Shown piece after piece: positions 1-64,000 of a DNA stretch of 64,000 nt (within the stretch, counting starts at the first letter, position 1; the number at the start of each line of letters is the position of its first letter). This stretch comes from an uncultured delta proteobacterium. Its GTDB lineage: Bacteria > Desulfobacterota > Desulfobacteria > Desulfobacterales > Desulfosalsimonadaceae. The DNA lies in the NCBI GenBank assembly GCA_963826785.1, contig CAWGYD010000001.1:96001-160000 (forward strand), written 5' to 3'. The position numbers and the translations under genes were made by a program. Below the pieces are notes generated by a model. That model saw only the letters and a program-made list of their open reading frames with translations, did no database searches and had not been told where the DNA came from.

Positions 1-4
1 ATTT

Positions 5-553
5 GTGGAAACCGTACGCAACTCTCCCGATTTTTTAAAAGAAGAATTTGCGCAAGAGTCCTATCAGACCAAGACCCGGGGAGAGCGGCATACGCCGCCG
101 GCCCGTCCGCTGGGGGAGGGGGTATACCGCATTGTGCGCCACAGCGGCCACACCCACCTGGTCTATGCCCTGGAACTGCCGGAATCGCCCGGCCCGGCCC
201 AGGAGGAGACCCGCATAGAAGATCAGGCCAGCTACATCATCAGCATCAAAAACCCGGAAAAAGGCTCCCCCGTGGCCACGGGTCTGTCAGAAGACAGGAA
301 AGCCGAGTACCCCAGGAAACTCCAGGAAAAATTCAGGGACCGGAGGTTCGCGGATGCCGATCCGCCCGAATTCCTGGATAAGGAGGGCACGCAATTCATC
401 CTGGCGTCCGCATCCGAAGACATCGAAGATGAGCTGGATATCAACATGCGTCCGGAAGATGAATCCATTGATCAGGCCGGCATTTTCAGCCAGCTCCATC
501 TGGACAGAAGCGAAAGGCCGACAAAACCCCTTTCCGAAGGAGACTGGGCCTGA
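5..553 (+). CDS. Hypothetical protein, probably 5'-truncated by the window edge
   Basis: 182-aa ORF with coding-like codon usage and a globular-looking sequence (ARPLGEGVYRIV..HTHLVYALELP). No function recognised. Confidence 0.7.
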   Translation: METVRNSPDFLKEEFAQESYQTKTRGERHTPPARPLGEGVYRIVRHSGHTHLVYALELPESPGPAQEETRIEDQASYIISIKNPEKGSPVATGLSEDRKAEYPRKLQEKFRDRRFADADPPEFLDKEGTQFILASASEDIEDELDINMRPEDESIDQAGIFSQLHLDRSERPTKPLSEGDWA

Positions 554-601
554 GCGCCCATCCGGATGGCAAAGACTTCCAATATCCGCATCATGCCCGA
601 A

Positions 602-2416
602 TCAAATCCTGCCTTCGGGTAAATCCGGTTCGTCCACCATGGCGATAAGGGTCTGTCCCGGGTGAGGGGTCATCTTCTTGTCGGTGGTGAAGATCAGCAG
701 GTTGTTTTTATCGGTGATGAGGGCCATGGGGATGGCCGACGCCCCGTAGTAATCTTTGAATGCCGCGTAATCGAACGCTTCAGTCAATGTCGTGGCCTTG
801 ATGACCGATCCGGATTGAAACCGGCGGGTCATGCCGGCATAATCGATGTCTTTTCCAAACAGATATCTTCCCCGCAGGTGCTGGGGGGAATAGAGCTGCT
901 CGTCATCGATTCCGCTTTTTGCCGGGGCCAGCTGATAGAGTTCTTCCCGGTCGAACATCTCGGAAAAGTGAAGAATGGCCAGCGAATTGAGTTCATCGTT
1001 GGGGGTGATGGCCATGAGGCGGCCGATGCCGTTGAGCTGCAGCCTCCCCGTGAGTTCCCGGGTCAGCCCCGGGTTGTAATAGACAGGGACCCCGGCCATT
1101 TTGGCATGAAAGATGTCCGGCCGGTAAGTGTCCGTCATCAGCACGTTGAAATTTTTCTCCTGCAGGATTTTGGCCAGTTCCACCGCCCAGGGGAGCGCGC
1201 CCAGGAACAAGACCCCCTGGGGATTGGACTGATCCAGCTTCAGCCAGCGGGCCATGGGAAGCGCGGTCAACCCATAGAAGATAACGGTTCCCATGATCAC
1301 GGTAAAGGTCAGGGGGACCAGGGCGCCTGCCTGGGGAAATCCGGCGGCATTGAGGCGCAGGGCAAAGATGGAAGAGACGGCGGCGGCAACGATCCCCCGG
1401 GGGGCCATCCAGGACAGAAACAGCTTCTCCCGCCAGGTGAGATCGGCGTTCATGGTGGAAACAAACACCGCCGTGGGCCGGGCCAGGAGGATGAGAATGC
1501 CCAGAAAAGCCAGGCTGTTGATGGAAAGCAGGAAAAACAGGTTGAGCTTGATGCGTGCGGACAAAATGATAAACAGCACGGATATGATCAGCAGACGCAG
1601 GTTCTCCTTGAATTCCATGATGTTCTTCACCGGCACCCAATTCTGATTGACCACCATGATCCCCATCAGGGTGGCGGCAAACAGGCCGGATTCCTCCTGG
1701 AAAAAATTCGAACCCATATAAGCGCCCAGCACCAGGGTCAAGGTGATGCTCTCGGTGAGGTATTCGGGAATCCAGAAATTCTTGAGCAGCAGGATCAGGA
1801 AGGCCGCAAACAGGCCGCCGAAAAGCGTGCCGAAAACAATGGTTTTGACCAGTCCCAGCAGCACCGTGGCGCCGGTGCTTTCCATCCCGCCGATGAGGAC
1901 GGCCTCGAACACCAGCACCGCCATGAGCGCGCCGATGGGATCGGTCACGATCCCTTCCCATTTTAAGATGTCGGTGACTTTCCCGATGGGCCGGATGAAG
2001 CGCAGCAGCGGACCGATGACGGTGGGGCCGGTCACCACCAGGATGGCCCCCAGGAGTACGGCCATCCGGGTATTGAGCCCGAACAGGTAGTGGGCCGAAA
2101 TGGCCGCAAAACCGCAGGTGATGAATACCCCCACCGTCACCATGAAAAAAATGATCCGACCGACCTCCTTGAGTTCGCTGACCCGCAGGGTCAGCCCGCC
2201 CTCGAACAGGATGATGGCCACGGAGAGGGAGACAAACGGGACCAGCAATTCCCCCATGAATTCATCCGGGTTGAGAAACCCGGTGACCGGTCCGGCGATG
2301 AAGCCGAAAAGGAGGAGAAAGACGATGGACGGCAGTTTCAGCCGCCAGGCAATCCACTGGGCGGCGATGCCGAGGAACAAGACGATGGTGATATCGGTGA
2401 TGATGTGCTCGGGCAT
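602..2416 (-). CDS. Cation:proton antiporter (CPA1/NhaP family) with C-terminal TrkA-N-like domain
   Basis: About 12 hydrophobic segments; ILFEGGL, VTGPTVIGPLL, WEGIVTDPIG and MAPRGIVAAAV motifs typical of NhaP-type antiporters. Confidence 0.9.
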   Translation of the reverse strand: MPEHIITDITIVLFLGIAAQWIAWRLKLPSIVFLLLFGFIAGPVTGFLNPDEFMGELLVPFVSLSVAIILFEGGLTLRVSELKEVGRIIFFMVTVGVFITCGFAAISAHYLFGLNTRMAVLLGAILVVTGPTVIGPLLRFIRPIGKVTDILKWEGIVTDPIGALMAVLVFEAVLIGGMESTGATVLLGLVKTIVFGTLFGGLFAAFLILLLKNFWIPEYLTESITLTLVLGAYMGSNFFQEESGLFAATLMGIMVVNQNWVPVKNIMEFKENLRLLIISVLFIILSARIKLNLFFLLSINSLAFLGILILLARPTAVFVSTMNADLTWREKLFLSWMAPRGIVAAAVSSIFALRLNAAGFPQAGALVPLTFTVIMGTVIFYGLTALPMARWLKLDQSNPQGVLFLGALPWAVELAKILQEKNFNVLMTDTYRPDIFHAKMAGVPVYYNPGLTRELTGRLQLNGIGRLMAITPNDELNSLAILHFSEMFDREELYQLAPAKSGIDDEQLYSPQHLRGRYLFGKDIDYAGMTRRFQSGSVIKATTLTEAFDYAAFKDYYGASAIPMALITDKNNLLIFTTDKKMTPHPGQTLIAMVDEPDLPEGRI

Positions 2417-2425
2417 GGCCTGTCG

Positions 2426-3163
2426 CTATGCAGCAGATCGGGTTCTGCGGATGGCCGCGATCAGTTGTTCTTTGTCGCCGCTTTTCCTGAGGTAATCCGT
2501 TGCGCCGGCTTGCTCGATGGCGGTGGCCTGATCGGCGGCATCGAACATGGACAATCCGATGACACGGATGCCGGGATGTTCTTTATGGATGATCCGCGTG
2601 GCCTCGATCCCGTTCATTTTCGGCATGCTGATATCCATCAGAATCACGTCCGGATCGAGTTTGCGGGCCATCTGTATGGCTTCTTCTCCATCCGAGGCCT
2701 CGCCGGTGATGGCGATATCGGGATAATCCGAGAGGAGTTCGGAAAGCCCCTGGCGCATGACCGCATGATCATCCACCAGCATCACCCGGATACGGCAGTC
2801 GTTTGATTGCATTCCGGGCCTTTCACATTCCTTTCCGAAATTCCCGGCGGATGAAGCGTTTTCGCCGGCCGGAAGGGCCGTTGATTTTTCCGGGGCCATC
2901 AAATCCAGAACATCGAGTGATTCCGTGAGAAGGTCCACGGCCGTATCCAGCGTCGGCAAAATGTCTGCATCGCTTTTGCCCTTCAATAGATTCAAATCAT
3001 CCCTGGTACGCACCAGCAAATGCAAAAGACGTTCATGCAGAACCTGTACCCGGCGTTTTGGTTCCATGATCATTTCCGAATACAGCCGGACGCGCGGCTG
3101 CCGCGTGCCCTGCAGTTGCTGTTGGCGGCGAGGGCAGTCAAATTTGCAATCATTGTCATTCAC
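2426..3163 (-). CDS. Response regulator receiver protein (NarL-type REC, no DNA-binding domain); start uncertain, possibly 2812
   Basis: [33 protein letters not shown] and YLRK receiver motifs in the C-terminal ~125 aa. Confidence 0.8.
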
Positions 3164-3310
3164 CTTTCAAAAATGAATTAAAATATAAGTACAACCCCAT
3201 ATTTGGCAAACTTTCGCCCAATGATCGAGGAAAATGCGTTTTATCGGTTCACGTCACATCCTTTTAACATTTCGGCACAACAGGCATGAAACTGTTTTTA
3301 TGCCCTGATC

Positions 3311-3775
3311 TCAACTGCCGGGTTTTTTCGGGGTGACATACATGGTGATTTTTGCGCGGAACACGGTCTCGCCGGAAGGGTTTTTGACCTCTACGGGTAC
3401 GATGACATCGCCGGGGGTGATCCGGTCCGCCGGAATTTCGGAGGTGCCGGTCAGCGTGCCTTTGGCTTTTTTCAGGTATTCCACCGTCATTTTACGGGGG
3501 ATCCACCGCAGATTGACCGGCGTGGCCGCTTCCAGGGCCAGGCCACCGGCAAGCTCGGCCATGTTGCACATGACGATGGCATGCACCGTGTTGAGATGGT
3601 TGCGCACCCGTTTCCGGTCTTTGACGACCACGCTGCATCTGCCGGGGGAAAGGTGGGTAATCAGCGGCCGGATGGTTTTGAAATAGGGCGCCTTTGCCGC
3701 CACCAGGCGTGAAAAAACCTGCCTGCCCAGGGGCCATGCCGACAGCCGCTGATAGATACTGAGCGTTTTGCTCAT
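3311..3775 (-). CDS. Hotdog-fold thioesterase (PaaI/DUF4442-like)
   Basis: KAPYFKTI..RNHLNTVHAIVMCNMAELAGG..WIPRKMTVEYLKKAKG pattern. Confidence 0.85.
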   Translation of the reverse strand: MSKTLSIYQRLSAWPLGRQVFSRLVAAKAPYFKTIRPLITHLSPGRCSVVVKDRKRVRNHLNTVHAIVMCNMAELAGGLALEAATPVNLRWIPRKMTVEYLKKAKGTLTGTSEIPADRITPGDVIVPVEVKNPSGETVFRAKITMYVTPKKPGS

Positions 3776-3926
3776 CCGCTTCCTCCCCGCCCGGCCACCG
3801 GACGTTTGTCAATTTATCGTTTTGCTGCTATAGACGAGATGTCTGTCACGGTTGACATATCTGAAGTTATTCTAATATCCTATTTGATATGATTTCAAGA
3901 ATTTTAAACACAAGTGAGGAGAAAAC

Positions 3927-4832
3927 GTGATGCAAATCGACGATATCGGACAGGTGCTGATCATCGGGTCGGGAAACATGGGGCAGCAGATCGGGTTTCA
4001 GTGCGCCGTAAGCGGATATTCGGTGGTGCTCTATGATGTGGGCCAGGTGCAACTCGATCTGGCCATGGGGCGCCTGGGAAAACTGGCCCGAAATTTCATG
4101 GCCGCCGGCAGGCTCACCGAATCCGAAGCCGCCGCCGCCCTAAAACGGATCCGGGCCACCCCATCGGCCCAGGAGGCCGGCGCCAATGCCGATTTTGTAA
4201 GCGAATCGGTTCCCGAAGACCCGGTGCTCAAAGGGAAAGTGTTTGCCCGATTCAACGCCATCTGCCCTGCGCATACCATTTTCACCACCAACACCTCATC
4301 CCTGATCCCCTCCATGTTCGCCGAGGCCACCGGACGTCCCGACCGGTTTGCGGCGTTTCACTTCCACGATGTCCGGGTGACCCACATCGTAGACATCATG
4401 CCCCATCCCGGCACATCGGAACAGACCGTCCGACTCATCGCCGAATTCGCCCGATCGATCGGCCAGGAAGCCATCGTTCTCAAAAAAGAGAATTTCGGAT
4501 ATGTATTCAATGCCATGCTCATGGAACTGCTCCGCTCGGCCCAGTCCCTGGCCGCAAACCAGGTGGCCAGTGTCGAGGATATCGACCGGTCGTTCATGGG
4601 GGTGATGCACACCCTGATGGGGCCCTTCGGCATCATGGACAGCATCGGCATCGATACGGTCTACAAGGTCACCCGCTACTGGGCGGACGAGTTAAAGGAC
4701 CCCCAGGCCATCGCCAATGCCGATTTCCTGAAGCAGTATGTGGACCGTGGTGATCTGGGCGCCAAAACCGGGAAAGGATTCTATTCGTATCCGGACCCGG
4801 ATTTCGGCAAACCCGGATTTATCCGGAAATGA
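3927..4832 (+). CDS. 3-hydroxyacyl-CoA dehydrogenase family protein
   Basis: Rossmann motif GSGNMGQQIG; ESVPE, TNTSS, GPFGIMDSIG and GAKTGKGFY motifs; RBS GAGGAG upstream. Confidence 0.92.
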   Translation: MMQIDDIGQVLIIGSGNMGQQIGFQCAVSGYSVVLYDVGQVQLDLAMGRLGKLARNFMAAGRLTESEAAAALKRIRATPSAQEAGANADFVSESVPEDPVLKGKVFARFNAICPAHTIFTTNTSSLIPSMFAEATGRPDRFAAFHFHDVRVTHIVDIMPHPGTSEQTVRLIAEFARSIGQEAIVLKKENFGYVFNAMLMELLRSAQSLAANQVASVEDIDRSFMGVMHTLMGPFGIMDSIGIDTVYKVTRYWADELKDPQAIANADFLKQYVDRGDLGAKTGKGFYSYPDPDFGKPGFIRK

Positions 4833-4970
4833 GAATACGGCGGCCATGGCGGTGATATCTCCTCCTGGCGCTTGACTTCTGACGCCAGATGATTTCCTTC
4901 TGATTTGAAACTATTTTAAACGTTCCTATTTTATAACCCAAGAAGCATCGGAAACATTTAAAACCCGATC

Positions 4971-7900
4971 ATGAAAATGATCGGGTTTTCTCATTCGGGG
5001 AGGAACGCCATGGTCCGGAGCGGGTTGCCTGTCGAACACATCCAGGAGGTTCTCGAGGAAATCAACAGCATCATCATCGGCCTCGATGCCGAAGGGCGGA
5101 TCACATTCTTGAACCGGTTCAGCGAAGATCTGTTCGGCTATTCCAGGGATGAAGCGCTTGGAAAACCCCTGGTGGGAACCTTCCTTCCGGAAAAGGAAAG
5201 TTCGGGCAAAGACAATTCCGGGCTGGTTCAAAGCATCATCCAATTTCCCGCCAAACACTACATCAATGAATCCGAGGGCATCAGAAAAAACGGGGAACGG
5301 GTCTGGATTTCCTGGAGCGCCCGGCTGGTTCTGGATGAACAGGGAAATGCGGCAGAAATCTTCATCGACGGAAATGATGTGACGCAGCAGCATCAACAGG
5401 GACTCAAGGCCCGGGAAGCCTACGAAATGATCAATCAGTCACCGGACCTGGTGATCCGACTGGATGCGAAACGAAGATACCTGTTTGTCAACCGCGCCTT
5501 TTCAGAAACCGCCGGTGTGCCGCCGGAAGACATTCTGGGCAAACGCGGGGAGGTCCACCTGCCGAAGCAAACGGTCAAATTCATCACAGAAGCACTGGAT
5601 CGCGCAGCAGAAGCGCATGACGAGATCACCGCCGAGATCCCCTATGGTGAGCGCTGGTTTTTGTCCACGGTCAAACCGGTGTTCGGGGAAAACGAACGCA
5701 TTGAATCGTTCATGATTTTTGCAAAGGATATTACCCGGCGGCGGCATGCCGCAGAAAGCGCACTGAAAGCCCAGCAGCAGGCGACTGAAAGCGAAGCCCG
5801 TTTCCGCACGGTCCTGGAAAATTCCCTGGATGCGGCTTACCGCCGGGACCTGCGCACCGATGCCTATGACTACCTCAGCCCGGTGATCGAAAAGATCACC
5901 GGGTACAGTGTCGATGAATTTGCGAGTATGGATACGGATGCCATCATGTCCGTCATCCATCCCGACGACCAAAGCCGGGTGAACGGGAGCATGGCCGCCG
6001 CGCTGGATTCCGAGAGCGGCTCCGGGCGGATCGTTTACCGGCTGAAGGGAAAAGACGGGTCTTATCGCTGGCTGTCGGACAACATGATCGTGGTCAAAGA
6101 TGAGACCGGCACCCCGGTCTACCGTGTGGGAAATGTGCGCGACGTCACGCAATCCATGCAGCTGCAGGAAGAGTTGCAGAATTCCAAGGAAACGGCCGAA
6201 AAACGGGCACGGGAAGCCGAAGAGGGGGAGCAGATACTGGAGGCTATCCTGGAGCATGTCCCCGAAGGGCTTTCCATTGTGGATGCCCAGAGCCGGAAGG
6301 TATTGACGGTCAGCCGATATCTGGCGCAATTTGTCGGAAAAGAGCGGGGGGATTTTGAAGGCATTCCCCTTGCGCAGTACCTGGAAACCTTCAACGCCGC
6401 CCGCATCGACGGCACGCCCATCGAGGCGGACGAGGCGCCCATGTGGCGCTCCATTTACCTGGGGGAAACGGTGGTCAACGAACAGTACCTGCTCAGCACC
6501 CACAGCGGGGAGCAAATCAGCGTCCTGGTCAATACCGCCCCGATCCTGGACCGCGGCGGAAGGATTGTGGGCGGGATCGCCACCTGGCGAAATGTCGAAC
6601 CCCTGATTCAGGCGGAAAAGGAATTGAAAGTCTCCCGGGATGCCGCCGAAGAAGCCGCCCGTCTGGCCGAGGATCAGCAGCGAATTTTAGAAGCCATCCT
6701 GGTCAGCATCCCCGAAGCGATTATCGTCCTGGAAGCCCCCGAAGGCCGCCTGCGGCTGGCCAGCCGGTATTATACGGAATTCGTGGGGGTCGCCCCTGAA
6801 AAGCTTCTGGAATCCTCCATGTCGGAAAGAATCGGCGGCGTGCTGTCCGGGTTTTCCGGTTACCGCAACGGATCCGAATCCGAAAAATATCCGGCGGCCC
6901 GGGCGCTGGCGGGTGAAACGATCATGGATGAGGAATGGCATGTGAAGAAACCGGACGGGAGCACCGCGGTGATATCGATTGCGGCAGCCCCGGTCCGGGA
7001 TGCTACGGGTTTGATCACCCACGCGGTGGTGGGCTGGCGGGACATCACGGTATCCAAGGAGATGGAAACGGTCCTCCGTCGCAGCGAGCACGAATTAAAA
7101 ACGCTGGTGGAAAGCTCCCCGGACATCATCATCCGCATGGACCGGGGCATGCGCTACATCTTTGCCAACGCCACCTATGAGCGGATCGCGGGAGTTTCGC
7201 GGGAAAGCCTGAAGGGAAAGACCAACCAGTCGCTGGGGATGCCCGAGGAGCAGTCCCGGCAGTGGGAGGAAACCATGCGCAAGGTCATCCGCACGGGCCG
7301 GGAAACCAATATCGAGTTTTCTTTTTCCGGTCTGTTCGGCACCCGTTTTTTCTGGGGGCGGATCATTCCCGAATTTGACAAGAACGGCATGGTGGAATCG
7401 GTGATGATGGTGGCCCGGGACATCACCGAGCGCAAGCGGGCCGAGGCCCACATCCGGTATGTCAGCTTCCATGACAATGTCACCGGTCTGTACAACCGGG
7501 CCTACTTCGAAGAAGAGGTCAACCGCTTAGACACCGTGCGCTCCCTGCCGGTAAGCTTCATCATGGGCGACGTGAACAACCTGAAGCTGGTCAATGATGC
7601 CTTCGGTCACAACGAAGGCGATATCCTGCTCAAGGCCATCGCCGATATCCTGAGGGAAGCCTGCCGGGAAAGCGATATCATCGCCCGGTGGGGGGAGACG
7701 AGTTTGCCGTCATCCTGCCCCATACGGATCTGGCCACCACCCGGGAAGTGATGAACCGGATCCGGGCCGTGTCACAGCAGCGTGCCGGCACGGCGGTTCC
7801 GGCCAGCATTTCCCTGGGCGTTGCGGTAAAGTCCAGCGACAGGGAAAACATTTATCATATCATCCGGATGGCCGAAGCGGAAATGTACGATGACAAACTG

Positions 7901-8470
7901 CTCCGGAGCCGGGAGAATCATGAGCGGGTCATCGCCGCACTTCTGGCGAGGGTTCATGAAAGCCGGCCGGATCTTGCGCATCACACCCGGCGGGCACAGG
8001 CCCATGTCCGGACCTTCGGGGCCGCCATGGGTTTAAGTGATTCCCAGATGGAAAACATGGAACTGATGGCGCGCCTTCACGATATTGGTAAAGCAGTGAT
8101 CCCCAAAGAGGTGATCCAGAAGCAGGGACGGTTGAATGACCAGGAGTGGCAGATCATGAAACGCCATCCCGAGGCCGGCTACCGGATCGTCAAAACCTTT
8201 GCTGAAACCGCCCGGATTTCAGATGATATACTGGCCATCCGGGAGCGGTGGGATGGCACCGGATACCCCCGGGGTCTGAAAAAAGAGAAAATCCCCTACC
8301 TGGCCCGGATGTTTTCCATCATCGACGTATTTGACGCCATGACCCATGAACGGCCCTATGGGCGGGTGTACACCGCAAAGGAAGCCGCCGTGCAGATCCG
8401 GGAGAATGCGGGCGCGCAGTTCGATCCAAAGCTTGCGGAAGCCTTTGTCCGGACCATTCTGACGGAATAA
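4971..8470 (+). CDS. Multi-PAS diguanylate cyclase/HD-GYP protein, split by a 1-nt deletion in a G run at about 7690 (ORFs 4971-7751 and 7688-8470)
   Basis: Several PAS/PAC repeats, HDNVTGLYNR, then RW|GGDEF across the frameshift (6 G present, 7 needed), then LHDIGK and WDGTGYP. The neighbouring paralogue is continuous across this point. Confidence 0.88.
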
Positions 8471-8738
8471 ACGCCAGAAGCGGATATGCCTTATCCATAT
8501 CGCATCCGCCTTTTTCGTTCGGGCACAAGTTATCACCCGCCGATGAACCAGCCAAAAAAAATCGATCAAGAAAGACTTTTTCATTATTTAAGTAAATCAA
8601 TCACGTACTGCTTTTAAAATCGTTTTTGTATCCATCCCTGTTTGCCCTTGTTCGCCAGCGACTCTATATTTAGAGTTGGCGGACATCCTCTGATGCCCTC
8701 ACCAGCCAGCTTCCAAACCGGTGCAGGATCGACGTTAA

Positions 8739-11700
8739 ATGAACATCAACGATATTCATGATGCGCGGGCTCATATCGAAGCCGTGTTCGAAACCGTGCG
8801 TGATCCGCTGCTGATCATAGGGGAACAGTTTCGGGCAATCTATGCGAATCCGGCTTTTTACGGCAAATTCAGGTTATCGGAAACCGAGGCGAAGAATCAG
8901 CCGGTTTTCGAACTGGCCGGCGGCGTATTCGATGCGGACGCTCTGCAAGCGGCGCTTTCGACAATCGCCGCCGGGAAAACCGATGTTTTCGAATTGAATC
9001 TCAAAGCCCGGCTATTGAAGGAAGGAGACCGGATACTGCGGATCAGCGGCCGGCGGATCGGAGAAGAAAACGGCAACGGATTGCGCATCCTCCTGTCGAT
9101 ACAGGATGACACCGAACAGGTGATGAACCGGCGGGCGCTCGACTTGATCGATCGATCGCCCAATTTGGTCATCCACCTCGATCCGGACCGGACTTACCGG
9201 TTTGTCAATGCGGCATTTGCCCGGCTGGCGGGAATGGAAGCGGAGCAGATCCGGGGCAAACGGCTGGGGGAAATCCGGTTTCCCGAGCGCCTGACGCAGT
9301 ATGTCAATCAGGCACTGGATGAAGTGGAGCGGGAAGGGGCGGAGAAAACGTTTGAAATCCCTTTCGAAGGCCGAATTCACATGTCCGCCGTGGTCCCGGT
9401 GCGCGAGGCATCCGGCGCATTCTCGTTTATGATTTATACCGTCGATATTACCGAGCTTCGGAAAACCCAGAAGATGCTCGAAGAAAAACAGCAGCGTCTG
9501 GCCGAAAGCGAAAGCCGGTTCCGGCGCGTGCTCGAAGATTCACAGGATATCGCCTACCGCATCGATCTGACCACCAGAGGCGTCGACTATGTGAGCCCGA
9601 TCATACAGGCGATGGTCGGTTATTCGGGTGAGGATTTGAACCGCACCGGCATGAAAATCCTGCGCGAGGGCATCCACCCTGAAGATTGGAAGCGCCTGAA
9701 TGCGGAATTTTCAGAATTAATGGCCTCCGACAGGTCATCGGGAATTGCTGAATTCCGGTTCAAGGGAAAAGATACCGATTATTTCTGGTTTGCCGATAAA
9801 TTCTCGGTGATACGGGATGATAAAGGCGTTCCCCGTTACCGGGTGGGGATGGTGCGGGATGTGACCACCGACAAGAAGATGGAAGAAATTGTCCGGGTAT
9901 CCCTGGATACAGCCGAAAAAAGAGCGTTGGAGGCCGAGGAAGGGCGGCGGATCCTGGAGGCCATCCTGGAAAATGTACCCGAGGGACTCATTATCGCCGA
10001 TGCCGAAAAAAATCAGGTGCGGCTGGTCAGCCGCTATCTGGCGGAGTTTTCGGGCATGTCCCGGACCGATTTCGAGAACAAACCCCTTTCCGACTATGCA
10101 GAAAAAATCAAAATCATGAAAATGAACGGGGAGCCCATCGCTTTTGAGGAAATGCCCCTGTGGCGATCTTTGAATGTAGGAGACCGGGTGGAGAGCGAAA
10201 ACTACCTGATGACCAGCCCGGACGGAAATATCATCCCGGTGCTGGTGAATACCGCTCCCATTCGCGATGGCGAGGGGAGGATCATTGGCGGGGTCGCGGC
10301 CTGGCGGAATATCGAGCATCTCATCGAGGTGGAGGAGGAATTGCGGTCTTCAAGGGATACGGCCCGGGAAGCCGCTCGAAGGGCAGAGGAGCAGCGGCGG
10401 ATTCTCGAAGCCATCATCGCCAGCATTCCCGAGGGATTTATGATCTCCAAGGCACCGGATGGGATACTCCAGCTGGTGAGCACCTATTTCGAGAATTTTA
10501 TCGGAATTCCGGTAAAGCAGATGATGCAGATGAACATTGCGGAAAGATTCGCCAGTCTGGGTGAATTTCACCGGTATGATGACGGAGCGGATTCATTTGA
10601 AGATTATCCCGGCCTTCGGGCACTGAAATACGGCGAAGTGGTCATCAATGAGGAATGGAGCCTTCTCAAGCCGGACAAAACCCGGGCAGTCATATCGGTG
10701 ATCGCGGCTCCCGTGAGGGACCCCGAGGGGGAAATCACCCATTCCGTGGTCAGCTGGCGGGATGTCACCGAAAGCAAGAACATGGAAGCCAGCCTGCGCC
10801 GCAACCAGTATGAACTCCAGACCCTGGTGGAAAGCTCGCCCGACATCATCATGCGCCTGGACCGGGAACTCCGCTATATCTTCGTGAACACGGCCTATGA
10901 GCAGATCACCGGGTTGACCCGGGAACAGTTCATCGGCAGAAACAACCAGGAACTGGGCATGCCCGAAGCGCATTCCCGGCAGTGGGAGGAGGCGACCCGG
11001 AAGGTGGTCTCCTCCGGCCGGGAAGCCAGCATTGAATTCAGTTTTTCGGGATTGTTCGGAAACCGTCATTTCTGGGCGCGGATCATTCCCGAATTCGACA
11101 AGGGGGGGCTGGTGGAATCGGTGATGATGGTGGCCCGGGATATCACCGAACGCAAGCGGGCCGAAGCCCACATCCGGTTTGTCAGCTTCCACGACAGTGT
11201 CACCGGCCTGTACAACCGGGCCTATTTTGAAGAGGAGATCGCGCGGCTCGACACCAACAGGTCTCTTCCGCTGGGCTTTATCGTGGGCGATGTGAATCAC
11301 ATGAAGCTGATCAATGATATATTCGGGCACAGCGAGGGTGACCGTCTGCTGATGGCCATTGCCGATATCTTCCGGGAGGCCTGCCGGGAAAGCGATATCA
11401 TTGCCCGCTGGGGCGGGGATGAATTCGCGGTCATCCTGCCAAAAACGGATATCGCCACGACGCGGGGGATCTGTGACCGCATTCAGACGCTGCTCAAACA
11501 GCACAAGGGGGCCGTCATCCGGCCGGGCATCTCGCTGGGCACGGCGGCAAAGACGGATGCCGGGGAAAAGATCCAGCGGGTCATCCGCCTGGCCGAAGAA
11601 TCCATGTATGACGGCAAGCTGATCGAAAGCCGCAATAACCAGGAACTGGTGCTCTCCTCGCTGATGTCGAAACTGGATGCCAAATGTCCGGAACTGGGGC

Positions 11701-12191
11701 TGCATCTGGATCGCGCGCGCCGTCTTTCACGCGCTTTCGGCAGTACTTTAGGGCTATCCGATGGTGACCTGGAGGAAATGGAAATGATGATCCATCTCCA
11801 TGACATCGGCAAAATCGTGATTCCCGAAGAGTTGATCCGCAAGCCCGGACCGCTCGACCCCGAAGAGTGGGAAATGATCAAGCGGCACCCAGACGCGGGG
11901 TACAGAATTGCCAAGGCGTTTCCGGATACGGAAAAAATTTCCGAAAAGATCCTGGCCTACAGAGAAAATTGGGACGGCACCGGGTATCCCCGGGGGCTCA
12001 AGGGCGAGGAGATCCCCTATTTGTCACGGGTATTTTCCATTATCGATGCCTATGATGTGATGACCCATGAGCGCCCTTACGGGCGTCCGCTGACCCCGGA
12101 GGAGGCGCTGGATCAGATCCGGGCGGCGGCGGGGAAGAAATTCGAAGCCCGACTGGTAAACTCCTTTATTGAAAGCCTTTCGACATCATAA
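8739..12191 (+). CDS. Multi-PAS diguanylate cyclase/HD-GYP protein (paralogue of the upstream gene)
   Basis: PAS repeats, RESDIIARWGGDEF, LHDIGK and WDGTGYPRGL; long stretches nearly identical to 4971-8470. Confidence 0.92.
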   Translation: MNINDIHDARAHIEAVFETVRDPLLIIGEQFRAIYANPAFYGKFRLSETEAKNQPVFELAGGVFDADALQAALSTIAAGKTDVFELNLKARLLKEGDRILRISGRRIGEENGNGLRILLSIQDDTEQVMNRRALDLIDRSPNLVIHLDPDRTYRFVNAAFARLAGMEAEQIRGKRLGEIRFPERLTQYVNQALDEVEREGAEKTFEIPFEGRIHMSAVVPVREASGAFSFMIYTVDITELRKTQKMLEEKQQRLAESESRFRRVLEDSQDIAYRIDLTTRGVDYVSPIIQAMVGYSGEDLNRTGMKILREGIHPEDWKRLNAEFSELMASDRSSGIAEFRFKGKDTDYFWFADKFSVIRDDKGVPRYRVGMVRDVTTDKKMEEIVRVSLDTAEKRALEAEEGRRILEAILENVPEGLIIADAEKNQVRLVSRYLAEFSGMSRTDFENKPLSDYAEKIKIMKMNGEPIAFEEMPLWRSLNVGDRVESENYLMTSPDGNIIPVLVNTAPIRDGEGRIIGGVAAWRNIEHLIEVEEELRSSRDTAREAARRAEEQRRILEAIIASIPEGFMISKAPDGILQLVSTYFENFIGIPVKQMMQMNIAERFASLGEFHRYDDGADSFEDYPGLRALKYGEVVINEEWSLLKPDKTRAVISVIAAPVRDPEGEITHSVVSWRDVTESKNMEASLRRNQYELQTLVESSPDIIMRLDRELRYIFVNTAYEQITGLTREQFIGRNNQELGMPEAHSRQWEEATRKVVSSGREASIEFSFSGLFGNRHFWARIIPEFDKGGLVESVMMVARDITERKRAEAHIRFVSFHDSVTGLYNRAYFEEEIARLDTNRSLPLGFIVGDVNHMKLINDIFGHSEGDRLLMAIADIFREACRESDIIARWGGDEFAVILPKTDIATTRGICDRIQTLLKQHKGAVIRPGISLGTAAKTDAGEKIQRVIRLAEESMYDGKLIESRNNQELVLSSLMSKLDAKCPELGLHLDRARRLSRAFGSTLGLSDGDLEEMEMMIHLHDIGKIVIPEELIRKPGPLDPEEWEMIKRHPDAGYRIAKAFPDTEKISEKILAYRENWDGTGYPRGLKGEEIPYLSRVFSIIDAYDVMTHERPYGRPLTPEEALDQIRAAAGKKFEARLVNSFIESLSTS

Positions 12192-12381
12192 GCGGATTGT
12201 CTTTGCCGGTATATCAAAATTGCTGGGCTGATCGGCAATCGATTGCTTTTTCCGCTTTATCCGTGTAAGTTCCGATCCGGATTTCATTTTCCCCCAAAAG
12301 GCGCGAGGAAAAGGATTTCACCGCCTTTCGTTTTTTTCGTGAAAAATATGATTTTACAGAAGATGAACAGGAATATTTCTC

Positions 12382-12726
12382 TTGGAAAAACTGACAAGCC
12401 AGCAACGAAAGTATCTGAAGGGATTGGGCCACAAACTCAAGCCGGTGGTATTTGTAGGCCAGAAGGGTTTATCCGATTCCCTGGTCCGGGCGGTTGACGA
12501 ATCACTTGAAAAGCATGAACTGATCAAAATCAAATTCATCGATTTCAAGGAAAAATCCGAAAAAGAAGAAATCAGCGAAATGATTCAGGACCGCACAGGA
12601 TCGGAGCGGGTGGGCATGATCGGCCACATGGCCATGTTTTACCGGCAGCACCCCGATCCGGAAAAACAAAAAATCCACCTGCCCATGAAACGCATCGAAA
12701 AAAAAGCGCCCGCCCCTCGACCGTAA
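12382..12726 (+). CDS. yhbY: Ribosome assembly RNA-binding protein YhbY (CRM domain)
   Basis: LTSQQRKYLKGLGHKLKPVVFVGQKG..HELIKIK..IGHMAMFYR CRM signature. Confidence 0.92.
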   Translation: MEKLTSQQRKYLKGLGHKLKPVVFVGQKGLSDSLVRAVDESLEKHELIKIKFIDFKEKSEKEEISEMIQDRTGSERVGMIGHMAMFYRQHPDPEKQKIHLPMKRIEKKAPAPRP

Positions 12727-12778
12727 AAGCGTCGCCCCTGCGGTTGGAAAAACCCCGAAAATCGGTTATCCGCTTCCG

Positions 12779-13201
12779 CTATTGCACGTCCACGACCTTC
12801 ACATCGAAATAAAGGGTCTCGCCGGCCAGGGGGTGATTAAAATCGATGGTGGCCGTGCTCTCTTTTAATTCGGTCACCCTTCCCCGGAGGGTCTGCCCGT
12901 CGGGACTCTGGCTCTGCACCCGGGCGCCGGTCTGCTGCAGTTCTTGCGGCAGCTGAGTTTTTTCCACTTCGATGACGGCCTCGGGGATGGTCGGTCCGTA
13001 TCCTTCCTCCGGCTTGACCTCCACCTTTCGTTCATCGCCCTTTTCAAGGCCTTCTATCTCTTTTTCGAGCCCCGGGATGATCTGGTTGGAGCCGTGGACA
13101 TATGTCAGGGGTTCCCCTCCGACGTTGGTATCGACGACCTCATCGTTTTGAAGCTTGAGGGTATATTCAATGGAAACGGTTTTGCCTTCTGTAATGCTCA
13201 T
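12779..13201 (-). CDS. FKBP-type peptidyl-prolyl cis-trans isomerase (SlyD-like, no His tail)
   Basis: VSIEYTL..PLTYVHGSNQIIPGLE..PEEGYG..DFNHPLAGETLYFDVKV; start moved to the ATG at 13201 after AAAGGA. Confidence 0.92.
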   Translation of the reverse strand: MSITEGKTVSIEYTLKLQNDEVVDTNVGGEPLTYVHGSNQIIPGLEKEIEGLEKGDERKVEVKPEEGYGPTIPEAVIEVEKTQLPQELQQTGARVQSQSPDGQTLRGRVTELKESTATIDFNHPLAGETLYFDVKVVDVQ

Positions 13202-13453
13202 GTGTTCATCCTTTCTTTTTGATGCCGTTTTTTTTCGGCTCGATTCCAAAGTGCCCGTTTGCAGATGATGATCCAAGCGTGTACGGATGCATTTTGGCAG
13301 AAACAGGAAAAGAGAAAATCGGAGAAAACGACAGGGATATCCCTGAGTCCGCAAACAGGACGATTTGAATGTTATTAATTAAAACTTAAGAACCCTTCGG
13401 CTTGAATGCAAGCGTTTTTCTATGCCTGTGCCTTCACCATCCGGAAATCGAAT

Positions 13454-14170
13454 TCAGGCCCGGGAGGCGGAAAGGTAGAGGAGCACCGCAAAAAAATGGG
13501 CGGTGCTTCCCCCCAGAACGAACAGGTGCCAGATGGCATGGTTGTAGGGAAGCTTTTTCCAGACGTAGAAGACGATGCCCAGGGAATACAGCAGACCTCC
13601 GATGAAAATCCAGGCCAGCAGGCCCGCGGGCAGCAGATCCAGCATCGGCTTGATGGCGATGATGGCCAGCCACCCCATGGAGGCATAGATCGACAGGCTC
13701 ACCGCCTTGTGCCGGCCCAGGTAGAGGAGTTCATAGATCAGACCGGAGGCGGCCATGATCCAGATCAGGCAGAACAGGGTCCATCCCCAGGCACCCCGCA
13801 TGGCGATCAGGGTCACCGGGGTATAGGTGCCGGCGATCAGGACAAAGATAAAGGAATGATCCATCATCCGGAAAAAATGCTTGATCCGTTCGTTGGAAGA
13901 GGCGTGATACAGCGTCGATGCCAGGTACAGAAGGATCAGGGAGGCGCCGTAAATGGAAAAGCAGACCACCCGCCAGGTGTCCCGGTAATTGCCTCCGTAG
14001 GTGATCAGAACAATAAGGGCGATGATCCCCAGGGCCACGCCGATGCCGTGGGTGGCGGCGTTGGCGATCTCTTCGGATACGGTATAATGCATTTTGGGTT
14101 TGATTTTTCGATTGTCCGGGTGTTCCGGAAAAGCGGCGGTCATAAATTGAGCATCCTCTCGGCGATGCAT
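13454..14170 (-). CDS. Hemolysin III / PAQR family membrane protein; start may be downstream
   Basis: EEIANAATHG, STLYH, DHSFIFVLIAGTYTP and HAIWHLFVLGGS motifs. Confidence 0.92.
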   Translation of the reverse strand: MHRREDAQFMTAAFPEHPDNRKIKPKMHYTVSEEIANAATHGIGVALGIIALIVLITYGGNYRDTWRVVCFSIYGASLILLYLASTLYHASSNERIKHFFRMMDHSFIFVLIAGTYTPVTLIAMRGAWGWTLFCLIWIMAASGLIYELLYLGRHKAVSLSIYASMGWLAIIAIKPMLDLLPAGLLAWIFIGGLLYSLGIVFYVWKKLPYNHAIWHLFVLGGSTAHFFAVLLYLSASRA

Positions 14171-14463
14171 TTGCAGCGCAAATTAACATATAAAATCGGA
14201 TCCGGTTCTCCGGCTTACCCCGGTAAATCGATTCCGGATCAATGAAATGCGGATTTTTTTTACAAAGCGATCAGAAAAGATATTTTTTCCCGATTTCAGG
14301 GTAGAGATCTTCATCCCCTTTGCCGCTTTGGGGGCGGAAATCTCATTCTGGTCCACTATCGGATCCGCATAGAAATTTTTCTATCACGGATGAGGCGCAA
14401 TGAAAACCGCTTTATTCGGACCTGAAATAAACGGCCCTGGTGCGGAAGTTTCGGATGCCGGCT

Positions 14464-15420
14464 TTACTCCGCGTGCCCGATTCGGTCCGGGCCCCTGACC
14501 GGCCATACGAAAAATTCCGGGTTGGTCTTGTAGCCCACCCCTATGATGCCGTCGATGGTGTAGAGCGCCCAGGCATAGGTCCGGTCGTAGCGGCTGGTGG
14601 TGGCGGACCAGTAAAATTGTCGCACATTTGCAAACGGCGCCCCTGCCGGCAGTGCTGGCGAATCGGCATTCAGGTCCACCAGGCTTTCGAGTTCCCGGAT
14701 GTGGGGAAGCCGCCAGTCGGCATGACCGTATCGCGCATCCCTGTTCATGGCCTCGATTTTTCGGACGGCGGTCTGCCAGTCCACCGGTTTTCGGGTAAGA
14801 TCTGCGTCTTTTGACCAGGCAAGCCCGGTCAATCGATCGACTGCCGTATATCCGTCCCCGGTGAATCGGGGGGAGGGCCAGCAGATGCCGGTTTGAAATT
14901 GGCCGTCCTGGCCGGAATGGTCACAGGCCATCTTTTGCCCGGCCGCGTCATAGCAGGATGTCTGGCCGGTTTGAAAAATGCGGGCAGGTCCGGCGCTCCG
15001 CACCGGCCAGACCATGTAAGAGCCGTGCTTCATCCCTTTAAACACCCGGGCGCCGCCCAGGTGGATGTACCATGCCTGGTCCGGCAGACGGCGGCAGGTG
15101 GTGGACGTCCAGTAATAACCGTTAAAGACATTTTTGAATGGATGGCCTTCCGGCAGGGCCGGGTTAATGCTGTCATAGCTGATCAGGCTCATCAGTTCCC
15201 GGCGGTTGGGCAGTTTCCAGTCGGTATGCCCGAATTGTTCATTGCGGTTCATCTGTTCAATGAACTCGAAGGCCTCCGCCCAGGAAAGCGGAAATTCGGA
15301 AATACCGGCATCTTTCATCCAGATCATCCCCGAGCGGGTATCGTGGACTTGATCCCCCGCAACGATAAAGCGGCTACGCGATTTGAAAACAGCACAGATA
15401 ATGGTAATCCCCCACGTCAC
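14464..15420 (-). CDS. DUF1566 (Lcl C-terminal) double-domain protein; start uncertain
   Basis: Two repeats of D..TG/SG-(L/M).W..DA....WxLP..REL.SL...YW(T/S).TT....WPVR. Confidence 0.85.
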   Translation of the reverse strand: MTWGITIICAVFKSRSRFIVAGDQVHDTRSGMIWMKDAGISEFPLSWAEAFEFIEQMNRNEQFGHTDWKLPNRRELMSLISYDSINPALPEGHPFKNVFNGYYWTSTTCRRLPDQAWYIHLGGARVFKGMKHGSYMVWPVRSAGPARIFQTGQTSCYDAAGQKMACDHSGQDGQFQTGICWPSPRFTGDGYTAVDRLTGLAWSKDADLTRKPVDWQTAVRKIEAMNRDARYGHADWRLPHIRELESLVDLNADSPALPAGAPFANVRQFYWSATTSRYDRTYAWALYTIDGIIGVGYKTNPEFFVWPVRGPDRIGHAE

Positions 15421-15943
15421 TGGTCTTGAAACTCTGAAAACCGTGGGCTTTGAGGAATGACTTCAGTTCTTCGGGAGAAAGCCGGATGTGCCGGGGCGGT
15501 CCGGGCGGGCCCTCGATTTTTTTAAATTCCACCACCGCGAGGATGCCGTCGTCTTTCAACACGCGCCTGATTTCCGACAGGGCCCCTTGAGCCTTTTGAT
15601 CTTCGATCAGGTCGTGAAGCACGGATGCGGTCAGGCACAGGTCGATGAAGTCATCGGATGCCGGGATATGGACGCTGACATCCGCCACCTCGGCGCGGAT
15701 ATTGGTGATGGCTTTTTTCGATATGGATTCTTTCAAAAGGGCGATTCCTTCCGCCCACGCATCAACGGCGTAGACCACACCGCCGTCTCCGATGACCTCG
15801 GCCAGGGCCAGCGTATACGCACCCGGCCCGCACCCGGCATCCAGCACCCGGCTGCCGGGAATCAGGGGAAGCGATTTGAACAGCCGTTTCCGGTCGATCA
15901 GGTCAAAGCTGTCCTTTCCCGCGCCTGCGGGTTTTTCAGGCAT
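15374..15943 (-). CDS. Class I SAM-dependent methyltransferase
   Basis: VLDAGCGPG motif I, VYAVD, RRVLKDDG; RBS AAGGAGG before the ATG at 15943. Confidence 0.88.
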   Translation of the reverse strand: MPEKPAGAGKDSFDLIDRKRLFKSLPLIPGSRVLDAGCGPGAYTLALAEVIGDGGVVYAVDAWAEGIALLKESISKKAITNIRAEVADVSVHIPASDDFIDLCLTASVLHDLIEDQKAQGALSEIRRVLKDDGILAVVEFKKIEGPPGPPRHIRLSPEELKSFLKAHGFQSFKTSDVGDYHYLCCFQIA

Positions 15944-15953
15944 CGAGTCCTCC

Positions 15954-17141
15954 TTACTGCGTCTGGATGGCAAACCGGAGCAGCGCCCCGATGCCGTGTC
16001 TGGCAAAATCCGCGTGATCGGTGAACACATGCTCGATTTTCGCGTCCTGCTGAAGGGCGAAATCGATCAACTCGTCGGGAAGATAAACCGTGTGCCGCAT
16101 GGACTGGCCGCACATGGGACAGGACTGCTCCATGGAGGAGAGGATCCGGTCGTTGTCGCAGATGAATCCCTCGGCATGAAAATCATGGTTCATCACCAGG
16201 GTATGCACCTGGCCCAGACCCAGCGCCTTGATGACGGGATCCAGTCCGACGACGCTCAGCCCCTGGGGGCCGCATTTCTCAAAAAGATCCTGCAGGACCT
16301 GCTCCTCACGGGCGCGTTCCCACCGGGCGGCCGCGGCAAGCGCCTTTTCCTTGAGCTGGGGTGTGGGATCATCCGGCTGTGCGGAAAATTCACCGGCCAG
16401 GCGTTCCTGAAGGTAGCTGTGCAGGTGCGTCTTGAGCCGGGGGAGCGTCTTGTCCTCGGGACCGGCCAGGATCAGCCTCGAAAATCCCTCTTCCTTGAAA
16501 TAATCAAACACCCGGGCGGCCACGGCCTTCAAGTGTTTGTGCATGTGCTCCTTGATGTGCCGGTCGATTCCCTGGGAGCCGTATCCGCTCTGCACCTCCG
16601 TTTCGTTTCTCGTGATCATGCCCCTGCGGGCGTCGCTTGCGCCCACCCGGTCCGGCACCTCGCTTTCCATGAAAATATCGGGTTCCGGCTCCAGCGCGCC
16701 CATGTGCAGCGAAAAAATCCGGGCTTTGCGTGAATCAACCACCAGCACCAGGTAGCGTTCAAATTCATCCAGCAGAACGGAGAGCGGCCGGGTGTAGGGA
16801 TCCGAGTTGATCACCATCCGGCTGGGCCGGTCCATCGGCAGCAGGTATTCCTTGAAAATGCCGTCCATGTCTGCAAAAAGCGCCACCAGGCGGGTTTGTT
16901 TCAGCGGTTTGAGATGGTTGACATAGGTCTTTAAGGTATCAAACGTCTTTTCCAGATCCCGCACCCGGTCCTTGTCCACGCCGCCGTCCTGCTTCATTTC
17001 GGTGAGGGCCTGATGGGCCAGGGAATTGATCTCCGTCTCGATGCGCCGGAGGGGTTGGACGTTCAGATAGAGACTGACCACCGGGGGAGACTTGCTTTCA
17101 AACCGGCTCAATTCTTCGATTTCATTTCTTTCGATTACCAT
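15954..17141 (-). CDS. Bacterial archaeo-eukaryotic release factor-like protein (baeRF, eRF1/pelota fold; probably family 10)
   Basis: VVSLYLNV, PYTRPL, YLVLVVDSRKARIF, RLILAGP, GQVHTLV, a C..CPMCG Zn-ribbon insert and a C-terminal GIGALLRF typical of aRF1-like proteins. Confidence 0.82.
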   Translation of the reverse strand: MVIERNEIEELSRFESKSPPVVSLYLNVQPLRRIETEINSLAHQALTEMKQDGGVDKDRVRDLEKTFDTLKTYVNHLKPLKQTRLVALFADMDGIFKEYLLPMDRPSRMVINSDPYTRPLSVLLDEFERYLVLVVDSRKARIFSLHMGALEPEPDIFMESEVPDRVGASDARRGMITRNETEVQSGYGSQGIDRHIKEHMHKHLKAVAARVFDYFKEEGFSRLILAGPEDKTLPRLKTHLHSYLQERLAGEFSAQPDDPTPQLKEKALAAAARWERAREEQVLQDLFEKCGPQGLSVVGLDPVIKALGLGQVHTLVMNHDFHAEGFICDNDRILSSMEQSCPMCGQSMRHTVYLPDELIDFALQQDAKIEHVFTDHADFARHGIGALLRFAIQTQ

Positions 17142-17326
17142 AAGGGCATCCTTTCCCGAATCGTCTGTTACAGGATACAGCATTCGTCCAGCATTACAAA
17201 GGCTCGATTTTTTTGCCGGATAATGAATGACTTTATAGAAAAACATGATGCCGGAAGGCGCTTGTGTCAAGGATGCGGCGCAACTGGCGGGATTTTCGAT
17301 TTGAAGCGGTTCGGGAGCCGGTTCGT

Positions 17327-17794
17327 TTAAGATCGCTTCATCGAAAACATGGATTCAAAGGCATCGAGCAGCGGGAGTTGGCCGGGAAGGATTTTTTCCC
17401 GGGCGGTCTTCATGAAAAACCAATCGGCCCGGTCGACTTCGGGGAAAACGGCCTTTCGGCCCGATCGCGGAGGCCATTCCATTTCAAAGGTATTGCTTGC
17501 GATCACGGAGACCTCGATGTCGCCGGGAACCGCCCAGGCACAAACCTGCTTGCCTCCTTTCTGCACGACATCCGGCAGCCGGATGAACTCGCCTTCGGCC
17601 CTGAAGCCGGTCTCCTCGTAAAATTCCCGCGCGGCGGCCGTCAACGGGTCCTCGTCGGGATTAACTTCACCCTTGGGGATCGACCATGCGCCCGCATCCC
17701 GCTTTTTCCAGAAAGGCCCGCCGGGATGGACCAGCAGCACCTGAAGCTGTCCCTCTTTCCTGCGATACATGAGAATGCCGGCGCTCTTTTTCAT
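17327..17794 (-). CDS. NUDIX hydrolase
   Basis: SAGILMYR..LLVHPGGPFW..WSIPKGE..AAAREFYEETG Nudix box. Confidence 0.92.
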   Translation of the reverse strand: MKKSAGILMYRRKEGQLQVLLVHPGGPFWKKRDAGAWSIPKGEVNPDEDPLTAAAREFYEETGFRAEGEFIRLPDVVQKGGKQVCAWAVPGDIEVSVIASNTFEMEWPPRSGRKAVFPEVDRADWFFMKTAREKILPGQLPLLDAFESMFSMKRS

Positions 17795-17853
17795 ATGAAT
17801 TCAGGATGGCTCGAGCATCCCCCCTGCAGATAGCACAAATATTCAAATCCTGG

Positions 17854-17916
17854 CCCATTACCCATTACCTATTACCTATTACCTATTACCTATTACCTAT
17901 TACCCATTACCTGTTA
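17854..17916. repeat. Tandem heptanucleotide repeat, 9 copies of CC(C/T)(A/G)TTA
   Basis: CCCATTA x2, CCTATTA x5, CCCATTA, CCTGTTA read directly from the sequence, in the intergenic space after the CDF gene stop. Confidence 0.95.
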
Positions 17917-17920
17917 CCCT

Positions 17921-18802
17921 TCAGCCTTCTTCCCTGCTGTCCGGCTCCAGGTGGACCACCACATCCAGTACATCGGGCCCCTGATCGATGAGCCGGTGTT
18001 TTACTTTTTCGGCAATGTCGTGGCCGGTGCGGACGGAGAGTTGGGGATCGACCGCGATGTGAAGATCGACCTGCAGGTTCGGGCCGATTTTGCGGGTCCG
18101 GATGGCATGGACCTCCCTGACCCCGGAAACCCCGCCGGCAATATCGCCGATCAGTTCACGCTCGCCGGGGGCGGCGCCGCAGTCCGTTAGCTCCAGCAGC
18201 GGGGGGCAGATGATGTCCCAGGCGACTTTGAGAATAAAGATGGAAATGATCAGGGCGCCGATGTGGTCGATAAAGGCCCAGCGGGGTGCGCTGGCCGCCA
18301 CACCCACGGCGATCACCGCCGGTATGGAACTCAGGGCATCCGACCGGTGGTGCCAGGCATTCGCCACCAGCGCCGCGGATTTGGTCCGCCTGCCGATCCG
18401 GACGGTCCACTGGTACAGGATCTCCTTGCACACGATGGACAGGGCCGGGGCAAGCATGGCGATCCACAGGGTCTGCCGGTAATGCTTTTCACGGATGGTG
18501 ACCAGCGCATTCCAGGCGATGCCGACGGCAGCGGCGGCAAGCAGGATGGCGATGGCCGTGGTGATCAGCGCCTCGATCCGGTGGTGCCCGTATGGGTGGT
18601 TTTCATCCGGCGGGGCGGACCAGTACTTGACCCCGAACAGGACCGCAAAATCGGTGGCCAGGTCGGACAGGCTGTGGACACCGTCGGCAATCACCGCCTG
18701 GCTGGCACCGATGATGCCCAGCAAAAATTTTATCGCCGCCAGAACGATATTGATGATGATGCCGATCCAGGTGATCCGCCGGATCTCGGTGATCTGGGAA
18801 AT
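17921..18802 (-). CDS. Cation diffusion facilitator family transporter (FieF-like); probable ATT start at 18802
   Basis: ADGVHSLSD, HPYGHHRIE, AWHHRSD and VVHLEP CDF motifs. The frame stays open upstream of 18724 through TM1 (ISQITEIRRITWIGIIINIVLAAIK) to an ATT preceded by AGGAG. Confidence 0.88.
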   Translation of the reverse strand: MSQITEIRRITWIGIIINIVLAAIKFLLGIIGASQAVIADGVHSLSDLATDFAVLFGVKYWSAPPDENHPYGHHRIEALITTAIAILLAAAAVGIAWNALVTIREKHYRQTLWIAMLAPALSIVCKEILYQWTVRIGRRTKSAALVANAWHHRSDALSSIPAVIAVGVAASAPRWAFIDHIGALIISIFILKVAWDIICPPLLELTDCGAAPGERELIGDIAGGVSGVREVHAIRTRKIGPNLQVDLHIAVDPQLSVRTGHDIAEKVKHRLIDQGPDVLDVVVHLEPDSREEG

Positions 18803-18819
18803 AGCCGCTCTCCTGTGAA

Positions 18820-19176
18820 TCAGTCGATAAACTCGGCGATGGACTTGTGCCGCTGTTTGATTTCCTGCAGCAGGCTTTCCTGATGCCGCATCCGCAGAAA
18901 AGAACGGATGATCAGGTAGGCGCCCAGGGCGATTAAAAGGGTATTTAAAATAAACAGCGGCACCAGAAATCCGATGACATTTTTAACATCATAGTACCGG
19001 GAGGTGGCCACCAGCAAGCTCAAAACGGATAAGGGCAGCGCCAGCACGGCAATCCCGGTGCGCATCACGGCAAGCGATGTCCGCTTCTCCGCCAGGATAA
19101 GCTGGGCTTCATTGATGATGATGGCATCCGGCCCGGATTTGACGGCTGCTTCTCTTGCCTGGGTTCGTTTCGTCAA
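18820..19176 (-). CDS. Small membrane protein (DUF202/YidH-like)
   Basis: LAEKRTSLAVMRTGIA pattern followed by two TM segments. Confidence 0.7.
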   Translation of the reverse strand: MTKRTQAREAAVKSGPDAIIINEAQLILAEKRTSLAVMRTGIAVLALPLSVLSLLVATSRYYDVKNVIGFLVPLFILNTLLIALGAYLIIRSFLRMRHQESLLQEIKQRHKSIAEFID

Positions 19177-19426
19177 GATGTGTGCCTCTTTTTGGAATTC
19201 GACCGTGCTGACTCCGGGAAAAACTAATATGGACCGAATTGCAGATCAACTCTTTTTTTGCATTTCAGGGCGAAATCCGTTTTAAGATTCAAGAAGATAT
19301 CCGCATGGCCGGAAGATGATAATGCAGCCGGATCGAACAGTGCCTGGATGCAAAATGGAAGCAAAAGATGTATTGACATGAAAAAGCGCAAACCGGATAG
19401 TTTAGCTCACATATGAATCACGATAA

Positions 19427-20674
19427 ATGAGGTGCGAGATGATCCAAAATGAATGCAGCAAAACCGGCCGGCCCATGCCCCTTGAAGGGGTGCGGATCGT
19501 GGAATACGGTCTCTTTCATGCCGGCCCCGGCGGAACGGCCATCCTGGGCGACCTGGGGGCGGAAATCATCAAGATCGAATCCGGATTCGGCGACCCGGAG
19601 CGGTACTGGACGAAAATCGCCGGTCTGGACATGTCCCTTCCCAACAATGAAAGCCTGATGCACGAAGTTTCCAATCGGAACAAGCGGGGTATCTGCCTGG
19701 ATATCAAGACGGAAAAAGGCCGGCAGGTATTTGACCGGCTGGTCAAGGGCGCCGACGTGTTTCTGACCAACCTGAGAAAGAGCACCAAGGCCCGGCTGAA
19801 AATCGACTACGAGAGTTTAAAGTCATTAAATCCGAGGCTGATTCATGCCAACGTGTCCGGCTACGGGCCTCAAGGCCCCATGGAGGACCTGGGGGCGTTC
19901 GATCCCCTGGGCCAGGCCGTGTCCGGCATGATGTATACCACCGGCGCGGACGAGCCGTTGCTGATGCACCTGGGGATACTGGACCAGGCCACGGCCATGG
20001 CGGTCAGCCATGCCATCCTCACCGCCCTGTACGTCCGGGAGCGCAACGGCATCGGCCAGGAGGTGCATGTTTCGCTGTTCGGCACCGCCCTGTGGATGCA
20101 GCATCCCAACCTGATGCTGGCCTCCGTGCTGGGCGTCGATCCCTGCGTGCGCTCCGTCCGGACCGATCATTCGCCCCTGCGCAACCGGTTTAAGTGCAAA
20201 GACGGCGGGTGGATCATCGGCACCCACCACCCCGAGGAAAAATACTGGAAACGATTCTGTGAATTGACCGGGCATGCAGAATTGATGAAAGATGCCCGCC
20301 ACACCGATCCCCAGGGCCGGCCGATCCCGAGCGCCGAACTGCTGGCCCTGTTCGATGCCGTCTTTGCCACCCGCACCCGGGACGAGTGGATCGCGCTGTT
20401 TCTGGGGCAAGGGCTGATGTTCTGCCCGGTCAGGCATGTCCGGGAAATCAAGGAAGACGAGCAGGCCAGTGCCAACGGCTATGTCACGGATTTTAACCAC
20501 CCCGCACTCGGCAAGATCAAAATTCCGGGTTATCCCGTACATTTCTCCGAATGCCGGGCCGGCACCCGCACCGCCGCACCGGCACTGGGGCAGCACACCA
20601 CCGAGGTGCTCCGGGAAATCGGCTGCACGGATGAAGAAATCCGGGAAATGCGGGAATCGGGTGTGCTTGGATAG
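19427..20674 (+). CDS. CoA-transferase family III (CaiB/BaiF)
   Basis: PLEGVRIV..AGP..LGDLGAEIIKIE, NRNKRGICLD, SGYGPQGP and APALGQHT motifs. Confidence 0.93.
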   Translation: MRCEMIQNECSKTGRPMPLEGVRIVEYGLFHAGPGGTAILGDLGAEIIKIESGFGDPERYWTKIAGLDMSLPNNESLMHEVSNRNKRGICLDIKTEKGRQVFDRLVKGADVFLTNLRKSTKARLKIDYESLKSLNPRLIHANVSGYGPQGPMEDLGAFDPLGQAVSGMMYTTGADEPLLMHLGILDQATAMAVSHAILTALYVRERNGIGQEVHVSLFGTALWMQHPNLMLASVLGVDPCVRSVRTDHSPLRNRFKCKDGGWIIGTHHPEEKYWKRFCELTGHAELMKDARHTDPQGRPIPSAELLALFDAVFATRTRDEWIALFLGQGLMFCPVRHVREIKEDEQASANGYVTDFNHPALGKIKIPGYPVHFSECRAGTRTAAPALGQHTTEVLREIGCTDEEIREMRESGVLG

Positions 20675-20697
20675 GCGCGGCAAGCAATGCTTTTAAA

Positions 20698-22227
20698 TTA
20701 TTCGCCCTGCGGGCCGGCAATGCGCCAGAGGCGGATCCGATCGCCGGAGGCGGCGGCCAGGATCTGCCCGTCGGGGCTGAGGGCCGCATCGGTCACCGAG
20801 GTTTCGGAGGTGCCGTCGAACGTTTTCACGACGGACTGGCCGGCGATGTCATAGAGGACCGCCTGCTGGTAGGAAATCATGATCAGCCGGTCGTTTTTGG
20901 GGGTGAATGCGGTGTAGAAAACCCGGTCCGGCGCGGCCCAGTTTTCCTTGGGGGTGCGCGCGGGGTCGATCTCTTTTTTTGATACGGACACGAACCGCGG
21001 CGCATACATGCTTTCCTTGTGCGGGTGGCGCGCCCCCCAGGCCAGCCATGCGCCGTCTCGGCTGTAGGCGATGGAATGGGGCATCCCCTTGTCCTGAAAC
21101 TTCATCAGGTTCTTTGTCGCGGGGTTGTAAAGCGCAATGCCTTTCTGGTAGGTGAAGGCAAAGGCGAACCCGTGGGGGTCTTTTCCCGTGGGATGAAAGG
21201 CGATGGTGTTGATCATGCCGAAGACCGGGTAAAAGGAATCGTCTCCCACGATCAGGCTGTCGATGCGTCCCGAATTGGGTTCCCAGATGATCAGTTCATT
21301 GGTGCTCCCGGATACCAGGATCTTCGCATCCGGGCTGAACTCGATGCAGTTGACCCGGTCCGTGTGTCCGGCCAGTTTCCGGATCTGTTTTCCGGTCTGC
21401 GTATTCCACAGGGTGATGAGCTTGTCGTTTCCGGCCGATGCGATGATCCGGCCGTCCGGTGAAAACGCGGCCGCCCGGACACGGTCGCCATGTGAAAGTT
21501 TGTGGACGATGCGCCAGTCCCGGGTATCCCATAGGAACAGGTGCCCGTCATAGCTTCCCGAGGCCAGCATGCGGCCGTCCGGGCTGAAGCACAAGGCGGT
21601 GACCAGCCCCGTGTGTCCGGACAGGTTTTCCGGCAGGGCTGTAGCGGAAACGGATGCGGTTGCGGGCGCAAGCGCACCGGATTCAGGTGCCGCCGGCGCC
21701 TGGGCCTGGGTCTGTGTTTTTGGCCGCACTTTCGGAATGATTTTGTCGGCCGGACGGATATCCATCCGGGACACATTCGCGATGGCTTTTTCGTTTAACA
21801 CTACTTTTAATACGGTATCGTTCTTCAGGTCGACAAAGTGATGGAAACTCTGGTAGCCGTCGTTTTCAACGAGGATTTCGTAGCGGTTGGGGGGAAGTTT
21901 GATGCCCGGGTAATACCGGGGGATGATGTTTAAGATCTTGACCGTGCTGAATCGGGGTTCCACCTGGATGGTCAGGCTGTATTTATCCGGCAAATCTGGA
22001 GCCTGCGTCGTTTCCACAGGTGCCGCGGAGCCGGGGGCGGTCTGTTCTGCCGGGGGGACGATTTTGGTGGTCATCCCCTGGGTGTGATCTTCTTCGTTTT
22101 TGAAGCGCTCCATTTCCATTTTTTGAAGGACCGTCCGGACGTCCGTTTCGATTCCCACCATGGTGCTCTGGCAGCCGTAGGCCAAAAGCGCAAGGATCCC
22201 CGCAAGAATGAATGCAAGCCGTTTCAT
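20698..22227 (-). CDS. WD40-repeat lipoprotein
   Basis: Signal peptide with lipobox LAYG-C; repeated GH..V....FSPDG..LAS.S.D..L.LW(D/N) units. Confidence 0.88.
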   Translation of the reverse strand: MKRLAFILAGILALLAYGCQSTMVGIETDVRTVLQKMEMERFKNEEDHTQGMTTKIVPPAEQTAPGSAAPVETTQAPDLPDKYSLTIQVEPRFSTVKILNIIPRYYPGIKLPPNRYEILVENDGYQSFHHFVDLKNDTVLKVVLNEKAIANVSRMDIRPADKIIPKVRPKTQTQAQAPAAPESGALAPATASVSATALPENLSGHTGLVTALCFSPDGRMLASGSYDGHLFLWDTRDWRIVHKLSHGDRVRAAAFSPDGRIIASAGNDKLITLWNTQTGKQIRKLAGHTDRVNCIEFSPDAKILVSGSTNELIIWEPNSGRIDSLIVGDDSFYPVFGMINTIAFHPTGKDPHGFAFAFTYQKGIALYNPATKNLMKFQDKGMPHSIAYSRDGAWLAWGARHPHKESMYAPRFVSVSKKEIDPARTPKENWAAPDRVFYTAFTPKNDRLIMISYQQAVLYDIAGQSVVKTFDGTSETSVTDAALSPDGQILAAASGDRIRLWRIAGPQGE

Positions 22228-22418
22228 GAAGCGCCAACTCCCTTTGATCATCAGCCAAGGTATAAAGAACGCGTCGGTATGGTTATTTCAATAGCATAAA
22301 ATGCGGGGATCGCAAAAGCGTAATTTGGTGATAAGAGATGAAATGTGGATTGGCGGGAAAAGCGCGTGTTCAACTGCGCGCCCATCCGGAGTCCGGCCCG
22401 GAATGGGCGCGGAGGTCT

Positions 22419-22955
22419 TCAGGTCTGCTCGAGTTCGTCGATGACCTTTTCATATTTTTCATGGATCATTTTCCGGTCGAATTCCCAGAAGTCCGACAGC
22501 ATGTCCGACTGCTCCTGATCGGAAAAATACGCCATGACCGCCGGAAAGAAGACCTTGTCCTCTTTCCGGATATGTTCGGGATAGAAACCGATAAGGGTTT
22601 TTAACTTGTCCAGAATCGTTTCGGCTGCGGACGGATCCTGTTTCAGCCAGGCGTTCTTGGCCGCCACCAGTTCCCCGGTGATTTTGCGGCCGAATGCATG
22701 CTCGGCGACGAGTTCGTCCATCAGCCTGCGATTTTCATCATCCAGGTCTTTTCGGCCCAGGTCGGCAAAAAGGATCTCCTCCTCCTTGCCGTGATGGGTC
22801 CGGTCCGCATACATGCGGATGAAATCCACCGCCGTGTCGATAAAGAGCGGATCGACGTTCCCGGTTTTTTCAATCGCCTTGATTTCCCGGGCGATCCGGG
22901 CGATCATCTTTTCGATCAGGCGGTGTTCGATCATCAGAGGGCCGCGTACCTGCAT
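22419..22955 (-). CDS. Hemerythrin HHE cation-binding domain protein
   Basis: LMIEHRLI, HHGKEEEILF, EHAFGR and HIRKEDKVFFP motifs. Confidence 0.9.
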   Translation of the reverse strand: MQVRGPLMIEHRLIEKMIARIAREIKAIEKTGNVDPLFIDTAVDFIRMYADRTHHGKEEEILFADLGRKDLDDENRRLMDELVAEHAFGRKITGELVAAKNAWLKQDPSAAETILDKLKTLIGFYPEHIRKEDKVFFPAVMAYFSDQEQSDMLSDFWEFDRKMIHEKYEKVIDELEQT

Positions 22956-22994
22956 AATAGGTCTCCTGTTGAGAATTGAAACGTGGGGCTGCGA

Positions 22995-23309
22995 TCAGTG
23001 AAGCCGGCTGCCGGCATCCTTGAACCGGTCGCCCACATGGTTTAAGGTCGCTTCCAGGTCGGTTTTCAGGCCTTTCCAGGCATTATCGCCGGTTTTGCGC
23101 AGGCCATCGAGTTTTTTGCGGACATCCGTATAGGCCTTCTGCATGCTTTGAATTTTTTGCTGATACTGCTCCTGCAGCTTTGCATCGGCCTTCTCTTCCT
23201 CGGCCTGCGCTTCCTTTGCCCGGGCTTCGGCCTTGGTTTTTTCGATCTCCTGGTCCCAGCTTTCAAGCTGCGCCTCAATCTTATTTTCAAATGCCTGTTT
23301 CAGTCCCAT
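22995..23309 (-). CDS. Small coiled-coil hypothetical protein
   Basis: Highly helical K/E/Q/A-rich sequence (KIEAQLESWDQEIEK..AWKGLK); RBS AAAGGAG before the ATG at 23309. Confidence 0.75.
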   Translation of the reverse strand: MGLKQAFENKIEAQLESWDQEIEKTKAEARAKEAQAEEEKADAKLQEQYQQKIQSMQKAYTDVRKKLDGLRKTGDNAWKGLKTDLEATLNHVGDRFKDAGSRLH

Positions 23310-23408
23310 AGAATTCTCCTTTCTGCGTGAACGTTTTGGTTTTGCGCCCGAAAGCGGGCGCCGCATGATCCGTTCATACAAAAATGATAATCATCAATTG
23401 ATGATTTG

Positions 23409-24247
23409 TCACACGGGCGATGCCGCCAAACGGCGGCGGCGGCGACGGGCCTGGCGGATCAATTCCCTGAACAGGCGGTGCTGAAGGTCGATCTGTGGCA
23501 TGTATTCCGGGTGCCACTGAATCCCCAGCATGAAGGGGTACCCCGGAATGCTCGATGGCCTGGATGACGCCATTTGATTCCACGGCCGAAATTTTGATCC
23601 CTTGGCCGGTTTCCTTGACCGACTGGAAGTGAAGGGCGTTTATCCGGCAGCGGGTGGTCCCAAGGATGCTCCCCAGCAGGCTGCCGGGTTTGATTTCGAC
23701 GGTTTTCCGGGGCAGAATCGTGTAGAGCTGGGGTGTTTCCACATAAAAGGAACTGATATCCTGGTAAAGGGTCCCCTTGAAGAAAATATTGATCAGCTGG
23801 GCCCCGCGGCAGATGCCTAAAACCGGCAGTTTCCGGGCGGCCGCCCGGGTGAGCAGGTCAAGCTCCATCGCATCCCGCGCCCGGTCCGGGCCGGAGATGC
23901 GCTTGGGGCTGATGAATTTGCGCAGGGCGAAGATCGAGCGGGGAGAACAGAAGCGTGAAGAATCGTTCGGTCTTGCCGGTCAGCCTGCGGATATGGGGGG
24001 TGACGTCCAGTGCGGGTTCGAAGTAGCGCCCCGGGTCGATGTCGGCGCCGCCGCCGAGGATCAGCCCATTCAGCCGCGGCTGGCCCCTCTTTCGCCCGGG
24101 TGTGATGCGGACCGGGCGGCCCCCGGAAAGCGTCACGGCAAGCCGGGTGAACAGCCAGGCGGCCATTCCGCCACGGTCCGGCCCGGTGACGCCGATGACC
24201 GGGCGGTGGTCGCTCAGGTAATCCAGTTTTTCACTTCGCGGATCCAT
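23409..24247 (-). CDS. Gamma-glutamyl-gamma-aminobutyrate hydrolase-like glutamine amidotransferase (peptidase C26), interrupted by two +1 frameshifts (about 23937 and 23545)
   Basis: RPVIGVTG and GLILGGGADIDP in frame 1; VLGICRGAQ and ALHFQ in frame 2; LGIQWHPE in frame 3, ending at the TGA at 23409. Confidence 0.85.
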
Positions 24248-25197
24248 GCGCCTTGATGTTTTCCATCCTCGAGGGCGAGAAAGGTTTCGCCCATGCGGTT
24301 TATTTTTTCCGGATCGGCGGCGAGTTTTTCGATTTCCACCCAGTATTGCCATTCCAGGGCCGGACTCCACGACGGCTCGTCGATCAGGGAGTTTGGCAGC
24401 CGGAAGTGGAATGCCGGCCGGGCCGAAACCAGGTCCGGGTGTTCCACCCGGCCGCGGATGTATGTTTCGTCGATGACGGCAAATATAGGAAGAAGGTCGA
24501 GCGCGCGGTTCCGGGTGGGGTTTGCCCCCACATAATCCGCCATCAGGGTGTTGATATCCGGCTGATAATCCGGATCGACCACTTTTGCTGAATATTCGGC
24601 GGGAAACGGATCGATAAACGGCGTGATTCTGCGGGCCAGATCGATGCCGGAAGTCTCCAGTATCCAGTCGTAGACCAGGAAAAACGCCTTCAGGTAAAAA
24701 GCAAGGGTCCGGGCGTCCAGAGAGGGGGTCTCCGGATTTACATGCAGGCCGAAGGCATAGATGATCGAAGACCGGGTCCCTTTTGCGCCGGCCGCCCGGA
24801 GTCTTTCGCAGAGCCGCTCCATGATGTCCATTTCGGTCATGGGGATGGGCGGGGTGACGATCTCGTAGGGGACCACAACGGAGGCGAGCCTGTTCATGAC
24901 CGTTTCCATCGATTGCCGCAGATTCAGGGCATCGAGGTCCACCCCGATCATTTTCAGGTAGCGGTCATATTTTTTCTCGAGAAGGATCGACGTGTCCAGC
25001 TCGATTTTGATATCCCCCCAGGGCGTATCCGACACCACCCGGTGAAACTCGCTGCGGGTACCGGGTTTTCCGCCGAAGACGTCCGCCACGATGGCGGCTG
25101 ATTGCTCGAGGTCCACGCCCGCATATTCGATTTCAAATCCGACTCCGCGGACCTGTCCCTTGTCGTTTTTCAAGCGGGGCGGCAGGGTGAAGGGCAT
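24214..25197 (-). CDS. Putative amidoligase (Amidoligase_2, COOH-NH2 ligase superfamily)
   Basis: VGFEIEYAG, PYEIVTPP, AFGLHVNPE, NPTRNRALD and RPAFHFRLPNS motifs. Confidence 0.88.
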   Translation of the reverse strand: MPFTLPPRLKNDKGQVRGVGFEIEYAGVDLEQSAAIVADVFGGKPGTRSEFHRVVSDTPWGDIKIELDTSILLEKKYDRYLKMIGVDLDALNLRQSMETVMNRLASVVVPYEIVTPPIPMTEMDIMERLCERLRAAGAKGTRSSIIYAFGLHVNPETPSLDARTLAFYLKAFFLVYDWILETSGIDLARRITPFIDPFPAEYSAKVVDPDYQPDINTLMADYVGANPTRNRALDLLPIFAVIDETYIRGRVEHPDLVSARPAFHFRLPNSLIDEPSWSPALEWQYWVEIEKLAADPEKINRMGETFLALEDGKHQGAWIREVKNWIT

Positions 25198-25216
25198 CAG
25201 GTAACCTTATTTACAA

Positions 25217-25963
25217 TCAGGGGATAGTGTCGATCCCGGCAAATTCGGGCTCGTGCAGCGGCAGCAGGATATCCGCGGTTTTCTTGATCTTCATCATCGT
25301 GTCATAGGCCTCGTAGACATTGACGTGGGTGCCGGGCGGGATCACCTCCATCTCCATGGCGCAAACCGCCGGCGGCGGATCAAAATTTTCCTTGATGACA
25401 CAGAACCCCGTGATGACCGCCTTTCCTTTTTCCGTGTCGATGATCACCGACAGGCCGCCGTCCGTATGAACCGGGGTGTGCATCACGGATATGCCGTCCA
25501 GTATCTGCCGGTCTTCGGTCACCACCTCGATCTGTCCGTTTTCCTCGATGTCTTCGATATAGTCTTCCAGGTACCTGAAATCCAGCGGGTGAACATGATG
25601 GATCCGGTCCAGTTCCTTCTGGTGGATGTAAAACCGGGCATTTGCGCATTTGTAGTCGTTTTCGCAATGATCGTTGTGCAGGTGGGTATGGATGACGATG
25701 TCCACGTCTTCGGGCGTCAGGTGATACCGGGCCAGCCCCTCCTCAAAGGTGTAGATTTTTCCGCCGATGGCCGCTTCCCGGTCGGCGGAGCGGATGGGAT
25801 TCATCTCACCGGTATCCACCAGGACGACCTTGTCCGGACCCTCGATATACCAGCAGTAAATGGGGATGGTAAACGGTTTTCCGTAATCGTGCTGATAGGT
25901 CATCATCCCCTTGTCAAAGATCTTGGTTCCCATGACGATGGGATGGATTTTCCAGTGGGTCAT
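25217..25963 (-). CDS. Metallo-beta-lactamase fold hydrolase (N-acyl-homoserine lactonase-like)
   Basis: LVDTG, HTHLHNDH (HxHxDH), HTPVHT and a C-terminal PLHE. Confidence 0.88.
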   Translation of the reverse strand: MTHWKIHPIVMGTKIFDKGMMTYQHDYGKPFTIPIYCWYIEGPDKVVLVDTGEMNPIRSADREAAIGGKIYTFEEGLARYHLTPEDVDIVIHTHLHNDHCENDYKCANARFYIHQKELDRIHHVHPLDFRYLEDYIEDIEENGQIEVVTEDRQILDGISVMHTPVHTDGGLSVIIDTEKGKAVITGFCVIKENFDPPPAVCAMEMEVIPPGTHVNVYEAYDTMMKIKKTADILLPLHEPEFAGIDTIP

Positions 25964-25972
25964 GAAATCACC

Positions 25973-26764
25973 TCATGAAATCTTGCGGAACTGGGCGATC
26001 TGCCGGCAAAGGGCCACGAGCCGGCCGTCCTCGTCCCAGAGTTCGCCGTTTTCCTCCAGCAGCCCGCAGCTGATATGCCGGGTCCTGAAAATACATTTGA
26101 GCCAGCGGGTCTTCGGGATATTGTGGATATCGACGCTCAGTTCCAGGGTGGGGACCCAGGCCACCAGTCCCTGGCTGGAAAATACCGGGGGCGGAAAGGC
26201 GTCGGCCATCAGCAGAATGGAAAAATGGTCGTGGGGCCGGTCGTCTGCAAACCGGATCCACCCCTTGTGCTCGGAAATTTTGGCCAGTTTTCCCTGCATC
26301 CACCCGGCGCAGGCCGGGTCCAGGCGTACATCCATGTGATCATAGAGGGTATAGCCCTGCATCAGGGGCGGAATCTGGACGCACTGGTCAAGGTCCGCCA
26401 TCTCCGGCGGCCCGCTCTCATGGCGCTCGATGAAGCATTCATCCGTCTGTACCGCAAATATGCCCGAGGCCCGGCATTTTTCCACCCCATCCTGGATCAG
26501 CTTCACCTGCAGCCGGTTGAACTGTTTGGATTCGGCCACGTTTTCCACGTACAGGCCGGCTTCCCCGGGAATGGTTTTGGCCAGAAAACTGACTGTGACA
26601 ACGGGCGTCTGCCGCTTTTCACTCTGAAGGGACATGGCTTTGGCCAGCAGCGCCGTGACATAGCCGCCGTTTGGGTTCCCATTAATGGACCAGTTATCAG
26701 CCACTTCCGCCGTAAAAGCGCTCTGGCCCTGACGGTCAAGCCGGATATCGTCGTCGAAAAGCAT
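25973..26764 (-). CDS. Acyl-CoA thioesterase family protein (double hotdog)
   Basis: WSINGNPNGGY, ADAFPP, WVPTLELSV and ELWDEDGRLVA motifs. Confidence 0.88.
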   Translation of the reverse strand: MLFDDDIRLDRQGQSAFTAEVADNWSINGNPNGGYVTALLAKAMSLQSEKRQTPVVTVSFLAKTIPGEAGLYVENVAESKQFNRLQVKLIQDGVEKCRASGIFAVQTDECFIERHESGPPEMADLDQCVQIPPLMQGYTLYDHMDVRLDPACAGWMQGKLAKISEHKGWIRFADDRPHDHFSILLMADAFPPPVFSSQGLVAWVPTLELSVDIHNIPKTRWLKCIFRTRHISCGLLEENGELWDEDGRLVALCRQIAQFRKIS

Positions 26765-26835
26765 TAATCAAACCCCCGTGTTCGGATAATCCGGCGATGC
26801 AGCCGGTGCGCCCTGGACGGGTTTTGAAGCCGCAT

Positions 26836-28290
26836 TTAGAATGTTCCCATTCCAGTGGCTTCCATCCACCGGTATAATAACATACGCAGCATGGAATGAT
26901 CCGCAAACGTTTCATAAGCGGTTGTAAAATGGCGGCCGGCCGCGTTGCTCCACAGCATGTCCGCGTATCGGCCCGCGTCGGAAAATATATCGGCGGTTGA
27001 TGATCCGAAAACGGCCACATCGGTTTCCAGGTTGTAGTCATCTAAATTTCGACGGGTGAAATTGGCCGATCCCAGGATCAGGGCGGCCTTGCCGCTGCGA
27101 TACTGGACCCGCAGCAGCTTGGCATGGGCCTGCTCCCCATGGGTGTCGCTGAAGCGGACGCGGATGCCGGCGTTTTTCAGTTCGGCGGCACTCTGGCGAT
27201 TGGGAATCCCGTTCTTGGCATAGCCGAAGGCGTCCCGGTTGGGGTCTAAGATGATCCGGATGTCGGCCCCGCGCTTGCGTGCGGATTTCAGGGCCGCGAT
27301 GATTTTTCTGTCCGAGAGGTAGAACATGACCAGGTCGATCCTGTCTCCGCCGCCGCAGGATGACAGGACTTCCAGGACGGCGCTTTTGATCTTTTTCTCG
27401 GTGAGCACCTGCATTTGAAGCCCGTTTGCAGGCGGGTGTTCCGAAAAGACGATATCAGGCGGCAGCCGCCCTCCGGAAAAGGCCAGCACCGCCTTTTCGG
27501 ATTCCAGCAGATCCATTACCGCCGGTCCTGAAAAATAGAGCCCCGCATTTCCGTGGGCGGAGCTGGCGTCATGGGGGTTGGCGGATGAGACCAGGGCCGC
27601 ATGTCCGCCGGGGGTATCGGCAATGATGAGCTTGCGGTGATTGGCCTTGAAGTTGAGCAGCTTCAAATAGCTTAGGACCGATACCCGGCCATTGCCGCCG
27701 AAGGGATTGGGGAGTTGTTCGCCGGGCCGGCTGCCGAAGGGGCGGACCAGGATGCGCCAGAGGGCCGAATAGACCGGGTTGGAATCCCTGAGCCGGTCGA
27801 GTTCGGTGAAGGTGAGCCAGATGCCGTTTTCAGAGAGGCGCTCCAGCGGGGAATGGGCCAGGCCGCCGTAGACGGTGTTTATGGGGTCGGTGATGACGAT
27901 GATCGTCATGTCCGGAAATTTTCGTTTTTGAGCGATCAGGGCGTCCGTCAACTCCTTGGAGACCGGCCGCAAGGCGCCGTCGGTTTCCCCGGAAAAGTCA
28001 TTGTACAGGAACATGTCCACCAGAATGAACCGGCGGGCGTTTCGGATCATCGAAAGGACCCGGTCGAAAATTTCCTGGGCCATGAAGCGGCTGCCGGCCG
28101 GGTCCGACCAGGTGAGATCCTTTAGAAGTTGAATTTCGGAGACCGGGCGGAGCGGTCCTTTATAGGAGATTCCCCGGGGCAGGGGCTTTAATACATGACA
28201 GGCGCCCACGCAGACGAGCAGGAGAAGGAGCAATCCGGCCAGCATCAGCAGGGGATGGCGGAAAAATATCAACAGGCGGTCCGGCAGCAT
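26836..28290 (-). CDS. Phospholipase D family protein
   Basis: N-terminal TM anchor; HRKLIIAD..SANPH and HAKLL..GSANFTRR..NLE HKD-type motifs. Confidence 0.88.
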   Translation of the reverse strand: MLPDRLLIFFRHPLLMLAGLLLLLLVCVGACHVLKPLPRGISYKGPLRPVSEIQLLKDLTWSDPAGSRFMAQEIFDRVLSMIRNARRFILVDMFLYNDFSGETDGALRPVSKELTDALIAQKRKFPDMTIIVITDPINTVYGGLAHSPLERLSENGIWLTFTELDRLRDSNPVYSALWRILVRPFGSRPGEQLPNPFGGNGRVSVLSYLKLLNFKANHRKLIIADTPGGHAALVSSANPHDASSAHGNAGLYFSGPAVMDLLESEKAVLAFSGGRLPPDIVFSEHPPANGLQMQVLTEKKIKSAVLEVLSSCGGGDRIDLVMFYLSDRKIIAALKSARKRGADIRIILDPNRDAFGYAKNGIPNRQSAAELKNAGIRVRFSDTHGEQAHAKLLRVQYRSGKAALILGSANFTRRNLDDYNLETDVAVFGSSTADIFSDAGRYADMLWSNAAGRHFTTAYETFADHSMLRMLLYRWMEATGMGTF

Positions 28291-28334
28291 AGTCCAACTG
28301 TATAGGGGACTTGCCGCCTTACCGCAATCATTTT

Positions 28335-29696
28335 CTATATTTTCTCATAGGGGGTAAACCCCTTGGGCCAGCCGCTTTTCAGGGCTTCGCGGGGTTTGTG
28401 AAAGGCAGACGTGTCGAAGATGAATTTCAGGAGATCATCCCGGATGTCGGGCTGGGCCAGGTAGGCGATTCCCACGGCATGCTCCGACATGCTCAGCCCC
28501 TTGGGGTCGAATGCGCCATGCTCGGTCACGATGATCACCGGATCGGCGGGGATGCCGGTGGTCGTGATGCCGGCCGGGCAGGAGTGGACGATCTTGGAAA
28601 CCCCGCTGCGGGTGGTGGATTTAAGGGCGATAATGGGCGCACCGCCTTCGGACAGGTAGGCTCCCCGGATGAAATCCGCCTGTCCCCCCACGCCGCTGTA
28701 AATGCTTCTGGCCTCCATGGAGTCGGCCCAGATGTTGGCGTGCAGGTCCACGCCGATGGCGCTGTTGATGGCGATCATCTTCGGCTGCCGGGCGATGTTG
28801 ATGATGTTGTTGGTATAATCCGACGGCCGGCTCTGGACGGCGCTGTTCACCCCCAGCCAGTCGTATCCCGCCTTGCTGCCGGACAGGAAGATGGAGGCGA
28901 TGGAGAAATTGCTCCGGGTGAAGGTAAAGCGGTTGGTGACGATGCGCTTCTCCACCAGTTTGCGCATGGCGTCGGCAAACAGTTCGGTATGGATGCCCAG
29001 GTCCTTGACTTTTTTTTCCAGGATGGCGTCGGTCACCGCCTCGGGAACCTCCCCGATGCCGTATTGCAGGGTGGCGCCGTCGGTGATGTATTTTTCCGCG
29101 ATGATCCGGGCGATGCGCCGGGCGCGGTGGTCCGGCTCGGGCACCGGGCTCAGGGGCAGGTCGTATTCGCAGTCATAAAGGTAGTCGATGTCGTCCTTGT
29201 GCAGAAAGGTCCCCAGAACAAATGGCATTTTGGCGTTGCGCTCCGCCAGCACCACCCCGCCGTTTTTCTTGACCGATTCGATGGCGCCCATCATCCCCTC
29301 AACCGTGCAGCCCAGGCTGAAATTGCCGCCGCTGTCCGGCCCGCTCACGGAAACCATGACCGCGTCCAGGGGGATATAGTCCCTGAACTGCCGGGGGATG
29401 TCCGACAGGTGCATAAGCTGGTACTTGGCCCATCCATTGTTGACCGCTTTTCGCGAGTGCGGTCCGTTGAAGATGATCCGGTGGGTGACCCGGCTGCAGG
29501 TTTCTTCTGAAAACAGATCTTCGATGTCGCCCAGCAGCAGCACGGAGAAAAGTTCGATGTGGCGGATGGCGGAGTCGTACGCCACCCGGTTGAGCAGCGC
29601 CTGGGGCGTGGCCGCATTGCCTGACACATAGATGCGTGATCCGGCGCTTAAAATATCCGGGTTGATCATCTCTTCCACATGCTGAACAATCTTCAT
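28335..29696 (-). CDS. Acetyl-CoA hydrolase/transferase family (4-hydroxybutyrate CoA-transferase-like)
   Basis: DGATLQYGIG, DLGIHTE, SGVGGQADFIRGA and IVTEHG motifs. Confidence 0.92.
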   Translation of the reverse strand: MKIVQHVEEMINPDILSAGSRIYVSGNAATPQALLNRVAYDSAIRHIELFSVLLLGDIEDLFSEETCSRVTHRIIFNGPHSRKAVNNGWAKYQLMHLSDIPRQFRDYIPLDAVMVSVSGPDSGGNFSLGCTVEGMMGAIESVKKNGGVVLAERNAKMPFVLGTFLHKDDIDYLYDCEYDLPLSPVPEPDHRARRIARIIAEKYITDGATLQYGIGEVPEAVTDAILEKKVKDLGIHTELFADAMRKLVEKRIVTNRFTFTRSNFSIASIFLSGSKAGYDWLGVNSAVQSRPSDYTNNIINIARQPKMIAINSAIGVDLHANIWADSMEARSIYSGVGGQADFIRGAYLSEGGAPIIALKSTTRSGVSKIVHSCPAGITTTGIPADPVIIVTEHGAFDPKGLSMSEHAVGIAYLAQPDIRDDLLKFIFDTSAFHKPREALKSGWPKGFTPYEKI

Positions 29697-29787
29697 GATC
29701 CCTCCGTAAAAAGCGCTTTTATTGCGGGAGAAACAAATGGGGGTCTCCCGATCCGCCCGGGCTTTTTTAAAAAATGTGGATATCAGG

Positions 29788-30579
29788 TCATCCGGCGGCG
29801 GGCGGGGGCTGACGGTCCGGGCAGAAATAGGTGCCGCGGCCGTTTACGGTGATCTTCTCGATCCGGCCGCTCCCCTTCGGGCAGTCGGCCCCGGATTTGC
29901 GCGCATGGATCAGCCATGAATCCGGGAACTGCCCGGGATCGGCTTTTCGGTCAATGGCTTCTTCGAGCACCCGTCCCATGACCCGGTGAAGGGTTTTGAA
30001 CTGGTCTTTAGAGAGTTCGCCGATGGGCATCTCCGGGTGAAGCTGAGCCTGAAACAGGACCTCGTCCGTGTAGATATTTCCCAATCCGGCGATGACGCGC
30101 TGGTCCATGAGCCGGGATTTGAGTTTTCCCCTTCCGGAGAGCCGCTCTTTGAATTTTTCGAGGGAAAGTCCCCGGGCGTCGGGCCCCAGGTTTTGATCAT
30201 CGATAAAGGTGCCGGGGCTTTTGATCAGAGAGGCAAAGCCCAGCATCCGCCTGGAAATATAGGCAAGGCTTCCCCGTTCAAGCCCGAAAAGAATCCGGGT
30301 GTAATCGGGCTCTTTTTCCGGGTCTTTGAAGTAGCGGATGTCCCCGGTCATGCCGAAATGCAAATGGAGCCAGAAATCGCCGTCTGTTTCCAGAAACAGA
30401 TGTTTTCCGTGTCGAAACGCCGAAACAAATCGGCGGCCGGAAAGGTTTTCGCAAAAGGCCTGCGTGCCGCCGCCCCGGATAATTTTTTCATTTTTGAGCC
30501 GGATGCCCTGGATCTGCTGGTGCAGGGAGGTGGCGTCGATATAGCGCTTGTAAATTTCCACATCGGGCAGTTCAGGCAT
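29788..30579 (-). CDS. Fpg/Nei family DNA glycosylase
   Basis: Catalytic N-terminus MPELPDVE, RHGKHL, HFGMTG and H2TH motif GLGNIYTDEVL; RBS AAAGG upstream. Confidence 0.92.
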   Translation of the reverse strand: MPELPDVEIYKRYIDATSLHQQIQGIRLKNEKIIRGGGTQAFCENLSGRRFVSAFRHGKHLFLETDGDFWLHLHFGMTGDIRYFKDPEKEPDYTRILFGLERGSLAYISRRMLGFASLIKSPGTFIDDQNLGPDARGLSLEKFKERLSGRGKLKSRLMDQRVIAGLGNIYTDEVLFQAQLHPEMPIGELSKDQFKTLHRVMGRVLEEAIDRKADPGQFPDSWLIHARKSGADCPKGSGRIEKITVNGRGTYFCPDRQPPPAAG

Positions 30580-30682
30580 CGTCCTTTCCTTTGAATACGA
30601 AAAATTCAAGCAATCGATTAATCGCTTCTTTTTTTTAAATTTCCAGATCAGGATAGAACGCAGGAAAAGGGGGCACCGGTAT

Positions 30683-31622
30683 TCAGGTCCCTTCCCGGGT
30701 GATGCTCGACGGGGGTTTGTCCCTGCTGAGCCCCTTGAAACTGGGATGGCGCAGCCGTCCGTCTTTGGTCCATTCCGAGAACTCGACATCCCCGACGTAC
30801 TTCGGTGTCACCCAGTGGACATCCTGGGTCGGCACGTCACCGGTTGCAAAAGGGGAAGTCTTGCGTTCATCGCGCAGCAGTTTTCTGCTGATGGAGCGCA
30901 GCATGTCATTGTCATACCCGCTGCCCACCTTGCCGGCATAGCACAGTTGACCATTTTCATAGTAACCCACCAGAAGCGCGCCGAATCCGATGCGGTTTCC
31001 CCTGGGTTCCGTATATCCGCCGATAACGAAATTCTGCCGGCGGGCGGATTTAAAAGAAGTCTTTTCCCGGAAATCGCCATGGGCATCCGGGACGGCAAGG
31101 TCGCAGTCGTCGAAACTCTGCGCGGTTTCCTCGAATCGAAGCGGATCGGTGAAATGAAATATCCGCTTCAGCACGTTTTTCCGGTCCGCCAGCATCAATC
31201 CGGAGATGTCGTATCCATCTGCAAACAGCAGGTCGAATATATAATAAACCGTCTCCGGCGTCTCTGTTGTCCCGTATTCCGGGCCCGGGTCCGGCGGTCT
31301 CGTCGAAAGGGACGATTTGCGCGCCAATGGTCACGATCTTTCCGTCCACAATGAAGTTTTTGCATTCCTGAACGCGCAGCGCTTTCACTAGATGCGGGTA
31401 CTTCTGGTTCAGGTCTTTTCGGCTTCGGGACATGAGCGTCAGATCATTGCCGTTTCGAAATGCCAGGCATCGTTCGCCGTCGAGTTGTTCATATATCCAG
31501 TCCGGATCGGAAAACGGGTCCTGGGCCAGCGTGGCGGACACGGGCTGGGTCCATTCCGAAACCGGTATTTTGCGGATCCTGAACTGTTCGTCTTCAGGAA
31601 TCAGGTTTAACAGATCATTCAT
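30683..31622 (-). pseudogene. Degenerate LigD/LigC-type ATP-dependent DNA ligase (frameshift near 31320; catalytic motifs lost)
   Basis: WIYEQLDGERCL (motif I, Lys missing), IFDLL, and an intact OB domain (FVIGGYTEPRG..GALLVGYY..YAGKVGSG..EWTKDGRLRHPSF). Confidence 0.8.
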
Positions 31623-31809
31623 GGGGTATCCTCGCTACGGATGTCGTTACTTCTCATTAAGGATAAATCCCATCGGATGAATTTGCAAAAGCGGCGCCCT
31701 TTTATTTCGGGCTGTTCAGAATGGATTTAAAATGCCGGGGCTATGCAAAAATCTTCAAAGCCATCTTCCGGCGCTGGCCGGAAGTGCAAGGATTTCTATG
31801 ACGCCATCC

Positions 31810-32640
31810 CTAAAGGTGCGTTCCGCAGTATTTGCAGAACGCCGCATCCAGGTCATGGCCTTCAGCGCCGCAGGCCGGGCAGGCCTGGGTGGAGACCGGC
31901 TTTTTCCGGGAAGCTTCCGTCATTTCCACGGTGACGATCCCGGTGGGCACCGCGATGATGCCATACCCCAGAACCATGACCACGCAGGCCAGGGTTTTTC
32001 CCAGGGGGGTCTGGGGGGACAGGTCTCCGTACCCGACGGTGGTGAGCGTGACAATGGACCAGTAAATGCTGGTGGGGATATCGGTAAATCCGTGGGTTTC
32101 GCCTTCGATGACGTACATGACCGATCCGATGAGGATGGTGATGGTGAATACGGCAAACAGAAACACGCTGATCTTGCGGCGGCTGGCTTTGAGCGCACTG
32201 GTGAGGACGTGTGCTTCCCCCAGGTAAGCCGAAAGTTTGAAAACCCTGAAGATGCGCAGGAGGCGGAGAATACGGATGGTGAGCAGGGTCTGGCTGCCGG
32301 GGATGGCGATACTGATGTAGGTGGGGATGACGGCCAGCAGGTCGACGATCCCGAAAAAGGAAATTGCATAGGAAAGGGGCCGCGACACGCTGATCAGCCG
32401 GAGCGCGTATTCCACGGTGAACAGGAGGGTGAAAAACCATTCAATCCCATAGAGGATGCGGCCGTAGGACCGGTGAATGCCGCCGACGCTGTCGAAGATG
32501 ATGGTGGCCACGCTGATGACGATACTGGCAATCAGGATGACGTCAAACGCCTTGCCCGCCGGCGTGTCGGCCTCGAAAATGATTTCGTGCAGTTTGCGCC
32601 GCCAGGGTGCGGTTAACCGGGCGGCGGGTCTGTCGCTCAT
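31810..32640 (-). CDS. Voltage-gated potassium channel-type ion transporter
   Basis: S4 helix RILRLLRIFRVFK, pore signature TTVGYGD and C-terminal CPAC..CKYC. Confidence 0.93.
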   Translation of the reverse strand: MSDRPAARLTAPWRRKLHEIIFEADTPAGKAFDVILIASIVISVATIIFDSVGGIHRSYGRILYGIEWFFTLLFTVEYALRLISVSRPLSYAISFFGIVDLLAVIPTYISIAIPGSQTLLTIRILRLLRIFRVFKLSAYLGEAHVLTSALKASRRKISVFLFAVFTITILIGSVMYVIEGETHGFTDIPTSIYWSIVTLTTVGYGDLSPQTPLGKTLACVVMVLGYGIIAVPTGIVTVEMTEASRKKPVSTQACPACGAEGHDLDAAFCKYCGTHL

Positions 32641-32667
32641 TGTTTCCGCCTGCGCATCAAAAAGGGA

Positions 32668-33006
32668 TTAATGGTGATGGACACCCTCCGAGTGCCCGCC
32701 GGCAATGATGTAAACCGCTTCATGAGACGAGGGGTTTTCCACGAAAACACTTTGCTCCCCGACAATATGAAAAACTTCTCCTTCGTGCAGGGTGCCCGTG
32801 AATTCACCGGTGAGATGAAGGATCCCCTTTGCGGCCATCACCATTTCCTCGTGCCCTTTGCCGGGTTTGACCAGGCGCTGTTTCTCGCCGGGTTTAAGAT
32901 ATCCGTAAATCATGTAGCAGGCATGGCTGCCGGTGTCCTGAAGGCCGAAAACGGACTCGCCTTCTTTTTCAGCCAGGGCCCGGCTTTTCAGATCGACTTT
33001 TTTCAT
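32668..33006 (-). CDS. Cupin-like protein, last gene of the putative RiPP operon
   Basis: Beta-rich sequence with GHEEMV..GILHL..LHEGEVFHI..VENP cupin-like pattern and a His-rich C-terminus; RBS CAGGAG before the ATG at 33006. Confidence 0.7.
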   Translation of the reverse strand: MKKVDLKSRALAEKEGESVFGLQDTGSHACYMIYGYLKPGEKQRLVKPGKGHEEMVMAAKGILHLTGEFTGTLHEGEVFHIVGEQSVFVENPSSHEAVYIIAGGHSEGVHHH

Positions 33007-33058
33007 GTTCAGCTCTCCTGTGGGCGGTTTGCTTTTGAGTTGGCTGTCTCTTTTACGT

Positions 33059-33981
33059 TCAAGGCGCGATGCATCGGGGATCCGGTGCAGCAAGGTCCCC
33101 GTAAAACTGATAGCTCATGGCCGGGCATCCGCCATGGCAGTGCGCGTGCAGGCTGCAGGTCGTGATCCGGGCACCGGTTTTTCTCAAAGGATTGGAAAAA
33201 CCCGAGGGCCGGGTGCCGCCGGATGTGATCGAAATTATCGGTCAGCAGGTTGCCCAGCCGAAATGCCGGGTACCGGAAGAACAGGTAGCATGGATATACA
33301 TCGCCGTTGGGCAGGACGGATAATTTGGTGGTGCCGGCCGGGCAGCGCCTGGATGCCAGGGAAGGGCAGGTTTGCACATCCGGGATGAACCCGGAGCAGA
33401 ACACGCCGTCAATTCCATTTCTGTTTTTTTTTAACTGCATCATGTGGTGAAAAAAAATGGGAAACGCCACACGGTCCGCAATGTCGGACCTGTCGGCCAG
33501 ATCCCGGTAAATCAGGTACCAGGTGATTCTGTCCATGCCGATGTAGGGGGCCGCCGCAGGCGGTATGGGCGCGTCCGGATAGAAGACGCTTTTCAGGATG
33601 GGCCGCTGATCGAGAATATAATCGTTTAGCGCCCGGCTGATTGGCGTGTCGTTGACGGAGATGCCGATGGTTACAGATGATGCGGGATAGGCGTCGGAAA
33701 GCGCCCTCAGGCGGTCCACCCGGGAGCCGTTTGAACTGACGGTGGTGCGCATGCCGCCGGTGTAAATCGTGTCCACCAGTTTTTCGATGTCCGGGTGCAG
33801 GGTGGGCTCTCCGCCCAGAAGATCGATATGGCCGACACCGGCCGATTTGAGAGAAGATGCCATCCGGGCAAACGCATCGGTTTTTACATCCGGCATACGG
33901 AAAAAGATGCCGGTTGAAGCAGAAATCGCAGGTAAGGTTGCACCGAAGGGTGGGATAGAACTGGATATAGGATAGCGTCAT
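33059..33981 (-). CDS. Radical SAM/SPASM domain protein 2, interrupted by two +1 frameshifts (about 33903 and 33168)
   Basis: CNLTCDFC in frame 1; GGEPTLHP, SSNG and CPAG..LPNGDVYPC..LGNL in frame 2; TCSLHAHCHGGCPA..PDPRC in frame 3, ending at the TGA at 33059. Confidence 0.85.
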
Positions 33982-34044
33982 TCGACTGACCTTACGGAAA
34001 AATAAGCGTGAAGACGCATCATGGCCAAGGCTCGATCGCAAATG

Positions 34045-35226
34045 TCAATCAGGCGATTTCAAGTGACTGTTCATCCCATAAACCGCGCACATGACCGGGT
34101 CTACGCCCAGGGGCGACTGGGCTCTGAAACGGCACCCGCCCCGGCATTCGTCTAAAACCGGACAATTGCGGCATTCCAGGCGATCCAGGGGGACATGTTC
34201 CAGGCGGTTCCAGCAGTCGGCCAGTCGGGCCCGGGCATCCCCCAGGGGTTCATCGCGGTAAAAACCGCATTTGACGGCATTGCCGTCGGGAAGGACGGTC
34301 ATCAGGTGGCGGCCGCAGGCATACCCCCCCGATGATCCGTGATAGCCGCCGCCGAAGGCATATGGGAACAGGCCGGCGGCCCGGTCATAGGGGACGGTCA
34401 GGTCCCGGTTAGACTCGAGTGAACCGGTGACCGACAGCACATCGATGCCCCATTCCACAGCCCCCACCTCTTCGATGAATGCCTGCATGGGATCAAATTC
34501 ATCCAGGTTGTCCCGGTGGATCATGGTGGATATGGAAACCGGGATGCCTGCTTTACGGGCGATGCGGATACCGTTTACCGTTCGTTCAAAGGTCCCGGCT
34601 CCCCGCAATGCCTCATGCCCCCGGGTCCATCCGTCCAGGCTGAACTGAATTTCATCGGCGTTTTGCAGCCATTTAGCGTTTTCTGCGGTGACCCGGGTCC
34701 CGTTGGTGAACAGCACCCGGCGGATGCCCAGGTTCCGGGTTTCTTCCAAAAAAAATTGCAGGTCCGGATGGAGCAGGGGTTCGCCGCCGGAGATGAGCAG
34801 CCGCAGCCCGCCCATCTCGGCAAATTGCCCCGTGATGCGCAATGCGTCATCGATGGGCAGCATCGCGGGCCGGGCCGGCCCCAGGTAGCAGTGCCGGCAT
34901 TTGAGATTGCACTGGTGCAGCAGGTGAAGCTCCAGGTACCGAAGCGATGGAATCGGACTCCGTGCGGCCGTTATGTTGATGGGTTCGGGGGCATTCAGCG
35001 CTTCTAAAATCCCTTCGGACAGTGCGTAACGGACGAATTCATCGTCATCCGTGAGTTCTTCCCCCGTGCGCCCGCCGGTGCAGCGCAACAGGAAATCGAG
35101 TGCGGATGAATCGATCTCATAGAGTTCGTCGCGCCCGATATGGTAGATAAAAGGCGTCTCCAGGACTTTGAGGGAGGCATCGGAAGACAGCCGCAGGTAG
35201 GAGCGGCGCCAGTCAGCTGGGATCAT
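34045..35226 (-). CDS. Radical SAM/SPASM domain protein 1 with putative N-terminal RiPP recognition element
   Basis: CNLKCRHC, SGGEPLLHP, FTNG and FSLDG; SPASM Cys set CG..KCGF..CRNCPVLDECRGGC..DPVMC; ~90-aa N-terminal three-strand plus helices segment. Confidence 0.92.
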   Translation of the reverse strand: MIPADWRRSYLRLSSDASLKVLETPFIYHIGRDELYEIDSSALDFLLRCTGGRTGEELTDDDEFVRYALSEGILEALNAPEPINITAARSPIPSLRYLELHLLHQCNLKCRHCYLGPARPAMLPIDDALRITGQFAEMGGLRLLISGGEPLLHPDLQFFLEETRNLGIRRVLFTNGTRVTAENAKWLQNADEIQFSLDGWTRGHEALRGAGTFERTVNGIRIARKAGIPVSISTMIHRDNLDEFDPMQAFIEEVGAVEWGIDVLSVTGSLESNRDLTVPYDRAAGLFPYAFGGGYHGSSGGYACGRHLMTVLPDGNAVKCGFYRDEPLGDARARLADCWNRLEHVPLDRLECRNCPVLDECRGGCRFRAQSPLGVDPVMCAVYGMNSHLKSPD

Positions 35227-35582
35227 TTTGAATCTTCCAGCATCTGCTTGTCCAAGAGGCCGTGTTTAAGGAGCAGATAAACGGCGATGTAGCCCCCGCA
35301 GGGTTCCGGATTTTCCGTTTCCGGGAGTTCGGATTGAAAATCGCAGTCTTTTTCCTTGAAATCGCAAAGGGCGCACACCTGTTCATCCAGCAGACCCCGA
35401 TGCCCTTCCCAGGTGTCGACGGTCTTGGGCAGATGCGCCACCGTCTCTTGCCGGATTTGGTATCTTTCCATGAGAGCCTGGGCCACCAGCGCCCCCCGGC
35501 AGGTCATTTCCTCTTTCTCTCCGGCTTTGAAATAGGTGCAGAAGGGGCGGCAGAGGTAATCGATATAATCTGTTTTGGGCAT
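35223..35582 (-). CDS. Cys-rich hypothetical protein (7 Cys)
   Basis: CRPFC..TC..CALC..DC..PCGG; stop overlaps the rSAM start (ATGA coupling). Confidence 0.8.
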   Translation of the reverse strand: MPKTDYIDYLCRPFCTYFKAGEKEEMTCRGALVAQALMERYQIRQETVAHLPKTVDTWEGHRGLLDEQVCALCDFKEKDCDFQSELPETENPEPCGGYIAVYLLLKHGLLDKQMLEDSK

Positions 35583-35608
35583 GAAATAACTTTGATTCCG
35601 TCAAAATA

Positions 35609-35642
35609 CGCAGCCCGCATGCGGAATGCATGACGGGCTGCG
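35609..35642 (-). terminator. GC-rich stem-loop between the peptide gene and the modifying-enzyme genes (leaky terminator or mRNA stabiliser)
   Basis: CGCAGCCCG/CGGGCTGCG outer stem plus CATGC/GCATG inner stem; followed on the minus strand by an interrupted T tract (TATTTTG). Confidence 0.65.
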
Positions 35643-35661
35643 GGGAATTGATTGATTCTGA

Positions 35662-35724
35662 TCAGCAGGAACGTTTACACTTGCAAAGACCGGTGGGTGC
35701 TTTTTTGACTTTTTTAATTTTCAT
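35662..35724 (-). CDS. Putative RiPP precursor peptide MKIKKVKKAPTGLCKCKRSC (20 aa)
   Basis: Manual translation; RBS GAAAGGAG 8 nt before the ATG; first ORF behind a strong promoter and directly upstream of the rSAM/SPASM genes. Confidence 0.8.
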   Translation of the reverse strand: MKIKKVKKAPTGLCKCKRSC

Positions 35725-35837
35725 GGCAGCTTCTCCTTTCTTCGTGAAAGTGTTGTGGAAAATCGACATGTCTGCTTATTTTGCATTTGGCGGAATTCTC
35801 CCGTCAAACGCTTTTCGTGTTCATCACGAATTAATAC

Positions 35838-35866
35838 ATTTTATCAGCTGAAAATGACTTTGTCAA
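35838..35866 (-). promoter_or_regulatory. Sigma70-type promoter for the peptide/rSAM operon
   Basis: The minus strand reads TTGACA-17 nt-TAAAAT, with an extended -10 TGn. Confidence 0.75.
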
Positions 35867-36103
35867 TCATATAGCCGGAATTGTTCGACATCATCGTTTT
35901 GCGCCCTGTGCGTTTAAAAGCGCATGCAGTCTGTAAAAGAGGATAATACGATAATCATCAGCCGCGCGATTGCAAATCGGCTGCTTTCAATTTTTCGAAA
36001 GATATCTGGCCCCGCTGCAGGGAAAAGCGGCAACGGGCCCCCGTTTTGGAGGCTGCGGAGACGATGGAATACGGGGCCAGGCGGCATGCGCGAAAAGCGG
36101 TTT

Positions 36104-36643
36104 CTATAGTCTGATCATGGGCAGCGGCCGGAACGGGTCATGCATTGCCCACGAAAGCGCCAGTTCGGTCAGGCGCCGGTGAAACCCGGCCCGGGGAAAA
36201 GTGCAAAGCAGGTTCTTGAAGTACGAAGGCGGAAACCGGGAAGGAAATTGAAACAGGCAGACATCCAGCCAATCCGCACGGCGGAAGGCCTCCACCAGTT
36301 TGGGTCGGCGTCCCCGGTACGGGGTCAGTTTGTGGTGGTGCAGAATCATGCACCGGATTTCGTCTTTCCAGAACCCCCGGTGGGAGCGATCCAGAAATGC
36401 ACTGGCCCGGTTTACAGAAGGGTTAAGATAGTCGAAGGTCTGATCGGTCCAGATGCCGATATCGTGAAAAGCGGCGGCCACGGCGAGTTTTTCGATTTCG
36501 GTGGCATCTGCGCGGGCATATGCGACGGCGATGTTGAATACCCGGCAGGCGTGATTCTTATAAGCCGTAAAATCATTTTTCAAATCATCGTGCCACTGCT
36601 CAAACAGGTGATCGATGAGGCGATGGCCCTTGATGGTCTTCAT
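36104..36643 (-). CDS. HD-domain protein
   Basis: YKNHACRV, AAAFHDIGIW, HHHK and FRRADWLDV motifs. Confidence 0.8.
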   Translation of the reverse strand: MKTIKGHRLIDHLFEQWHDDLKNDFTAYKNHACRVFNIAVAYARADATEIEKLAVAAAFHDIGIWTDQTFDYLNPSVNRASAFLDRSHRGFWKDEIRCMILHHHKLTPYRGRRPKLVEAFRRADWLDVCLFQFPSRFPPSYFKNLLCTFPRAGFHRRLTELALSWAMHDPFRPLPMIRL

Positions 36644-36727
36644 ATTTGCTCCGTGCAAGCTGATCGGGTCTGCTCTGAATAAAGGATGCCGGGAGGATTT
36701 TTCAAGGCGATCCGCATTCCCAAATCT

Positions 36728-37657
36728 TCAGGGGACCACCCAGACCGCCGCATCAGATATTTTCTGGATCACGTAACTGGCGATCCCGCCGAGATGGGCG
36801 CTTTTTCCGGCGCCCATCTTACCGATGACAACGGTGCCATACGCGCCTTTTTTCATTTCCTGAATGATCGATTTGCCGGTAAACAGGCGCACGGTAACCG
36901 ACTTGAAATGAATCCGCTCCCGGTCGATCCCCGACTTGTTCAGCAGGCTGAGCGCCTGCGTGCTGAAATCTGCGATGCATTTTTCATCCCCGGCCCGTAT
37001 GGCCGCTTCCAGAACGCTTTCATCCCGGTCGAAATCCACTTCGCAGAATTCTTTGAGTGTCGGCCGGGCATGGAAGAAATCGAGATGAATCAAAGGGTTG
37101 TCACGAAAAATAAAAGCGACGTGATCCACCATGCGAAGAGAAGTCGGGGAGCCGTCCACCGCCACCATGACCTTTTGGGATGTGGCCCTGCCGTCCACCA
37201 CCCAGACGGGAATCACCCGGGAGGCGGTCAGCAGATTCGAGGTGACGCTTCCCATGAACATCTCCTGCAGAGAAGACAGGCCCCGCCGGCCGAGGAGGAT
37301 GGCATCGTATGAACCGGCTTCGGCCGCCTTCAGGAGATCGTCCGCAAGGCCGGTCTGCCGGGGAACGGTTTTGATCTCGATGCGTTTCGCATCGATTCCG
37401 CCCTTGATCATGGACTCCCTTGCGGTCTTCATCATTTGAAGGGCTGCGGCCTGGTTCCGGTCACAGACCTTCTGGAGTTCCGCCTGGGCTTTTGCCTGCT
37501 TTCTGGCTTCCTCCAGCAGGTACAAAGAAATCATCGGCTGGACGTGGTAGAGCATGAATTCGATTTCATGGATCACCCTTGCCATTTCAATGGCATATTG
37601 AACGGCATGCCTGGCGTGGGTGGATGAATCCAGCGCGATCATGATCTTTTTCAACAT
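36728..37657 (-). CDS. Universal stress protein (tandem UspA domains)
   Basis: KIMIALDSS..GRRGLS..MGSVT and KVMVAVDGS..GKMG..LGGIA..VWVVP. Confidence 0.9.
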   Translation of the reverse strand: MLKKIMIALDSSTHARHAVQYAIEMARVIHEIEFMLYHVQPMISLYLLEEARKQAKAQAELQKVCDRNQAAALQMMKTARESMIKGGIDAKRIEIKTVPRQTGLADDLLKAAEAGSYDAILLGRRGLSSLQEMFMGSVTSNLLTASRVIPVWVVDGRATSQKVMVAVDGSPTSLRMVDHVAFIFRDNPLIHLDFFHARPTLKEFCEVDFDRDESVLEAAIRAGDEKCIADFSTQALSLLNKSGIDRERIHFKSVTVRLFTGKSIIQEMKKGAYGTVVIGKMGAGKSAHLGGIASYVIQKISDAAVWVVP

Positions 37658-37669
37658 CGGTTTATTCTC

Positions 37670-40303
37670 CTATATTTCAGCGGGCACAGTGACCCGTTTT
37701 CGCCGGGCGGGGGTGTCCAGCCTGAAATTGGTCAGGCGGATGGCCGAGGGGACGAGCAGGATCGAGCCGATGGTGGTGTTGAGCATGGTAAAGGCAATCA
37801 GGAAGCTGAACAGCACCACCGGCATGAACTTGGAGGTGGCCTGCGCGATGAACCCGAAGATCAGCGCCATGGAGGTGAACACGATGGCCTTTCCGGCGAC
37901 CAGGATGGTCTTTTCGATGCTTTCTGAAATCCCTTCGCCCCGGGACTGGTGAAGCCGATAGGTATTGAGAAAATGGATGGTATCGTCGATGCCGATCCCC
38001 ACGGTGATGGAGGCGATGATGGAGGTGACCATGTCCAGGTCGATGCCGAACCATCCCATGATGCCGAAATTGATCAGGATGGTCACGGTCATATCGATGA
38101 GGGCCAGCGGACCGGCGGAAAATTTGCGGAACAGGAAAATGATCACGGCCGCCACCATCAGCAGGGAAAGGGCCAGATTTTCCATCTGTCCCATCACCAC
38201 GTAGTGGGACAGCTGAACATTGATCAGCGGATAACCGGTCACGGCAAATGAATACGGGCCCGGCAGCGTCTGTTCGAGGTGCTTTTCGATCTTGTCGATG
38301 AGATGCTTGATTTCCGTAGTGCCCACCCGCAGGGCGGATTTCCGGGACAGCCGGACCAGGATGTTGTTTTTTTGAAAGTCATGATCCACATAGGGTTCAA
38401 AATCGTCCACCCGGCCATCTGAATTTTCATCTTCTCCTGAAAAGATTTCAAGGTAGTCGATGATATCCATCCGGTTTTCCGGCACCCGGAAATAGGCGGG
38501 ATCGTCATTGTTCATGGCCATGTGCATCCGCTTGATGAAATCGGGGAATGCATCGGTCCGGCCGACATTGAGATCCTCGTTTCCTTCCGCCGTCAGCCAT
38601 TTGCGGACCTCTTCGACGGTGTTGAGGAATTCGGGGGTTTTGGCGCCGCCGGGCGCCCCGGAGTCGAGGATTACGGAAAATCCCCATCCGCCGCCGAATT
38701 TTTCACCGGTCTCGATCACGTTGAGCCGGGCGGGGTCATCCGCCTTGAAGTAATGCAGAAATTCGGTGTCCACCTTAAGCCGCAGCGTTCCCGCAATGGA
38801 GAAGACCACTACCACAGCGGCCACCGCATAGACCTTTTTGGGATGGCGGGTCACTGCTGAAACGATATACGGCAGGAGCCATTCCACAAAGGTGGCCTTT
38901 GATTTTTGCTGCTTTCGGGTCAGGGCTGCGGGATAGGTGTGGGGGAGCAGGGCCAGGGCCGCCGGAATCAGGGTGATGGCGATGAGAACGGCAAAGGAGA
39001 TGCCGATGGCGGAAAATACGGCCCATTGCTGGATCGCCGATACCCGGTTGGTCACCAGGGTCATAAAGGAGCAGACCGTGGTGAATCCGGCCAAAAACAC
39101 GGTGATGGAGATGTGGGACATGGCCGCGGCAATGCCCTTCTTCTTGGTGGTCGCAGATATCCGGTCAAACTCGGTGTAGTACTGGTTTAGAATGTGGATG
39201 GCATATGAACTGCCCACCGCGATCAGCAGAGGCGGCATGGTGCCGCCCACGGAGGTGATCTTGTACCCCAGGTGGCCCATGAGCCCGATGGTCCAGATTT
39301 CAGCCATTCCCAGGGTGCACAGCGGCAGCAGCACCCCCCTGACGGATCTGAAGTTCAAGTAGAATACGATGGTCATCACCAGCAGGACCAGCGGGATGCT
39401 CCTGCTGATATCCATTTTGATGTAGTCGTTAAACTGTTTGTTGACATAGGGGACGCCGGAAATCCGGATATTCAGGTGTTTGTGCGCCGCGACGATATCC
39501 ATGAGTTCGCTGACAATGGCTTCCTGGTCCTGGGTGCCGACAAATTTGACGATCACCGCAAAATCGGTAATCTGGCCGGTGTCGGGGTCTACGGAGTAGA
39601 TGCCCTGTTTGAATGCAGGGTTTTTGGTCAGGCGCTGCTTGAAGGCGCGGATTTCATCTTCGGTCTGCGGAAGGATGCGCCGGCCGTTTCCATCCGTTTC
39701 CATCAGGTCACGGATTTCCAGTGTGTCCTCGGTGCCGGTGATGTCCCCGATGGTAAACGGGGAGATGATCCGGTCGATGATGCCGCACTTTTTCAGCTCC
39801 GTATCCGCTGCAATGGCCTGATCGAGGCGCCGGATGTCATGGTCCGAAAGCAGCGGCTTATTTTGGATGTTATCCGGCGTCTTTCGCTTCAGAAACCGGG
39901 TAAATTCCGGATCATTTGAAAATTCTTGTGCGATGGCCGCAAACGAGGTCGGGTTTTGGGTGACCTGATGAAACCGGGCCACGCGCTGTTCCTGATAATC
40001 CTTTCGAAAATCCTTGTACGCTTCGATATCCCGGATAAACGCATCGATGTCCGCAAAGGTCTTTGGACTCCACAGGGGATCACCGGTGACGCCCATGAGG
40101 ATGAACCGGTCATTGTCCCCGTAATAGGCTTTGGTGGCCGAATATTCGATGAACTCGGGATCCTGCCGGGGCATGAAGGATTCGATGGAACTGTCGAACT
40201 GAATGCGAAGGATTCCCAGTCCCAGCAAAACGGTGATCAGGGCCAGGGCGATGATGGGCAGAAGGGGCCGTTTCAGGACCAGTTTGAGGTAGCCGTCGAT
40301 CAT
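37670..40303 (-). CDS. RND/MMPL family transporter
   Basis: Two membrane bundles separated by large periplasmic loops; AVGSSYAIH and GIGIDDTIHF motifs. Confidence 0.88.
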   Translation of the reverse strand: MIDGYLKLVLKRPLLPIIALALITVLLGLGILRIQFDSSIESFMPRQDPEFIEYSATKAYYGDNDRFILMGVTGDPLWSPKTFADIDAFIRDIEAYKDFRKDYQEQRVARFHQVTQNPTSFAAIAQEFSNDPEFTRFLKRKTPDNIQNKPLLSDHDIRRLDQAIAADTELKKCGIIDRIISPFTIGDITGTEDTLEIRDLMETDGNGRRILPQTEDEIRAFKQRLTKNPAFKQGIYSVDPDTGQITDFAVIVKFVGTQDQEAIVSELMDIVAAHKHLNIRISGVPYVNKQFNDYIKMDISRSIPLVLLVMTIVFYLNFRSVRGVLLPLCTLGMAEIWTIGLMGHLGYKITSVGGTMPPLLIAVGSSYAIHILNQYYTEFDRISATTKKKGIAAAMSHISITVFLAGFTTVCSFMTLVTNRVSAIQQWAVFSAIGISFAVLIAITLIPAALALLPHTYPAALTRKQQKSKATFVEWLLPYIVSAVTRHPKKVYAVAAVVVVFSIAGTLRLKVDTEFLHYFKADDPARLNVIETGEKFGGGWGFSVILDSGAPGGAKTPEFLNTVEEVRKWLTAEGNEDLNVGRTDAFPDFIKRMHMAMNNDDPAYFRVPENRMDIIDYLEIFSGEDENSDGRVDDFEPYVDHDFQKNNILVRLSRKSALRVGTTEIKHLIDKIEKHLEQTLPGPYSFAVTGYPLINVQLSHYVVMGQMENLALSLLMVAAVIIFLFRKFSAGPLALIDMTVTILINFGIMGWFGIDLDMVTSIIASITVGIGIDDTIHFLNTYRLHQSRGEGISESIEKTILVAGKAIVFTSMALIFGFIAQATSKFMPVVLFSFLIAFTMLNTTIGSILLVPSAIRLTNFRLDTPARRKRVTVPAEI

Positions 40304-40414
40304 TTTTAAAATGCCATGGAAGAGAGTAGATTGCCGTGTGCGCAAAACTATAGGACGGAGAAGATGATTTTACAAGAAAACAATGAGGTGGGCCCATCTC
40401 CTCTGACCCCGGTT

Positions 40415-40443
40415 TTGACATCTCCACCCGCGGAGGCCATATT
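40415..40443 (+). promoter_or_regulatory. Possible sigma70 promoter for the mla operon
   Basis: TTGACA-17 nt-CATATT about 40 nt upstream of mlaE. Confidence 0.4.
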
Positions 40444-40484
40444 TTACATGTATTTTAACTCCTTGGTTAAAGAGGGCAAAACCG

Positions 40485-41291
40485 GTGGCGCAGATAAGCA
40501 GATCCAACCCGTTGAACATACTGCGGCTGATCGGAATGATTGCCGTCGATGGGCTCCGCCGCCTGGGGAGGTCTGCCCTTTTCTTCTGTCATGCATTCAT
40601 CTGCATGTTTCTTCCGAAACAGCCGTTCCGGATACTCGAGCAGGTCTATCACATCGGGGCCGCATCCACGGGAATCGTTGTGGTGGTGGGCCTGTTCACC
40701 GGCATGGTGTTCGGGCTCCAGCTCCATTACACCCTGATCAAATTCGGCGCGGAAAGCGGGATCGGGGCAGCCATCTCGCTTTCCATCATCCGGGAGCTGG
40801 GGCCTGTTTTGACCGCGATCATGATCACCGCCCGGGCGGGTTCCGCCATGGCGGCCGAAATCGGCATCCAGCGCATCTCGGAACAGATCGACGCCCTGTT
40901 CACCATGGAGATCGACCCGGTGAGATACCTGGTCAGCCCGCGGATGGCGGCATCCCTGATCAGCTTTCCCATCCTGACCACCTTTTTCGACCTGGTGGGC
41001 ATCATGGGGGGGTGGATCACGTCTGTGCTTCTCCTGGGGGGCAACCAGGGGGCCTATTTTTATCGCGCCCGTTCAGTGGTGGAACTCATCGATATAAAGG
41101 GCGGATTCATCAAGGCAATCGTTTTTGCCCTCATCGTATCGAGCATCTGCTGCTACCAGGGATATTTTACGCACCTGCACAGGGAAAGTCATGGTTCCAG
41201 AAGCGTGAGCGTCTCGACCACCTGGGCGGTGGTGCTGTCATGCGTCATGATCCTCGTGTCGGATTACGTGGTCACATCGTTTCTCATGTAG
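40485..41291 (+). CDS. mlaE: MlaE family lipid ABC transporter permease
   Basis: IRELGPVLTA..ARAGSAMAAEIG..SEQIDAL..YLVSPR signature. Confidence 0.92.
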   Translation: MAQISRSNPLNILRLIGMIAVDGLRRLGRSALFFCHAFICMFLPKQPFRILEQVYHIGAASTGIVVVVGLFTGMVFGLQLHYTLIKFGAESGIGAAISLSIIRELGPVLTAIMITARAGSAMAAEIGIQRISEQIDALFTMEIDPVRYLVSPRMAASLISFPILTTFFDLVGIMGGWITSVLLLGGNQGAYFYRARSVVELIDIKGGFIKAIVFALIVSSICCYQGYFTHLHRESHGSRSVSVSTTWAVVLSCVMILVSDYVVTSFLM

Positions 41292-41305
41292 GAGGCAAGG
41301 CCGGC

Positions 41306-42550
41306 GTGGAAACCCCGCTCATCGAATTCCGCAACGTCACGAAACGCTTCGACGGGGTCGTCGTCCTCGATGGCGTGGATGCATCGATGTATGAGAACCA
41401 GATCACCACGATCATCGGTAAAAGCGGAACCGGAAAAAGCGTGCTGCTCAAGCACTGTGTCGGACTGATGCACCCGGATGAGGGGGACATCCTGATGGAA
41501 GGGATACCGGTGAGGGTGATGAAAAAGACCGGCAAATGGCATCAGTATAAACGATGCATCAGCTATATGTTCCAGGACAACGCCCTTTTCGATTCCATGA
41601 CCATATTCGAAAACGTGGCCCTGCCATTGCGGCAGACCACGCGGCTCAAATCAAGCCGGATCAGGGAAAAGGTCATGGCGCGCATCGAGCAGACCGAACT
41701 CGGCCCCGCGGTCAACAAGTATCCCGCCGAGCTTTCAGCCGGAATGCAAAAAAGGGTGGCCCTGGCGCGGGCGCTGGTGACGGATCCGAAAGTGGTGCTG
41801 TTCGACGAACCCACCACCGGACAGGACCTGGTGCGCCGGAACAGCATCCTGAGCATGATCGCCGATTCCAAAAAACGGTTCGGGTTCACCGCCATCCTGA
41901 TCAGCCATGACATCCCGGACATTTTTTTCATCTCAGACCGGATCCTGATGCTCTGGGAGAAAAAGATCATTTTCCAGGGGACTTATGAGGAGGCCATCCG
42001 GCTTGAACATCCGATGATCATCGAACTGCTGCAAAGTCTTTCGGAATTGGAGAACGAAGTGACCCGGAGCCGCTACAGGCAGATGTTCAAATCCCGATAT
42101 GCCACGATATTCGGCCCCCGGCCGGCGGACCCAACCGGCGTGGCGGTCGCATACGGCATCGATTATGATGTTCCGGGCGGTTTTCGACAGGCGGCGACAA
42201 TGGCAGGAATAAAGTCGATCGAGGCGTTTATGGGCAACTACATGAAAGAAGTCGGCGGTATGACGGTGAGGCAGGATACGGGGCGGATGGTCACCTTGAT
42301 TCCCCATATCGATATTGAGGAAGCACGGAAAATCGTCGCGGAATTCGGAAATGTTCTGGAAGCGCAAACCCTGCCCGGGGCGGCGCACCATTTCAAGGCG
42401 GAAACGGGTGCTGCGGTGCCCGACATCATGATTTCCGCCGGCATTTCGGACATAACGCCTGGCGCTGAACTGGAGCAGATTTTGAAAAAAGCCGGGGCGG
42501 TCCGGCAGCCGATCGCCCATTATGACGCCGGCGGGGGAGATATATCATGA
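41306..42550 (+). CDS. mlaF: MlaF-like ABC ATPase with ~170-aa C-terminal extension (degenerate GGDEF-like)
   Basis: Walker A GKSGTGKS, LSAGMQKR, FDEPTTG and SHD; GTG start after AGGAGG. Confidence 0.88.
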   Translation: METPLIEFRNVTKRFDGVVVLDGVDASMYENQITTIIGKSGTGKSVLLKHCVGLMHPDEGDILMEGIPVRVMKKTGKWHQYKRCISYMFQDNALFDSMTIFENVALPLRQTTRLKSSRIREKVMARIEQTELGPAVNKYPAELSAGMQKRVALARALVTDPKVVLFDEPTTGQDLVRRNSILSMIADSKKRFGFTAILISHDIPDIFFISDRILMLWEKKIIFQGTYEEAIRLEHPMIIELLQSLSELENEVTRSRYRQMFKSRYATIFGPRPADPTGVAVAYGIDYDVPGGFRQAATMAGIKSIEAFMGNYMKEVGGMTVRQDTGRMVTLIPHIDIEEARKIVAEFGNVLEAQTLPGAAHHFKAETGAAVPDIMISAGISDITPGAELEQILKKAGAVRQPIAHYDAGGGDIS

Positions 42551-43026
42551 AAAGAAGCACACTGGACATATGGGTGGGAATTTTCGTCGTGATCGGAATC
42601 GCCTGCATCGGCTACCTGACCACCGTTTTCGGAAAAGTGCAGTATTTCGGGTCGCCCAGCTATCCGCTCTATGCGCGTTTTACTTCGGCTTCCGGACTCA
42701 GAGCGGGCAGCCCCATTGATATTTACGGCATCGAGGTGGGAACTGTGGGCAGCCTTTCCATCGACCAGGAACGGGCGATGGCCGTGGTCGAACTAAATGT
42801 CCGAAAGGGATTGAAAGTCTATGATGATGCAAATGCCGCCATCAAAACCGCGGGTCTGATCGGGGACCGGTACGTGAGCATCGACCCCGGTGGGGCCGGA
42901 GAATTGCTCCGGCCCGGCGGATGGATTCCCCAGACATCTGCTCCCATCGATATCGAGGACCTGATCGGCAAATTTGCATTCGGCAACATATCCGGTCCGT
43001 CCGGTTCAAACGAAGGCATAAAGTGA
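42547..43026 (+). CDS. mlaD: MlaD (MCE domain) protein
   Basis: N-terminal TM; FTSASGLRAGSPI..GIEVG and IKTAGLIGDRYVSIDPG. Confidence 0.92.
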   Translation: MKRSTLDIWVGIFVVIGIACIGYLTTVFGKVQYFGSPSYPLYARFTSASGLRAGSPIDIYGIEVGTVGSLSIDQERAMAVVELNVRKGLKVYDDANAAIKTAGLIGDRYVSIDPGGAGELLRPGGWIPQTSAPIDIEDLIGKFAFGNISGPSGSNEGIK

Positions 43027-43046
43027 CATGCATACAAGGAGGCAAA

Positions 43047-43625
43047 ATGAAACGGATGATGATACTGTGCATTCTTCTGCTCTGGCCAGCCGCTTTTGCA
43101 GTCGCGGCCGAGGGGCCGCGGGCGATGGTGAAAACTCATGTGGACGAAGTGGTCCGAGTCTTGAACGATCCGGCGCTTGAGGGGAAACCCCAGGCCAAGC
43201 TTGAAAAAATCAAAGACATTTCCAAAACCTTTTTTGACTACGAAGAGCTTTCGAAGCGGTCTTTAGGCGCTAATTGGCGCCGTTTTACCCCCGAGCAGCA
43301 GAAAACCTTCGTGTCCCTGTATCAGAAGCTTTTGGAGAAGGCCTATGGGGACCGGATCCTTGAATACAGCAACGAGAAAATCGATATCGGAAAAGAAAGA
43401 CCGCTTTCCCCCACAACGGTGGTGGTGCCGACCACGGTGGTGAGACAGGGCGGCAATATCTCCATCGACTACCGGCTGACACAAGAGAACGGGAAATGGC
43501 TGGTGTACGACGTCGTCATCGAGGGGGTCAGCCTGGTGAGCAACTACCGGGCGCAGTTCCGTGATATTCTGGCGAACAGCTCACCGGATGAGCTGATTGA
43601 AAAGCTCAGGAAAAAGGTGAGTTGA
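43047..43625 (+). CDS. mlaC: MlaC/Ttg2D periplasmic lipid-binding protein
   Basis: Signal peptide; FDYEELSKRSLG..W and WLVYDVVIEGVSLVSNYRAQF; RBS AAGGAGG. Confidence 0.92.
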   Translation: MKRMMILCILLLWPAAFAVAAEGPRAMVKTHVDEVVRVLNDPALEGKPQAKLEKIKDISKTFFDYEELSKRSLGANWRRFTPEQQKTFVSLYQKLLEKAYGDRILEYSNEKIDIGKERPLSPTTVVVPTTVVRQGGNISIDYRLTQENGKWLVYDVVIEGVSLVSNYRAQFRDILANSSPDELIEKLRKKVS

Positions 43626-43636
43626 TTCGGGTAGGC

Positions 43637-46600
43637 ATGGCCAGGAAAATATTAAAGATTTTAGGCATAGGGGCAGGCGTTCTTCTTCTGCTGATCGCCT
43701 TTGTGATCATCGGGGTCGACCTCTACCTGAGAACGCCCCAGGCCGGGAACCTGATCCGGGAGAAGCTCAACGGAGCCATTCCCGGAAGGGTCGCCTGGGA
43801 TGCGGCGGACATCTCCCTTTTCCAGGGGCGGATTCATCTGAAGGATGCCGTGATCTACGGTCCGGACGGACAAAAGATCATCACCGCCGATGCCATGACG
43901 GTCAATATCGGACTTGCCGGACTGCTGCACGGAACGATAGTGCTCGAAAACGCCCAGTTTTTAAAGCCCCGGCTCTACCTGGCAACCGACAAAAATGGAA
44001 CCCTCAATCTCTCCAAAGCCTTTTCAGCGCCGCTCCCCCCGGGGCAGCCGCCGCCTCCGAAGACCCCTTTTCCTTTCGGCATCCGGATCGATCATCTCCA
44101 GGTCATCGACGGGATGCTGCAATACGAGAGGGCGCCTTCATCGCCCAAGTCGCCTCCCGGGTCGGTCATGCTCAGAAACATCGCCATTACCCTGGATGAG
44201 GCGGACCTGGCCGGCAGGTCGGGACGCCTGGATCTTTCGGCGGGCAGTGGAAAAATCGACATGGGCGGGATCAACACGGCCGTTGAAGAGATATTTGTGC
44301 ATGGCGCCCTTGAAAACGGGGATCTAAACCCGCTCAAGGCACGCATCATCACCACCGGGCCGCATATCGCCCTGACCGGATCAATCGCCGACCTCTTTGA
44401 CCGGCCGGATGTGGATCTAAACCTAAGCCTTGAAGGCAACCTGTCGTTTGTCCGAAAAATGTTTGCGCTTACCATGCCCATGTCCGGACCCATTGAAATC
44501 AAAGCCGGTGTTTCCGGCCGGATGGACAACCCCGCCATCACCCTCGATGCCGCCTACGGGGGCGGCGCCCTTCCCGGGATCAGCGTCAATGCCATCGATC
44601 TGGCCGCACAATTGAAGGATCAGCGGCTGCGGATACAAAAACTGGCCATCGATGCGGCGCCGGGAAGCCTGACCGGTGAAGGGGTCATCCACCTGGCGGA
44701 TGCCTTCGGGAAGGGGGGGCTGTTCGGGGGAAATTTTGATGTAAACGCGCTTTCCTATGATTTGAGCGTTCAGACCGCGGACCTGGCCCTTTCCAAACTT
44801 CCCTGGACCAGCGGCCTGCTGGCCGGACACGTCAACGGAACCATTGGGCTTTCCGGAACCGGGGTGAGGCCCAAAACCCTGAAGGCCGATGCGAAGCTCG
44901 ATCTTTCCAGCCGGAGGTTTTCCGTTTCAAATGCCATCCCCCCGGTGCCCGTGGCCCTTTCCGGAGAGGCGCATATGGATGGCGGAAACATCAATGTCCA
45001 TCCGCTGTCATTGAAAACCGGGGGGGCACAACTCGATGTGACCGGCGATTACCATATCTACGGCAACACCATGGACATATCCGCCGATCTTGACACCCCG
45101 ACCCTGGCTCCCCTGGCCGGCCCTCTCGATCTGCCGGTGCAGTCCGGGCCGGCCCGCCTGAGCGCAAAGATTGCCGGCCCGGTGATGCAGCCGGTGGTCA
45201 ATGCAGTGCTCAAAATGCAGGATGGCAGATACCGGTCAATCGCCATCGGTGACCTTTCAATGGAAGCCATGCTGGAAAAATCCGGCAGGCTGGTCGTCAA
45301 AGAACTCAAAATCGACAACAAGGGATCAAAGATCCGGGCCGAAGGGCGTATCGACCTGTTTGACGGCGGGTTTTCCCATTTCAATTCAAATCTTCCCGCA
45401 AATCTGACCACCACCTTCAAGGATGTACAACCCGGCCGCTTCATTTCCGGTCTTCCCGCATCCGGAACCATAAACGGCCGCATCCACCTGGCCGACAGCA
45501 TCATGTCTCCCATGGCGGAGCTGTCGCTTTCCGGTTCCGGGCTTGCCTATCAGGATATGCGCATCGGTACCCTGGAGTCCAAGATGTCGCTGGACAAGGG
45601 GATTCTGGCATTCCGGCAGGTTTCGCTGCAAAACCAAAAATCCCGCGTAAACATCACCGGGACCATTGATATCCTGAAACCCGGGAGCCTGTCCATGGCT
45701 GAAAATCCCGGAATCAACCTGAAGTTTGGCAATACGGTGATCTATGCCGGAGATTTTTCGGACCTTATGTCCGGCAGGCTGGCGGTCTCCGGAAGCGTTG
45801 AGGGCCGTCTGCGCGATATCTCCGCAAACCTTGCCATCGACGGGCAAAATCTGGCCGCAAAAAACCAGTCCATCGGAAACCTCACGGCCGATGCCACCCT
45901 GTCCGGCGGCAGGGTCCGGGTACAAACCCTGACCATTCAAAACGGGAAATCGAAACTGACCCTGACCGGTACAGCCGACCTGTTTGCGCAAAACACCCTG
46001 ACCCTGCTGGATTCCCCCCCCGTCGATCTGAAACTGACCGGACAGCCCATCCGGTTGTCTGATTTTGACCCATCGCTTTCCGGAGAGATATCCATCGAGG
46101 CGGCCATCGACGGCACTTTAAAATCCCCCCGGGGTGAAATTTCCCTGAAAGGCAGCGGCCTCGATCTGGGGGTTCAGAAGATCGAGGGCATCGAAATGGA
46201 TTCGCGCCTGGAAGACGGGCGGATTTATCTTAAACCGGCCGTCATCACGATCGCTGCCGGATCACAGGTCCGGGCAAGCGGCTGGGTGTCGATGCAAAAA
46301 GCCTATAACCTTCAAATCGCCTCCGACGGCATCGCCCTGTCCAGCATCGGCGCGCTTCAGAAAACCGGATTGACCGGCGGAGAAATCAAGCTTGATCTTT
46401 CCGGCGACGGCAGCCTGGCCAAACCGGAGTTGACGGGCTCGGTCCGGGTGTCCGGCCTGAGCGCAAACGGCAAAACGCTCCCTGCGCTCGATGTGAAGAT
46501 GGCCGTGCAAGAACAGAGAGCCCAAATCAACGGAAACCTGGGGTTTCCGCTCAATGCGCAATACAACCTGAACACCCGCGATTTTTCCATGAATGCGAAG

Positions 46601-48358
46601 TTTTCCGAAACCGATCTGGATCTGTACTTTGAGCTTGCCGGCATGCAGGGGCTTTCCGGTCAGATCACCGGCAGCATGTCGGCCTCGGGAAATGCATCCG
46701 ATTATAAAAGTGCCCGGGCGCACCTGGAAATCGCCGGTCTGACCATTGAGCAGAATCAACATCAACTGGTTCATGCCGCAGACGTGAAGGCCGATTTTGA
46801 AAACGGGCAATATTTCATCGCAGAAAACCGCATCACCCTTCTTCGGGACGGATACATCGATGTGGGCGGCAGCGGAAGCATATCAGGAAACATCGATATC
46901 CGCCTGGACGGGAACATCCCCATGAAGGTGGTGACGGCTTTTGCGCCGGGCATTCAAAACACGGCCGGCAATATTGCCATGCGAGCCGGTGTTGCCGGAA
47001 CGGTAAACGATCCGAGCATCGATGGGGAAATCAATTTTGAAACGGTGGGAATGACGATGCCCATGCTCAACCAGAAACTCCACGACCTGACCGGCCGGAT
47101 ACGGATCACCCAAGACGCGGTGAACCTTCAAAACATCACCGGTGGGCTGGATACGGGAACGTTCAGCATGGACGGCGGGATCGATCTTAAAAATCTGCAG
47201 CCGGAGCGGGCCGACATTACACTGACCGCCCACACGCTCCCCATACAAATTCCGGACATGCTCAATCTGGAAATCGATGCCGACCTGACCCTGCAGGGAA
47301 CACCGGCCGATTCGACGATGTCGGGGACGGTCACCGTGCTGGACGGACTCTACTACAAGGATATCAATTTAAATGTCATCCAGAAAGTGGGTGAAATCGG
47401 CCAGCGCACACGGGAAGTCTCGCCCCCGTCTCAGATGCCGTCCATCAACGCCCCGTTTGCGAAAAATCTGCATTTCGATGTGGCCATCACCTATCGCAAT
47501 CCGCTGGTGGTGAACAACAACCTGGCCCTGCTCCAGGTCAAGCCCGAACTGCGCTTTAAAGGGACCCTCAGCCAGCCGGACCTGACCGGCCGTGCGGAAG
47601 TTTCCCAGGGGACCATCACCTATCGGAACACCCAGTTCGACGTCCAGAAGGGCGTGGTCGATTTCATCAATCCCTACCGGATCGAGCCGACCATCGATAT
47701 CGAAGCCCGATCACAGGTGCGCCAGTGGACCATCATCCTTTCCATAACGGGGACGCCCGAAAACCTGAAATTCGAACTCCGCTCAAACCCGCAGGAATCG
47801 GATGCCGATATCCTTTCCCTGCTCCTTCTGGGAAAAACCACCGCCGAACTCAACCAGGGCGGGGGGGCGGGTGCGGCCCAGGCCCCCGAGCAGATGCTGG
47901 CCCAGGTCCTGGCCGGGAAAGTCGCCAAAGACATCCAGTCGACCACCGGCCTGGATGTCCAGATCAAATACAACACCGAACAGGGTGGCGGGGCAACGGG
48001 AATCACACCGGAAAGCGGGGCGGAAACGGGCCCCGGCACCCAGACCGGCATGGTTCCCGGGGCGACTCCCGGGACCACCGCCCCGGGCCAGGAAACCGGA
48101 CCGGGAGCCCTTGCGGCCGGGCAGGCCGCCGGTGGTCCGGAAAGCGCGGCAGCCCCTTCCGGGACGGTCATGGTCACCGTGGGCAAGGAACTTTCCCGGC
48201 GGTTGTCCGTGCAGTACGGGGTGGGACGCAGGAGCGGCCAGATCGTCCAGCAGAATACCGCCATCTACAAGCTTTTGGAAGACCTGTCGGTGGACGCCTA
48301 CCAGGATACCAGCGGGACCTTCGGGGGCGAACTGCGCTACAAGGTCCAATTCAGGTAA
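43637..48358 (+). CDS. tamB: Translocation/assembly module TamB (AsmA-like) protein
   Basis: N-terminal TM anchor, long Gly-rich beta-taenia-type sequence, C-terminal DUF490-like region (SNPQESDADILSLLLLG..VGKELS..), adjacent to an Omp85 gene. Confidence 0.85.
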   Translation: MARKILKILGIGAGVLLLLIAFVIIGVDLYLRTPQAGNLIREKLNGAIPGRVAWDAADISLFQGRIHLKDAVIYGPDGQKIITADAMTVNIGLAGLLHGTIVLENAQFLKPRLYLATDKNGTLNLSKAFSAPLPPGQPPPPKTPFPFGIRIDHLQVIDGMLQYERAPSSPKSPPGSVMLRNIAITLDEADLAGRSGRLDLSAGSGKIDMGGINTAVEEIFVHGALENGDLNPLKARIITTGPHIALTGSIADLFDRPDVDLNLSLEGNLSFVRKMFALTMPMSGPIEIKAGVSGRMDNPAITLDAAYGGGALPGISVNAIDLAAQLKDQRLRIQKLAIDAAPGSLTGEGVIHLADAFGKGGLFGGNFDVNALSYDLSVQTADLALSKLPWTSGLLAGHVNGTIGLSGTGVRPKTLKADAKLDLSSRRFSVSNAIPPVPVALSGEAHMDGGNINVHPLSLKTGGAQLDVTGDYHIYGNTMDISADLDTPTLAPLAGPLDLPVQSGPARLSAKIAGPVMQPVVNAVLKMQDGRYRSIAIGDLSMEAMLEKSGRLVVKELKIDNKGSKIRAEGRIDLFDGGFSHFNSNLPANLTTTFKDVQPGRFISGLPASGTINGRIHLADSIMSPMAELSLSGSGLAYQDMRIGTLESKMSLDKGILAFRQVSLQNQKSRVNITGTIDILKPGSLSMAENPGINLKFGNTVIYAGDFSDLMSGRLAVSGSVEGRLRDISANLAIDGQNLAAKNQSIGNLTADATLSGGRVRVQTLTIQNGKSKLTLTGTADLFAQNTLTLLDSPPVDLKLTGQPIRLSDFDPSLSGEISIEAAIDGTLKSPRGEISLKGSGLDLGVQKIEGIEMDSRLEDGRIYLKPAVITIAAGSQVRASGWVSMQKAYNLQIASDGIALSSIGALQKTGLTGGEIKLDLSGDGSLAKPELTGSVRVSGLSANGKTLPALDVKMAVQEQRAQINGNLGFPLNAQYNLNTRDFSMNAKFSETDLDLYFELAGMQGLSGQITGSMSASGNASDYKSARAHLEIAGLTIEQNQHQLVHAADVKADFENGQYFIAENRITLLRDGYIDVGGSGSISGNIDIRLDGNIPMKVVTAFAPGIQNTAGNIAMRAGVAGTVNDPSIDGEINFETVGMTMPMLNQKLHDLTGRIRITQDAVNLQNITGGLDTGTFSMDGGIDLKNLQPERADITLTAHTLPIQIPDMLNLEIDADLTLQGTPADSTMSGTVTVLDGLYYKDINLNVIQKVGEIGQRTREVSPPSQMPSINAPFAKNLHFDVAITYRNPLVVNNNLALLQVKPELRFKGTLSQPDLTGRAEVSQGTITYRNTQFDVQKGVVDFINPYRIEPTIDIEARSQVRQWTIILSITGTPENLKFELRSNPQESDADILSLLLLGKTTAELNQGGGAGAAQAPEQMLAQVLAGKVAKDIQSTTGLDVQIKYNTEQGGGATGITPESGAETGPGTQTGMVPGATPGTTAPGQETGPGALAAGQAAGGPESAAAPSGTVMVTVGKELSRRLSVQYGVGRRSGQIVQQNTAIYKLLEDLSVDAYQDTSGTFGGELRYKVQFR

Positions 48359-48368
48359 AGGAGTGGAT

Positions 48369-51179
48369 ATGCGGCTGAAGGTATACGGGCGGTTCGGATG
48401 GATTTTAGGGGTGCTGCTGTTCACTGTGGTGCCCGGCAGAATTCTTTTCGCCCAGACCCCGCCCCATCCCGTCGTATCGAATATTAAGGTTCACATCATG
48501 AACCCGCCGGGGTATGGCAAGGACTGGGAGGCGATCGCCCGGAGCCTGATTTTCCTGGAAGAAGGAAAACCCTTTTCGGACAAGGACTTCAGCCAGTCCA
48601 TCCAGGCGCTGAGAAATTCCAAGCTGTTTAAAAAAATCGATGTCCCCGATCCGGATTGGGCACGCCCGCCGGTAACCCTGGTGTTTAATCTGGTTCCCTT
48701 TGCGCGGATTGAAAACATCCTCATTACCGGCGGGTTCCCGATTCTTGAAAGCGAGATGCGCAGCGTGATGACCATCGCCGCTGGAGATCCCTATATCCCG
48801 GAGGTGCTTCCCGATCAGCTCCGGTTTTTGGAAAAGCTTTTCCGCAGTCAGGGATTCATCAACCCCAAGGTGACCATCCATTCGGACCAGGTTCCCGAAA
48901 CCGGCAATTACGTCATCGTGATCGATGTCGACCGGGGCGATTTTTACCGGATCGAGGCGATCACGCTTGAGGGCAATGATTCCATTTCCGGGTTCTGGAT
49001 CAAGCCCCGGCTGACCACCTGGCAGTCCTCCTTTCTGTACGGCGGGCCGTCGCGGCTGGTGGATGAGGACGTTAAAAAGGACACCCAGAAAATTCTCGAT
49101 TATTACCGGAGCGAACATTATGCCGATGCGAAGGTCACCGCCACCATCGATCGGAACCGGGAGGCGCGCACCGCGGCCGTTACCTTCAATATCCGCGAAG
49201 GGCCCCTCTATGAGGTTGAGTTTGAAGGAAACCAGGCATTCTGGGATTACACCCTGAAAAAGGACCTGGTGATTTACCAGGAGGGAAACCAGAGCGATTT
49301 CGGCCTGCTCAAGAGTATCCGCAACATCAATGAGCGTTACCGGAAAGCCGGCTATCTCGATGCCAAAATCGAAAAACAGAGCAAGCGGATCGAAGAAGGA
49401 GGGCATCCCGTCCGGCAAGTCAAGCTGAACATCACCGAAGGTCCCCGCTACATCGTCAACAGCGTCTTTATCGAGGGAAACCGGTTTTTTTCAAGTGACA
49501 AGATCAAAAAGCAGATGCTGACCGCTCCCCCGGGATTTTTTTCTTCCGGTGCGTACGTCCCCGCCACCCTGGAGGAGGACGTCCGGGCGATTAAAACGCT
49601 TTACAGCCAAAACGGTTTTCAAAACACCGGCATGAACAGCCGGATAGAGGATCACCCGTGCAAAACGGATCCGGGTATCATGATGGTGGATGTGCGCCTC
49701 AAGATCGCCGAAGGCCCGCAGACCATCGTTTCCAATTCGACGGTGAAGGGAAAGGTGCCGCTGGATGAAGCGGCGGTTCAAAATGTGATTAAACAGGAGC
49801 CGGGAACCCCGTATCAGCCTTCGGTGGTGGAAAATACCAAAACCAATCTCGCCGCCAGGGTTTCGGAGAAAGGGTATCCTCGAGTAGCCGTCAATCCCGA
49901 GGTCGCCATCAGCAAGGACCAGACAAAAGCCGATATTGTCTACCAGGTGGATGCCGGACCTTACGTGGAGATGGGGCGCACCTCTTTTGTCGGCAATTTT
50001 CTGACCCGGAGAAGCGTTCTGATGCAGGAGATGGAACTCGAGGCCGGAGACCCCTTTTCTTTGAAGGAGCTGCTTTCCTCCCAGCGCAGCATCCGGGACA
50101 TCAATGCCCTGGAGTCGGTGCAGTTCGAGACCTTCGGCCTGGAGGAAAACGAGTCCCCGGTGGCCATGCTGGCCCAGGTGCATGAACGAAAGCCGTATTA
50201 CGCGCAGTTTGCCGCCGGGTATGACACCTGGCGCAATTTTTACGTGGACACGGCGGTGGGGACCATCAATTTTCTGGGCTTGAACCAGGAGATCCGGGCG
50301 GAGCTGCAGTGGAGCCAGATCGGTTACCTGGGGCAGCTCGGCATCACCGACCCGCACATTTTCGGATCCCGCATCGTGGCAAACGGCGTCGTCTACAGGG
50401 AACAGCTGGAGGAATTCAACCAGAATTTCGGCACAACCACCACCGGCGCCGGAATCGGCCTGACCCGGCAGTTCTCGAAATATTACACGGCCACCTTGAA
50501 CACCCGCTATGAACTCAGGGATCAGTACCGGACCGGCGGCACACCCATCCCGCCCGAAGAAGCCTCCCAGTACCAGTCCCGCTCCGTGGTGGTCACCACG
50601 CCGGGCATGATCTACAACAGCGTCGATTCATTCATCAAGCCCACCGAAGGCATCAATTCCCAGTTCACCGTGGACATTTCCCGGGGGCTTCAGAATTCAC
50701 TGGACAATTTTCTCAAATACCGCCTGGATACCCGGTATTACCTGACCCCGTTTGCACCGGTGACATTCGCCTTCCATGCGCTGTACGGCTACATCAGCCC
50801 CTCCAATGCCGCCAGCACCGTCCCCCAGGATCAGCTCTTTTACCTGGGGGGCGCCACCGATGTCCGGGGGTTCGGGGAAAACGAACTGCGAACCGATGCA
50901 CAAGGCGATCCGGTGGGAGGGGAAACCGCCATACTGGGAAGTGTGGAGCTGCGCTACAACATCGGGAAGAATCTCCAGCCGGTCACGTTTTATGACACGG
51001 GCGCCATCCGCCGGCCGCTGGTAAATGCCGGATCGGGCAGTTTCCGGTCTTCGGTGGGCGGCGGCTTACGCTATATCACCCCGGTGGGCCCCATCGGCAT
51101 CCTGTACGGCCATAAACTCAACCGCCGGCCCGGGGAAAGTTCCGGGGCGTTTAGTTTTACCATCGGGTATTCTTTCTGA
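48369..51179 (+). CDS. Omp85 family outer-membrane protein (BamA/TamA-like) with multiple POTRA domains
   Basis: Signal peptide, repeated POTRA motifs (EGN..Y...GY..A/EGP), FYLGGATDVRGF, GLRYITPVGPI and a terminal Phe. Confidence 0.9.
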   Translation: MRLKVYGRFGWILGVLLFTVVPGRILFAQTPPHPVVSNIKVHIMNPPGYGKDWEAIARSLIFLEEGKPFSDKDFSQSIQALRNSKLFKKIDVPDPDWARPPVTLVFNLVPFARIENILITGGFPILESEMRSVMTIAAGDPYIPEVLPDQLRFLEKLFRSQGFINPKVTIHSDQVPETGNYVIVIDVDRGDFYRIEAITLEGNDSISGFWIKPRLTTWQSSFLYGGPSRLVDEDVKKDTQKILDYYRSEHYADAKVTATIDRNREARTAAVTFNIREGPLYEVEFEGNQAFWDYTLKKDLVIYQEGNQSDFGLLKSIRNINERYRKAGYLDAKIEKQSKRIEEGGHPVRQVKLNITEGPRYIVNSVFIEGNRFFSSDKIKKQMLTAPPGFFSSGAYVPATLEEDVRAIKTLYSQNGFQNTGMNSRIEDHPCKTDPGIMMVDVRLKIAEGPQTIVSNSTVKGKVPLDEAAVQNVIKQEPGTPYQPSVVENTKTNLAARVSEKGYPRVAVNPEVAISKDQTKADIVYQVDAGPYVEMGRTSFVGNFLTRRSVLMQEMELEAGDPFSLKELLSSQRSIRDINALESVQFETFGLEENESPVAMLAQVHERKPYYAQFAAGYDTWRNFYVDTAVGTINFLGLNQEIRAELQWSQIGYLGQLGITDPHIFGSRIVANGVVYREQLEEFNQNFGTTTTGAGIGLTRQFSKYYTATLNTRYELRDQYRTGGTPIPPEEASQYQSRSVVVTTPGMIYNSVDSFIKPTEGINSQFTVDISRGLQNSLDNFLKYRLDTRYYLTPFAPVTFAFHALYGYISPSNAASTVPQDQLFYLGGATDVRGFGENELRTDAQGDPVGGETAILGSVELRYNIGKNLQPVTFYDTGAIRRPLVNAGSGSFRSSVGGGLRYITPVGPIGILYGHKLNRRPGESSGAFSFTIGYSF

Positions 51180-51244
51180 GAAGGCCGGCGCTTTGATCCA
51201 GATCCGCAGGACGCGGCATACGGTTTGATTTTTGTGCAAAAAAA

Positions 51245-51706
51245 TCAGGCGCAGTCGCTTTTGAGGACTTTGACCAGGTGCCGGATATAGCGGATGCTGG
51301 AGAGGATCAGGGCGGTTCCGATGGCCGCATAAACCGGTGCCAGAATGATTTTAGGGATGGCCGAGTGGCGAAGGAAAATGCCCATGCCCATCATGATCGC
51401 AATCAGCAGGTAGCTTTTTGCCGGTATGAATGAAAAAACGCACCGGGGGCCTTCCATGGGAAGAATCCGGCGGATGTTCCGGTCCACGATTTTTAAAAAC
51501 CCGAAATGATGGATGGCCAGCGCCCCGGCAAAACCGATGGCAAAAACGATCAGGATTCCGGCGGCAGTCTGATGTTTCAGCCAGGTATAGGAGATCGCAT
51601 CGAGCATGACCCCGATGCCGATCCACATGATTCCGGCAATGAGAAGCAGCGCGGCCCGGGGCACCCCGGGCTTGAATTTTTCCATATGATGCATGGTCTT
51701 TTTCAT
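51245..51706 (-). CDS. Hypothetical membrane protein
   Basis: Four hydrophobic segments; coding-like codon usage. Confidence 0.7.
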   Translation of the reverse strand: MKKTMHHMEKFKPGVPRAALLLIAGIMWIGIGVMLDAISYTWLKHQTAAGILIVFAIGFAGALAIHHFGFLKIVDRNIRRILPMEGPRCVFSFIPAKSYLLIAIMMGMGIFLRHSAIPKIILAPVYAAIGTALILSSIRYIRHLVKVLKSDCA

Positions 51707-51907
51707 TCCATGGGCCGAAGGAGTGTCAACAGGTCAGAGGCGATACCCTCCGCACAGATTCACATTTCAAAAAATAATGATGATTTTCCATCTGTGCATA
51801 TCCGGTTATGCACGCCCGCTTTTCGAACGGGGGATCCGCCCCATCTGAAGAACGGCTATATTATTTAAATATAATTCAGATCAGCGCAATTGAAAGGATG
51901 AACGGTC

Positions 51908-52612
51908 ATGACAGCAAAAAAAGATGCAGACGGCCCCCGGGTTTTGTTTTTTGATGTCAATGAAACCCTGACCGATCTGTCCGGCGTCAGGGAATCGGTG
52001 GCAAAGGCCCTCGGCGATAAAATCGAACTGGCGAAACTCTGGTTTGAGACCCTGCTCCATTATTCACTGGTTGTTACGGTTTCGGGAAAATTTCTGCCCT
52101 TTGACCAGATCGGGGCGGCCGCCCTGATGCTGGTGGCACGACAAAACGACATCACGATGACGCAGAATCGGGCCAGTGAGGCCATCCAGGGAATTTTGTC
52201 CGCCCCTTCGCATCCGGATGTCTCCCCGGCGCTGTTTGCTTTGAAATCCGAAGGGTTTGCCATGGCCGCACTGACCAATTCGGCCCGGGCCGCGATGGAA
52301 CGCCAGCTGGATCACGCCGGGCTTTCCCATTTTTTCGATCAGATGCTCAGTGTCGAAGAGATCGGTATCTACAAACCCCACCGGGAAGTATATCACTGGG
52401 CCGCAAAACGGATGGGAATCGCGCCGGACCAGTCGATGATGATCGCCGCCCACGGCTGGGATACGGCCGGCGCGCTGTGGGCCGGCATGCGGGCGGCCTT
52501 CGTGGCCCGGCCCGGCCGGTCGCTCTACCCGCTTTCCCCGGCACCGGAAATGGCCGAGCCGGACCTGGAAAAGATCGCAAACCGGCTGATCCGGCCGGCA
52601 GGGCGGGGATAA
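51908..52612 (+). CDS. Haloacid dehalogenase type II
   Basis: FDVNETL, LTNS, YKPH and AAHGWD..GA..AG motifs. Confidence 0.92.
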   Translation: MTAKKDADGPRVLFFDVNETLTDLSGVRESVAKALGDKIELAKLWFETLLHYSLVVTVSGKFLPFDQIGAAALMLVARQNDITMTQNRASEAIQGILSAPSHPDVSPALFALKSEGFAMAALTNSARAAMERQLDHAGLSHFFDQMLSVEEIGIYKPHREVYHWAAKRMGIAPDQSMMIAAHGWDTAGALWAGMRAAFVARPGRSLYPLSPAPEMAEPDLEKIANRLIRPAGRG

Positions 52613-52641
52613 CGGTAAAACGCGCACTCTGCAAGCCGGAT

Positions 52642-54328
52642 TTAATCCCGGGTGAGCTGCCGGTACTTGATCCGGTGGGGGGTTTCGGCTTCGGCCCCCA
52701 GGCGCCGTTTCCGGTCGGCTTCGTAATCCGAGTAGTTCCCCTCGAACCACACCACTGCGCTTTCTCCCTCGAATGCCAGGATATGGGTGGCGATCCGGTC
52801 CAGAAACCACCGGTCATGGCTGATGACCACCGCGCAGCCGCCAAAGTTCTCCAGGGCCTCTTCCAGTGCCCGCATGGTGTTGACGTCCAGGTCGTTGGTG
52901 GGCTCATCCAGCAGGATGACATTGGCGCCCTGCTTGAGCATGCAGGCCAGGTGAACCCGGTTTCGCTCCCCGCCCGACAGCATCCCCACCTTTTTCTGCT
53001 GGTCGGACCCGGTAAAAGCGAAGCGGGAGACATAGGCCCGGGATTTGACCGACACATCTCCCAGCTGGAGCACGTCATTGCCGCCGGAAATGGCTTCCCA
53101 GATGGATTTGTTCGGATCCAGGCTATCCCGGCTCTGGTCCACGTAAGCCAGGCGGACTGTGTCGCCGATGCGCAGCGTTCCGCTGTCCGGCGCATCCTGT
53201 CCGGTGATCATGCGAAACAGGGTGGTTTTACCCGCCCCGTTGGGGCCGATCACGCCGACCAGACCGCCCGGCGGAAGCGAGAAAGAGAGGTTTTCCATCA
53301 ACAGCCGGTCGCCATATGCCTTGGACACATTCTGCGCTTCCACCACCACCTTGCCCAGGCGGGGCCCCGGCGGGATGTAGATTTCGAGATTGCGGTTCTG
53401 CTCCGCGGTTTCCTTCGACAGCAGCTTTTCATAGGCGCTGATGCGGGCCTTGGATTTGGCCTGCCGGGCCCGGGGGGACATGCTGATCCACTCCAGTTCG
53501 CGTTCCAAGTGTTTTCTGACGGTGGCTTTCGGCCTTTTCCTCCCGCCGGAGGCGTTCCTGTTTCTGGCTCAGCCAGGAGGAATAATTGCCTTTCCAGGGA
53601 ATTCCCCGGCCCCGGTCGAGTTCCAGGATCCATCCGGCCACATTGTCTAAAAAATACCGGTCATGGGTGACGGCGATGATGGTCCCCTCGTACTGCTGCA
53701 GGTGCCGTTCCAGCCAGGCCACGGTCTCGGCGTCCAGGTGGTTGGTGGGTTCGTCCAGCAGAAGGATGTCGGGCTTCTGCAAAAGCAGCCGGCAAAGGGC
53801 CACCCGCCTCTTTTCACCGCCGGACAGCACCTTCACCGGTGTATCGCCTTCCGGGCAGCGCAGGGCGTCCATGGCCATTTCCAGGCGTGAATCGAGATCC
53901 CACGCATCGGCGGCATCCAGTTTTTCCTGGACCTCTCCCTGGCGCTCGATCAGCTTGTCCATTTCAGCATCGGACATGGGTTCGGCAAAGGCTTCGTTGA
54001 TGCGGTCGTACTCGTTTTTCAGATCGACGATCTCCTGCAGGCCTTCTTCAACGGTTTCCCGGACGGTCTTGGCCTCGTCGAGCCTGGGTTCCTGCTCCAG
54101 AAAACCGACGCTGTAGCCGGGTGCGAGGATCATCTCTCCGTTGAATTCCGTGTCCCGGCCGGCCATGATCCGCAGCAGCGAGCTTTTTCCCGCGCCGTTC
54201 AATCCCAGTACACCGATTTTCGCCCCGTAAAAATAGGAGAGGGAAATGTCTTCGAGCACCGGTTTCTTGTCATAGTATTTGCTCAATCGGACCATCGAGC
54301 AGATGATCTTGTCGGGTTGTTGACCCAT
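52642..54328 (-). CDS. ettA: Energy-dependent translational throttle protein EttA (ABC-F), split by a +1 frameshift at about 53507
   Basis: [54 protein letters not shown] and a C-terminal PHRIKYRQL. Confidence 0.93.
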
Positions 54329-54563
54329 GGTGTTTCCTTTCTTTACGCTAATCGGGGGTTTGCCCTTCAGTATATTCTGATGCATTTCAATCCGGCGATG
54401 TGGATCATCCCGCAATGACGGGCCGGAAAAGCAATCTTTGCAAAAATCATTGATGCCTGTTTTTAAATTTTTCGGGTAAGGGCTTTTTTAAAAACAGGAT
54501 ATCCATACCCGATTCGGCATTTTACCGCAAATCGATTTTTTGTGGCAGGATTTTGCAGGTTGT

Positions 54564-54606
54564 AAAAAAAAGCGAAGGCCGGAATGCAGCGGCATCCGGC
54601 CTTCGC
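54564..54606 (-). terminator. Rho-independent terminator of the atp F0 operon
   Basis: GCGAAGGCCGG/CCGGCCTTCGC stem followed by T8 on the minus strand, about 25 nt after the atpF stop. Confidence 0.88.
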
Positions 54607-54631
54607 GAATAAAACAGCGGGGGAATTCGAA

Positions 54632-55237
54632 TCAGGCGGTCTTTTTCCCCATCGCGGCAAGACCGTTCATGAACTGCTCGGTCAGCCGCTGATGGTCCTC
54701 ATTCCGGATCACGGCGGGCATCCGGTTCATGGCCGCTGCAACCGCCGCATCCACCAGTTCAGCCATAAACTGGTTTTTGGCGGCAATAATCTGGTTGTCG
54801 GCTTTTTGTTTTTCAATCTCTATGATATTCTGACTCTGCATTTTCGCATCTTCAATGATCTGCTTTTTCCTGCGCTCGCCATCCTTGATGATCCGTTCTT
54901 TCAGCGTCTTGAACCGCTGGCTGCTTTCCTCGATCGCCTGACGGGTTTTCTGGATCTGCGCATCCATCTGATTTTTCTGCTTCTGCAGGCGGGTGAGTTC
55001 ATCTGCGACTTCCTCCTGCTGCCCTTTCAGGTAATTCATGAAGGGCTGACGGCCATACTTGACCAGCACGAAAACCAGGATGAAGAAATTGATCCACAGC
55101 ATGACGGAGTCATAGAGGGGCCGCCAGCCCGGCCCCGCGGCCAGGGCGTCCGTCACGGTCAGACCGATGCATCCCCAGGCAAGCACGGCGATACCGCAAA
55201 ACCGGTGCAGCCGCCTGATGAAAATGTTTTGTTTCAT
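54632..55237 (-). CDS. atpF: ATP synthase F0 subunit b
   Basis: WINFFILVFVLVKYGRQP TM followed by a long coiled coil; operon context. Confidence 0.85.
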   Translation of the reverse strand: MKQNIFIRRLHRFCGIAVLAWGCIGLTVTDALAAGPGWRPLYDSVMLWINFFILVFVLVKYGRQPFMNYLKGQQEEVADELTRLQKQKNQMDAQIQKTRQAIEESSQRFKTLKERIIKDGERRKKQIIEDAKMQSQNIIEIEKQKADNQIIAAKNQFMAELVDAAVAAAMNRMPAVIRNEDHQRLTEQFMNGLAAMGKKTA

Positions 55238-55689
55238 TTCGTCAGCCTCCGGTCCAGAATTTTTTCCATGATCTGCTCCGCAAGCGTTTGCGATTCCTGC
55301 TGCAGGGTCTGCCGGGCCCGGGAAATCTGCGCGTCGATATAGCGCTGTTTTTCATTCTTGAGGGCCAGTATTTCCTTTCGGGAGACCTCCATGATCTCTT
55401 TGGCTTCCCGATCCCCGTCTTCTTCCAGGTTGTTTTTGTGGCGATGGGCCTCATCGACCGCCTGGCGCTCTTCATCCCGGAGTGCGGTGTTGAGGTCCTT
55501 GATCTGCTGCTCGGACGTCTGGATCCCCTGGTTGAGATCGAGGATATGCCGGTCCCGCTCTCCAATGGTTTCCTTCAGGGGGCGGAACATGATCCGGTTG
55601 ATCAGAAACAGGAAAATCAGAAATGAAACCAGCTGGATGATCAGCGTCTCATTGATGGATATAAGCGCAACGTTGCGTACGATCTCCAT
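55234..55689 (-). CDS. atpF: ATP synthase F0 subunit b'
   Basis: INETLIIQLVSFLIFLFLINRIMFRPL..ER pattern, coiled coil, C-terminal KILDRRL. Confidence 0.88.
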   Translation of the reverse strand: MEIVRNVALISINETLIIQLVSFLIFLFLINRIMFRPLKETIGERDRHILDLNQGIQTSEQQIKDLNTALRDEERQAVDEAHRHKNNLEEDGDREAKEIMEVSRKEILALKNEKQRYIDAQISRARQTLQQESQTLAEQIMEKILDRRLTK

Positions 55690-55719
55690 CTCCGGCCTTT
55701 CTTTTCCTATCTATTATTA

Positions 55720-55983
<264 letters not shown>

Positions 55984-56013
55984 TTATTGGTGGTTTAGAT
56001 GGTGATTATGCAA

Positions 56014-56745
56014 TTACACATTTAATGTCAACAGCAGCGCCACGACCAGCGCGTAAATACCGGTGGATTCGGAAACGGCCTGGCCCACCAGCATGCTCCG
56101 GGTCATCAGGCCGAGGGTCCGTGGATTCCGGGCCACGGCCAGAACCGCGTTTTCCGCGGCAAATCCTTCGCCGACGCCGGGTCCGATGCCGCCGAATCCC
56201 ATGCAGAGTCCGGCCCCCAGCATGCTGCAGGCCGGTATCAATGCCATTTCCGGCGGCACCGATTTGTACAGCAGCAAAAGGGAGATCAGAAAACCGTAAA
56301 TGGCGGTAGACTGGGCAACTCCGGCGCCAATCAGCATCAGTGTATTGAGTTGGCTGGCCACCTTGGGCTGCCGCCCGATGCCTGTGCAGGCACCGCCGGC
56401 GGGAAGTCCGGCACCGACACCGCATCCGATGGCGGAAAGTCCCATGGAAAAACCCGCCCCCAGATAGGCCCATGCCGTCAGGAGCGGTTTGCCTTCCATC
56501 GGTGAAAACAGCAGCAGCATGGCAATCACCAGGCCGAAAATACCGGCGGTTTCCGCCACGGCCTGTCCCACCAGCATGGTCCGGAGCACTTCACCCACCA
56601 GGTTGGGGCGAAAAGACAAGGTTTCATTTGCTTTGCCGGCGGTATACCCTTCGCCGATGGCGGCCCCGATGGCGGCGAATCCGACCGAAATTCCCGCCCC
56701 TACAAAGGAAGCGGCCTTGATCCATTCGATGGTTTCAAAAGTCAT
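56014..56745 (-). CDS. atpE: Triplicated ATP synthase F0 subunit c (3 hairpins, 243 aa)
   Basis: Three c-subunit repeats ending in [20 protein letters not shown] and [10 protein letters not shown]. Confidence 0.92.
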
Positions 56746-56746
56746 G

Positions 56747-57421
56747 TCAATTTACCTGCACAGAGATATAGACCAGAGTTAGCATCGTGAAGACAAATGC
56801 CTGTATGGCGCCGACGAATAATCCGAAAAAAGCCATGAGAAACGGTGGAAGCACCAGGTTCCAGACCAGATAGCTGACCACCAGGATAATGATGGAGCCG
56901 CCCATGATATTGCCGAAAAGACGGAAAGAGATGGATACCACCTTGGACAGTTCGCCGATCAGGTTCAGGGGGAGCATGAAAAAGATCGGGTCGACGTAGG
57001 CCTTCGCATACGCCTTGAACCCTTTTTTACGGATGCCGGCGTAATGGGCGATGATAAAGCCCAGGATGCCCAGGGAAAGCGGGGTGTTGAGGTCCCGGGT
57101 GGGCTCCTCCATGTGGGGAAAGATGCCCAGCCAGTTGCTGCTGACCAGGAAAAGAAAGAGCGCGGTGATCAGCGGCGCATAGGTTTTGGCCATTTCCTTG
57201 CCCAGTGCGTCCTCGGTGAGGCCATGGAAGGTTTTGACAAAGAGTTCTCCGACGACCTGCACCGGTCCGGGGACCAGCCGCCTGTTACGGGTGGCTAAAT
57301 ATCCGAAGATCAGCAGGGCAAAGATAATGATCCAGGTCATGGCAATGACATTGAGATTAAACGTGACCTGATGCCCGGACACGGGAACAATCAATTGATA
57401 GATTACGCCTAAGTCTTCCAT
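56747..57421 (-). CDS. atpB: ATP synthase F0 subunit a
   Basis: [17 protein letters not shown] and [13 protein letters not shown] motifs. Confidence 0.95.
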
Positions 57422-57429
57422 GGCTTGAG

Positions 57430-57822
57430 TTAAAAATCCGGTCTTTTGTGGGTTGATGAAAAAGAGGTGCGCACCAGTTGTTCACACAGAATCAGAATTT
57501 GAACCATAAACAGGCCGCAGACAGTGGCAGCCATGTTGAATACTTCCATTTTAATGGCCATTCCCAGGGGCAGGGCGATCAGTGCATACCGCACCAGGAT
57601 GGAGATGCCGGAAATTGCCGTGGCCCGGTTTCTGGAGGTGCCGAGCCGCATGGGCAGGGTTTCGCCCATCAGGACGAAATTGATGACGGAAAAGAGGGTG
57701 CCCAGGATAAAGCCCTTGCCCACCGGCTTCATGGACAACAGGATGAATGCAAGGCCGATGACGATGCCGGCGGTCAGCGCAAGTGAACAGTATTTTTTTT
57801 CCGTTTCTCTAATCGGATCCAC
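57430..57822 (-). CDS. atpI: ATP synthase subunit I
   Basis: Four TM segments, GTLFSVINF..RY; position upstream of atpB; GTG start at 57822 inferred. Confidence 0.8.
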   Translation of the reverse strand: MDPIRETEKKYCSLALTAGIVIGLAFILLSMKPVGKGFILGTLFSVINFVLMGETLPMRLGTSRNRATAISGISILVRYALIALPLGMAIKMEVFNMAATVCGLFMVQILILCEQLVRTSFSSTHKRPDF

Positions 57823-58081
57823 GGTCGTTTTTATCTTCTTCGTTCTGATCAAAGATTTCCATGATCTGGCGGTACACCACAATGCCGCCGCCGATGATTC
57901 CCAGGATCATAAACAGGGTGACGAACACCCCCTTGAAACCCAGCCATTTGTCCAGATAGAGCCCGACAAAAAAACAGAACAGAATGCTGCCCGCCATGGT
58001 GAGCCCCAGCTGCATGACCACCTGCATGTTTTCCATCCAGGGCCGGTTCTCTTTGTAGCTGAACTTACGTTTCTCACCCAT
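57809..58081 (-). CDS. AtpZ/AtpI family protein
   Basis: GLTMAGSI..GLYLDKWLG..LGIIGG pattern; first gene of the atp cluster. Confidence 0.85.
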   Translation of the reverse strand: MGEKRKFSYKENRPWMENMQVVMQLGLTMAGSILFCFFVGLYLDKWLGFKGVFVTLFMILGIIGGGIVVYRQIMEIFDQNEEDKNDRGSD

Positions 58082-58270
58082 CGGGCAAAAGGCCTCTAAT
58101 TTTGAATCTGTTTTGATAGCAATTCTGCCCCATGACGTCAAGCGAAACTTTTTTTTGATTATATGTATTTAAATCGAAAACTTGCATGCAATATGGAGCG
58201 GAATGCGGATTTTGCAGGGGGGAATGAGGCCAGGGGAAGAAACCGGGGGAGAATCCTTCGCGGCAGGCGA

Positions 58271-59413
58271 TCAGGCGGAAAGGATCTGGGGGACGAGCTT
58301 TTCGATCTGAACCTGGATAAAATAGCCGTTTCCTTCCGGGGACAGGAGTGTGACGAAACGAAAATTCCCATGCTTCAGGGCATCGGATGCCTTGATCAGG
58401 ATGATGCCCTGCCGAGTGTGCACAGTCATGCCGGTGCACAGATCAAACCCTTTTTGTGCGGTCATGGCGCTGCAGCGGGAGAGCAAATTGTTAAATTCCA
58501 GTGAAAACTGGTTGAAATCGATTGTCTCATCCACCATGTCCGTCGCCAGCACCTTTCCTTCGGAGTTGAGCACGGCCATGCCGCGATACCCCTTGGCAGT
58601 CCGCAGGATGCCCGCATGCCGGCTGAGCGCCGCCTGGAGTCTGGACTGGCCGGCCGGTGCCGGGCCTGCGCCGGGCCTTTTGGCCGCATCAGCGGCACTG
58701 CGGCCGGGGGCGGCCGCATCCGGGGCGTCTGCCGGTTTTTTCACGGTTTTTTTCCAGGTCGCGCCGGCCAGTTCCATCAGTTTGGCATGAATCCGGCGCT
58801 CTTTATTTTCATCGGGCAGACGGGATAAAGAGATACTCACCTCATTCCAGCGGGACATGGCCAGTGCGGCCGGATCCCCGGTCATTTCATCCTGGCGGGC
58901 ATCCATTAGATGTCCTTTTTTGAAAAACATTTCGCCTTTGCGTTTCGCGCCGCTGGTCACTTCCATACGGCAGGTTCTCTGGCTGAGTTCCATCAGGGGA
59001 AGAAAGTTCTTAAGCGTCATTCCTTTGAGCGAAAGGCCCTCATCCTTGAGGTTTAAACCGACAAAGATGATGTTGGCCAGCGCCCCGAATTCGAATGGCT
59101 TCTCCAGGTAGTAAAGGACATCCTCATGGCCGGTGCGGTCCATGAACCAGGGTTTGGGTTTGCCTTCTTCGATGAGGGCGATGCACGGTGTGGTGCGGTG
59201 GTTCCGGGTCATGTAGGCCAGAAGTTCAACCCCGTCCACATTGGGCAGCCGGATATTGGTCACAAAAACACTGATTTTGATTTTTTTCAAGATTTCAATG
59301 GCCCCTTCGGCATCAGAGGCGGTCAGCAGTTCGAAATGGTGAAGCTCTTTAAATCCCTGCTGAATTTTCTGGAGATTTTCCCGGTCATTTTCGACAATCA
59401 GGACCTTATCCAT
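58271..59413 (-). CDS. Response regulator-like protein: atypical REC + DUF4388 + C-terminal roadblock-like domain
   Basis: KVLIVEND..VTNIRLPNVDG..YLEKPF; GMTLKNFLPLMELSQRTC..GEMFFKKGHLMDA; then a Pro/Ala linker and GYRGMAVLNSEGKVLA. Confidence 0.78.
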   Translation of the reverse strand: MDKVLIVENDRENLQKIQQGFKELHHFELLTASDAEGAIEILKKIKISVFVTNIRLPNVDGVELLAYMTRNHRTTPCIALIEEGKPKPWFMDRTGHEDVLYYLEKPFEFGALANIIFVGLNLKDEGLSLKGMTLKNFLPLMELSQRTCRMEVTSGAKRKGEMFFKKGHLMDARQDEMTGDPAALAMSRWNEVSISLSRLPDENKERRIHAKLMELAGATWKKTVKKPADAPDAAAPGRSAADAAKRPGAGPAPAGQSRLQAALSRHAGILRTAKGYRGMAVLNSEGKVLATDMVDETIDFNQFSLEFNNLLSRCSAMTAQKGFDLCTGMTVHTRQGIILIKASDALKHGNFRFVTLLSPEGNGYFIQVQIEKLVPQILSA

Positions 59414-59807
59414 CTCTTTATTCCTCTTGGTGCGCAAAGCGGCATCGGCAGGGTTTGACCGCCCGGGTCGGGCATCAAACGGGCAGAGGCCATGGGTTTC
59501 TTTTGGCTTGAATTATAACTATTTTGATTAACGAGGTATTTACAGGATGTCAATACTAATCTGTACTAAATGAGGTGTAAATTGAAAAAGAGGCTGCCGA
59601 AAAAATCGAGAATTCCTTCCATTCAAGGAAGAATTTGGCTTTCAACCGCACTTATTTACAAGGATTTTTAGTTCTGTGGAACCCGCATTGACCGGGGATT
59701 GTTTTTTGTCTATAAGAGATTAAAGACCTGTTGAACTCACAGTTCTTATCTCTCCAAAACGCGGATTTGCCGGATAATCGGCTATATTTCAGACAGCAGG
59801 CATATCT

Positions 59808-61430
59808 ATGGCTCGGATATTCAACACGCGGATAGGCAGGACGATCATTTGCCTGTCCATCTTCTTTGTATGGGCAATATCGGCGGTGCCCGCAGAAAGC
59901 CGGGAATTTACGCTGGCCACCTACAATGTGGAAAACCTGTTTGACCTTCACCGGGACCAGACTGAGTATGACGACTATATCCCCGGGGGCTCCGCCGGGT
60001 GGAACCAGGAGATGCTGTCGGCCAAACTTGAGCATACCGCGACTGTTTTATCGGACTTGGCCGCCGATGTCGCAGCCCTTCAGGAAATCGAATCTCCGGC
60101 CGCCCTTTCGCTGCTGGTGCAGGCCTTGAAACAAAAAGGCGCGGATTATCCGTATGCCGCCATATCCGGGCAGCGGGACGCATCGGTCAGGTGCGCCCTT
60201 CTTTCCATTTTCCCCATCACATCCGTTACGGAAATTGCGGTACCCGGCCGGGGGACACGCAACATTTTAAAGGCAGCCATCGACATCGACGGCCGTCAGC
60301 TGATCATTTATGTCAATCACTGGAAATCCAAAACCGGTCCGGAAAGCAGACGTCTGGTCTATGCGAGCGCCCTGTTGGCCGATATGAAAAGCCTGCCCGT
60401 ATCCGCCGATGTGGTGCTGGCCGGTGATTTCAATTCGGATTACAATGAATTCGAAACGTTTGCCCGAATCAAACGATTGAACGACACAAACGGGATCACC
60501 GGCATCAACCATATTCTGGGCACCCTCAAAAATTCCCGGATGGTTGAAGAAGCGCAGATGTTCATAAGGCCGGAAGACCGGGCAGTGTATAATCTCTGGC
60601 TGGAACTGCCCCCGCACCAGCGATGGTCCGTGGATTTTTACGGCCGGAAAAACAGTCCGGACAGCATCATCGTTTCAAAAGGGCTCTATGATGGAAGCGG
60701 CATCGCCTATGTCGATAATTCCTTCGACAAGTTCGATCCCCAGTACCTGTTTCAGGATGACCGGATCTACCGGTGGCAGCGGGCCGATAAAGGGAAGGGG
60801 CGTCATCTGGGAAAAGGGTATTCGGACCATCTGCCGGTATTCGCCCGATTTACCACCCAAGCCTACAAGAAAACCGCCCCCGGTGCGTTGCTTCAAAATA
60901 ATCCGGAAGAGGCAGCCATCGCCGATCTGTATCAAATGAATCCCGGCAGCTGCAGCTGCCGGCTGCGGGAATGCCGGGTGATTTATCGCTCGGGGGATCA
61001 TGCGGTGATCAAGCAGGAACAGGGACGTGCCATTTATATCTATGGGAGTGCCGGGAAATTGCAGATCAGGGGGATCTATGACCTGACGGTGGTTCAGCTG
61101 GCCCGCTATCACGGCAACATGGAAATCCATGCCGTCACGGACGTGCGGAAAACGGGCAGCTTCAACTCTCTGGATGAATACTGCATTGATCCGGGTGAAA
61201 TCGATCTTTCCGATCCGGGCCTCAGAAATGAAATCGTTTGCCGCGTGGAAGGAGAATATAAAAATGGATGGTTATATTATTCTCCGGGCCGAAAAATCCG
61301 GATTTACTTTTCGGATCCGGCCCTTGCGCCCAAGGAGCCGGGAAAATTGTGCATCACCAGCGCCCGGATCAATTATCACGACCATCCCGAACTCCTCGTG
61401 GAGCACGAGGAACAGCTGAGTGCACCATAA
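59808..61430 (+). CDS. Secreted endonuclease/exonuclease/phosphatase family protein
   Basis: Signal peptide; ATYNVENLFD, LQEIE, NHWKSK, AGDFN and YSDHLPV motifs. Confidence 0.9.
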   Translation: MARIFNTRIGRTIICLSIFFVWAISAVPAESREFTLATYNVENLFDLHRDQTEYDDYIPGGSAGWNQEMLSAKLEHTATVLSDLAADVAALQEIESPAALSLLVQALKQKGADYPYAAISGQRDASVRCALLSIFPITSVTEIAVPGRGTRNILKAAIDIDGRQLIIYVNHWKSKTGPESRRLVYASALLADMKSLPVSADVVLAGDFNSDYNEFETFARIKRLNDTNGITGINHILGTLKNSRMVEEAQMFIRPEDRAVYNLWLELPPHQRWSVDFYGRKNSPDSIIVSKGLYDGSGIAYVDNSFDKFDPQYLFQDDRIYRWQRADKGKGRHLGKGYSDHLPVFARFTTQAYKKTAPGALLQNNPEEAAIADLYQMNPGSCSCRLRECRVIYRSGDHAVIKQEQGRAIYIYGSAGKLQIRGIYDLTVVQLARYHGNMEIHAVTDVRKTGSFNSLDEYCIDPGEIDLSDPGLRNEIVCRVEGEYKNGWLYYSPGRKIRIYFSDPALAPKEPGKLCITSARINYHDHPELLVEHEEQLSAP

Positions 61431-61524
61431 GCGGGACCCGGGGAATCGGCATTAATCCATTGCCCCCGGGACAGGTTCAATGCTATGGGTTCATCATTTT
61501 TAAAAACCAATTGCAGGGCAGAAA

Positions 61525-62193
61525 ATGCAGTCAGACCGATTCCCGCTGAGCGAACGCCAGCGGCTGTTTATTCTTATTCCGTTTTTAATCCTGATCATCG
61601 GCGGCCTCGTATTCGCCCAGTTCGAGTATGGGCTGTTCCAGAGGATCATGACGCTGATCGACGAGAACACCCCGACCGGCCTGTTTATCGCCTTGATGCT
61701 GGTGCTCCCGGTTGCCGGAGTGCCCATCAGTCTTTTTCTGCTGGTTCTGGGCATCAAGTTCGGCCTGATCTACGGCATCGCACTCATGGAGATGACCATG
61801 CCGTTTCACATCCTCCTGTCCTACGGGCTTGCCCGCACCATCCGGCGGCCCGTCGAGTATCTTCTGGTAAATCGATACGGCTATCGCATCCCCCAGGTCT
61901 CGCCGGACAAAGCCCTGATGTTCAGCGTGGTATTCCTTGTGTTTCCGGGACTGCCCTATGCGGCCAAGAATTTCGTCCTCCCCCTGTCCGGCGTACCTTT
62001 CCGGTATTGTTTCTGGCTCAACTGGGCGGTCCAGGGGGTGCTGGTGATTCCCTTCATCATACTGGGAAAATCCGCGGCGGATATGGATGCCGTTTTGTTT
62101 GCGGTGACCATATTATTATTCGTCATCCTGTTTTTTCTCCTCCGGTGGGCCCAGAAACGGTACCGCGGGCTTCAGCAGGAAGACACCCCTTAA
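61525..62193 (+). CDS. VTT/DedA (TVP38) family membrane protein
   Basis: Multi-TM; FPGLPYAAKNFVLPLSGVPFRY pattern. Confidence 0.78.
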   Translation: MQSDRFPLSERQRLFILIPFLILIIGGLVFAQFEYGLFQRIMTLIDENTPTGLFIALMLVLPVAGVPISLFLLVLGIKFGLIYGIALMEMTMPFHILLSYGLARTIRRPVEYLLVNRYGYRIPQVSPDKALMFSVVFLVFPGLPYAAKNFVLPLSGVPFRYCFWLNWAVQGVLVIPFIILGKSAADMDAVLFAVTILLFVILFFLLRWAQKRYRGLQQEDTP

Positions 62194-62202
62194 GGAGAAC
62201 TT

Positions 62203-64000
62203 ATGAATACATACGAGGTTTACTTTATTCCCCATGATAAAAAAATCCGGGTGGATGAAGGGCAATTCCTGATCCGTGCGGCCATGGATGCGGGCGTTCA
62301 CGTGAATGCCTCCTGCGGCGGGGAGGGGGTATGCGGCAAGTGCCGGGTGCTGATCGAAAAGGGCGAAGTCGAAGGCGGCGTCTCTGAAAAACTCAGCCGC
62401 AGGGATATCGAGGAAGGATACCGGCTGGCCTGCCGGTCGAAGGTCAAAAGCGATCTGGTGGTCCGGATACCCGTGGAATCCAGCATTGATGCCGGTGTGC
62501 TGAACCGGATGTCCACCCCCCGACGGATGGCCCGCATCAAGGAAGTCAACCTGGATGACTTAAAGGAACAAGGGCTCTTCATACCGCCGGTGGAGAAAAA
62601 GTATTTGGAACTGCCGGAACCGACCCACCAGGACAATGCCGCCGACGTGACCCGGATCGTCCAGTCCCTGAGAACCCAGCATGGCGAGCACCGGCTGGAG
62701 TTGGACCTGTCGGTGATCCGGAAAATACCGGATGTGCTGCGCCAGTCCGATTTTAAAGTCACCGTCAATATCGCCCGGCCGGTGCGCAACGAAGGCAAAA
62801 ACCGGATCATCAATATCCAGAAGGGAGACGCCACCGGCCGCAATTTCGCCATTGCCGTGGACATCGGCACCACCACGATTTATGCGCAAATCATCGATCT
62901 GATTTCCGGAAATGTCATGTCCCAGTACGGGGATTTCAATTCCCAGATCAGCTATGGAGAAGACGTCATCAGCCGCATCGTGTTTGCGGAAAAACCCGGC
63001 GGCCTGGACAAGCTCAATGAAAAGGTGCTGGAAACCATCAATTCGGTGATCGAAAAAACCATCGCCAAGTCATCGGTGGATCCGGACGAGATTTCCACCA
63101 TCACTCTTGCGGGCAACACCACCATGACCCAGCTGTTTTTGAAGATCAATCCCCGATATATCCGGCGCGCCCCCTATGTGCCGGCGGCTGCTTTCTATCC
63201 GCCGGTCAAGGCATCGGATATCGGACTGAAGCTGCCGGAGCACGTCACCGCCCTGGTCTTTCCCCAGGTGTCGAGCTACGTGGGCGGCGATATCGTGGCC
63301 GGGGTCATGGGCTCGGGAATGGCCCATGACGAGCGGCTCACGCTTTACATGGATATCGGCACCAATGCCGAAATCGTCATCGGAAATCGTGACTGGCTGG
63401 TGTGCGCCGCCTGTTCGGCGGGCCCGGCCTTCGAGGGCGGCGGGATCAAACTGGGAATGAGGGCCGCCAAGGGCGCCATAGAGGACTTTTCCATCGATCC
63501 CGTTACCTTGGAGCCCATGAATATCACCATTGGCAACACGCGCCCCAAGGGGATCTGCGGCACCGGGCTGATCACCATGGTGGCCAGCATGTTCGAGATG
63601 GGGCTCATCGACAACCGGGGCAAATTCAACCGGGACCTGAAAACCCCCCGGCTGCGCGAGGTCGACGGGGTCTATGAGTTCGTGCTGGCCTGGAATGACG
63701 TGACCGGCATCGATCGGGATGTGGTCCTCACTGAAATCGATATGGATAACCTGATCCGCGCGAAGGGGGCCATGTACAGCGGATGCATGACTCTGCTCAA
63801 AGAAGTGGGCCTTGGCATCAAGGACCTCGACCGGATCATCATGGCCGGCGGGTTCGGCTCCTATGTGGATCTGGAAAAATGCATGGCCATCGGGCTGCTC
63901 CCGGAAATCGACCCGGAAAAGGTGACCTTTATCGGAAACGGTTCCCTTCTGGGCGCCCGCATGAGTTCGCTCACCAACCGGATCAGGCGGGATGTGGGCG
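62203..64000 (+). CDS. ASKHA-domain reductive activator of corrinoid proteins (RACo/AcsV-like) with N-terminal 2Fe-2S ferredoxin; runs off the window end
   Basis: Not in the ORF track. Manual translation gives MNTYEVYF..SCGGEGVCGKC..RLAC, AVDIGTTT, GEDVISRI, YVGGDIVAG, DIGTNAE, SAGPAFEG, GICGTG and AGGFG; RBS AAGGAG. Confidence 0.92.
   Translation, partial: MNTYEVYFIPHDKKIRVDEGQFLIRAAMDAGVHVNASCGGEGVCGKCRVLIEKGEVEGGVSEKLSRRDIEEGYRLACRSKVKSDLVVRIPVESSIDAGVLNRMSTPRRMARIKEVNLDDLKEQGLFIPPVEKKYLELPEPTHQDNAADVTRIVQSLRTQHGEHRLELDLSVIRKIPDVLRQSDFKVTVNIARPVRNEGKNRIINIQKGDATGRNFAIAVDIGTTTIYAQIIDLISGNVMSQYGDFNSQISYGEDVISRIVFAEKPGGLDKLNEKVLETINSVIEKTIAKSSVDPDEISTITLAGNTTMTQLFLKINPRYIRRAPYVPAAAFYPPVKASDIGLKLPEHVTALVFPQVSSYVGGDIVAGVMGSGMAHDERLTLYMDIGTNAEIVIGNRDWLVCAACSAGPAFEGGGIKLGMRAAKGAIEDFSIDPVTLEPMNITIGNTRPKGICGTGLITMVASMFEMGLIDNRGKFNRDLKTPRLREVDGVYEFVLAWNDVTGIDRDVVLTEIDMDNLIRAKGAMYSGCMTLLKEVGLGIKDLDRIIMAGGFGSYVDLEKCMAIGLLPEIDPEKVTFIGNGSLLGARMSSLTNRIRRDVG

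Follow-up and report, generated by a model that had tools for sequence, protein, structure and literature searches.

The SCIFF systems combine a strongly conserved cysteine-containing peptide with a neighboring RRE-radical SAM-SPASM enzyme, and no protease or exporter is linked to them. This arrangement (CteB/Tte1186; TIGR03973/TIGR03974; ranthipeptides) resembles that of the locus described here, where a conserved Cys peptide adjoins a radical SAM/SPASM enzyme (rSAM1), also without protease or exporter, and two structures of CteB, 5why and 5wgg, match the rSAM1 model with Z-scores of 23.4 and 23.0 over residues 91-384. However, the peptide of this locus has 20 residues and three cysteines, compared with about 45 residues and six cysteines in SCIFF, and an extra seven-cysteine partner is present that the SCIFF systems lack. 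Also, the phyla are different, the present loci being found in metagenome-assembled genomes (MAGs) of Desulfobacterales, Syntrophales, Geobacteraceae, Spirochaetota, and Nitrospirota. TIGR03974 is absent from the best 25 matches of rSAM1, and on the second radical SAM/SPASM enzyme of the locus (rSAM2) it scores 29.5-41 bits, the cutoff being 425.

The best structural matches of rSAM1 are the maturases of the sporulation killing factor (SkfB) and of streptide (SuiB). SkfB aligns to the model with a Z-score of 27.1 (rmsd 4.6, 326 aligned residues, positions 15..373) and SuiB with 25.8 (rmsd 3.7, 346 aligned residues, positions 11..385), SkfB being also a sequence match (E 3.2e-12). Nonetheless, the identity is 18-19%, the substrate peptides are unrelated, and neither enzyme has a Cys-rich partner. 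Moreover, SuiB forms a Lys-Trp C-C link, whereas the 20-mer has no Trp. A short, highly conserved peptide beside a radical SAM/SPASM enzyme is also found in PqqA/PqqD/PqqE and MftA/MftB/MftC, which include an RRE and yield an intracellular product, and both enzymes match MftC and PqqE, rSAM1 with 72-80 bits and rSAM2 with 31-75 bits (cutoffs, 265 and 381). However, across 61 loci there is no conserved peptidase and no oxidoreductase for a later step by which a small molecule would be cut out, and the proposed reactive residues are Cys, whereas those of PQQ and mycofactocin are Glu/Tyr or Val-Tyr.

Among the NCBIfam families, StsB (NF045574) is the third-best match of rSAM1, with 86.4 bits against a cutoff of 625. 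In StsA, the close-set Cys2, Cys4, and Cys6 are linked to Gly residues (PMC10288494), a spacing that resembles the C-K-C of the 20-mer. However, the peptide sequences are unrelated, and the GxGxG acceptor motif is absent here. Finally, in the Crp system of Methanococcus voltae, the RRE-rSAM-SPASM enzyme CrpC makes ranthionine links in the neighboring Cys-rich CrpA (PMC13692751). CrpA is large, contains repeats, and begins with 47 leader-like residues, whereas the Cys-rich protein of the present locus lacks repeats and is frequently joined to the enzyme. TIGR04463 (Crp) is absent from the best 25 matches of rSAM1.

Organization of the locus and its accessory genes

The window, that is, the whole stretch of DNA analyzed, comprises 64,000 nucleotides from an uncultured delta proteobacterium. 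On its minus strand, a promoter-like site, a 20-codon ORF, a hairpin, and the genes of a 119-aa protein, rSAM1, rSAM2, and a cupin-like protein follow one another (Table 1). An earlier note had described these as a single minus-strand unit, and every element that it named is found at 32668-35866, although its reader overlooked that rSAM2 is split over three frames. Promoter-like sites number six in the region, compared with 2.2 ± 1.7 in shuffles, and the Shine-Dalgarno segment cttTCAxGAAGAAAGGAG is kept across related loci. Also, the ATG of rSAM1 overlaps the TGA of the 119-aa protein gene (ATGA).

Table 1. Features of the locus, with positions counted from the first nucleotide of the window
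Feature	Position	Strand	Description or basis
Sigma-70-type promoter-like site	35838..35866	-	TTGACA-17-TAAAAT with TG extension, 11/12 matches; consensus match alone
Shine-Dalgarno AGGAG	35733..35737	-	8 nt 5' of the peptide ATG
20-codon precursor-like peptide gene, MKIKKVKKAPTGLCKCKRSC	35662..35724 (including stop)	-	Conserved in loci anchored on the Cys protein
Stem-loop 3' of the peptide gene, then short U-run	35609..35642	-	Folding and covariation
119-aa helical seven-Cys protein	35223..35582	-	Conserved Cys; probable partner of rSAM1
rSAM/SPASM enzyme 1 (rSAM1), 393 aa	34045..35226	-	PF04055, Cys pattern, predicted fold
rSAM/SPASM enzyme 2 (rSAM2), ~306 codons, without RRE	33059..33981	-	Three frames; orthologues are single ORFs
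Divergent cupin-like protein, 112 aa, C-terminal GGHS..HHH tail	32668..33006	-	Family-level cupin matches

The core of the system consists of the peptide, the Cys protein, and rSAM1; the accessory genes, those of rSAM2, a methyltransferase, and the cupin, vary between loci. Among 71 loci, 24 carry rSAM2 and the cupin, 21 the cupin only, four a methyltransferase, and 22 none of these. Since the accessory genes vary as they do in RiPP clusters, this was counted in favor of peptide modification.

In the window, rSAM2 changes frame twice, its CX3CX2C segment, central segment, and SPASM end each being read in a different frame. The first break corresponds to one surplus T in a T5 run (33901-33905) and the second to one surplus C at ~33158-33159, and the orthologues of seven loci are single frames of roughly 300 aa. 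This copy is either a pseudogene or the product of an assembly error, and it may be non-functional in this genome; other genes of the window are frameshifted as well, so assembly error and real decay cannot be told apart for rSAM2. Programmed frameshifting was rejected because the two sites have no motif in common and the orthologues read straight through. An intact orthologue contains radical SAM and SPASM parts and passes only the generic SPASM domain model (51.2 bits, cutoff 27), its best full-family score being 75.4 bits against 265; the Pfam SPASM model is reported for rSAM2. As for the cupin-like protein, the copy of the window has no Pfam match at E ≤ 1. In its family, Cupin_2 is matched by 6 of 17 members (best E 1.7e-6, 28.1 bits, cutoff 27.2), the best PDB matches of the family profile are cupins (E 0.004 to 0.9), and H52, E54, and H105 are invariant.

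Conservation of the 20-residue peptide

The locus had been read as a RiPP cluster in the earlier note, which set beforehand as a test that homologous loci should carry a conserved short Lys/Cys-rich ORF. Of the 61 loci located through the Cys protein, 54 have such an ORF, which invariably comprises 20 codons and closes with Cys-stop; in the remaining seven, the Cys protein stands alone or the contig ends. The linkage also holds in reverse: of the 38 metagenome loci that were found by the peptide pattern alone and extend for 2000 nt or more downstream, 32 contain the Cys protein and rSAM1 and six show no enzyme inside 3.5 kb, among the matches listed. Both counts support the RiPP reading.

The peptide combines a Lys-rich N-terminal half, MKIKKVKK, with an invariant C-terminal part, G-L-C-K-C-x3-C-COOH, in which all three thiols, like the C-terminal carboxylate, are kept without exception. 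A length of 20 residues leaves scant room for a leader and a core. At the DNA level, 121 distinct versions were found, all three stop codons occur, and every synonymous codon is used at the invariant Gly12, Leu13, Ile3, and Cys residues. Moreover, the peptide is 85-95% identical between relatives whose flanking proteins are only 38-67% identical. The peptide gene is real, and this stronger conservation, along with the synonymous variation, suggests that selection acts on its amino-acid sequence. Across phyla, the 20-mer is better conserved than the enzymes encoded with it, which points to a cellular target or role that is itself conserved and not to a strain-specific antibiotic.

No NCBIfam family is matched by the 20-mer (E ≤ 10) or by the extended reading frame of 35 aa (E ≤ 0.01), such short queries having little power. 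Within that limit, the result agrees with the proposal that the peptide is unlike the SCIFF (TIGR03973), mycofactocin, PQQ, and selenobiotic precursors. No curated family covers the peptide or the seven-Cys protein. The string GLCKCK was found in none of the papers searched, and titles and abstracts yielded no description of the peptide or the system, the supplements of PMC10288494 being a place where the enzyme group could be listed unnamed. The 20-mer is most likely an undescribed enzyme-modified peptide. The peptide pattern occurs in at least 120 metagenome stretches, and all 60 genome-collection matches are titled as MAGs or single-cell genomes, the system being widespread in uncultured anaerobes and the peptide invisible to gene callers. 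A gene of 20 codons is too short for gene finders.

rSAM1 and the seven-cysteine protein

rSAM1 matches PF04055 in Pfam (E 2.5e-24), and its CX3CX2C motif corresponds to C106, C110, and C113, invariant in 29 sequences. The seven-Cys SPASM pattern is CX9-15GX4C ... CX2CX5CX3C ... C, and the SPASM-pattern cysteines of rSAM1 (C304, C320, C352, C355, C361, C365, and C380) are invariant. At E ≤ 0.01 the Pfam SPASM model is not reported for rSAM1, which by Cys pattern and modeled fold is predicted to carry a SPASM domain. The model (pLDDT 91.5) begins with strands at residues 10-37, followed by helices at 40-70. The radical SAM motif lies in a partial TIM barrel, and the top fold matches have Z-scores of 23-27, with alignments to SPASM enzymes that reach residue 385-391, and among them only SkfB and SuiB cover the N-terminal domain, which they align from residue 10-15. 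This region (residues ~1-90) is predicted to form a winged-helix, RRE-like domain. At the sequence level, none of 22 N-termini matches PqqD/RRE in Pfam at E ≤ 10, and a comparison of the domain with PDB sequences gave nothing significant.

The top-scoring NCBIfam matches of rSAM1 are the heme enzymes AhbD, NirJ2, NirJ, and AhbC (E 1e-26 to 1e-22), at 80-91 bits against cutoffs of 500-650 (best 91 versus 500), and the peptide maturase families StsB, ScmE, and MftC score equally. Being so far under the cutoffs, these scores reflect only the shared radical SAM core (residues ~100-270). The whole-protein cutoff was not reached for AhbD, NirJ, AhbC, MftC, PqqE, StsB, ScmE/F, SbtM, GeoRSP, ACGX, or the SCIFF maturase, which places the enzymes outside AhbC/AhbD/NirJ, the families that the earlier note had given as an example of a refuting outcome, and outside the other named families.

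In the 119-aa protein, the cysteines are C11, C15, C28, C70, C73, C80, and C95; C95 occurs in 14 of 15 homologues, and the other six never vary. Their acidic neighbors are also conserved (EDCDF, KEEMAC). The protein has no match in Pfam or NCBIfam, a profile search recovered 235 representatives at E ≤ 1e-3, and its matches in the ESM Atlas are only unnamed clusters from Thermodesulfobacteriota and Nitrospirota. By sequence, it is a new family. In 14 of 100 loci, a single ORF encodes it together with rSAM1, which follows as the C-terminal part (for example, P0081 and P0101), and in one representative (P0132) it is fused to the cupin. These fused forms were missed by a word-index search and found by the more sensitive exhaustive profile search. 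Solo homologues without any radical SAM enzyme also occur (L037, L060, L080, and L081). The predicted structure is all-helical and weak (pLDDT 66), and Foldseek with this model against the PDB returned nothing at E ≤ 0.001. A complex prediction for rSAM1 and the seven-Cys protein, run without controls, scored 0.00 and carries no weight either way.

Proposed mechanism and alternative explanations

The locus is probably a ribosomal-peptide modification cassette in which rSAM1 acts on the 20-mer as its substrate, Cys thioether cross-links being the most likely outcome. The MKIKKVKK half would probably be held by the RRE-like N-terminal domain of rSAM1, and the Cys-containing C-terminal part would be offered to the radical SAM active site and two SPASM clusters. 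Judging from other enzymes of this architecture, the reaction would most likely be the radical formation of at least one intramolecular Cys thioether cross-link. We infer that the seven-Cys protein is an obligate maturase partner domain, probably a metal or Fe-S cluster binder, and not a substrate. Also, rSAM2, or in other lineages a methyltransferase, would perform optional tailoring or handling steps, as would the His-tailed cupin, and the hairpin would let the peptide message exceed the enzyme message. The unit had been said to contain no peptidase or exporter, and across 61 loci no conserved one is found; since neither accompanies the system and conservation extends over all of the 20-mer, the product would probably be the full-length peptide, working inside the cell. 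Once worked out, the modification would extend radical SAM peptide chemistry by one class of substrates and one accessory domain, both new, and sulfate reducers, syntrophs, and their relatives could prove to have a metal ligand or cofactor derived from a peptide.

Compatible with this cassette, a more speculative reading, which we consider doubtful, is that the matured tri-Cys peptide is itself a metal ligand or cofactor. The system would then be a new kind of ribosomal, enzyme-matured thiolate ligand, with the full-length 20-mer cross-linked or remodeled in another way by rSAM1 on the seven-Cys metal or Fe-S scaffold to serve as an intracellular metal cofactor or in metal delivery, and with handover by the cupin; nickel or iron-sulfur would be the candidates. 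The invariant thiols and carboxylate are consistent with such a role, as are the invariant His/Glu residues and GGHS..HHH tail of the cupin and the absence of conserved export genes, although the cupin is absent from 22 of 71 loci and thioethers, if formed, would leave fewer thiols for the metal. The joining of the Cys domain to the cupin in P0132 also suits it. Moreover, orphan peptide copies adjoin hyp-like genes, which we take to be HypA, HypB, and HypF from motifs in translations read by eye and not from a family search; however, they lie in three near-identical contigs and are effectively one observation.

On the other hand, the seven-Cys protein, and not the 20-mer, could be the substrate of rSAM1, as QhpD installs intraprotein thioether cross-links in QhpC, and the peptide would have another role. 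The conserved cysteines with their acidic neighbors, the translational coupling to rSAM1, and the modification of a Cys-rich protein by an RRE-rSAM/SPASM enzyme in the CrpC-CrpA pair (PMC13692751) speak for this possibility. Nonetheless, it is unlikely, given that the fusions to rSAM1 and to the cupin suit a subunit better, that solo homologues exist, and that it does not account for the 20-mer being conserved more than any other gene of the unit.

Behind the peptide gene, an 88-nt stretch around the hairpin folds at -32.4 kcal/mol (z -5.2), a stability reached by 0 of 200 shuffles. Over 27 loci, the consensus hairpin has 10 pairs, nine with compensatory changes, and is followed by a T-run; the copy of the window was not called by a simple terminator scan. 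The hairpin is probably a partial terminator or a transcript-stabilizing element. An ORF with three Cys codons, followed by this conserved terminator-like structure and placed upstream of Cys-rich genes, also recalls a cis-regulatory leader peptide in which Cys-codon translation or ribosome arrest would control read-through into the genes of the Cys-rich protein and the Fe-S enzymes, the enzymes acting on something else. However, the full amino-acid sequence and length of the peptide are kept across phyla with synonymous changes, whereas the spacer from stop to hairpin differs in length and sequence, and the consensus fold of the 27 loci is one hairpin alone, with no conserved alternative pairing in their alignment. 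An attenuator would show an antiterminator pairing over the leader ORF and a leader always upstream; the aligned loci show no such pairing, and in L147 the peptide gene sits downstream of the enzymes. Also, tandem copies occur at some loci (for example, L101), besides the orphans, which makes a leader role very improbable.

Finally, that the enzymes serve an AhbD/NirJ-like tetrapyrrole pathway or another non-peptide cofactor pathway, the small ORF being incidental, is suggested by the heme families at the head of the NCBIfam matches but is scarcely credible, because those scores reflect the shared core and are equaled by peptide maturases, no conserved tetrapyrrole gene lies nearby in 61 loci, the best folds are peptide maturases, including the N-terminal domain, and the linkage with the peptide is tight in both directions.

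Conservation of the 20-codon gene and its hairpin

The gene order described in the earlier note proved correct, every element being found on the minus strand from 35866 to 32668. The second radical SAM/SPASM gene listed there (rSAM2) is also present, but it is not one open frame, a point that the note had omitted.

Features of the cassette in the window
Feature	Position	Strand	Basis or remark
Promoter-like site, TTGACA-17-TAAAAT with TG extension	35866..35838	-	11/12 consensus matches
AGGAG, 8 nt 5' of the peptide ATG		-	sequence
20-codon peptide ORF, product MKIKKVKKAPTGLCKCKRSC	35724-35662	-	sequence
Stable hairpin	35642-35609	-	folding vs shuffles
Seven-Cys protein, 119 aa	35582-35223	-	sequence
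rSAM1, radical SAM/SPASM, 393 aa	35226-34045	-	ATG overlaps TGA of preceding gene
rSAM2, second radical SAM/SPASM gene	33981-33059	-	spread across three frames
Cupin-like protein, 112 aa, HHH at C-terminus	33006-32668	-	sequence

Among 40 related genomes, nine carry an orthologue of rSAM1 (58-67% identity), and eight of the nine loci have a 20-codon ORF upstream. Its product is 85-95% identical to the window peptide, whereas the seven-Cys protein is just 38-48% identical in the same loci. The ninth locus, whose sequence stops 225 nt upstream of the seven-Cys protein, shows no peptide ORF. Moreover, a scan anchored on the seven-Cys protein, with one genome per species, gave 60 loci, all titled as MAGs or single-cell genomes, from Desulfobacterales, Desulfosalsimonadaceae, Syntrophales, Syntrophorhabdales, Geobacteraceae, Spirochaetota, and Nitrospiraceae, to which the window was added as the 61st. 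With the window counted, the peptide is present in 54 of the 61 loci, starting with ATG in 48 cases, TTG in four, and GTG in one, the remaining start being cut by a contig end. The seven loci where it was not found correspond to five solo homologues of the seven-Cys protein without an adjoining rSAM1 and two loci whose upstream sequence is 9 and 225 nt long. Also, two tandem copies of the 20-mer gene, with slight differences between them, lie upstream of one enzyme set in L029 (321-519), L035 (3244-3440), and L101.

The reverse test used a degenerate pattern of the peptide alone on metagenome contigs, where at least 120 stretches matched. Among the 38 fetched loci with at least 2000 nt downstream, a profile search detected both the seven-Cys protein and rSAM1 in 32. 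In the remaining six, L115 matches L147, itself not one of the 38, and both have an inverted order, with an rSAM1-like enzyme, a class I methyltransferase, a cupin-like ORF, and the 20-mer gene last (peptide 3501-3563 in L147). The other loci of the six look like orphan copies of the peptide. Orphan 20-mers, MKIKKIAKVSKGLCKCKGSC and a variant (peptide 3501-3563), are flanked by a TetR-like gene and a short-chain dehydrogenase in the metagenome contigs L090, L129, and L156, with no such enzyme within 3.5 kb; these contigs are near-identical and were counted as one observation. Other translations in the vicinity resemble, judged by eye from motifs, HypA, HypB, HypF, and a hydrogenase maturation protease.

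Across 121 distinct DNA versions, the ORF always has 20 codons and a Cys-stop end, all three stop codons occur, and every synonymous codon is used at three positions (all four for Gly at position 12, all six for Leu at 13, and all three for Ile at 3); the pattern and the regular expression fix M1, I3, K5, G12, L/M13, C14, C16, and C20, so that invariance at these positions is partly imposed. Lys15, which is not imposed in the set anchored on the seven-Cys protein, occurs in all 43 distinct peptides of that set, and Ser19 occurs in 39 of the 43. Judged from these sequences, the peptide gene is real.

The 88-nt stretch with the hairpin behind the peptide gene folds with -32.4 kcal/mol (z -5.2), and none of 200 shuffles folds as well. 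The consensus fold of 27 loci is one hairpin of 10 pairs and then a T-run, with pair-keeping changes on both sides in nine of the 10 pairs, and between the stop codon and the hairpin lies a spacer that is variable in both length and sequence. This arrangement fits a partial terminator or stabilizer that would raise the peptide message above the enzyme message. An attenuator with alternative pairing is not compatible with a single hairpin behind a variable spacer.

rSAM1 and the role of the seven-Cys protein

A radical SAM domain is recognized in rSAM1 by Pfam (E 2.5e-24), and C106, C110, and C113 are invariant across 29 orthologues, as are seven C-terminal Cys residues with the canonical SPASM spacing. 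Against NCBIfam, 66 families match, none of them anywhere near its cutoff; AhbD scores highest (91 bits, for a cutoff of 500), and StsB, ScmE, NirJ, MftC, and PqqE follow with 72-86 bits, spanning core residues about 95-280. For the confident AlphaFold model (pLDDT 91.5, pTM 0.91), the best fold matches are SkfB (Z 27.1, rmsd 4.6, 326 aligned, residues 15..373) and SuiB (Z 25.8, rmsd 3.7, 346 aligned, residues 11..385 against 2..439 of its chain), whereas with viperins, anSME, CteB, ChlB, and PqqE, the alignment begins only at residue about 91. The N-terminal 90 residues are modeled as strands and then helices, in the style of a winged-helix recognition element. Because sequence models match a PqqD domain in none of 22 rSAM1 N-termini, this domain would be RRE-like on its predicted fold only.

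The simplest account of the cassette is a RiPP-like one, in which rSAM1 would act on the 20-mer as its substrate, with the seven-Cys protein as a partner domain. The remaining genes would add optional tailoring, and the product, at full length, would probably remain inside the cell. The chemistry of rSAM1 would most likely be thioether formation because enzymes of its architecture acting on Cys peptides make thioethers. For none of the five cassette products is the cutoff of a curated family reached, and a published description of the peptide-enzyme system was not found, although genome-mining supplements may list the enzyme group unnamed.

The strongest rival is that the seven-Cys protein itself is cross-linked, as reported for the recently described Crp system (PMC13692751). 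The protein carries a conserved pattern, C-x3-C-x12-C ... C-x2-C-x6-C-x14-C, and has no match in Pfam or NCBIfam; its predicted structure is all-helical and of low confidence (pLDDT 66), and no fold match is obtained at E<=0.001. However, the fusions of the seven-Cys domain speak against a cross-linked substrate and leave this rival improbable. An exhaustive profile search gave 235 representative clusters (E<=0.001), and in two of the representatives (P0081 and P0101, about 505 aa), the seven-Cys domain is followed by an RRE-like domain and then a radical SAM core, while in another (P0132, 233 aa), it is followed by a cupin. Moreover, the seven-Cys domain and rSAM1 share one open frame in 14 of the 100 loci having both. 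In our reading, the seven-Cys protein serves the maturase as an accessory domain, likely metal- or cluster-binding, and not as its substrate. A response-regulator-PAS-HisKA_3 protein (P0087, 474 aa) also carries this domain C-terminally, which may reflect a genuine fusion or an artefact of gene calling.

Accessory genes and split reading frames

When all ORFs of the 61 loci were clustered, the only conserved protein groups were the rSAM enzymes, the seven-Cys protein, and the cupin; no conserved peptidase or transporter was found among them. Accessory genes were tallied in 71 loci with enough sequence past rSAM1, in sets that overlap partly, some metagenome contigs being identical in sequence to a MAG contig. 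Both rSAM2 and the cupin occur in 24 loci (including the frameshifted copy of the window and one truncated copy), the cupin only in 21, a class I methyltransferase instead in four, and none of the three in 22. The evidence for calling this protein a cupin is weak, although it is consistent. Thr is found at peptide position 11 in 24/24 loci with rSAM2 versus 11/47 without it, which hints that rSAM2 may act at or near Thr11; this association is only a lead because related genomes share both traits.

Past the cupin stop, a gene for a voltage-gated-type ion channel with a C-terminal zinc ribbon begins after 28 nt (31813-32640, minus strand) and may be cotranscribed with the cassette in the window. 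Its position beside the cassette is not conserved in the ORF clustering of the 61 loci.

In the window, the CX3CX2C part, the middle part, and the SPASM end of rSAM2 lie in three different frames, while its orthologues in seven loci are single ORFs of roughly 300 aa; relative to these, the window carries an additional T in a T5 run (33901-33905) and an additional C at about 33158-33159. Real decay and an assembly error each have evidence in their favor. In favor of decay, rSAM2 is naturally dispensable: it is missing in G028 (L014), only a 111-codon remnant of it is left in G007 (L016), and 47 of the 71 scorable loci lack it. In favor of an assembly error, further genes of the window are split likewise. 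A PAS-GGDEF-HD-GYP protein (ORFs 4971-7748 and 7688-8467, plus strand) has a frameshift at a G-run inside the GGDEF signature, near 7700 (7640-7800); Pfam places GGDEF positions 2-81 in the first ORF and 79-155 in the second. This has the look of either a homopolymer whose length is wrong or a pseudogene of very recent origin. Also, an ATP-dependent DNA ligase near the cassette (30686-31622, minus strand) occupies two overlapping frames, an apparent frameshift, with 31053-31622 encoding the adenylation domain and 30686-31327 the C-terminal domain. The assembly has 11 contigs at 87.8% completeness, which would be in keeping with indel errors in a long-read assembly.

At 15957-17270 (minus strand), a protein with a bacterial eRF1-like domain (baeRF family 10) adjoins a methyltransferase and a protein with an Lcl C-terminal domain, and all three ORFs overlap on one strand, possibly by further frameshifts.

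Follow-up and report, generated by a model that had tools for sequence, protein, structure and literature searches.

A conserved 20-codon gene accompanying a radical SAM enzyme in two phyla of anaerobes: a predicted precursor of a likely metal-binding peptide

The locus and its genes

The window, i.e. the whole 64,000-nucleotide stretch of DNA from an uncultured delta proteobacterium that was analysed here, carries on its minus strand a group of genes and signals centred on a very short open reading frame. They are listed below from the highest coordinate downwards.

35838..35866, minus strand: putative sigma-70-like promoter, recognised by consensus match (TTGACA at 35866-35861, 17 nt, TG-TAAAAT at 35843-35838)
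35733..35750, minus strand: conserved 5' motif CTTTCACGAAGAAAGGAG, which includes GAAAGGAG and ends 8 nt before the ATG
35662..35724, minus strand: 20-codon peptide gene followed by a TGA stop, supported by conservation (pN/pS 0.15) and by predicted docking
35601..35642, minus strand: GC-rich hairpin (35642-35609) with a T-tract (35608-35601), intrinsic-terminator-like, separating the peptide gene from the enzyme genes
35223..35582, minus strand: p119, an all-helical protein of 119 aa that has 7 invariant Cys and matches no known family or fold
34045..35226, minus strand: rSAM1, 393 aa, whose RRE-like N-terminal domain (approximately residues 1-90) is followed by a radical SAM core and then by a Cys cluster region of SPASM type
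33059..33981, minus strand: rSAM2, a second radical SAM/SPASM gene without RRE, apparently interrupted by frameshifts at two places, near 33900 and 33163
32668..33006, minus strand: cupin-like protein of 112 aa ending in GGHSEGVHHH, found in 32 of 44 loci

The short ORF spans 63 bases, from the ATG at 35724-35722 to the TGA at 35664-35662, and its 20 codons encode MKIKKVKKAPTGLCKCKRSC, a Lys- and Cys-rich peptide in which a basic leader (approximately residues 1-12) precedes the core C14-K15-C16-x-x-S19-C20. The initial annotation had placed an ATG at 35724, a TGA at 35662 and a ribosome-binding site 8 nt upstream, all of which are present on the minus strand: the Shine-Dalgarno (SD) sequence GAAAGGAG lies at 35740-35733 and is separated from the ATG by the 8-nt spacer AAGCTGCC. 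An alignment of 9 orthologous loci indicated that the block CTTTCAnGAAGAAAG is near-invariant, and more distant loci possess an AGGAGG-type SD 6-10 nt upstream of the peptide start. The putative promoter has 11 of the 12 consensus bases and an extended -10 TG, with two sites found against 0.5 expected in shuffled sequences. ORFs of this length are common by chance, 19 ORFs of at least 20 aa overlapping positions 35500-36200, and it is conservation, not ORF size, that makes the 63-base ORF count as a gene. A 35-aa reading from the ATG at 35769 was rejected, relatives showing stops or unrelated sequence in the added part while the 20-codon form is constant. An Rfam search of positions 35400-36200 returned a single snoRNA match at chance level (E 0.93).

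The hairpin starts 19 nt after the short ORF, has a folding energy of -32.4 kcal/mol here and has an equivalent in nearly all loci. Covariation analysis of 27 sequences gave 12 consensus pairs, 8 of them with compensatory changes; the hairpin, on the minus strand, was not picked up by a simple terminator scanner. The seven invariant Cys of p119 are C11, C15, C28, C70, C73, C80 and C95. This protein (model pLDDT 79) belongs to no Pfam or NCBIfam family, and a weak match to NAT_N (E 0.018) was set aside; Foldseek returned nothing at E<=0.001, the highest Z in a wide VIA search was 4.3, and the ESM Atlas yielded unnamed clusters only. The cupin-like protein has no PDB sequence match at E<=1 and reached Cupin_2 in one ortholog, at E 0.019; its invariant residues H28, C30, H52, E53, E54, H105, H110 and H112 are candidate metal ligands. 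Because natural fusions exist, of p119 with rSAM1 (P0192, P0211) and of p119 with the cupin (P0262), it is likely that rSAM1 works together with p119 and the His-tailed cupin. Intact copies of rSAM2 occur in many relatives, and among the Desulfobacterales loci the gene is absent in 8 and truncated in 2; it may encode an optional second tailoring enzyme. By eye, no link was visible between the presence of rSAM2 and the residues of the peptide. No protease, exporter or immunity gene was conserved around the peptide/rSAM1 loci.

Conservation of the peptide and co-occurrence with rSAM1

To follow the peptide in close relatives, orthologous loci were picked solely via the downstream enzyme rSAM1. 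The 20-codon ORF, its SD and a stop right after the last Cys were found in all 8 informative loci, another locus (L009) having been left out as its first ~215 nt form a perfect palindrome at the contig end. Across the phylum, the ORF was present in 37 of 40 rSAM1-anchored loci (38 of 39 genomes), and two of the three loci that lack it belong to genomes with a peptide gene on another contig. The initial annotation had made its case depend on the ORF, ribosome-binding site and Cys spacing being kept in relatives; length, ribosome-binding site and the C-x-C-x3-C pattern were indeed retained wherever rSAM1 was retained.

In the codon alignment, third positions vary often and each of the three stop codons is used, and the start codon stands exactly 20 codons before the stop in 43 of 45 copies (38 ATG, 4 TTG, 1 GTG). 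Synonymous sites are near saturation (pS 0.64 versus pN 0.098), and pN/pS is 0.28 for codons 2-10, which lie outside the search pattern. Another 41 copies all have an ATG, 20 codons and an SD. The 96 loci encode 67 distinct peptides in which M1, I3, K5, C14, K15, C16 and C20 are invariant, C20 being directly followed by the stop; position 19 is Ser or Thr, with S19 in 66 of the 67. The mean net charge is +6.7 and the gene is usually single-copy. On this evidence, the 63-nt ORF qualifies as a genuine gene, strongly conserved and under purifying selection. Across two phyla, the gene is retained with its SD, its precise length and the C-terminus C-K-C-x-x-S/T-C-stop.

Among the sampled genomes, rSAM1 was found in 83 of 201 from Nitrospirota and in 45 of 401 from the window's own phylum, Thermodesulfobacteriota, so that the system occurs in about 4 of 10 and 1 of 10 genomes, respectively. 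A degenerate DNA pattern for the peptide matched 78 of the 201 Nitrospirota genomes and its reversed version none of the 201. In this phylum, 77 genomes have both peptide and rSAM1, 6 have rSAM1 only, 1 has the peptide only and 117 have neither, related genomes being non-independent samples. The presence of the peptide thus tracks that of rSAM1, as a short precursor gene co-occurs with its maturase. In loci found with the pattern, p119 lies directly downstream in 39 of 43 and rSAM1 in 38. A different arrangement, called type B, has the peptide gene downstream of rSAM1, and the two genes are the only conserved pair; several genomes have the peptide gene at a distance of 51 kb or on a separate contig. 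Copies far from the maturase gene comprise L049, L039 (beside hypB/hypA-like genes) and paralogs with a CKCH motif, and such copies might act unmodified.

An exact look-up of 19 peptide variants in a collection of 15 billion proteins found none of them, and neither NCBIfam nor Pfam has a family for the peptide; gene callers have presumably missed the gene because it is only 63 nt long. Likewise, a search of article texts for the peptide/rSAM1 system, including the motif strings GLCKCK, CKCKRSC and TGLCKC, retrieved no report. The pair belongs to a widespread and so far undescribed system of anaerobes, predicted to modify the peptide and likely to deal with metals.

The rSAM1 enzyme and its predicted docking with the peptide

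The radical SAM domain of rSAM1 was recognised by PF04055 (E 2.5e-24), and the CX3CX2C motif (C106, C110, C113) is invariant in 39 sequences. Also invariant are the C-terminal Cys C304, C320, C352, C355, C361, C365 and C380, which include a CX2CX5CX3C run. The Pfam SPASM model did not reach E 0.01 on rSAM1; alignments of the modelled fold with SuiB and anSME extend to residue 386 and so take in the SPASM/twitch region. SkfB was the best PDB match by sequence (E 4.9e-22) and aligned in fold over 329 residues (Z 26.3, rmsd 4.9), while SuiB aligned over 344 (Z 25.3, rmsd 3.8); these two fold alignments are the only ones that also cover the N-terminal domain. This domain was modelled with pLDDT >90 as strands (residues 10-37) and three helices. 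HMMs did not recognise it, the PqqD model getting no further than E 0.098, in one ortholog out of three. The models thus suggest that rSAM1 has the fold of RRE-containing RiPP maturases. No NCBIfam family cut-off was reached by rSAM1, the best score for any family being 91 bits, so no chemistry can be transferred from these families. Its homologues, 2105 cluster representatives at E<=1e-40, are annotated just as 'radical SAM protein'.

Co-folding of the peptide with rSAM1 gave a docking score of 0.83, the best of three controls scoring 0.01. Of 157 solved complexes 116 attain this mark, and of 215 mismatched pairs 2 do; the present co-fold, with a partner of <30 residues and custom alignments, lies outside that calibration. 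The runs agreed in at least 60% of contacts, with a partner pLDDT of 60-64. Contacts were predicted between peptide residues 1-12 and rSAM1 residues 26-27, 33-39, 41-45 and 59-71, and between peptide residues 15-16 and rSAM1 residues 260-262, 290-298, 320 and 360-365. Residues 1-12 are hence placed by prediction on the N-terminal domain, the part of rSAM1 with which the initial annotation had proposed to co-model the peptide. The docking result may reflect mere likeness to solved leader-RRE complexes. For the peptide and p119, co-folding listed no confident contacts, a result that is uninformative in either direction. The leader-plus-core precursor of the initial annotation thus gains support from the kept ORF, ribosome-binding site and Cys spacing, from the maturase fold and from the co-fold.

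Several known systems resemble this pair in part. SkfB, the best PDB match by sequence and the best fold match that includes the N-terminal domain, forms a Cys thioether in the sporulation killing factor, a sactipeptide. Its model TIGR04403, with a cut-off of 300 bits, gave a Nitrospirota ortholog a score of 62.9; the SkfA precursor is unrelated to the present peptide, and the cyclisation and export machinery has no counterpart here. With the streptide pair SuiA-SuiB, rSAM1 shares the same three-domain fold over residues 11-386 at a sequence identity of 18-19%. In the SuiB-SuiA crystal the leader is bound on the RRE, and the present leader is predicted to dock in the same way. SuiB makes a Lys-Trp C-C bond; unlike the streptide substrate, the core here has no aromatic residue.

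In organisation, the pair resembles SCIFF/ranthipeptides (CteA-CteB, Tte1186a-Tte1186), likewise small Cys-rich peptides conserved lineage-wide in anaerobes and accompanied by one RRE-rSAM-SPASM enzyme with no obvious exporter, and CteB is among the fold matches of rSAM1 (Z 21.7-22.0). However, SCIFF peptides have ~45 residues and 6 Cys, compared with 20 residues and 3 Cys here, and occur in Clostridia, whereas the present system belongs to Thermodesulfobacteriota and Nitrospirota and has the extra partners p119 and cupin. The SCIFF maturase model TIGR03974 (cut-off 425 bits) was absent among the best 25 matches listed for rSAM1, and a piece of rSAM2 scored 29.5 bits with it; for 7 peptide variants, no NCBIfam family, the SCIFF peptide model included, was returned at E up to 10. 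According to PMC8326336, the thioether of SCIFF is formed on a Thr that lies a few residues away from its donor Cys, and Thr, Asn and Asp near the donor Cys serve as acceptors among thioether precedents.

Candidate chemistry and function of the product

We consider with fair confidence that the ORF is a real gene travelling with rSAM1 and that its product is a predicted RiPP-type precursor and substrate of rSAM1, likely metal-binding. The leader half, M-x-I-K/R-K-V/I-x-K (residues 1-12), would lie as a strand on the recognition domain of rSAM1, packed against helix 3 and the acidic strand D33-E34-L35-Y36-E37, which is invariant, and this docking would feed the core toward the SAM/auxiliary-cluster region. 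There, rSAM1 would abstract a hydrogen atom in the core and a Cys sulfur would most likely be joined to a carbon of Ser/Thr19 (or Lys15), as in ranthipeptides or sactipeptides; of these, we infer a ranthipeptide-like thioether as the favourite. The three Cys would accordingly serve as modification or metal-binding sites, and the product would be a small, strongly cationic peptide with remaining thiols. With its own putative promoter and the conserved, leaky-terminator-like hairpin, the gene would yield more precursor than enzyme. Twenty residues are very short for a leader and a core, and the absence of a protease and an exporter is atypical for RiPPs.

The link to metals comes from gene neighbourhoods. 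Unlinked paralogs with the motif CKCH.SC lie near a YHS/HMA P1B-type ATPase in 7 of 12 loci, and others lie near YHS-oxidoreductases or MerR; an SO_0444 Cu/Zn efflux transporter adjoins 4 clusters, and DUF364/DUF4213 'heavy-metal chelation' genes occur in 8 loci. Such neighbours are found in a minority of loci, mostly beside the paralog and not the window's own copy, and suggest a metal-binding product. Since no protease or exporter is conserved and metal-efflux genes neighbour the paralogs and some clusters, the product is likely a metal-binding peptide in the metal homeostasis of anaerobes rather than an antibiotic. Bufferins offer a functional analogy only: they use an O2-dependent MNIO, DUF2063 and a Sec signal peptide. 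Neither MNIO (DUF692) nor DUF2063 was among the families of 9 operon and neighbour proteins scanned, and a 20-residue peptide leaves no room for a signal peptide. The analogy lies in that bufferins, too, are ribosomal peptides built around Cys, occur widely and are associated with metal-stress genes (PMC11626156). A tentative extension, possible and still rather doubtful, is that this metallopeptide of 20 residues, tailored by a radical SAM enzyme, represents in anaerobes the equivalent of bufferins and methanobactins, an O2-independent ribosomal chelator or chaperone with extra copies in Cu/Zn/heavy-metal efflux operons.

Other products of the same precursor-maturase pair were considered. A PQQ- or mycofactocin-like redox cofactor, excised from the core and used inside the cell by dedicated enzymes, would follow the logic of PqqA and MftA, with their PqqE/PqqD and MftC/MftB partners: a tiny, extremely conserved, usually single-copy precursor with a strict C-terminus position, the need for a recognition domain and a product kept in the cell without a conserved exporter. 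PqqE and MftC are indeed among the weak family matches of rSAM1, yet at 71.6 bits against a cut-off of 381 and 79.6 against 265, respectively; moreover, no peptidase, tailoring set or candidate cofactor-dependent enzyme is conserved nearby, the core lacks the aromatic or acidic residues of known cofactor precursors, and the metal-gene neighbours are left unexplained, which makes a cofactor quite unlikely. It is improbable that the Cys are instead converted into metal-chelating heterocycles of the thiooxazole type, the radical SAM enzyme being an O2-independent route to a bufferin- or methanobactin-like chelator. The nearest relatives of rSAM1 in sequence and fold are the thioether former SkfB and the C-C bond former SuiB, and the NCBIfam model TIGR04082 (SbtM), although among the matches, is not the closest and scored 70.7 bits, or 66.6 bits with the Nitrospirota ortholog, where 350 are required. 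The two chemistries differ in mass, a thioether costing 2 Da per link and a thiooxazole 4 Da per Cys. The metal-efflux neighbours are in keeping with heterocycles, as are the Cys-derived 5-thiooxazole metallophores for copper stress that bufferins constitute (sections of PMC11626156) and the radical SAM route to thio(seleno)oxazoles (SbtM) cited in PMC12538549, which also gives a thiooxazole absorbance near 300-305 nm.

The remaining alternatives dispense with the modification or assign the peptide another role. Three thiols could bind metal as translated, in a micro-metalloprotein or metallochaperone that neighbours rSAM1 for another reason, as the free-standing copies L049 and L039 and the CKCH paralogs beside ATPases might indicate; but genomes with such copies still have rSAM1, co-occurrence is 77:6:1:117, type B loci conserve only the peptide and rSAM1, and conservation of the N-terminal half coincides with its predicted contacts to the recognition domain. 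We find this very unlikely. To an exported cationic antimicrobial peptide (bacteriocin) from a sactipeptide-like pathway we give little credence: the net charge and the bacteriocin maturase SkfB among the closest enzymes would fit, but no transporter, immunity or protease gene is conserved, and the sequence is near-fixed across two phyla, unlike arms-race peptides, an argument also made for SCIFF peptides in a section of PMC8326336. Finally, the conserved hairpin so close behind a Lys/Cys-rich ORF and upstream of the operon recalls attenuation, in which translation of a cis-acting leader peptide controls the terminator and hence the downstream genes. Here, however, the amino-acid sequence is conserved beyond codon content, type B loci have the gene downstream of rSAM1, and a copy on another contig or 51 kb off cannot act in cis, so that this reading is hardly credible.

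If the precursor-maturase reading is true, a whole peptide family, with its dedicated radical SAM enzyme, has gone unannotated so far and is carried frequently by two phyla of environmentally important anaerobes. With a 20-residue substrate and one enzyme, it would provide a compact test case in which to look for new radical SAM chemistry at Cys, Lys or Ser residues, along with two partner proteins without known fold or family, and it raises the testable idea that strict anaerobes buffer or traffic soft metals without O2-dependent enzymes. Anchoring on an orphan RRE-containing enzyme finds 63-nt genes reliably.

The peptide gene in the window

Re-reading of the minus strand of the window bore out the coordinates at which the initial annotation had placed a short peptide ORF. 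This ORF is the first gene of a minus-strand row.

35866-35838, minus: promoter-like site, TTGACA-17-TGnTAAAAT
35740-35733, minus: Shine-Dalgarno sequence GAAAGGAG, followed after 8 nt by the ATG of the peptide gene
35724-35662, minus: peptide gene MKIKKVKKAPTGLCKCKRSC, ATG at 35724, 20 codons, TGA at 35664-35662
35642-35601, minus: strong hairpin with T-tract, 3' of the peptide gene
35582-35223, minus: p119, Cys-rich protein of 119 residues without family
35226-34045, minus: rSAM1, radical SAM enzyme of 393 residues
33981-33059, minus: rSAM2, radical SAM/SPASM gene with two frameshifts here
33006-32668, minus: cupin-like protein of 112 residues, C-terminus GGHSEGVHHH

Chance ORFs are common in this region and, because 19 ORFs of at least 20 residues overlap the 700 bases around the peptide ORF, its presence in the window is of little meaning when taken alone. 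An alternative 35-residue reading, from an ATG at 35769, is also open. Outlying genes of the window encode an ion channel, an HD protein and a Usp protein, and their adjacency to the system was not conserved when the neighbourhoods of related loci were compared. The channel gene (31810-32640, minus), directly downstream of the cupin gene, encodes a voltage-gated type (Ion_trans, E 3e-32) with a C-terminal zinc-ribbon/DUF7575 tail.

Conservation and arrangement of the peptide gene

Using rSAM1 alone as query, nine full-length orthologs (58-67% identity) were recovered from 40 related genomes. An ORF of the same type, of 20 codons, was found upstream of p119 in 8 of these 9 loci, the ninth (L009) being uninformative owing to a palindromic artefact at the contig start. 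The peptide varies at 1-4 positions, as against only 38-48% identity for p119 in the same loci; in the codon alignment almost all codons have third-position changes, and each of the three stop codons is used. In L009, positions 1-215 form a perfect long inverted repeat ending about 15 nt before p119, which looks like a fold-back assembly artefact of the contig end.

A degenerate pattern for TGLCKCKxSC was scanned over 185,579 species genomes and gave 45 matches in 43 loci, almost exclusively from Desulfobacterales MAGs; each is the C-terminus, read in frame, of an ORF of this type, with a stop codon immediately after. The codon set (n=45) comprised 44 pattern-found copies and the window copy, one further match being cut by a contig start. 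The start lies exactly 20 codons ahead of the stop in 43 copies (38 ATG, 4 TTG, 1 GTG); the remaining two are an 18-residue variant and a copy with a frameshift within a poly-A run. Pairwise pS was 0.64 and pN 0.098, and codons 2-10, which the search pattern leaves unconstrained, gave a pN/pS of 0.28.

A wider test covered 401 genomes across the window's phylum, 45 of which, the window's own included, carry a full-length rSAM1 homolog at E≤1e-50. Forty of the 47 places tabulated were fetched; two were known beforehand, and the five that were weakest or partial (G316, G315:C81, G065, G288, G105) were set aside. The 20-codon ORF M-x-I-K/R-K-V/I-x-K/R-x5-C-K-C-x-x-S/T-C-stop was present in 37/40 rSAM1-anchored loci; of the other three, one lies on a contig that begins at rSAM1 and two have the gene on a different contig of the genome, giving 38/39 per genome. 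All 41 copies have an ATG start, 20 codons and an AGGAGG-type site 6-10 nt upstream. The ORF, ribosome-binding site and Cys spacing pointed out in the initial annotation are thus kept in relatives that keep the enzyme.

In Nitrospirota, rSAM1 was detected in 83 of 201 sampled genomes, and a peptide pattern fixing solely I3, K5, C14-K15-C16, S19, C20 and the stop matched 78 (reversed-pattern control, 0/201). Both were present in 77 genomes, the enzyme only in 6 (one cut by a contig end), the peptide only in 1 and neither in 117; counts are given instead of a P value because related genomes are not independent. All loci collected (96) hold 67 distinct peptides, with a mean net charge of +6.7. 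Gathered with an expression that fixed length and Cys spacing, these share invariant M1, I3, K5, C14, K15, C16 and C20, with Ser at position 19 in 66 and Thr in the other. Looser expressions, the one applied to the 40 rSAM1-anchored loci among them, found no other peptide lengths.

Two gene orders were observed. Type A, that of the window, runs peptide, p119, rSAM1, sometimes rSAM2, and cupin. In type B, rSAM1 is followed about 80 nt on by the peptide gene, without full p119 or cupin, a 79-residue relative of the p119 N-terminal half lying upstream in 4 loci. The sole pair conserved in type B loci is rSAM1 and the peptide, which therefore make up the minimal system. Almost every type A locus has a GC-rich hairpin with a T-run behind the peptide gene, placed behind the second copy only where two copies stand in tandem; over 27 sequences, 8 of the hairpin's 12 consensus pairs show compensatory changes. 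The promoter-like site and the hairpin would suit an operon in which the precursor transcript is short and abundant and transcription can read through to the enzyme genes.

Tandem peptide genes in L058, L063 and L095 lie about 70-100 nt apart and differ by a few residues (e.g. K17-R18 vs K17-H18). An 18-nt block, CTTTCAnGAAGAAAGGAG (35733-35750, minus), is almost invariant at the same place in Desulfobacterales loci (L002-L010). Its CTTTC and GAAAG can pair into a 5-bp stem over part of the Shine-Dalgarno sequence, and RNAfold draws this stem ahead of second tandem copies; the block, which is devoid of covariation, may be a translational control element. An orphan peptide copy (L045, genome G043), frameshifted in a poly-A run, still has the terminator and the conserved 5' motif; p119 and rSAM1 are absent nearby, rSAM1 was not detected anywhere in G043 at E≤1e-30, and the copy looks like a decaying remnant. 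In L031, about 3.2 kb with unrelated ORFs, possibly a mobile-element insertion in the operon, separates a 58-residue p119 remnant from rSAM1.

The rSAM1 enzyme and its predicted product

rSAM1 carries CX3CX2C and seven invariant C-terminal Cys, CX2CX5CX3C among these. It reached no curated NCBIfam cut-off (top score 91 bits against a required 500), nor did a Nitrospirota ortholog, and its 2105 relatives at E≤1e-40 all bear generic names only. The top PDB sequence match was SkfB (E 4.9e-22), a thioether-forming enzyme. In the AlphaFold model (pLDDT 89.4), four to five strands and three helices make up the N-terminal domain; structural neighbours of the model are the RiPP maturases SuiB, SkfB, CteB and TigE. 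In second-look alignments, SkfB gave Z 26.3 and rmsd 4.9 over 329 residues (model 15-374), and SuiB Z 25.3 and rmsd 3.8 over 344 residues (model 11-386); only these two cover the N-terminal domain, the other alignments starting near residue 91. The assignment of this domain as an RRE (RiPP recognition element) rests on the predicted fold, since the PqqD HMM gives only E 0.098, in 1/3 orthologs.

rSAM1, p119 and the peptide, the latter as scored partner, were co-folded, each with its own alignment. The score was 0.83, the highest of 3 controls reaching 0.01; that mark was attained by 116/157 solved complexes and 2/215 mismatched pairs, all with partners longer than this peptide; the input alignments were self-built. 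Contacts agree between runs to at least 60%; the pLDDT of the peptide is 60-64. Peptide residues 1-12 are predicted to contact rSAM1 26-27, 33-39 (the invariant DELYE strand), 41-45 and 59-71, and residues 15-16 to contact 260-262, 290-298, 320 and 360-365, near the auxiliary-cluster Cys. The leader proposed in the initial annotation was thus docked, in the model, on the N-terminal domain. Because solved leader-RRE complexes exist, the pass may reflect likeness to them; the co-fold supports binding of the peptide to rSAM1, short of showing it.

Known RRE-radical SAM-SPASM enzymes acting on Cys-rich cores form thioethers. K15 is flanked by Cys on both sides; Ser/Thr19, which is invariant, comes three residues past C16 and adjoins C20. 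On account of this chemistry and placement, a thioether from Cys to Ser/Thr19 (or Lys15) is favoured as the probable product. The ranthipeptide acceptor, according to PMC8326336, is Thr, Asn or Asp, a few residues from the donor Cys. The main rival is a thiooxazole route: PMC11626156 describes Cys-derived thiooxazole-type heterocycles of bufferins as binding copper, and a radical SAM route to such chemistry is cited in PMC12538549. Among known systems, SCIFF and its maturase are nearest to the peptide/rSAM1 system in logic, SkfB and SuiB nearest to rSAM1 in fold, and bufferins nearest in possible function. The system, which reached no family cut-off among NCBIfam profiles, would belong among the radical SAM RiPP systems, as a variant of which no earlier description was found in the literature searched.

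Accessory proteins and metal-related neighbours

p119 has seven invariant Cys and an all-helical model of moderate confidence; fold and family searches found no match, and its own family counts 243 representatives at E≤0.001. Natural fusions join it to an rSAM1 ortholog (P0192 and P0211, 505-506 residues; 44% identity over 379 residues) and to the cupin (P0262, 233 residues; 43% identity). Besides its His-rich tail, the cupin shows invariant His, Cys and Glu. rSAM2 is optional, since it is missing in 8 and truncated in 2 Desulfobacterales loci and was detected in 1 of 40 more distant loci (L067). The window copy (33059-33981, minus) extends over three frames, with single-base shifts near 33900, in a T5/A5-rich stretch, and near 33163; apart from these it has about 50% identity to intact orthologs and contains no in-frame stop. 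The shifts could stem from an error of assembly or, since several relatives have lost the gene, from recent decay. Assembly indels are possible and would be favoured by a second split gene close by: overlapping ORFs of 190 and 214 aa (30683-31622, minus) read, in translation, like the two halves of one ATP-dependent DNA-ligase-like gene.

No conserved transporter or protease was found beside the system in the Desulfobacterales, type B and further type A loci compared. Four type A loci have, upstream, a Cu/Zn efflux transporter of the SO_0444 family (396.6 bits, cut-off 300), and 8 Desulfobacterales loci a DUF364/DUF4213 'putative heavy-metal chelation' protein. A second peptide copy, unlinked and ending CKCH.SC, occurs in many of the Nitrospirota genomes. 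Twelve such loci (L120-L131), away from rSAM1, were fetched, and rSAM1 is present in all 12 genomes. A heavy-metal P1B-type ATPase occurs within about 3.5 kb in 7/12 (five of the seven, when checked, were YHS + HMA/HMBD + E1-E2 ATPase), a YHS-fused disulfide oxidoreductase in 4/12, and MerR, a DsbD-like protein and FeoB in 1/12. These metal-gene contexts are a minority, yet they recur across independent lineages, and each of them points to metals. Weak SRPBCC-like proteins also adjoin CKCH.SC copies, and one free-standing peptide copy is convergent with what we take, from the translations, to be hypB- and hypA-like genes.
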